Below, in pieces: positions 1 to 21,426 of a stretch of 21,426 nucleotides of DNA. The stretch is from positions 1-21,426 of the IMG/VR virus record IMGVR_UViG_3300013121_000012. One strand, written 5' to 3'. The position numbers and the translations under genes are program-made. The notes under the pieces were generated by a model that did not search any database, was not told the DNA's origin, and saw nothing but the letters and a program-made list of their open reading frames with translations. Origin of the DNA: a virus. Its lineage: Duplodnaviria; Heunggongvirae; Uroviricota; Caudoviricetes. Within the stretch, counting starts at the first letter, position 1, and each line of letters begins with the position of its first letter.

Positions 1-1
1 C

Positions 2-541
2 GAGATCGTCATTACGAACTCACACGACGGTCGCAACGCCTTCCGTGCTCACATGGGAATCTTCCGCATGGTTTGCGCAAACGGTCTGATCGCTGCTGAT
101 CCACGTACTGAAGAATCTCTCCGTGTAACTCACAAGGGATATTCTAAAGACATGATCACAAAGATGATCGCCGACCTCGTTGCGCACTTCACAGACAAGG
201 TAAACGAAATCAAAACATTCAAAACTCTAATCATGAAGCCCGAACAAATGGTCAACTTCGCCGAAGAAGCGATTGGTATCCGTTGGCGTTATGAGTACGA
301 TCGTCCACAAGGCCTCACGCCGGAACTCGTACTTCAAACTCGCCGTTCTGAAGATCATGCTAAGGACCTTTGGACAGTCTACAACGTCATCGAGGAAAAC
401 CTCATGAAGGGTGGAATTCAAGCGGTCAATGAGAATGGCCGAGTTATCTCAACTCGCCCAATGAAAAACGTCCGCGAGCAAGTTCGCATTGAGAAATCCC
501 TTTGGGAACTCATGAGCAAACAAGCTGAAGTGTTGGCTTAA
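2..541 (+). CDS. DUF932/DUF945-family protein, 5'-truncated by the window edge
   Basis: The frame is open from base 2 (EIVITNSHDGRNAFRAHMGIFRMVCANGL). NSHDG...G.FR.VC.NGL and the later DLWTVYNVIEENLMKGG are hallmark motifs of the family. The ATG at 53 is internal. Confidence 0.85.
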   Translation, partial: EIVITNSHDGRNAFRAHMGIFRMVCANGLIAADPRTEESLRVTHKGYSKDMITKMIADLVAHFTDKVNEIKTFKTLIMKPEQMVNFAEEAIGIRWRYEYDRPQGLTPELVLQTRRSEDHAKDLWTVYNVIEENLMKGGIQAVNENGRVISTRPMKNVREQVRIEKSLWELMSKQAEVLA

Positions 542-555
542 TTCGTTAAGCGTTT

Positions 556-925
556 CTTGGAACATAAAACCAAGTGGTGCCTCAGTTATCTGGGCAATAA
601 ACCAATGGAGGTCCCGCGCGCGGGATCGATGAAGTTGGCTGTTTCTAGATCAGAAAAGCTAGATGGCATTTGCTCGTTATGACAAACGAGAGTCGACAAG
701 TGGTCTTTGCAAATCTGCTCCACTATAATCTTAGTATTTGCACGCCTCGAGCAGCGAGATTGTTGAGTTGTCCGCAAGACACACATTTGTACGAGTAGTT
801 GAAACGTAATTTTTAAGACGGATGGAAACATCCGTCGAACGTAATTTTTCTTACCTCCTTTCATAAGTAAAGAAAAGTTTAACACCCCACGCCCCCGGAG
901 TTTTTCGGTTCTCCTAAAAAAACCG
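556..925 (+). ncRNA. Putative large structured non-coding RNA or structured leader, family unassigned
   Basis: 412-nt gap between genes, packed with stems (556-560/570-574, 610-616/621-627, 634-640/691-697, 644-648/659-663, 673-678/685-690, 699-703/720-724, 817-824/829-836 with a GAAA loop, 846-854/867-876) and two possible pseudoknots. G-U pairs and the GNRA loop favour the + strand. Confidence 0.5.
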
Positions 926-953
926 TTCATACTACTATTTACAAGGAAGTAAA

Positions 954-3623
954 ATGGAATTAGCCAAAACAGGTGAAAATCAAGTCGTCGCTTCAGAAGA
1001 CTTTGAAAAGATGGAATTTGGTATTTCACAAGAAAATATCGGTCTCATTCTCGAAACACTCCGGTCAAAAATGTACTCGAATCCTATCGCTGCGATTTGC
1101 CGCGAGATTGCAAGTAACTGCCGTGACTCACATCGTGAAGCCGGAAAGCCTAACGAACCAATCGAAATCCGTATCTCTGATGGTGATGTCTTTATGGGCG
1201 TTGCCGAAGATGTCCATGCCACAATCAACTTCATTGACTATGGTATTGGAATTTCTCCAGAACGGATCAAGAATATTTACTTGCTCTTCGGTGCAAGTAC
1301 GAAACGTTCAGACAATTCTCAAACAGGTGGATTCGGATACGGTGCAAAAACACCATTCGCTTATTCCGACTCATTCGCCGTAATCACAAACTACAACGGA
1401 AAAAAGTACACATACTTCTTCTCAATCGGTGAAAGCCGGCGAGGTGATGCGTATCTCATCTCTGAAATGGATACTACTGATCCAAATGGAACTACAGTCT
1501 CCATTCCTCTCAAGGATGAGGACCGTCAAAAGTTCGAGTACGAACTGATTCGCGCAACGTATTTCTGGGATGTTCTCCCTAATTTCACGGGGCGATTCAG
1601 CATGGAATTCAAAAGCCAAATTGACAACCGAGACAGTACAATCCTCTTCAAGAAAGAAAAATTCTTGATGGCAACAAATTCTTCTCCTCGTGCATTCCGT
1701 ACGTTTGCTTTCATCATTGATGGAATCTACTACGACTACACGAACACGAAGGAATTGGAACCATTCCGTCAACTTGTAGAATCAACGGCGCAAAACAAAA
1801 AAGTGTTTCTTGTTTTTAAGACCGGAGAAGTAACGATTTCAACAAACCGTGAATCTCTTTACTACGACAAGAAAACAATTGCTTTGATTCTGCGTAACTC
1901 TAAAGAGTACGCTTCTACAATCAAAAAGGAATACATCAAGTGCATCAAAGAGTACAAAGGAGTTTACTATAACTTTGCTTGCGCAGTATCCGATTATCGC
2001 AGAAGTGGATCCAGTACAAGCGCCAATGACCTTAAAACTAAGGATTTGCATAAATGCCTTCAAGGATTTGACCGCAAATTCGTAGAATCTTGCCGAAGAA
2101 AGTATTTCGATTTCTACTCTGGCAAAAAATACTCTGGTAGCAATACAGAACATAGTTTTCTCTCGGACATCGATAAATACATGCAGATTTATCGTTTCGG
2201 AAAGTTTGTCGCTGGTCAAAAGCGTGACCGAAGAGTCGCTGATAATCTTTCTTCCGTTATTGGTCGTTTCATGTCGGGTGAGTATCCATTGTATTCTCAC
2301 CAAAACTTTTTGGAACGAGATTCAATCAAGAAGAATCTGACTATCTTTAAGCAGTGGCCGAATGCCCGATATTATGCTATCATTCTGACTCCTAAATTGG
2401 ACAGAGGATTTTATGCTCCGGAGCTTCGTCGTCTTAAAGATGAAGTGGAAAAAATCAATAAGAAAATCAGTCTTCTTGATCCTAAGAGTAGAGATTTTGA
2501 TATTGAGAAACGAAGAATAATTGGCGAATTACATTACTATAAAGCGCAATTAAGAGAAGCGATACACAAAAGAAAAGTGCTCGCTCGTTTCTGGAGTGAA
2601 TTCCCAAAGATTTGCTCGAAGCCGATTCCAACTTACGACTCAATTCCTGAGACGAAGATTTCTAGGAAACCAAATTCGCTCACTAAAGACAGTTACAGAG
2701 CTGTTACGCAGACTGTGCGAGTGGATTATTCCGGTAAAAATCTTACTCGTGAACTGAAAATAAGTAATGATGCAGCATATTCTGAAGTAAAAGCGTCGGA
2801 ACTTCAGGATGCGATCATTGTTCAGACAGCGAGCAATAACGTATATCAGATCCAAACGGAAATCAGAAATTCGATGCCGTATGTTTCATATGTCTCTAAG
2901 CTTGCATTCTTGTTCTCGGAAATGTTTTTCAATCGGTCGAATAACAAGTATTATGTATCGATTGTTTATGCTAAGTCGACCGACTACGCTTTGATAAAGT
3001 CCAATGTCGCTCGGCGTGTATACAAACTCGAAGACTTTATTGCTGAAGCCAAGAAATGCTTCACTGAAGAAAAGATGAGACACATCATGAACCAATATCA
3101 TATGTTGTCTCATCTCAATAACACGAAACCTGGAGACTACCCTGATCTTCTCAAATTTGTGAAAACAGAAAGAAAGATCATTTGGCCAAAAGTGCTTCGT
3201 CAGTTGCGGTTTGAAGAAAGAACAGAAAAGATTCGCACAAAAGTTCTCGGTGGTTATGGAAATGATTTCAGACAGATAATTGTTTTCGATCCACAATACA
3301 TCAACAGCACAAGTCAAAGGGAAGTTTGTGGATATTTCACATATACGAAACTCGACAAATTGTTTGCGAGCAATGCGGGATTTAACGATCTCTTTAAGAG
3401 TTTCAAAGACATGCATGATAAACTTGCTATACGGAAAGTAAAGCAGCGAAAGAATCTCAAGGAAGTTTTTAGGAAACACTATGGTGTCTTCGTAACAGAC
3501 CTTATTGAGAATTACTATCGCCCTGCGAATTCGTACAATAAGGTAGAACATGCACGAGTCGGTATCTGTAAAATGATCCGAGAAATTGACAAAAAATATG
3601 AAGCGTTTTACAATAAAAAGTAA
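954..3623 (+). CDS. rIIA: rIIA-like protein (N-terminal GHKL/HATPase domain), 889 aa
   Basis: MYSNPIAAICREIASNCRDSH, DYGIGIS and STKRSDNSQTGGFGYGAKTPFAYSDSF are typical rIIA motifs. SD-like AAGGAAG at 943-949; followed directly by rIIB. Confidence 0.92.
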   Translation: MELAKTGENQVVASEDFEKMEFGISQENIGLILETLRSKMYSNPIAAICREIASNCRDSHREAGKPNEPIEIRISDGDVFMGVAEDVHATINFIDYGIGISPERIKNIYLLFGASTKRSDNSQTGGFGYGAKTPFAYSDSFAVITNYNGKKYTYFFSIGESRRGDAYLISEMDTTDPNGTTVSIPLKDEDRQKFEYELIRATYFWDVLPNFTGRFSMEFKSQIDNRDSTILFKKEKFLMATNSSPRAFRTFAFIIDGIYYDYTNTKELEPFRQLVESTAQNKKVFLVFKTGEVTISTNRESLYYDKKTIALILRNSKEYASTIKKEYIKCIKEYKGVYYNFACAVSDYRRSGSSTSANDLKTKDLHKCLQGFDRKFVESCRRKYFDFYSGKKYSGSNTEHSFLSDIDKYMQIYRFGKFVAGQKRDRRVADNLSSVIGRFMSGEYPLYSHQNFLERDSIKKNLTIFKQWPNARYYAIILTPKLDRGFYAPELRRLKDEVEKINKKISLLDPKSRDFDIEKRRIIGELHYYKAQLREAIHKRKVLARFWSEFPKICSKPIPTYDSIPETKISRKPNSLTKDSYRAVTQTVRVDYSGKNLTRELKISNDAAYSEVKASELQDAIIVQTASNNVYQIQTEIRNSMPYVSYVSKLAFLFSEMFFNRSNNKYYVSIVYAKSTDYALIKSNVARRVYKLEDFIAEAKKCFTEEKMRHIMNQYHMLSHLNNTKPGDYPDLLKFVKTERKIIWPKVLRQLRFEERTEKIRTKVLGGYGNDFRQIIVFDPQYINSTSQREVCGYFTYTKLDKLFASNAGFNDLFKSFKDMHDKLAIRKVKQRKNLKEVFRKHYGVFVTDLIENYYRPANSYNKVEHARVGICKMIREIDKKYEAFYNKK

Positions 3624-3641
3624 AATAAGGTAGGAGAAAGT

Positions 3642-4586
3642 ATGACAGAAAAACCAAAGTTTATCATCTCGACGACACAGATTGTCATTACTCGCAAGAA
3701 TCAAGCTCCAGTCTTTATCCAAAAGACTGACAGCCGTTTTGCGAAAGTGGTAGAGTGTCTGAAGAAAGAAGACTGGGAAAACCTCGATGTGATTCTCACT
3801 GGATCACTCAAGAACAAGATCCTTCAGTACGCTGATGGAAAAATTCGTGTAGACGAAAACGGTGACGTATTCATCGGTGAAGATAAGGAAGCAATTCCGG
3901 CGGTCATCGGTAAGAAAATCGTTGAATTCTACAAAGAAGGATTCCCAATCGATCCAATCGTAAGATTCTGGGTCAACTTACGGAAGAATCCGTCACACCG
4001 ATCTCAAACACAACTTTTCGGTTTCCTCGAAGCGAACCATATTCCTATCAAGGAAGATGGTACATTCTCTGCTTACAAGAAAGTCACTGTCGTTGATGGA
4101 GTCCTCATGGACTCATACTCACGCACAATTGACAACTCTGTCGGCAAGACTATCAAGATGAACCGTGCCGAAGTTGACGACGATCCAAACCGCACATGCT
4201 CGAAAGGGCTCCATGTTGCTGGCTGGGATTATGCACAAGGTTTCAGCGGGGACGTTCTCGTTGAAGTCGAAGTCAATCCGGAAAATGTTGTTGCTGTGCC
4301 AACTGACTACAACAACCAAAAGATGCGCGTCTGTGAATACACAGTCGTGAACGTCTGCCACGAGAAGATCGATGAGATTCTCCGTAACTCTAAAGCTGAA
4401 GCCGACAACCGCAAGGCAGTCGAAGCAGCAAAAGAAGTTGCAACAAAGAAAGCAGAAGAAAAAGTCAAGTCCTTTGCCGAAATGTCTCCGGAAGAAATTC
4501 TGGCATTCATCAAAGAAACAACTGGCCGCGACATCGAAGCGGAAGCACTGCAAGCGGAACTCCGCAAGAAGAACGTTCGCGTCTAG
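3642..4586 (+). CDS. rIIB: rIIB-like protein, 314 aa
   Basis: LFGFLE...PIKEDGTFSAYKKV, VDDDPNRTCSKGLHV and VEVNPENVVAVPTDYNNQKMRVCEYTVV match rIIB. AGGAGA SD; adjacent to rIIA. Confidence 0.92.
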   Translation: MTEKPKFIISTTQIVITRKNQAPVFIQKTDSRFAKVVECLKKEDWENLDVILTGSLKNKILQYADGKIRVDENGDVFIGEDKEAIPAVIGKKIVEFYKEGFPIDPIVRFWVNLRKNPSHRSQTQLFGFLEANHIPIKEDGTFSAYKKVTVVDGVLMDSYSRTIDNSVGKTIKMNRAEVDDDPNRTCSKGLHVAGWDYAQGFSGDVLVEVEVNPENVVAVPTDYNNQKMRVCEYTVVNVCHEKIDEILRNSKAEADNRKAVEAAKEVATKKAEEKVKSFAEMSPEEILAFIKETTGRDIEAEALQAELRKKNVRV

Positions 4587-4608
4587 TACGCGGACTCTTC
4601 CATTACAT

Positions 4609-4637
4609 AAAAGCGAGAGGAAGCTCTCGCTTTTTTT
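4609..4637 (+). terminator. Rho-independent terminator after rIIB
   Basis: AAAA-GCGAGAG-gaag-CTCTCGC-TTTTTTT. Confidence 0.9.
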
Positions 4638-4661
4638 ATGCTCTCGTAAATTATAATAAAT

Positions 4662-4904
4662 ATGAACTTCATCCCCGCTCCAGTCTCATTGTTTGCTCCG
4701 ACACCTAATGATAAAAATGTCTTTCTGCCAAGAAAGAAAATAATCGGGCAGAAAGTCTGGAATCGTGAAGGAGACTATTTTGTTATTCTGTCTATCGACT
4801 GGCAGAATGCATATATTGAAGTTCAAAACGTCCAAGATCTCACGAAACTAAAAATGACGTGGGAGTACTTCGATGAAATATGGATTAAGGATATATTGCA
4901 ATGA
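4662..4904 (+). CDS. Hypothetical protein, 80 aa
   Basis: Fills the gap after the terminator; TATAAT at 4652-4657 just upstream; ATGA overlap with the next gene. Confidence 0.7.
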   Translation: MNFIPAPVSLFAPTPNDKNVFLPRKKIIGQKVWNREGDYFVILSIDWQNAYIEVQNVQDLTKLKMTWEYFDEIWIKDILQ

Positions 4905-5089
4905 CTTTTGTAGACTATGAATGCAAACACTGTGGAAAAACAAAAAAGGACGTCAAATATGATTTCCTAAAAGACATAAAACCAGAAATCGAATGCGAGT
5001 GTGGAAAAACCATGGTTCGCGATTATGGAATGGTCGGTATGCACTTTAAAGGAACGGGTTTTTTCAATACTTCTTATAAAGGGAAGTAA
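4901..5089 (+). CDS. FmdB-family zinc-ribbon protein, 62 aa
   Basis: YECKHCG...CECG...MVR...FKGTGFFNTSY is the FmdB-type pattern. Confidence 0.85.
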   Translation: MTFVDYECKHCGKTKKDVKYDFLKDIKPEIECECGKTMVRDYGMVGMHFKGTGFFNTSYKGK

Positions 5090-5097
5090 TATAAATC

Positions 5098-5397
5098 ATG
5101 AAGCCAACATTCGAACCAGTACTCGAAGAATCCTTAAAAGATGTTTTTTCACAAACATCAGAGGCAATATCTGATAATATGCCAGAAGAAAACACCAATG
5201 AACTTAAAAAAGCAATTGGGAAAGCTCTGATGTCTCTTAAAAAAATAACTCCTGCTATGAAAGATTTTGCTGATTTTGCAGAACGAAAAGGCTTTTCTAC
5301 TGGAGAGGTTGTTGGTGAAATACGAAAGTATGGATCTGATCCGATAGCAAAGAAACTATTAGAAAAAGCGATAATCGCTATTAATGAAGAAGCATAA
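5098..5397 (+). CDS. Hypothetical protein, possible head-internal protein, 99 aa
   Basis: Tight gene packing; N-terminus MKPTFEPVLEES resembles a capsid-targeting leader; TAATATA-N4-ATG upstream. Confidence 0.7.
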   Translation: MKPTFEPVLEESLKDVFSQTSEAISDNMPEENTNELKKAIGKALMSLKKITPAMKDFADFAERKGFSTGEVVGEIRKYGSDPIAKKLLEKAIIAINEEA

Positions 5398-5399
5398 TA

Positions 5400-5732
5400 A
5401 TGAAACCAGAATATCAATCATATCTAGAAAACGCAGAACAAATCTCTGAAGCTTCTGTAGCTTCAATTGCAGAAGTTAAAAAAGCAGTTGAAGAATTCGT
5501 TAACAAAACTCTAATGATAGGAGAGGTTCCTGCGAGAAAAGTAAAAAGTGTAAAAAAGACATTGCCTCGTAAGCTTTCTCTTGATCTCTCAATCGTCGCT
5601 AATAAAGACGAAAAATTCACAGATAAACTTGCGGCGTCGATTCTTAAGAAAATCAAAAAAGAAAACTGGAATACTCTAGAAATCGGCTGGGATCCGGACA
5701 AAGAAGATTCAGCTTACATTAAGGCTACCTAA
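5400..5732 (+). CDS. Hypothetical Lys-rich protein, possible head-internal protein, 110 aa
   Basis: Starts just after the previous stop; N-terminus MKPEYQSYLENAEQISEA; followed by a terminator. Confidence 0.72.
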   Translation: MKPEYQSYLENAEQISEASVASIAEVKKAVEEFVNKTLMIGEVPARKVKSVKKTLPRKLSLDLSIVANKDEKFTDKLAASILKKIKKENWNTLEIGWDPDKEDSAYIKAT

Positions 5733-5771
5733 TAAAAGACTAACAAGTCCGCTATTATGTGACCATAACGG

Positions 5772-5795
5772 AGGGCGCCAAAAGCGCCCTTTTTT
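5772..5795 (+). terminator. Rho-independent terminator
   Basis: AGGGCGC-caaaa-GCGCCCT-TTTTT. Confidence 0.88.
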
Positions 5796-5821
5796 AGGCC
5801 CAAAAAATTCCCGAAGCGCCA

Positions 5822-5850
5822 TTTACAAGTTTTCACTTGAGTGTTATAAT
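5822..5850 (+). promoter_or_regulatory. sigma70-like (early) promoter with extended -10
   Basis: TTTACA (5822-5827), 17-nt spacer, TGn plus TATAAT (5845-5850); lies just after a terminator and upstream of the ATPase gene. Confidence 0.85.
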
Positions 5851-5923
5851 AAAGCACTTCCCGAAAAGCAGACGACAGTGTGAGAGCTGAGTCCGCTAAT
5901 CAAGAGTTCGGGTTTGGGGGATT

Positions 5924-6904
5924 ATGGCAAAAAACATGAAAGCGCTTAACGAGCTCCTCTCGAAAGAGAAAGGGTTCAAAGCTATCAAGCGCGACTATTC
6001 AAAAAGCGGCTTTGAGTACAACATCACTGTTGGAAAAGAGATTTTCACAATCGAATTTCGCAATCCAGTCGAACAGCTTTATGATGAAGCTAAAAGCCTC
6101 GGAATCAAAGGCCTTGTTGAAAAGTATCCAGTTGGATGCTTCTCAAAAAAGTCATCGGGTTCTGCGGAACTGACTGACGAGAACGATGAAGATCTGCTTC
6201 CTCCTGAGGAAGTCGACATCGTAAAGCAATTCCAAGCATTAACTTGCTTTGTTGAAATGCTCTTCGATCGTGCGAATCCAATTCAATCGATCGTTGTGTC
6301 TGGTCCTGGTGGAGTAGGCAAAACCTACGAAATCTTCGACGAGATGGAAAAGCGTGGTGTCGAATATACCCTCGTTAAGGGTTACTCTTCACCTCGTGCT
6401 CTGTTCAATACTCTTCGCGATCACTCAGAAGAAGTGGTTATCTTTGATGACTGCGACTCAATCTGGGAAGATGCTAACGCATTGAACATCCTCAAGTCTG
6501 CTCTCGAGACCAACCGTAAAGGTAAGCGTACCGTTACTTGGAACCTCGCTGAGGAAAACGAGGAATTCGAGTTCCACGGTAAAATCATCTTTGTGTCGAA
6601 CAAAGACTTCTACGCATCGCGTAGCAAAATGAAGCACATCATTGCGGTCCTTACCCGTGTGTTCTTCATCCAGTTCACATTCGACCAAGAACAAATGATG
6701 CGCCGCATCGAAATGGTGTCTGGCAACATTGAGAAAGATGCAGCAGTTCGCACTGCCGTCATCGACTATCTCAAAGCCAACGCTAAGCGTTCTAAGGTGT
6801 CGATTCGCATGTTCGAAAACCTCTGCAAAGTGTACAAATCACTTGGCAAAGTAAAGTTCGAGCTCTGCGGTACCGAACTTCTTCGAGCAGGAAGATTGGG
6901 ATAA
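5924..6904 (+). CDS. P-loop (AAA+-type) ATPase, 326 aa
   Basis: Walker A GPGGVGKT, Walker B VVIFDDCD, sensor-like IIFVSN. Confidence 0.88.
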   Translation: MAKNMKALNELLSKEKGFKAIKRDYSKSGFEYNITVGKEIFTIEFRNPVEQLYDEAKSLGIKGLVEKYPVGCFSKKSSGSAELTDENDEDLLPPEEVDIVKQFQALTCFVEMLFDRANPIQSIVVSGPGGVGKTYEIFDEMEKRGVEYTLVKGYSSPRALFNTLRDHSEEVVIFDDCDSIWEDANALNILKSALETNRKGKRTVTWNLAEENEEFEFHGKIIFVSNKDFYASRSKMKHIIAVLTRVFFIQFTFDQEQMMRRIEMVSGNIEKDAAVRTAVIDYLKANAKRSKVSIRMFENLCKVYKSLGKVKFELCGTELLRAGRLG

Positions 6905-6913
6905 GATCTTCTT

Positions 6914-6972
6914 TGCATAATCTATATTTAATTAGTTGGCTCCGGCCATCTAACCTAAATATAGATTATGCA
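6914..6972 (+). promoter_or_regulatory. Long hairpin sequestering the endonuclease start codon and containing a late-promoter-like TAAATA
   Basis: Perfect 17-bp inverted repeat TGCATAATCTATATTTA (6914-6930) / TAAATATAGATTATGCA (6956-6972), with inner stems TTAG/CTAA and TGGC-tccg-GCCA; ATG at 6968 is inside the right arm. Confidence 0.85.
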
Positions 6973-7627
6973 TATCTACAAAACAACGAATCTTATTAAT
7001 GGCATAATTTATGTAGGCCAAAACAAAAATAACAATAAATATTATCTCGGGAGTGGAGATAAAATTAGAGCAGCCATTAAAAAATATGGCAAAGAAAACT
7101 TTAAGAAGGAAATTCTTGAGGAATGCAAAAATTTAGAAACTCTTAATGAAAGAGAAATTTATTGGATCGATAAATTAAAAGCGACCGATAAGTCTATTGG
7201 TTATAATATCGATCCGGGTGGCTCAGATCCTCAAAGATTTGGAGATCTCAATGGAATGTTTGGAAGAAAACATTCCAGAGAAACCAAAGAAAAAATGAGG
7301 CAAAAAGCCATTGGTAGAAAGGCATCGAGAGAATCTCGAAAAAAAATGAGTGATTCTAGAAAAGGAAAGTCTGCATGGAACAAAGGAGTTCCTATAACTG
7401 AAGAAACACGAGCAAAGATTTCTGAGGCCTCTAAAAAACAAGTATGTTCTGATGAGACGAGAGAAAAACTAAGACTATCGTCTACGGGAAGGACTCACTC
7501 AGAGGAAACTCGTAATAAACTATCGGCAGTTGCTAAACAAAGAAAATACACTCACGAGGAGCGAGCGAAAATTTCTCGATCCGTCAGATTAGCTCGTCAA
7601 CAAAGATTCTGGAGCACTAAAAAATAG
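6968..7627 (+). CDS. Free-standing GIY-YIG homing endonuclease with NUMOD3 repeats (Seg-like), 219 aa
   Basis: HIYKTTNLINGIIYVGQ, YLGSG, YGKENFKKEILE, NEREIYWI, GYNI catalytic domain; repeated HS.ETR.K(M/I/L)S NUMOD3-type units; A-rich composition distinct from its neighbours. Confidence 0.93.
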   Translation: MHIYKTTNLINGIIYVGQNKNNNKYYLGSGDKIRAAIKKYGKENFKKEILEECKNLETLNEREIYWIDKLKATDKSIGYNIDPGGSDPQRFGDLNGMFGRKHSRETKEKMRQKAIGRKASRESRKKMSDSRKGKSAWNKGVPITEETRAKISEASKKQVCSDETREKLRLSSTGRTHSEETRNKLSAVAKQRKYTHEERAKISRSVRLARQQRFWSTKK

Positions 7628-7700
7628 TCGAAACTCCGGTGGATTCTATGCCACCGTCGAGTCTGTGGGAACTGACCTACCCACACTGATGAGACTGGTC
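7625..7700 (+). ncRNA. Hammerhead ribozyme, type II (stem II open), with a pseudoknot
   Basis: Stem II AGTC 7626-7629 / GACT 7693-7696; GAAA 7630-7633; stem III 7633-7642 / 7651-7662 (2-nt bulge); GTC cleavage triplet 7661-7663; stem I TGTGGG 7664-7669 / CCCACA 7680-7685; core CTGATGA 7686-7692; loop I GACC 7674-7677 pairs with GGTC 7697-7700. Confidence 0.93.
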
Positions 7701-7711
7701 CAAGAGGTAAT

Positions 7712-7927
7712 ATGGTAACTGCGACAATGCAATTTTCAACCGATATGTTCTCATACAACAAAGACACGAGACGCTTCAATCAAGAAGCATCATCACTGGA
7801 ACTTCCCGCTGGCCAATGGCCACTTCGTCTTATCGAATGTATGAAACAAACCGGCGATTGGGAATCTGAAAAGAAAACAATTATCCAAGATTCCGAGTGG
7901 TTATCTAAAGGAGTGGAGGCAGGATGA
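7712..7927 (+). CDS. Hypothetical protein, 71 aa
   Basis: SD GAGGT at 7704-7708; ATGA overlap with the next ORF. Confidence 0.7.
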   Translation: MVTATMQFSTDMFSYNKDTRRFNQEASSLELPAGQWPLRLIECMKQTGDWESEKKTIIQDSEWLSKGVEAG

Positions 7928-8055
7928 TCAGTGTTGAAGCAATAGGCATTGTTCTCGCATTCTTTCTCGCGATAAATAGAAATGATCCGCTTGTATCGTT
8001 TCTTAAAGCCATCTTTTTCGGATGGTTCTATGTTTTTTGGTATATAATAACATAA
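7924..8055 (+). CDS. Small membrane protein, 43 aa (not in the ORF track)
   Basis: MISVEAIGIVLAFFLAINRNDPLVSFLKAIFFGWFYVFWYIIT*; GGAGG SD; two hydrophobic segments; fills the gap exactly. Confidence 0.75.
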   Translation: MISVEAIGIVLAFFLAINRNDPLVSFLKAIFFGWFYVFWYIIT

Positions 8056-8064
8056 GGAAGTATT

Positions 8065-8589
8065 ATGCAAGTTTTGGATATTGTGCCGCAATCAAATTTC
8101 AAACGTTCTATTAAGCGTAACAAACCAACTTGCGTTATCTCAATACGTGATCCATTCGACCGTCGTGGTTTTGGCCATAGCGGAAAGATGTCTCGCCCGC
8201 CATTCATATTTGGTTTGTTGACTATCCCAAAGTTGGCGCTTGTATTCGAAGATGTCAATCATCAGCTCGATGACAATGCGCCAACTAAAGACCACATTCA
8301 GCAGATCATTGATTTTGCAAGAGCGAATCCTGATGGAAAACTGGTTGTGCACTGTTGGGCCGGTCAATGTCGTTCGTCTGCGGCAGCTGCAATTTGCCAG
8401 ATAGCAAATGGGAGAGATCCAAAAGAAACGTTCGAAGATCTGTCAGAAAGATTCCTGCAGATTCATCCGAACCCACTTATGATAGACCACGCTCAAGAAA
8501 TTCTTGGCGGAAACATCCGCGAAGAATACGACAAGATGCGGCCATTGTGGATTTGGCGTTTCGAAAACAGTAATGGAATTTATCATTAA
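8065..8589 (+). CDS. Cys-based protein-tyrosine/dual-specificity phosphatase-like protein, 174 aa
   Basis: VVHCWAGQCRSSA (HCX5R P-loop), upstream FED general-acid loop, downstream PNPLM; SD AAGGAAG. Confidence 0.88.
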   Translation: MQVLDIVPQSNFKRSIKRNKPTCVISIRDPFDRRGFGHSGKMSRPPFIFGLLTIPKLALVFEDVNHQLDDNAPTKDHIQQIIDFARANPDGKLVVHCWAGQCRSSAAAAICQIANGRDPKETFEDLSERFLQIHPNPLMIDHAQEILGGNIREEYDKMRPLWIWRFENSNGIYH

Positions 8590-8620
8590 CTTTCATTAAC
8601 ACCTCCAACACCTCTCACGA

Positions 8621-8648
8621 AAGGGAGCCCGAAAGGGCTCCCTTTTTT
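8621..8648 (+). terminator. Rho-independent terminator
   Basis: AAGGGAGCCC-gaaa-GGGCTCCCTT-TTTT. Confidence 0.92.
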
Positions 8649-8699
8649 AGGCTCTCGTCAAAAGCCCACTTTTATCAGTCTTGATCCATAAAATAGATT

Positions 8700-9335
8700 A
8701 TGGCTAGAAAGAAAAAGCAATCATCACAATCAATCACAAAATACCTCGAGGAAAAAAGAAAGCGTATCGATCCGGCGCAACTGACAATCGTCAGCGAAAA
8801 AGAAACCGTAGAGAATCTTAATAAATCAAAGAAACAAAAAAGAAAATCATCAGAATCGGTCGACGTATTGTCTGAAATACTTCCAACAGCGGAAGAAAAA
8901 CCAAGCATTCCTAAACGCATATATGACTTTGTTTTTGGGTGGTTCTTGACAAAGAAAACAGATACTGAAAATATCTTTCAGCATGCAATTCGTCAGCTTT
9001 TGCCACCAGATTCTAGTGGCAAACCATCATGGCAACTATTTATCGTTCTCTGGGCTCTTGTCATCATGTCGTATGTGACTGCAGCAGAGATTCAAGTGGC
9101 TCTTTCATGGGTCATAACTTACAGCGAAAAGGGACAAGTTCTTACAAAGAAAATGCACGGTTTTAGTGAAGCATTTATTTACTTCATCATGATATTCGGC
9201 GGTGTTGTTTCTGGTCTTTTCTATAAGAGAGAAAAAGACAGAAAAGTTGCTGATGGAACCAATGCGGCGCCAGATGCACCTGGCATGCTCACTGCAGTAA
9301 AAGACCGCATAAGTGCATATATCTCTAAAAAATAA
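8700..9335 (+). CDS. Membrane protein with two predicted TM helices, holin candidate, 211 aa
   Basis: Basic soluble N-terminus; hydrophobic WQLFIVLWALVIMSYV and AFIYFIMIFGGVVSGLFY; adjacent to a spanin-like lipoprotein. The holin role is inferred from context only. Confidence 0.55.
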   Translation: MARKKKQSSQSITKYLEEKRKRIDPAQLTIVSEKETVENLNKSKKQKRKSSESVDVLSEILPTAEEKPSIPKRIYDFVFGWFLTKKTDTENIFQHAIRQLLPPDSSGKPSWQLFIVLWALVIMSYVTAAEIQVALSWVITYSEKGQVLTKKMHGFSEAFIYFIMIFGGVVSGLFYKREKDRKVADGTNAAPDAPGMLTAVKDRISAYISKK

Positions 9336-9338
9336 TAC

Positions 9339-9878
9339 ATGAAGGCTCTGATATTCGCTATTGCATTACTCGGAGCCGTAAATTGCTCTACCCTAAGTAA
9401 AGTCACTAATAAGCCATCACCTGAAGAAAAGATATACGTCGAATCGAAGAACAAAGAAGACTTCGATATCAAACTCAAAAACCCAAAAGAAAGCGAGTAC
9501 ATCATAAAGTTTAAAGATGAGGATAGCAAGCGTGTCCTCGTCATTACTAACCCAGCGACAGGTTCTAAGTGGACTATGTCGGTCAGAGACTTTAAGATCT
9601 TCACAATAGGGTATAAAAACTGGCGCTCTGTAGAAGACATTAAGCCAGTCATAACGGAAATCAAAGAGGACGGCGAGTGGATTTCATTCACGTTTAATTA
9701 CTACAAAGAATTGACAGACGATAATCAGTCATTTAAGGCATCTATACTTTCTGGAGTTGTTTCCATTAACAAGAAGTACGTTCGTACCTCTAAAGACGAG
9801 AATAGTAAATATTGGATATGGGGACTCGGTGCGTATAGTGCAATCATCACAACGATTCTTTTTATCGTAATTCTCTAA
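9339..9878 (+). CDS. Lipoprotein with a C-terminal TM helix, unimolecular-spanin-like, 179 aa
   Basis: Signal MKALIFAIALLGAVN-C16; beta-strand-like middle; C-terminal YWIWGLGAYSAIITTILFIVIL. Confidence 0.62.
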   Translation: MKALIFAIALLGAVNCSTLSKVTNKPSPEEKIYVESKNKEDFDIKLKNPKESEYIIKFKDEDSKRVLVITNPATGSKWTMSVRDFKIFTIGYKNWRSVEDIKPVITEIKEDGEWISFTFNYYKELTDDNQSFKASILSGVVSINKKYVRTSKDENSKYWIWGLGAYSAIITTILFIVIL

Positions 9879-9887
9879 GATTCTTCT

Positions 9888-9924
9888 AAATATAAAAACA
9901 GATGCATCTCCGTCGGCAGACGGA
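9888..9924 (+). promoter_or_regulatory. Putative late promoter followed by a 5' GNRA hairpin, heading the head operon
   Basis: (T)AAATATA at 9887-9894; TCCGTC-ggca-GACGGA at 9909-9924; AAGGAG SD follows. Confidence 0.55.
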
Positions 9925-9945
9925 ACAAAGGAGAAAAACATAGCT

Positions 9946-11190
9946 ATGGATTTTGAAACACTACAACGAGTAAAGGAATCAGTCAATACATTTAATGACG
10001 CTGAATTTGTATCACTCGTAAACGAAAACACTGTACTCATAAAAAGTCTAAGAAACGAATCTGTCTGGAAAGTAGGATTCGCAATCAACGAAGATGATGT
10101 TCTAGTATTTGACGCAACTGGCGCAGAATGCGTTCAGGAAGGCGATGCTAGCGCAGATCAAATCGTTGAATCACAAAATAAGGAATTGAACGAGAACCTC
10201 TTAAAGATGTTTTCATTTGATGAATCAGAACGTGAAGAAGCAAAAGCTTCACTTAAGTCTCTGTTCGAAAACACAATTCCAGAAGATGAATTTGCAAAGC
10301 TTAAATCAAGTGAAAGCCAGTTCTCTTCAAAACTCGATAAAGCACTCGTATCAGAAGGCACAATCCCACAAGTTGCAAAGATCGCTGAGAAGTTCAGTGA
10401 TAAATTTGGCAAATGGATTGCTGCAGAAAGCGAACTCATTGAATCAGCTTCAATGTTCGCAGAAGACTTCTCAATTAAGAAAGAAAAATTCGTGGATCCT
10501 ATCCATGTACTTGACGTCGCAGAATTCAAGCGTCTCGAAGAATCTTCAAATGACTCTGTAATCGAATCAATCTTGAAATTCAAGCAAGTACTCGATGAAT
10601 CTTATGGTTCAAAAGTAGGAACATATATCTTCGAAAATATCAAGCATGATTCTAAACTCTCTCATATCCTAAAAACTCTTGTTACTGCTAAGAAAACTCT
10701 TGGCGAAGATGGAGCAAAGATTGAAAGCGTTAATGAGGAAGCTAAGAAGCTCGAAGGTATCCTTAAAGATACATTCGCAGAAGTCTATTCAGAAAATGCA
10801 TTTACTGCAAGCGATCGTCCAAACTCAGTGATCTTCAATCAAATTGAAAATCCTGGTCGTTACCGTTTCCTTGCTTACAAATCAGGTATCTTTGAGATGG
10901 CGGATCTAAACGCTATGATCGAAGAATTCCAATCAGTCAAGGCAACATACCTAAACAACATGTCTCGTGAAGACTTGATGTTCATTAATGAGATGGAATC
11001 TCGCATCATGTACATGCAACGTACGAACAACATTAGCGACCAAGTAGTTGCTGACGTTCTTACTCAGTTCGGTCAACGCTTCGCACGCACACAACAAGGT
11101 CCAATTGGAGACAATGGTAAACTTGGATTTGTGTCTGATAGTGAAAGATTCTCTCGTAACTTCAACTTTGGAACACAGAAGGTAGCCTAA
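9946..11190 (+). CDS. Acidic helical protein, probable prohead core/head-associated protein, 414 aa
   Basis: Long ORF in the head operon with many (L/I/V)xE potential maturation sites (LVNE, IVES, LNE, LFE, LIES, LDES); function inferred from position. Confidence 0.6.
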   Translation: MDFETLQRVKESVNTFNDAEFVSLVNENTVLIKSLRNESVWKVGFAINEDDVLVFDATGAECVQEGDASADQIVESQNKELNENLLKMFSFDESEREEAKASLKSLFENTIPEDEFAKLKSSESQFSSKLDKALVSEGTIPQVAKIAEKFSDKFGKWIAAESELIESASMFAEDFSIKKEKFVDPIHVLDVAEFKRLEESSNDSVIESILKFKQVLDESYGSKVGTYIFENIKHDSKLSHILKTLVTAKKTLGEDGAKIESVNEEAKKLEGILKDTFAEVYSENAFTASDRPNSVIFNQIENPGRYRFLAYKSGIFEMADLNAMIEEFQSVKATYLNNMSREDLMFINEMESRIMYMQRTNNISDQVVADVLTQFGQRFARTQQGPIGDNGKLGFVSDSERFSRNFNFGTQKVA

Positions 11191-11567
11191 TGCCAAAATC
11201 ATTCAAAGAATATTTGGCTATTATTCAGGAAGAAAAGACTCATGAAGATTTGAGTCTTTTCTATGTACACGTTCCGTGTAATGTTTATGAAGGAAAATAC
11301 TATAACTATTCTTCATGGAATGTGAAGGTAGAGGCTGATTCTGACAAAGAGGCTCTTAAAATAATCAAGAACCCAAAAACTAAAAAAGCAATTCTTGAAT
11401 ATCTAAACGACGTCAAACAAGCAAATGGAAAAAGAGTTATTCCTCTTGAAGATTACAAGAGTGGAAAAATTTGGCCAGAAAAATCTCACATTGCTAAAAA
11501 ACTTAACTACGAAGGATCAGTTAAAAGATACATTTCAAAAACTGGTGAGTACATAAAAAATCGATAA
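11190..11567 (+). CDS. Putative head-internal protein, 125 aa
   Basis: TAATG stop/start coupling; N-terminus MPKSFKEYLAIIQEE is close to the T4 internal-protein leader. Confidence 0.75.
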   Translation: MPKSFKEYLAIIQEEKTHEDLSLFYVHVPCNVYEGKYYNYSSWNVKVEADSDKEALKIIKNPKTKKAILEYLNDVKQANGKRVIPLEDYKSGKIWPEKSHIAKKLNYEGSVKRYISKTGEYIKNR

Positions 11568-11575
11568 GGAATAAT

Positions 11576-12226
11576 ATGAACCAAGTATACATCTCAGAAG
11601 CACTCGACGCAAAATCATTCGGATATTCCGAAGAAGTTATTGGCGAAGATGCTAACGGACCAATCCGTCAAATCGTAATTGAAGGCGAATATCAGCGTGC
11701 TGGTCAAAAGAATAAGAATCAGAGAGTATACTCTGAAGAACTTCTTGGCCGCGAGACACATATTCTTGCAGAACAAATCAAAGCGCGCAATGGTATTCCT
11801 GGTGAGCTCGATCATCCACTTCCTGGTAACACAGAGAAAGATCTCATTCTTGCGCAACGCGTATCAATGAGAAATGCTGCTATCCTCAATGTATCACTTG
11901 AAATGACTAACAAAGTTGTTTATGGTAAGTCGATCGTTGTTGAAGAGAGCACAGACGGAAGAGCTCTCATGGGATTCCTTAAGAAAAAGTGGAAGCCGGG
12001 TATTTCTTCTCGTGGTCTCGGTGGTAAGCCAATGATGAGTGCAGAAGGTTATCTCCAAGTTCCTATGGACTATCGCATGGTTACATACGATATCGTTTCA
12101 AATCCAAGCAACCACAACTCAATCCTTCGTCAAAGAATGGATGAAGAGTTTGCGATGCTTGAAATGGAAATGAAAAAGAAAACTCAGAACATGTTTTCAT
12201 TCTTCACAGGATTGACAAAGAAATAA
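11576..12226 (+). CDS. gp21: Prohead core protease (T4 gp21-like), 216 aa
   Basis: NKNQRVYS, GELDHP, GISSRGLG and YDIVSNPS motifs; upstream of the scaffold and capsid genes. Confidence 0.93.
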   Translation: MNQVYISEALDAKSFGYSEEVIGEDANGPIRQIVIEGEYQRAGQKNKNQRVYSEELLGRETHILAEQIKARNGIPGELDHPLPGNTEKDLILAQRVSMRNAAILNVSLEMTNKVVYGKSIVVEESTDGRALMGFLKKKWKPGISSRGLGGKPMMSAEGYLQVPMDYRMVTYDIVSNPSNHNSILRQRMDEEFAMLEMEMKKKTQNMFSFFTGLTKK

Positions 12227-12675
12227 TGAGCAAGAATCTTTACGAATTTTTCAACGAAATGGCTATGGCTCCTAAAGTTGCGGAGCCAAAAGCAAAAGAT
12301 TATCATCCTAAAGTTGAAGGTGCTTATATTACTATCGCCGACCAGTTAGAAGAGTATATCGACAAAGTTCTTCTTAAAAAGGATAGCAAATCATATAGAC
12401 AACCTAATCCGGAAAAAGGGGCACTTCCAGTTGTTGTTGCAATCCCAGACGGGATCAGATCAAAAATTGAAAAAGCTTCTCGACAAGCCCAAGAAACTCT
12501 CGAGAAAAAACACGGAGAGACAAAGGGTTTTGGAATTTGGTTCGATAAAAAGAACGCTATGTATGTTGATGAAATCTTAAGAAAAAGATATAAGAAGAGC
12601 GGATGGAAAAATGTTCATATAAATTTCAACGAGAAGACAAAAAAATTCGAAGTACTTCTATATAAACAATCATAA
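12226..12675 (+). CDS. Hypothetical basic protein, possible head-internal protein, 149 aa
   Basis: TAATG coupling; N-terminus MSKNLYEFFNEM. Confidence 0.72.
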   Translation: MSKNLYEFFNEMAMAPKVAEPKAKDYHPKVEGAYITIADQLEEYIDKVLLKKDSKSYRQPNPEKGALPVVVAIPDGIRSKIEKASRQAQETLEKKHGETKGFGIWFDKKNAMYVDEILRKRYKKSGWKNVHINFNEKTKKFEVLLYKQS

Positions 12676-12697
12676 GGAATAAATTCTGCCAGAAATA

Positions 12698-13330
12698 ATG
12701 AAAGAAGATGTTAAAAAAGTAATTGGTGATTTTGAGGTCGAAGTCTCTAGATCGTCTATTTTTATCGACAATACAACAAAAAGCTACTCAGACTTTAATT
12801 TTGATAAAAAGTATACTAAAAAAATATTTAATGCAATCAATAAAGCAATATCAACCAATAGATCGATCGATTTAACTATTGGAGAAGATGAGATTTCAAT
12901 TATAGCAAATCACAACAACAATACTATATTTTTAGCATACAACGGAAGTCAATATGATGATGTTTCTGTAGAAATACCAATAAAAGATATGAAGGCTATA
13001 ATGAAATTCGTATTAGCCTCTATGGAAATTAAAGGCAAACAAACATCGGAGGGAATTATGCCAAAAGAAAAATCAATATTCTCAGAGGACTTTGATCAAG
13101 TCGAAGAATACTTCAAACGAAATACTAAAGCACCAGTCAAGGTGTCAAAAGAACAGATCAATGAGCAAGCAGAAGTACTAACAGCTTTTGAATGCGCAAT
13201 GACTGATATGAGAGATATGGTCTCTCAAAACCCAATGGTTGTATCGCAAAATGCGGCAGCTATGAACGGTATACTACAGAGATTGTACGATGTTATACGC
13301 GAAATCGAAACCATTAAAGCTAATGTTTAA
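12698..13330 (+). CDS. Hypothetical protein, 210 aa, with a probable internal in-frame start at 13058
   Basis: Open frame in the head operon; GGAGGG SD at 13048-13053 ahead of in-frame ATG 13058. Confidence 0.6.
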   Translation: MKEDVKKVIGDFEVEVSRSSIFIDNTTKSYSDFNFDKKYTKKIFNAINKAISTNRSIDLTIGEDEISIIANHNNNTIFLAYNGSQYDDVSVEIPIKDMKAIMKFVLASMEIKGKQTSEGIMPKEKSIFSEDFDQVEEYFKRNTKAPVKVSKEQINEQAEVLTAFECAMTDMRDMVSQNPMVVSQNAAAMNGILQRLYDVIREIETIKANV

Positions 13331-13390
13331 CATTTCGCGTATATTTGCGCAATCCGAAGAAATATACAAATAACGGAGGAAATTATTTTC

Positions 13391-14299
13391 ATGGATATTG
13401 TGAAACAAACACTTGAAAAGTTCAAAGCGATTCTTGAAAATCTTTCCATTACTGATGAACAGTCAGTTGCTTTATCAGAAGCAATTGCTGCCCTCAATAA
13501 GGATACGATTGACAAGATCACTACAATGAACGAAGAAATTTCCTCTCTCAAAAAACAAATTGAAAGCGCTCCGGCCTCTGCATACTCAGAAGCACAAATC
13601 GAGAAAGCTTTTGAAATGTTAGAAGCTGACTGCGAAAAAGCAGCAAATGCAATGGTGGAAGAAGCTCGCGCTGAATTCGCTAAGCAGTTGGCCGAAGGTC
13701 TTCATGATATGTATGAAGACGTTGAAAAGAGAGTGAAAAAAGAATTCGAAAATTCAACCGAATTCAAAGCTCTGAAATCAGTTGTCGAGAGTATCGCTCC
13801 GATTGCTGGTGCTTCTGATGAAGCAACACGCAAGAAAGTCGAAGAACTCCAAAAGCAACTCGATGAAGTTAGCAAAGAGAAATCTGCGCTTCAGTTTTCA
13901 GAAGCAGTAAACGAACTTATTGCCGATTATACAGGCACAAAGAAAGAAAAGTTGAAAGACTATCTCGAAGGTGCAAAATCAGTTGAAGAAGTTTACGAAA
14001 GATATGCAGCAATTGCTGAGATCCTCGAAGAGGGCGCTTCAGCTCCAGCAGCGGCAGCACCAACAAACGAAGACGCAAGTCTTACAGCCGAAGGTGATGA
14101 CGAAGAGGAAGAAGAAGTAGAGGATGAAGATCCTGATCTTGGTGATATTGAAGACGAAGAAGAAGAGGAAGAGGAAGAAGAAGGAGACGATAACTTCAAT
14201 GAAGATTTCGTACGTTCATCTGGCGCCGATTTGAAAGGTCTTTCAAAATCACAGCAAGAAGCTATGGCATGGTTAGTCCATGCAAGACAAAGCGTATAA
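13391..14299 (+). CDS. Prohead scaffolding protein (T4 gp22-like by position), 302 aa
   Basis: Coiled-coil-like, E/A/K-rich, many (I/L)xE sites, long D/E tract near the C-terminus; directly before the capsid gene; GGAGGA SD. Confidence 0.8.
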   Translation: MDIVKQTLEKFKAILENLSITDEQSVALSEAIAALNKDTIDKITTMNEEISSLKKQIESAPASAYSEAQIEKAFEMLEADCEKAANAMVEEARAEFAKQLAEGLHDMYEDVEKRVKKEFENSTEFKALKSVVESIAPIAGASDEATRKKVEELQKQLDEVSKEKSALQFSEAVNELIADYTGTKKEKLKDYLEGAKSVEEVYERYAAIAEILEEGASAPAAAAPTNEDASLTAEGDDEEEEEVEDEDPDLGDIEDEEEEEEEEEGDDNFNEDFVRSSGADLKGLSKSQQEAMAWLVHARQSV

Positions 14300-14322
14300 A
14301 TTAAAAGGAGAAAGAAATTATT

Positions 14323-16050
14323 ATGCCTACTAATCCAGAATTAGAAAAAAAGAAGGCCGAAGAACAAGCAATGATGGAACGTTGGTCCATCGCTCTTGAA
14401 GCTGACGGTGGTATCGCGGACGAATATGTAGCACGTCAAACTGCTATCGTTCTAGAAAACTACTGGAAGTTCCTTAAGAAGCACCCAATTCTTATGGCCG
14501 AAGATAAGGTCACTACATCACAATTCAGCGGTGTAAACTTGGCACTTATCGGTGTTATTCGTCGTGTAATCCCAGCAATCGTTGGTCAACAACTTGTTGG
14601 TATGCAAGCGAAACCAACACCAGACTCAAAAGTATTTACAATGGTCCCATCTCGTGGCGATTCAAAGAACAGTGTTCTTGATGGTCAAGAAATCTGGAAC
14701 CACCCAATTCCATCTAAGCCATCCGGTTCAGCGGGAATTCTCGGTGAAGATTTCGGCTACTCATCAAACGTAGTTCAAGAAACGATCAACGTAGGTGCAC
14801 CTACAGTAGCAAACGAACCAGAAGCTTCTGGTGATTTCCAATTTGCAGCCGGTGTTGTCTCAAAAGACTTCTACTGGGCGAAACAAGGTAACAAGCAAAA
14901 AGACGGTATTGCACCACAATACTCACTTATCTTGAACAACACTGTTTCAATGCAAGTAGTCGGTGTCGCTAACGACGCTTACAACGGAAAAATCCTACAA
15001 GCCGTAACTTTCCCAGGATCGTACTACGGTTCAGGTACAATCGCAGCAGTCAACGCAATGACAGCGAAGCTAACTACTCCGCTCACAGCGCTTACAGGTG
15101 CAGTTGTAACTAAGACAGGTTCAACAATCGCAAACGTTCCAACACTCGACTATACGCAACCAGCGTCATTGACAGGTGTTGCAGTTGCCGCAGCTTACCA
15201 AATCGGTGGCCTCGCAACTACAGACGTAGCAATTGTTCTTTCATACGAAGTATCTATGGAAGGAAACGTCAACCAGCCAGAACTTGGTTTGAGAATTGAC
15301 GGTGCCGACACAGGTATTATCAAGCGTATGTTAAGAGGACGTTACACTCTTGATGCAGCGTTCGATATGAACGTGTTGCATGGTATCGATCTCGAAAGCG
15401 AGCTCGTTAACCTAATGAAACTCGATATCACAAACGGTATCAACCGTGAAATCGTTGATGACCTTCGCAAGATGGCCGCAATCAACCAAGTACTCGATTT
15501 TAACGCGTACGTTTCACCAACACCATCTAACGGTACAGTTATCTCTGGTAACTACGAAGATACACACCGTCTACTTCTGGATTCAATCCACCAAGTAGCG
15601 GCAAAGATCTGGAACTTGGGACGTCTAGGTAAAGGCAACTTTGTTGTCGGTAACCCAGTAACTCTCGCGTTCTTGTCTCGCGTTAGTGGATTCTCAGGAT
15701 CTGGAGTTACAGCGAATGCTAGTGGATTAACTTACACTGGTTCTCTCGGTGGTAACCTCAAGTTCTACGAAGATCCACAGTACCCAGCGGGTGAACTATT
15801 GATTGGTTACAAAGGACAAGGCGCTATGGACGCTGGTTACCTCCACTGCCCATATCTCCCAGTCACTGCGACACCAACAATGAACCAAGTAGAAACTGGC
15901 GATCCAATCAAGATTTTCTACACACGTTATGGTAAAACATACCGTGCGTTCAACCCAAAGAATGGTAAAGCGAACGACAACGTTATTTACGCAGGTGAAT
16001 ATCAGTACGCACGCCTTTCACTCAAAAACCTCCCATTGGTTCTTAGCTAA
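14323..16050 (+). CDS. gp23: Major capsid protein (T4 gp23-like), 575 aa
   Basis: TAIVLEN, IRRVIPAIVGQQLVGMQAKPTP, LHGIDLESEL...INREIV, GKGNFVV, LIGYKG...DAGYLHCPYLP and TRYG motifs; biased codon use; strong terminator after. Confidence 0.95.
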   Translation: MPTNPELEKKKAEEQAMMERWSIALEADGGIADEYVARQTAIVLENYWKFLKKHPILMAEDKVTTSQFSGVNLALIGVIRRVIPAIVGQQLVGMQAKPTPDSKVFTMVPSRGDSKNSVLDGQEIWNHPIPSKPSGSAGILGEDFGYSSNVVQETINVGAPTVANEPEASGDFQFAAGVVSKDFYWAKQGNKQKDGIAPQYSLILNNTVSMQVVGVANDAYNGKILQAVTFPGSYYGSGTIAAVNAMTAKLTTPLTALTGAVVTKTGSTIANVPTLDYTQPASLTGVAVAAAYQIGGLATTDVAIVLSYEVSMEGNVNQPELGLRIDGADTGIIKRMLRGRYTLDAAFDMNVLHGIDLESELVNLMKLDITNGINREIVDDLRKMAAINQVLDFNAYVSPTPSNGTVISGNYEDTHRLLLDSIHQVAAKIWNLGRLGKGNFVVGNPVTLAFLSRVSGFSGSGVTANASGLTYTGSLGGNLKFYEDPQYPAGELLIGYKGQGAMDAGYLHCPYLPVTATPTMNQVETGDPIKIFYTRYGKTYRAFNPKNGKANDNVIYAGEYQYARLSLKNLPLVLS

Positions 16051-16074
16051 TCAATAGGAATCGAGTGATTCAAT

Positions 16075-16104
16075 AAAGAGGAGCTTCGGCTCCTCTTTTT
16101 TTTT
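16075..16104 (+). terminator. Rho-independent terminator after the major capsid gene
   Basis: AAAGAGGAGC-ttcg-GCTCCTCTTT plus a long T run (cUUCGg tetraloop). Confidence 0.95.
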
Positions 16105-16126
16105 GCTCATACTAATACAATAAACT

Positions 16127-17362
16127 ATGCTGAAAGTATTTATGTCCTTCATTCTCGGAGGAGTCTTTTCTTCCTGGATCCTTTACAAACACTTCTTAGA
16201 AATTGAAAATCAAAGGATTGTTCGTCACGAACGAATTCAATCAATAAAGAAAGATATTCGAGAGAGCGTATACATCGTTAAACCTAGCGATTCTCAAAGA
16301 CTTCAAGATTGCACTGATGAAAGTTATGTGTATCACGGTGGGAGATTGTGGACGCACGGATTCATGAAATATTTTGATCAAGCAGAAGATCCAATCAATG
16401 CTTTCACATACTCGTATTCTCCTGGAAATTATGTGTATCACTATTTTCACGGATTGAAAACGATGGATGAAGATACATTGGTTCTTATTGGTCTTCGTGG
16501 AGATACCGCTGGCCCGCACAGATCGGGTGTCACAAGTAATCTGTATCGAAGCATTTTCAAACCATACAAAAACACGATGATCTATATGCCTGCAACATTT
16601 CATGCGAAAGCAAAAGGAAAGCTAGAAGATCCTAATACAGTTCTGCAGAGCATTTGTCATAGACGTCAATACGATAATGAATACATTGGAAGTCATTGGC
16701 CAGGATTCAGCGATGGTCACACATGGCAAATCGTTAATAAGCTATTCAAAGATAAAACAAAATTCTTTGTGTTCGCTTATAGCAACGGACAAATCGTCCA
16801 AGATGATTTCTTCAGAACGTCATACTTAAACAATAAATGGAATCCTCAATGGGGAAGTGTAAGCAACGCATTTGAGTTTTTGTCAGAATACGATTCTAAA
16901 ACTAAGTTCGTCAATGATATCGATATATCTAGAATTTACGGAGTAGTTGATATAGAAACAAATTACTCCGGCGCATATCCAATCTGGGATCTAGGTAAGT
17001 TTCTTAAGAACCATATCGACGGCGAGAAAGGAAAAATCTATTACGCGGCATGTGGAATAGAATCTCCTGTTGCTATTAATCATGTGAAACTTATTCAGGC
17101 TCTTGGACTCATTGGATTCGAACAAAGTAACGGAGTCATACGTTATATGAATAATGCGCGAAACATTATTATAGACATTCTTACATACAACAAAGAAGAT
17201 CCATATTCATACAATCATGTTAACCTAAGCACTCAGACTGTGTTCTTAAAGGACACTAACATTATTGGTCATAGACTATCTCTTGGGCACTATCGGATCG
17301 TTCCATACATTACTGATCAGTTTGCAAAACTTGCCGCAGAGCGACGCATCTTATTAGATTAG
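16127..17362 (+). CDS. N-terminally anchored or exported hypothetical protein, possibly alpha/beta-hydrolase-like, 411 aa
   Basis: Hydrophobic N-terminus (VFMSFILGGVFSSWILY); FVFAYSNG resembles a nucleophile elbow; late His in LGHY. The fold call is tentative. Confidence 0.7.
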   Translation: MLKVFMSFILGGVFSSWILYKHFLEIENQRIVRHERIQSIKKDIRESVYIVKPSDSQRLQDCTDESYVYHGGRLWTHGFMKYFDQAEDPINAFTYSYSPGNYVYHYFHGLKTMDEDTLVLIGLRGDTAGPHRSGVTSNLYRSIFKPYKNTMIYMPATFHAKAKGKLEDPNTVLQSICHRRQYDNEYIGSHWPGFSDGHTWQIVNKLFKDKTKFFVFAYSNGQIVQDDFFRTSYLNNKWNPQWGSVSNAFEFLSEYDSKTKFVNDIDISRIYGVVDIETNYSGAYPIWDLGKFLKNHIDGEKGKIYYAACGIESPVAINHVKLIQALGLIGFEQSNGVIRYMNNARNIIIDILTYNKEDPYSYNHVNLSTQTVFLKDTNIIGHRLSLGHYRIVPYITDQFAKLAAERRILLD

Positions 17363-17375
17363 TCAAATATACATT

Positions 17376-17591
17376 ATGACGTCATTCCGACAGCAACTTC
17401 AAATAATTCAAGAAGCCAGAGGCTCAATTAGCAAAATGAAGTGCGATATATGTGGTGCAAAACCTGATCGCTCTGATGCTGAGGATTATGATATGGCTAA
17501 GAGAGCGCAGCAGTTTGGGTATGCATATACTTGTAAGCATTGCTCACAGAGAAAACATATCAAAGACGTCGAAAACAAAAAGGTAATGTAA
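17376..17591 (+). CDS. Small CxxC...CxxC zinc-finger protein, 71 aa
   Basis: CDIC...CKHC; leader MTSFRQQLQIIQEA; AAATATA-N4-ATG upstream. Confidence 0.78.
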   Translation: MTSFRQQLQIIQEARGSISKMKCDICGAKPDRSDAEDYDMAKRAQQFGYAYTCKHCSQRKHIKDVENKKVM

Positions 17592-17618
17592 TCATAAGAT
17601 TATCAAAAGGAGAATAAC

Positions 17619-17771
17619 ATGGCAAAAACATTCAAACAACACTTAGTTGCAATTCAGGAAGCTGCAAAGAAATACATCTGTGAAGCTTGCGGAAAGAAAA
17701 TGACTGCAGAAGAATGCAAGAGTGCTACAGAAGAAACTGGCATGATTTGCGAAGCTTGCAAAAGCAAATAA
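17619..17771 (+). CDS. Small CxxC...CxxC zinc-finger protein, 50 aa (not in the ORF track)
   Basis: MAKTFKQHLVAIQEAAKKYICEACGKKMTAEECKSATEETGMICEACKSK*; AAGGAG SD; stop abuts the convergent gene. Confidence 0.8.
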   Translation: MAKTFKQHLVAIQEAAKKYICEACGKKMTAEECKSATEETGMICEACKSK

Positions 17772-18881
17772 TTACATTGTGCATCGAGGTATCGATGACA
17801 TGTTCTTACTATAATCGTATTCACCATCGTAATTCGTTACTTCCTTTATGAACTTGGAAGTATCGAAATACGTTGAGTACTTTCTTCCTCTCAGCGCTCC
17901 ATAACTTGGAGCCCAAACTAAATCATCCCGGCATTGAGCTGATATCGACTTAAATCCATTCTCTTCTTTGAGTTTATATATGGCGGCGTGAGGTCCACCA
18001 CCCGTGTGATAAACCACATACGCAGTCTTTTCTTTTCCGATCGCCATGAATATTGATCTGACTAATGTTCTGAATTCTTCCGGTGTTGTATACTCTTGAT
18101 CGATTGCATTGCTCACATAAATAACTATGTTTTTTGAATCGCTATCCATGAATCTGATTTCATCTAAGAATGACAATTGAAGATTAATCTCTCTGAGATC
18201 TTTTGATCTTGCTGAAAAATCTTTCAATGCCGATCTGCATGATTCAGTATCCGTTGAATGGCAGAACGTTTTCAATCCATTGTTTTTGTCTGGATGAGTA
18301 TACAAATCTGATATCGCATCTTCGTTATATTGTTGTCCGTAAAGATTGAAAACAAGACTACGGTGTGCACTGATGATTTTCCAGTCTATATCGATTGCGC
18401 TTAGACGATTGCACTTTATGTATGTATTCATGAGATATAGTTGTGAGAATCCAACCGTGTAGCAATCCTTGGTTTCGTCTTTAAGAAGTTTTCCGATATA
18501 GTCCATTGATTTCCATGCATACAAGTCATTCATCAAAAAGAAGTTTAGGCATCCGCTCATGAGTGATGAGACGATCCAATTGTACTTCTTCAAAGCAGGA
18601 TTAAAGGATCTGGATCCAGAGCAAAATTCTTTTGATGCATCATCAAAAGCCATTATGACTCGGTTAAATTCATGGTGAGTGTACGTAAGATTTCTTATCT
18701 TAAATGCTTCGGAGTGTCTTGGTCCTACAACGGCAGTGAATTTCGTTTTAGCGTTCTCTTTTTCTTGAAGTTCCAATGTGATCTGAGCTTCTTTGCGTTT
18801 TTTGGTCTCATAATGCTCCCAGTAAATTCCTCCTCCTGATAGTAGTATCACTGCTATAATGGAGAAGATCACTGATTTCAT
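17772..18881 (-). CDS. N-terminally anchored or exported Cys-rich hypothetical protein, 369 aa
   Basis: The only long minus-strand gene. Start reassigned to ATG 18881 (MKSVIFSIIAVILLSGGGIYW, signal/anchor), which removes the overlap with the 18912 gene; TACAAT lies 5 nt upstream. Confidence 0.78.
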   Translation of the reverse strand: MKSVIFSIIAVILLSGGGIYWEHYETKKRKEAQITLELQEKENAKTKFTAVVGPRHSEAFKIRNLTYTHHEFNRVIMAFDDASKEFCSGSRSFNPALKKYNWIVSSLMSGCLNFFLMNDLYAWKSMDYIGKLLKDETKDCYTVGFSQLYLMNTYIKCNRLSAIDIDWKIISAHRSLVFNLYGQQYNEDAISDLYTHPDKNNGLKTFCHSTDTESCRSALKDFSARSKDLREINLQLSFLDEIRFMDSDSKNIVIYVSNAIDQEYTTPEEFRTLVRSIFMAIGKEKTAYVVYHTGGGPHAAIYKLKEENGFKSISAQCRDDLVWAPSYGALRGRKYSTYFDTSKFIKEVTNYDGEYDYSKNMSSIPRCTM

Positions 18882-18911
18882 ATTCAATTGTATTGTCCGT
18901 AAATATAAAAT

Positions 18912-19088
18912 ATGCTCAAACCAATGCTTGAAGCCGCATCCAAGAAACCGGCATCCTACTATCTTAAAGAGGCGATTAGTAACCTTCTGGCGGCTACCGA
19001 TTCGGAATATGTTACCAACGATCTGAAAGATGAAAAAGCAATGCAGAAAATCAAAGACGCATTGCACATGATAATGTACGTTAAGTAA
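18912..19088 (+). CDS. Hypothetical protein, 58 aa (not in the ORF track)
   Basis: MLKPMLEAASKKPASYYLKEAISNLL...YVK*; AAATATA-N4-ATG upstream; fills the gap before 19112. Confidence 0.7.
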   Translation: MLKPMLEAASKKPASYYLKEAISNLLAATDSEYVTNDLKDEKAMQKIKDALHMIMYVK

Positions 19089-19111
19089 TTCTCCGCTATG
19101 AAATATAAATC

Positions 19112-20173
19112 ATGGTAAATTTCACAATCGAAGAAGACATTAAGTCATTTCAACATAAAATATTCACAGCTGAAGCTTTCGCAGGGAAAGACAAAAGACT
19201 CGACAACATTTTTTCTAGCAAGTCTCATGTTGTCAATGGCAAAGAAATTCCACTTGATTTTGGAGACAAACAGGATTTCTTCAAAAAAGCAGCAACGCAG
19301 CTTTTCGCAATTACAAAACGTGGTTCCAAAGATATTCCAGGGAACGTTCCATTTACCGCTGACGATATTGTGTTCTTGGTTAAAGAAGCTTCTCAGCATC
19401 CTGAATTTGTTGCTTCCGCCAGTACACCTGCAGCATTCGCTAAAGCACTGAAGGATGCGATCATGGACATCCTGGTGATAGCCAATAACTATGCTATGGC
19501 TCGCAGAATGGCAGATAAGTACAAAGGAAAGCTTGCATACGAACTTCCTAAGAACGATCTAATCAATCTCATTAAAGCAATAAAGACATCTCTCGGAATA
19601 TTAGTCAATGACACGGGCAAGAAGTTTAAAGTTCCTGATTCTGGATCTAAGATGCCTAATGAAATTATCAACTCTACGATGGATTATATTGTAAGAAAAA
19701 GAAGTCTAGCAAAAGATCCGAAGAATGATGCGTTTGCAGTCGTTCAAAAATACACTGGAAATCAGAGCCTCATATGGCCATCGATTCCTGCTAAGATCAC
19801 GAGTGGAGACAACTTCAAAAGTTTGTTCGCGTATCTTGACCGTGTTGCTAAAGGGGAAGAGAAGGGCGATGCAGATAAAATCATTGCTCGATACAAGAAC
19901 AAAACTCGTGATATGATTACTAAGAAACTTCTTATGGATCGTCAATTCAGAAAGCAACTAAGAGCGCTGAACCAAAGAGAAGAACTATCGAAAATGTCTG
20001 GTAGTGCAATTCACATAAAGCAATTGCAAAAGTTTGCTCGTGAACTTCTTAAACAGAACCCAGAATACAAGAGCCGACTCGCTGCAGATGGTATTAAAGA
20101 AACAGCTCTTGATGAAGTCGTTGGAATGATTTCTCTTCTAATCAAAAATGGTGGGTTAAGCGTAAAGTTCTAA
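19112..20173 (+). CDS. Hypothetical basic helical protein, possibly virion-associated, 353 aa
   Basis: Long ORF, AAATATA-N4-ATG upstream, translationally coupled into the neck-gene operon. Confidence 0.75.
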   Translation: MVNFTIEEDIKSFQHKIFTAEAFAGKDKRLDNIFSSKSHVVNGKEIPLDFGDKQDFFKKAATQLFAITKRGSKDIPGNVPFTADDIVFLVKEASQHPEFVASASTPAAFAKALKDAIMDILVIANNYAMARRMADKYKGKLAYELPKNDLINLIKAIKTSLGILVNDTGKKFKVPDSGSKMPNEIINSTMDYIVRKRSLAKDPKNDAFAVVQKYTGNQSLIWPSIPAKITSGDNFKSLFAYLDRVAKGEEKGDADKIIARYKNKTRDMITKKLLMDRQFRKQLRALNQREELSKMSGSAIHIKQLQKFARELLKQNPEYKSRLAADGIKETALDEVVGMISLLIKNGGLSVKF

Positions 20174-20694
20174 TGAAATACTTGCTTCGTAATTTTCTTG
20201 AGTCAGCGAGACTCGATAAGCAGCCGATGAAGCCGGATGATTTCGTCACGATCAGAAAGATTGCTGAAGAAGCGAGAGATATTATCCAGAAATATTTCAA
20301 AGACAGAGAAAAGGATTTTTGGTATTCAGTTACTCCGGATAATTTGCGTGGAGCATGTGCTATATCATCATTTTTTCTTCAAAGAAAACTCAAACAAGCT
20401 GGATACGACTCTAAAGTTCAATGCGTAGATTTTAAGTTTAGCGGTAGCCACTGTTTTGTAATTATTGAAGGTAATAAGAATCGTCATATTCTTGATGTCA
20501 CGGCGACTCAATTCGGGAAAGAGTTTCCAAAAGTTGTCATTAGAAGAGTTACTGAAAATTCTAAAAAATACAAAGACGTGCATTATCAAGGACATGGCGT
20601 CCCTGTTAACACGAAAGGATCCGACGAAGATTGGATCAATAAACACTGGATGAAAGACCAAACACCAGAAGGACATGAGGAGTTATTCAAATAA
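20173..20694 (+). CDS. Transglutaminase/papain-like Cys-His-Asp protein, 173 aa
   Basis: GAC(AISSFFL) helix-start Cys, SHCFV His and ILDVTATQF Asp in the usual order and spacing. Confidence 0.7.
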   Translation: MKYLLRNFLESARLDKQPMKPDDFVTIRKIAEEARDIIQKYFKDREKDFWYSVTPDNLRGACAISSFFLQRKLKQAGYDSKVQCVDFKFSGSHCFVIIEGNKNRHILDVTATQFGKEFPKVVIRRVTENSKKYKDVHYQGHGVPVNTKGSDEDWINKHWMKDQTPEGHEELFK

Positions 20695-21426
20695 TGGCTG
20701 AATTCACACAATATGTAGAAGATCCAAAGTACGAAAAGTATTTCAAAAACATCCGTACTCGAATTCTGCACAAATTAGGTTACCCAGTTATCCGCGTTGA
20801 GATGGTTACATCTCAGCTCAATGAAGCTATATTAGAAGCAGTTCAGAAATACTACGAGTATGCTGCTCTCGATTACGGATTCAGAGTTGTAAACTCTGAC
20901 GGCAATGGAGAAGTAGTTATTCCCGAAGATATTCATCCTAAAAGAATTGTCGATGTGATCTTTGAACAAGATGGCGATAGTTTTACATTTGGAAATTATG
21001 GAGATATGGCTCAGATTGGATGGGCATATCAGACTCCAAACTTTAACGATTTTGTTCAAGACTTTGAGATTGGTAAATACTACATGTACGTACAACAAAT
21101 CCAAGACTTGAAAAAAATTCTTCAGATCCAGAGAAACTGGACGATCGCCAATGGCAAGATACAATTATTCCCTAAAGATGTTGGCGGTGTAAGCAACCGC
21201 GTCGGAATTTTATATGGTGAAGTTCCTCACCTTAAAGAAATCGAAAATGAAGAGTGGATAAAGGATTACGCGCTTGCAGTTGCTAAGACTATTCTCGGAG
21301 AAATCAGAGAGAAGTTAGCATCTAGTTCTGGAGCTGGTGGACAACTCGCTCTTAACGGATCGCAATTGAAATCAGAAGGCTACCAAATGATTTCAGAACT
21401 TAAACAAGATTTGTATAAACGTCAGA
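20694..21426 (+). CDS. gp13: Neck protein (T4 gp13-like), 3'-truncated by the window edge (not in the ORF track)
   Basis: RILHKLGYPVIRVEMVTSQLNEAILEAVQKYYEY and WIKDYALAVAKTILGEIREK...GGQLALNGSQLKSEG match the gp13 N- and C-terminal motifs; GAGGA SD; TAATG coupling. Confidence 0.88.
   Translation, partial: MAEFTQYVEDPKYEKYFKNIRTRILHKLGYPVIRVEMVTSQLNEAILEAVQKYYEYAALDYGFRVVNSDGNGEVVIPEDIHPKRIVDVIFEQDGDSFTFGNYGDMAQIGWAYQTPNFNDFVQDFEIGKYYMYVQQIQDLKKILQIQRNWTIANGKIQLFPKDVGGVSNRVGILYGEVPHLKEIENEEWIKDYALAVAKTILGEIREKLASSSGAGGQLALNGSQLKSEGYQMISELKQDLYKRQ

Follow-up and report, generated by a model that had tools for sequence, protein, structure and literature searches.

Time and again, large structured RNAs encoded by phages have been recognised as ribozymes, guides or RNA assemblies of new kinds. 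Pseudoknots of the H type, with a 5-bp first stem, a longer second stem and an A-rich linker, are familiar from type III antitoxin repeats, the preQ1-I riboswitches and the leader of T4 gene 32. GOLLD and ROOL form RNA cages, and chain-to-chain pairing has been described for the loops of OLE and GOLLD, according to the preprint of Kretsch et al. (bioRxiv 10.1101/2024.12.08.627333).

The locus described here lies in the window, that is, the whole analysed stretch of 21,426 nucleotides, at positions 1-21426 in a viral contig of 206,805 bases. Between the DUF932 gene and rIIA, positions 553-836 probably encode a genuine phage RNA, conserved and probably pseudoknotted, that belongs to none of the catalogued families, as judged from two full sequences. 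This RNA is small enough for direct transcription and probing, two natural variants already test its fold, and there is a candidate natural deletion allele. Moreover, the RNA kit of the phage that carries it is unusually complete (tmRNA, Ro60, ligases), and several more of its early RNAs await explanation.

The phage, the gap upstream of rIIA and its homologs

The T4-like capsid, protease and portal genes assign the contig to an uncultured 207-kb T4-like phage, the capsid matches in cultured phages being about 30% identical at best and none of them close. After the phage's own kin, the nearest relatives of its FecR-domain gene are proteins of Turneriella and other Spirochaetota (33-39%), a likeness that serves only as a hint to the host. 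The RNA kit comprises tmRNA, 25 tRNA calls (the first tRNA of the genome at 54.6 kb), Ro60/TROVE, RNA ligases, Thg1 and a poly(A)/CCA-type polymerase; the tmRNA (L015:16268-16672; genome 56767-57169) has an unusually long tag of 28 residues. Additionally, the DNA polymerase III alpha gene (L022:1-4847; genome 176837-181846) seems to be split around inverted genes, including one for a GIY-YIG endonuclease, with ends that look intein-like by eye and a second part carrying a group I intron that is also found in the relative.

The gap extends over 542-953, from the DUF932 stop at 541 to the rIIA start at 954, and is, as had been stated in the preliminary description, the largest gene-free gap of the window; genome-wide, it is one of 22 gaps longer than 200 nt on a rough ORF map. 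The 5' (N-terminal) part of the DUF932 gene is found at the other end of the contig. A minus-strand ORF at 586-1029 was rejected as a gene, having no Pfam match and a frame that stops in the homologous locus. DUF932 was likewise set aside as an RNA partner: the protein model (pLDDT 87) has no PDB match by sequence, nor by fold in a search of narrow scope, and the atlas names only DUF932.

Examination of the rIIA-upstream region in relatives yielded one full homolog with kept base pairs. This locus, L004, was found by a DUF932 search of IMG/VR that returned it alone; its gene order is the same, and the homolog occupies the same slot between DUF932 and rIIA. The rIIA proteins are 60% identical (714 aligned codons; for DUF932, see Table 1), and fourfold-degenerate sites are identical at 27/64 and 61/155 positions (about 40%). 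The 39-nt core of the element is the joint fourth longest of the 128 exact matches of at least 18 nt between the 40-kb relative and this genome, and two of the three longer ones lie inside a group I intron. The third codon position is no less conserved than the first two, and the homologs have no long frame in common, so that the constraint on the element does not act at the protein level. At least four further close relatives exist as proteins.

Among the matches listed, none was a third full copy, whether from IMG/VR, from GTDB genomes or from cultured phages and plasmids. Four pattern scans of IMG/VR returned zero, zero, one (the contig of L004) and six matches, five of the last being due to chance; in each of two further scans, the L004 contig was the sole fit among the 119 stretches listed out of approximately 140 (85 of them distinct in the second of these scans). 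Two loci obtained with a loose pattern, L172 and L224, were rejected as group I intron-like by eye, with only a short motif in common with the element. GTDB genomes gave no match, and a second scan gave 0/24 candidates; JGI metagenomes searched with rIIA peptides gave two distant loci, with rIIA directly following a gene in L002 and L001 (the contig of L003), and blastn in phages and plasmids gave short matches only (E ≥ 0.3). Model R1, which is weak for distant copies because it was built on a MAFFT alignment misplacing the pseudoknot, detected no second copy in this genome, none in three other viral records (0/3) and one 12-bit chance match in four phage records; its 22-bit match at 33299-33403 lies inside a Rad50-like gene and was set aside. 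A 15-mer of the core is absent from seven of the supplementary files of PMC10690425, and no literature report on this RNA was found.

A shorter allele was met in run X1, in one contig of a close relative (287 nt, depth 3.8, matched at 80% likeness). It matches 541-595 with two differences and 943-1087 with one, and carries 87 other letters in place of 596-942; both flanks are kept (96-99% alike), and the contig shows no alignment with the L004 interior. The core therefore looks optional in this one contig, which we take as a lead. A contig from run X3 diverges from the window upstream of 943, 30 of its letters resembling the 3' end of the L004 gap; runs X2, X4, X6 and X7 do not cover the gap.

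Extent and predicted fold of the element

The conserved structured RNA occupies about 553-836, roughly 280 bases (Table 1). An RNA of about 370 nt at 556..925 had been proposed, and this observation is confirmed in part: the element is conserved in L004, and its conserved part ends near 836, not 925. The perfect 8-bp hairpin with a GAAA loop, also described earlier, is present.

Table 1 Features of the gap between the DUF932 gene and rIIA and of the flanking genes (window positions)
Feature	Position	Strand	Remarks
DUF932 gene, 3' part	2..541	+	Pfam PF06067, E 7e-23; 79% amino acid identity to the L004 gene
5' module: P1 5' strand, alternative local hairpin 556-560/570-574, hairpin 579-595	546..595	+	37/40 (546-585) and 9/10 identical to L004; also in the X1 contig
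P1, predicted long-range closing helix 555-562/811-818	555..818	+	8/8 pairs kept, two one-sided changes; energy near that of the local alternative
Variable arm, longer in the window, with hairpin 610-627 (probability 0.99)	596..643	+	No counterpart in L004
Hairpin P3b	644..663	+	Same place in L004, sequence replaced; 4/5 pairs changed on both sides; matched by position, not sequence
Invariant 39-nt core: hairpin P4 673-678/685-690, unpaired palindromic hexamer 692-697	664..702	+	39/39 identical to L004
Predicted H-type pseudoknot: S1 699-703/720-724, S2 708-714/736-742, A-rich linker 725-730	699..742	+	
P8 746-767, P9 769-781, P5 3' strand 788-790, P10 791-807	746..807	+	
3' hairpin P11, GAAA loop, likely 3' boundary	817..836	+	8/8 pairs; longer hairpin in the same place of L004
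Spacer	837..942	+	No conservation in L004; 12 nt of it duplicate 803-814; z -0.4 for 837-953
rIIA ribosome-binding site	943-950	+	
rIIA gene	954-3623	+	PHROG RIIA, E 2e-52
rIIB gene	3642-4586	+	Follows rIIA; PHROG RIIB, E 2e-59

Base pairs were counted in a hand alignment by coordinates, between the window and L004 only. Among all 52 pairs, 33 are the same, 4 have changed on one side and 14 on both, and 1 is broken. Changes occur in six anchored helices, where 10/11 changed pairs are still paired against 3.9 expected; this test was post hoc, and apart from the pseudoknot the helices had been selected in sight of the two sequences, so that its p of ~1e-4 is optimistic. The clean test is provided by the pseudoknot, which had been predicted from the window alone as a pairing of 708-714, in the loop of AGTGG/CCACT, with 736-742. 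Both stems were confirmed and are kept with changed pairs in L004, one pair of S1 and two of S2 having changed on both sides and none being broken. The chance of keeping 3/3 changed pairs is ~0.09, and about 5% of L004 shuffles contain a second stem of 5 bp, whatever its register, which places the clean test in L004 at p about 0.05-0.09; in the window, a 7-bp Watson-Crick S2 is found in 0.2-0.3% of shuffles.

The other helices differ in what they tell. P4 and P5 (696-698/788-790) are invariant and therefore uninformative for base changes; P8 has one one-sided change and one broken pair, P9 two both-sided changes and a one-sided one, and P10 one both-sided change. In P11, which was matched by position, its sequence being replaced in L004, 4/8 pairs have changed on both sides. 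P1, P4 and P8-P10 were found independently by RNAalifold on the MAFFT alignment. Competing invariant helices exist as well, for example 571-576/667-672 versus 667-672/697-702, between which two sequences cannot rank. The multibranch closing helix proposed earlier, 634-640/691-697, did not hold up: it has seven pairs on paper, two of them G-U, forcing it costs 3.9 kcal/mol, and the stretch containing its 5' strand is absent from L004.

The region had been called highly structured, and in energetic terms this applies only modestly, with z -2.07 on the plus strand (1/100 shuffles) and -1.89 on the minus strand (4/100). The conserved parts alone give z -1.0 (553-820) and +0.5 (640-820), and L004 gives -3.06. 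Folding energy alone is weak support for a structured RNA. Such core values near -1 to +0.5 and the about equal folding of both strands, together with a sample of two sequences and a TATAAT at 724-729, would also suit a DNA-level site (origin, recombination or protein-binding) or a decaying remnant whose pairings arose by chance. We consider this distinctly improbable in view of the compensatory changes in the pseudoknot and the replacement of whole hairpins, as well as the G-U pairs and GNRA-type loops, which favour one strand as RNA; moreover, the spacing upstream of the TATAAT misfits the phage promoter motif, and the core has no repeat elsewhere in the genome. That the RNA is real and folded is, in our judgment, highly probable.

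Transcription signals and the rIIA start

An early-type promoter-like motif, consisting of CCATTTACA, about 15 nt and TATAAT, is present in 9-10 copies in the genome, none of them in the gap and one upstream of DUF932, at the far contig end. We infer one early operon, composed of a leader RNA, a small ORF, DUF932, the RNA 553-836, rIIA and rIIB. In agreement with the preliminary description, no U-tailed terminator separates the RNA from the flanking genes on the plus strand, the two sites found being both on the minus strand inside DUF932. Ordinary terminators are used elsewhere, as seen from a GC-rich hairpin with a 9-U tail at window 16064-16104, after the major capsid gene.

Further hairpin-rich leaders were noted in the same genome. 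A second conserved leader RNA lies between the early promoter and DUF932 (L023:9615-9750, genome 206110-206250; L004:2060-2205), with 114/138 aligned bases identical, three hairpins and no Rfam match; its pairing with the RNA 553-836 was considered and rejected, the best duplex of 7 bp being reached in 91/100 shuffles. More long leaders of this kind lie behind early-type promoters at L273 (genome 49640-49880) and window 5850-5923, and those at 5850, 73555 and 103210 start with a similar CACTTCC motif. Two other gaps, L271 (genome 79840-80180) and L272 (103190-103480), have a 15-nt motif in common and belong to no Rfam family; the L271 copy gives 30-35-nt matches in many unrelated phages (27 records with E ≤ 10, best 6e-7), one of them in a tRNA cluster.

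Shortly before a start codon, GCAATACTA occurs at six places, all on the plus strand (genome 49851, 53885, 64325, 78909, 103436 and 206231); four of the six stand right behind a hairpin, and the six are among 25 matches to a looser pattern. This motif is likely a processing, promoter or translation signal. The window contains no motif of the GCAATACTA type, and a variant of it follows the 3' hairpin in L004 and in the loose end of the X3 contig. Because this variant follows the hairpin there and the motif recurs before other genes, the leader signal of rIIA appears to be a general one, separate from the core.

A link of the RNA to rIIA/rIIB expression had also been suggested. In such a case the RNA would be a cis-acting leader, either similar to a riboswitch or bound by a protein, by which rIIA/rIIB translation is set; as an alternative to P1, its 5' strand could then mask the ribosome-binding site of rIIA. 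The element does stand directly before rIIA in both genomes, its invariant core is aptamer-sized, 544-558 is predicted to pair with 943-956 in the rIIA start region of the window with a probability of ~0.6, and P1 and its local alternative are nearly equal in energy. At the same time, the ribosome-binding site pairing is not predicted in L004, which is predicted to cover the site with a different segment, so that no switch over the rIIA start is shared. The spacing between the RNA and rIIA differs by about 70 nt between the homologs (P1 to start site, ~125 versus 52 nt), no terminator is found on the plus strand, no riboswitch family matches, and the X1 contig keeps both flanks without the core. 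The suggested link was accordingly not upheld, and a cis-acting leader seems quite unlikely.

Known RNA classes and possible roles of the element

Core motifs of the known classes were searched for as exact motifs in the window and L004. Of nine Rfam 15 matches (E ≤ 5), 0 lay in 541-953, where a single match of E 8.4 is on the minus strand, and six Rfam matches on L004 had a best E of 3.4; a match to a known family, which would remove the novelty, was thus not found in the region. Rfam, ARAGORN and motif searches were negative, in line with the earlier statement that no hallmark of tRNA, tmRNA, RNase P, group I/II introns or a recognisable riboswitch is seen. Both homologs lack the core motifs that mark P4 and the G-binding helix P7 in group I introns, and the Rfam group I model scores the phage's real intron at 55 bits and the RNA region not at all. 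The CR-I and CR-V motifs of the RNase P P4 pseudoknot are absent, Rfam being negative as well; for tmRNA, there is no ARAGORN call, no T-loop motif and no tag-like frame common to the homologs. Core motifs of group II introns, hammerhead, HDV-like and twister ribozymes are absent from both homologs, again with negative Rfam searches.

As in a riboswitch, a conserved structured domain lies 5' of a gene; a shared expression platform (terminator or start-site switch) was not found. Size, tRNA-island context and model match do not correspond to GOLLD or ROOL. The genome contains a Ro60 gene, as bacterial Y RNAs would imply (TROVE E 4e-18, 71808-73463, 71 kb away), and the Ro-binding motif occurs once in the window (834), is absent in L004 and is accompanied by no tRNA-like call. 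A TnpB/IscB or reverse transcriptase partner of the OMEGA, retron or RT-linked kind had no Pfam match in the window (15 ORFs) or beyond it (224 ORFs, excluding six that crossed locus borders). Judged by Rfam and the motif searches, the RNA belongs neither to the group I/II introns nor to RNase P, tmRNA, the known small ribozymes or Y RNA. Separately, the Ro60/TROVE gene itself (L016:11809-14045; genome 71808-74045) is followed by an early-type promoter, a tRNA-like RNA (27.5 bits) that lacks a normal anticodon loop, and additional hairpins over about 350 nt, which makes it a candidate phage Y RNA locus; YrlB, the sole Y RNA model tried, had no match genome-wide.

The core is as strongly conserved as the phage's group I intron, which raises the question of a catalytic RNA, either a new self-cleaving ribozyme that divides the message of DUF932 and rIIA or a mobile ribozyme of an intron-like kind, neutral in its intergenic position. 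The pseudoknot with invariant joining segments and variable peripheral arms would fit, as would presence in two relatives and absence in one and the occurrence of a group I intron and several GIY-YIG genes in the phage. We nevertheless hold it fairly unlikely, given that Rfam yields neither a ribozyme nor an intron down to E 5-10, that both homologs lack the core motifs listed above, that no gene is interrupted, and that no endonuclease, reverse transcriptase or TnpB/IscB gene adjoins.

A stand-alone RNA fits best, because of the paired ends, the capping hairpin, the variable arms, the invariant core with its predicted pseudoknot, the lack of a shared platform and the apparently core-less allele; in both homologs P1 joins the ends, a strong hairpin comes next, and the variable arms are peripheral. 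The undescribed phage noncoding RNA proposed at the outset is accordingly supported by conservation and by compensatory changes, including those of the pseudoknot, with one relative, and its control link to rIIA/rIIB is not. The reading that we favour, at somewhat under an even chance, is a processed early noncoding RNA that acts in trans as a host-protein decoy or scaffold. It would be co-transcribed within the early operon from the early-type promoter upstream of DUF932, fold with P1 as its closing helix and P11 as its cap, be released from the operon transcript by nuclease trimming at its ends, and bind protein via its invariant unpaired segments and pseudoknot. The likeliest guess for the partner would be a defence or translation factor, because of the early position and the phage's RNA kit. 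An RNA-centred strategy of this phage is supported by its tmRNA, tRNAs, Ro60, ligases, Thg1, polymerase and other structured leaders. More speculatively, and with considerable doubt, the element might represent a new class of catalytic or ligand-sensing RNA with a pseudoknot core unlike those described, an optional early-operon module of large phages probably infecting Leptospirales, which cuts its own transcript or gates the rIIA/rIIB anti-abortion genes.

The processed RNA thus favoured can be set beside several known systems. Group I introns (RF00028) have a similar size, an invariant core with variable arms and an optional presence, whereas the element lacks their P7/P4 core motifs and interrupts no gene. 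Its 5-bp S1, longer S2 and A-rich linker are as in type III antitoxin repeats, preQ1-I and the T4 gene 32 leader; unlike these, it is a single copy inside a larger end-paired domain, with no sequence or Rfam match to them. The candidate viral structured RNAs of PMC10690425 are likewise intergenic phage RNAs with covariation support. GOLLD (RF02032) and ROOL (RF03087) are also phage-encoded, multi-helix and pseudoknotted, with no known protein partner, but many GOLLD RNAs exceed 800 nt, against about 280 nt here, and the element does not lie at a tRNA island and has no Rfam match. The unpaired palindrome 692-697 could permit chain-to-chain pairing, as in the OLE and GOLLD loops treated in bioRxiv 10.1101/2024.12.08.627333.

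Follow-up and report, generated by a model that had tools for sequence, protein, structure and literature searches.

A complete type II hammerhead ribozyme motif lies between a GIY-YIG homing endonuclease gene and a chimaeric small ORF in the phage DNA analysed here, and comparison with other phage sequences confirms that this motif, at 7626–7700, is a real member of its family. We lean towards the reading that it is an active phage ribozyme of the ordinary family type that splits a multi-gene message, with predicted cleavage after C7663, and that it perhaps cuts more slowly than usual.

The stretch studied (the window) covers positions 1 to 21,426 of a virus record 206,805 nt long. Among its products are a Gp23-type capsid protein, a prohead protease and rIIA/rIIB, and since the best GenBank phage matches of the capsid protein are at most about 30% identical, the phage is an uncultured, distant T4-like one. 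The capsid protein (575 aa, window 14323–16050) matches known phages over about half its length at ~30%, and a long N-terminal-to-middle region has no match. Elsewhere the genome holds a tmRNA gene and 22 tRNA matches (about 54,600–57,200 and 80,200–92,000; L218–L220) and a group I intron match of 55 bits beside an endonuclease-like ORF (179,541–179,780; L225:142–381). No close DNA relative of the ribozyme region was found.

The features of the locus are listed in Table 1. Positions 5822–8035 are likely a single transcription unit made up of promoter, 326-aa ORF, endonuclease, ribozyme, 71-aa ORF and terminator-like hairpin; judged by consensus, the sigma70-like site is the likely start of a read-through message and the terminator-like hairpin its likely end. 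The 326-aa ORF contains the Walker-A-like motif GPGGVGKT. Directly after the terminator, the ORF at window 8065–8589 is tyrosine-phosphatase-like, with an HCWAGQCRS motif and weak Pfam matches. Promoter-like sites on the minus strand across the ribozyme number about what chance would give (8 in the region against 5.5 expected).

Table 1. Features of the ribozyme locus (window coordinates)
Feature	Position	Strand	Basis
Sigma70-type promoter-like site, TTTACA-17-TATAAT	5822..5850	+	consensus match only, 11/12 positions
Upstream ORF, 326 aa, PHROG 1250 (unknown function)	5924..6904	+	PHROG match
Perfect 17-bp inverted repeat round a small inner hairpin (arms 6914-6930, 6956-6972)	6914..6972	+	sequence, fold
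AAATATA-N4-ATG genome-wide motif, in 3' arm of the hairpin	6957..6970	+	motif enrichment
Free-standing GIY-YIG/NUMOD3 homing endonuclease, 219 aa, stop TAG 7625-7627	6968..7627	+	Pfam, PHROG
Last endonuclease codons, pairing in nested order with the ribozyme	7587..7619	+	prediction only
Type II hammerhead ribozyme with loop I/3'-tail pseudoknot	7626..7700	+	sequence, fold, descriptor, held-out model
Predicted cleavage site, 3' of C17 in GUC	7663..7664	+	position in hammerhead consensus
Shine-Dalgarno-like (SD) GAGGT, 3 nt after pseudoknot and 3 nt before ATG	7704..7708	+	sequence
Chimaeric ORF, 71 aa (ORF 7712)	7712..7927	+	protein comparisons
Intrinsic-terminator-like hairpin and T-run	8007..8035	+	consensus match only

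The hammerhead and its relatives

The hammerhead can be read directly from the sequence and is also the minimum-energy fold of 7620–7715; its folding energy alone is unremarkable (z −0.66). Residue numbers below (C3, G5, G12, C17 and so on) follow the standard hammerhead scheme. Three stems surround the core, with the structure open at stem II and loops closing stems I and III: stem II is 7626–7629/7693–7696, stem III is 7633–7642/7651–7662 (10 bp, with a 2-nt bulge at 7657–7658 and an 8-nt loop) and stem I is 7664–7669/7680–7685 (six Watson-Crick pairs). The conserved core is complete, with C3-U4-G5-A6-N7-G8-A9 (here CUGAUGA) at 7686–7692, G12-A13-A14-A15.1 at 7630–7633, of which G12-A13-A14 are 7630–7632, and U16.1-H17 at 7662–7663, within G16.2-U16.1-C17 at 7661–7663. 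Hammerheads are cut 3′ of C17, which would here fall at 7663/7664. An earlier sequence-only reading had described a complete pseudoknotted type II hammerhead cut after C7663, and the core, stems and GUC position bear this out as far as a predicted site can be; the core mutant that it named, G7688A, indeed falls on G5, which is 7688.

The pseudoknot described in that reading is likewise present as complementarity: loop I GACC (7674–7677) can pair with GGUC (7697–7700) in the same register as in relatives, and the pairing ends, as stated there, 3 nt ahead of GAGGT. A type II hammerhead is expected to have at least 4 bp between loop I and tail, and the copy has just these four. A fifth is absent, the base after GGUC being C7701; among 49 relatives that share this loop, 48 carry A or G at this place and so form a fifth pair. 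The statement that stem II uses the TAG stop of the endonuclease gene needs a correction in one base. G7697 either extends stem II (U7625-G7697) or makes the fourth pseudoknot pair, never both, so that with the 4-bp pseudoknot the A and G of the stop are paired in stem II and U7625 is not. The span from G12 to C17, 33 nt against a family median of 19, is matched in length by 7 of 222 members, stem III being both long and bulged. A 4-bp alternative contact between loop I (ACCU) and the SD (AGGU) was considered as a switch and rejected as unsupported; the same contact is found in 14 of 172 family members.

Membership in the family rests on a covariance model. Phage type II hammerheads were gathered by pattern from 6 of the 64 parts of the viral collection (131 loci), and the model was built on 50 of 142 candidates, selected on visual inspection as being similar in length and having a recognisable pseudoknot. 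With the locus copy left out of its construction, the model scores that copy at 56.7 bits (E about 2e-13, by a rough calibration), and its next-best match within the window reaches 10.6 bits. All four helices covary among the 50 sequences, with 16 of 20 pairs changing on both sides, and paired cells make up 93% of the alignment's helix positions against 31–40% in slid controls, a comparison that leans towards the structure because the sequences were selected for having it. The 3′ half of the ribozyme (7664–7700) is identical over 37 nt to the hammerhead of locus L263, which has an unrelated small-gene context. At the cut site, the close relatives of this half (L231, L232 and L263) have GUU or GUA, not GUC. 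A 222-nt contig of another public run equals 7494–7715 letter for letter, which argues against an assembly artefact to the extent that the run is not related to the source sample, as it could be. Among the sequencing runs listed for the region, none was of RNA.

A strict descriptor applied to both strands of the genome returned one match, the locus copy; any match arose in 3 of 30 shuffled genomes and an equally strong one in 1 of 30, in a comparison that left out distal stem III and the pseudoknot. Neither descriptor, Rfam nor covariance model found a second hammerhead elsewhere in the 207-kb genome, and GTDB genomes held no match for this ribozyme subtype. A 17.8-bit model match near genome position 203,040 was set aside, being without G12, and loose descriptor matches in L046, L079 and two genome sites, which are long and AT-rich or overlap tRNAs, were unsupported by the model.

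The Rfam Hammerhead_II scan that had been suggested as a check did not report the locus copy, whether run on the window, the site or the genome; the copy stays under the RF02276 gathering cut-off (37 bits), probably on account of its long, bulged stem III. Among 19 source loci of the family checked as controls, 12 hold RF02276 matches over the cut-off and 7, with clear family members, are missed. Compared with the type II hammerheads of RF02276 and, in the accessible part of that paper, of PMC3088659 (Perreault 2011), the locus copy has the same topology, full core, GUC cut site and pseudoknot position; it differs from RF02276 in going undetected, with its bulged 33-nt stem III region against the median of 19, and from close relatives in having a pseudoknot of 4 rather than 5 bp.

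Gene layout around phage hammerheads

Overlap of the ribozyme with the stop codon and its nearness to the SD had been read as a special device that could couple cleavage to translation on either side. We find instead that stop codon, ribozyme, SD and start codon in this order are the standard layout of the phage type II family. After removal of descriptor scores under 12, same-core duplicates and sequences with too little flank, 158 unique hammerheads were available, 153 of them usable upstream and 152 downstream. A frame of at least 45 codons ends 1–8 nt before G12 in 115 of the 153, with exactly the stop-to-G12 spacing of our locus in 38 of 153, and an SD-led start follows in 125 of the 152, in 12 of them as close as here. 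At random positions a stop falls 1–8 nt before in 75 of 3160 cases (2.4%), and at control positions merely containing a stop triplet the figure is 305 of 2863. The count holds at 107 of 145 after clustering by upstream DNA and at 39 of 42 in a second hammerhead set with the same loop. That GTC precedes GAAAC was fixed in our search pattern; this biases the set towards TAG at spacing 2 but does not explain the long frames. A statement of this stop-codon rule was not found in the literature searched, and the supplementary alignments and gene contexts of PMC3088659, which lie outside the part available, may show such layouts.

Among L086–L216 and L230–L289 the upstream stops peak sharply 2–8 nt before G12, none lies up to 9 nt inside, and the upstream frame almost never overlaps the hammerhead beyond stem II. 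Clustering is frequent, with at least two hammerheads in 26 of 117 scanned loci and up to six in 3 kb (L130); our locus differs from these in having a single copy in a 207-kb T4-like genome.

Bacterial and prophage type II hammerheads are described in PMC3088659, where message processing is proposed in prophages; our locus shares with them the intergenic site between phage genes and the proposed splitting of a multi-gene message. In its accessible text, PMC6765202 describes what ribozymes do in bacteria as largely elusive and mentions the processing of polycistronic messages as one suggestion; for bacterial and phage hammerheads, a function in vivo is unproven. The ‘HHphage’ hammerhead of haloviruses HF1/HF2, as described in PMC3088659, lies like ours a few nt before a phage start codon, where the cut would make the downstream 5′ end; it is a core variant from an archaeal virus with a 5′ end mapped near the site, whereas our core is canonical and known from sequence. 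A further report (bioRxiv 10.1101/2024.05.16.594327), in its accessible part, concerns eukaryotic RNA viruses.

In the message-splitting reading that we favour, RNA from the sigma70-like promoter or from the endonuclease's AAATATA promoter (see below) would be cut a single time, into an upstream piece whose 3′ end is the stem III hairpin with a cyclic phosphate and a downstream piece that begins with a 5′-OH and carries stem I and the pseudoknot immediately before the SD. Structured 5′ ends protect messages from nucleases, and such an end ahead of its SD would make ORF 7712 a separate message with a stability of its own. The ribozyme is likely to cut more slowly or less completely than its typical relatives, as its pseudoknot has 4 pairs and not 5 and upstream codons can compete for the core (see below). 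In the accessible part of PMC3088659, 14 of 18 consensus hammerheads were active, and shortening the pseudoknot of another construct from 6 to 4 bp lowered the rate about 20-fold. The held-out score, the covariation, the 37-nt identity, the generic layout, the absent endonuclease association, the single copy and the chimaeric ORF all count for message splitting. Against it stand the predicted loss of stem II in longer transcripts (see below), the rate lost with a shorter pseudoknot, the chance that the endonuclease travelled with the ribozyme and the unproven role of such hammerheads in vivo.

The endonuclease gene and its last codons

The endonuclease gene is free-standing, as there is no intron family in the window and the flanking ORFs end and start independently. 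Its open frame encodes an N-terminal GIY-YIG domain and C-terminal NUMOD3 repeats, as in Seg-like proteins (NUMOD3 E 1.6e-18; GIY-YIG E 1.6e-4, with a score of 22.3 just under the Pfam cut-off of 22.6; PHROG 314, E 4e-47). Protein P0010 is an orthologue of the same length, 77% identical, that ends at the same codon; no sequence match was found in the PDB, and GTDB genomes gave one weak match only. The genome has three further GIY-YIG frames (41,733–42,491; 117,104–118,009; 149,291–150,052), none with a comparable start hairpin or a downstream ribozyme in the folds examined.

The 17-bp hairpin at the start of the gene is stable (z −6.6; 0 of 200 shuffles fold as well) and is predicted to bury the endonuclease ATG in read-through RNA. 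None of 50 distinct homologue start regions passed as having a comparable hairpin, so it is not a family-wide feature. AAATATA, in its 3′ arm, is the most enriched 7-mer ahead of the genome's ORFs. [AG]AATATA-N4-ATG occurs at 20 genome sites, against 1–10 for other spacings from 0 to 12, and at 19 of these sites the ATG starts an ORF of at least 50 aa. The motif is likely a phage promoter that would give a leaderless message without the hairpin 5′ arm. Four of 16 motif-led proteins scanned match a PHROG, and none a clear structural family. Sites of this kind in the window are at 6957, 17365, 18901 and 19101, and another, at genome 179,448 on the minus strand, stands at the start of the endonuclease-like ORF next to the group I intron. 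On the minus strand of window 6769–6929 the inverted repeat mirrors the promoter motif and ATG, facing the end of the upstream gene with a 50-codon frame; this mirror motif could give an antisense RNA or be a by-product.

Among T4-family homing endonucleases, I-TevI, I-TevII, I-TevIII, SegB and Aeh1 MobE are hairpin-repressed (Edgell, Gibb and Belfort 2010; PMC2988022, accessible part), and control of I-TevI, SegB and MobE combines the hairpin with an internal promoter. Our locus agrees with the cases described there in having a GIY-YIG gene in a longer message with a stable hairpin over its start, and a promoter-like motif so placed that its RNA would be without the hairpin 5′ arm. It differs in that an SD is lacking, that the ATG itself lies within the hairpin and that the short message would have no leader, and in that no self-cleaving ribozyme follows the T4 genes described in that part of the paper. 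The motif here is AAATATA-N4-ATG, and the scan of motif-led proteins gave no structural genes that would mark it as a late promoter.

At its other end, the endonuclease gene offers a possible route to translation dependence different from the stop-codon overlap: in folding predictions its final codons base-pair with the ribozyme, and this pairing could serve as a brake. In nested order, 7587–7599 would pair with core and tail (7687–7700; 13 bp, including 3 G-U, and one bulge), 7604–7609 with the cut site (7659–7664), 7611–7614 with the stem III 5′ strand (7634–7637) and 7616–7619 with stem II (7625–7628). It is possible, and we hold it only tentatively, that the ribozyme is translation-gated and under the control of the endonuclease gene. 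In early read-through RNA, the hairpin would keep the endonuclease untranslated and codons 7587–7619 would hold the ribozyme off; ribosomes on the leaderless AAATATA message would strip these codons away, and the ribozyme would then fire, trim the nuclease message and release ORF 7712. That the endonuclease gene would thus be locked by RNA at both ends, with a natural translation-activated hammerhead at the second, is a modelled picture that we consider doubtful.

What speaks for such gating is that the pairs, about 28 in all (a number equalled by 5 of 400 synonymous recodings), cover every functional part of the ribozyme, and that the duplex with core and tail reaches −16.2 kcal/mol (shuffle p 0.012). 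None of 220 family hammerheads attains this value with the 60 nt upstream of it, although these sequences are richer in G+C than our locus; 2 of the genome's 190 gene ends do, and so do 70 of 2000 synonymous recodings. A nearest-neighbour model with at least 40 nt of upstream context gives stem II a probability of 0.00 and a cost of 6.4–7.3 kcal/mol, and with only 15 nt of context stem II returns to 0.68; the start-codon hairpin, for its part, mirrors the known T4 endonuclease control (PMC2988022, as described in the accessible part). Against this, the significance of the clamp (p about 0.01–0.13) is that of a post hoc observation on a single genome, for which several measures were tried. The ensemble cost is common: 53 of 400 recodings match it, as do 32 of 217 family members, and in short context it lies below the family median. 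A single 30-nt ribosome mask lifts stem II to 0.09 at best, and anti-pairing is not general in the family (5 of 220 members at p≤0.05). The segment 7587–7619 also encodes protein, and P0010, compared at the protein level, keeps 13 of the last 19 residues with R207I and R213K falling in pairing segments. The model itself is a weak predictor, since it takes no account of pseudoknot or core energies and misfolds 179 of 217 family members, giving them stem II under 0.1. In the literature searched, which holds few subscription papers, we found no report of a natural translation-gated hammerhead or of a hammerhead with a phage GIY-YIG gene, and nothing on leaderless endonuclease promoters.

Origin of the ribozyme and its neighbours

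The downstream gene has two sources. Residues 5–41 of ORF 7712 resemble an 85-aa small-protein family (P0008, P0009; P0008 51%, E 4.5e-4), and from residue about 38 (near 7823) its last 35 residues are 91–94% identical to the C-terminus of P0002, a 112-aa protein with a start unrelated to that of ORF 7712. Contigs of runs X1 and X2 also cover the junction. A search of viral contigs found no locus related to ORF 7712, to its ATPase-like and phosphatase-like neighbours upstream and downstream, to P0002 or to the P0008 family, and GenBank phages had no match for P0008; three metagenome matches of P0008 proved spurious on inspection. In the simplest history, a module of ribozyme, SD and small gene likely recombined in with its right junction near 7823, where a resident-type gene was probably joined to the imported 5′ half of ORF 7712. 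The ribozyme's place behind the endonuclease is then likely an accident of that event, and the endonuclease may have travelled together with it.

Such a history would also suit a decaying passenger, which came with a broken gene fragment and is largely inactive and unselected in its present context, an explanation that we think unlikely. The chimaeric ORF, the loss of the fifth pseudoknot pair (C7701; A or G in 48 of 49 relatives), the unusually long and bulged stem III and the predicted inhibition by upstream pairing all fit it. However, the core has kept all its nucleotides and stem I all 6 of its pairs, 37 nt are identical to a relative and the identical sequence is found in another run, with the proviso that intactness is weak evidence, as a recent arrival would look intact too.

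The pairing of ribozyme and endonuclease is rare. Our locus differs from other type II hammerheads in that its upstream gene is a homing endonuclease: the upstream neighbours in the family are unrelated small genes, and 0 of 132 upstream ORFs are endonucleases by Pfam (5 matched any family, and about 50 come from loci with only 300-nt flanks). Conversely, descriptor and model found a hammerhead within about 2.5 kb in 0 of 80 GIY-YIG loci that encode relatives of the endonuclease (37–64% identical, partly redundant). These counts, the three other GIY-YIG genes of the genome, which are without a hammerhead, and the lack of a second instance make it quite improbable that hairpin, promoter, GIY-YIG gene and hammerhead form a fixed cassette or that the endonuclease homes next to conserved hammerhead DNA, even if the 5′ control element is self-contained, P0010 ends at the same codon and homing, as the accessible part of PMC2988022 has it, moves flanking DNA and could explain the ORF 7712 junction. 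A chance match to the consensus or an assembly artefact is extremely unlikely: Rfam's silence and the 1 in 30 shuffled genomes with an equally strong descriptor match are outweighed by the held-out E of about 2e-13, the 37-nt identity, the family-typical position and the second contig, and Rfam likewise passes over 7 of 19 loci that contain clear family members.

As a ribozyme the locus copy is ordinary, since by our estimate about 1300 viral stretches match one narrow pattern of a type known since 2011. The contact with the stop codon, by contrast, is a sharp family-wide rule and bears on what phage hammerheads do. Should the endonuclease codons really hold the ribozyme off, this would be a natural hammerhead gated by translation, with cutting timed to the switch from read-through to endonuclease-specific transcription.
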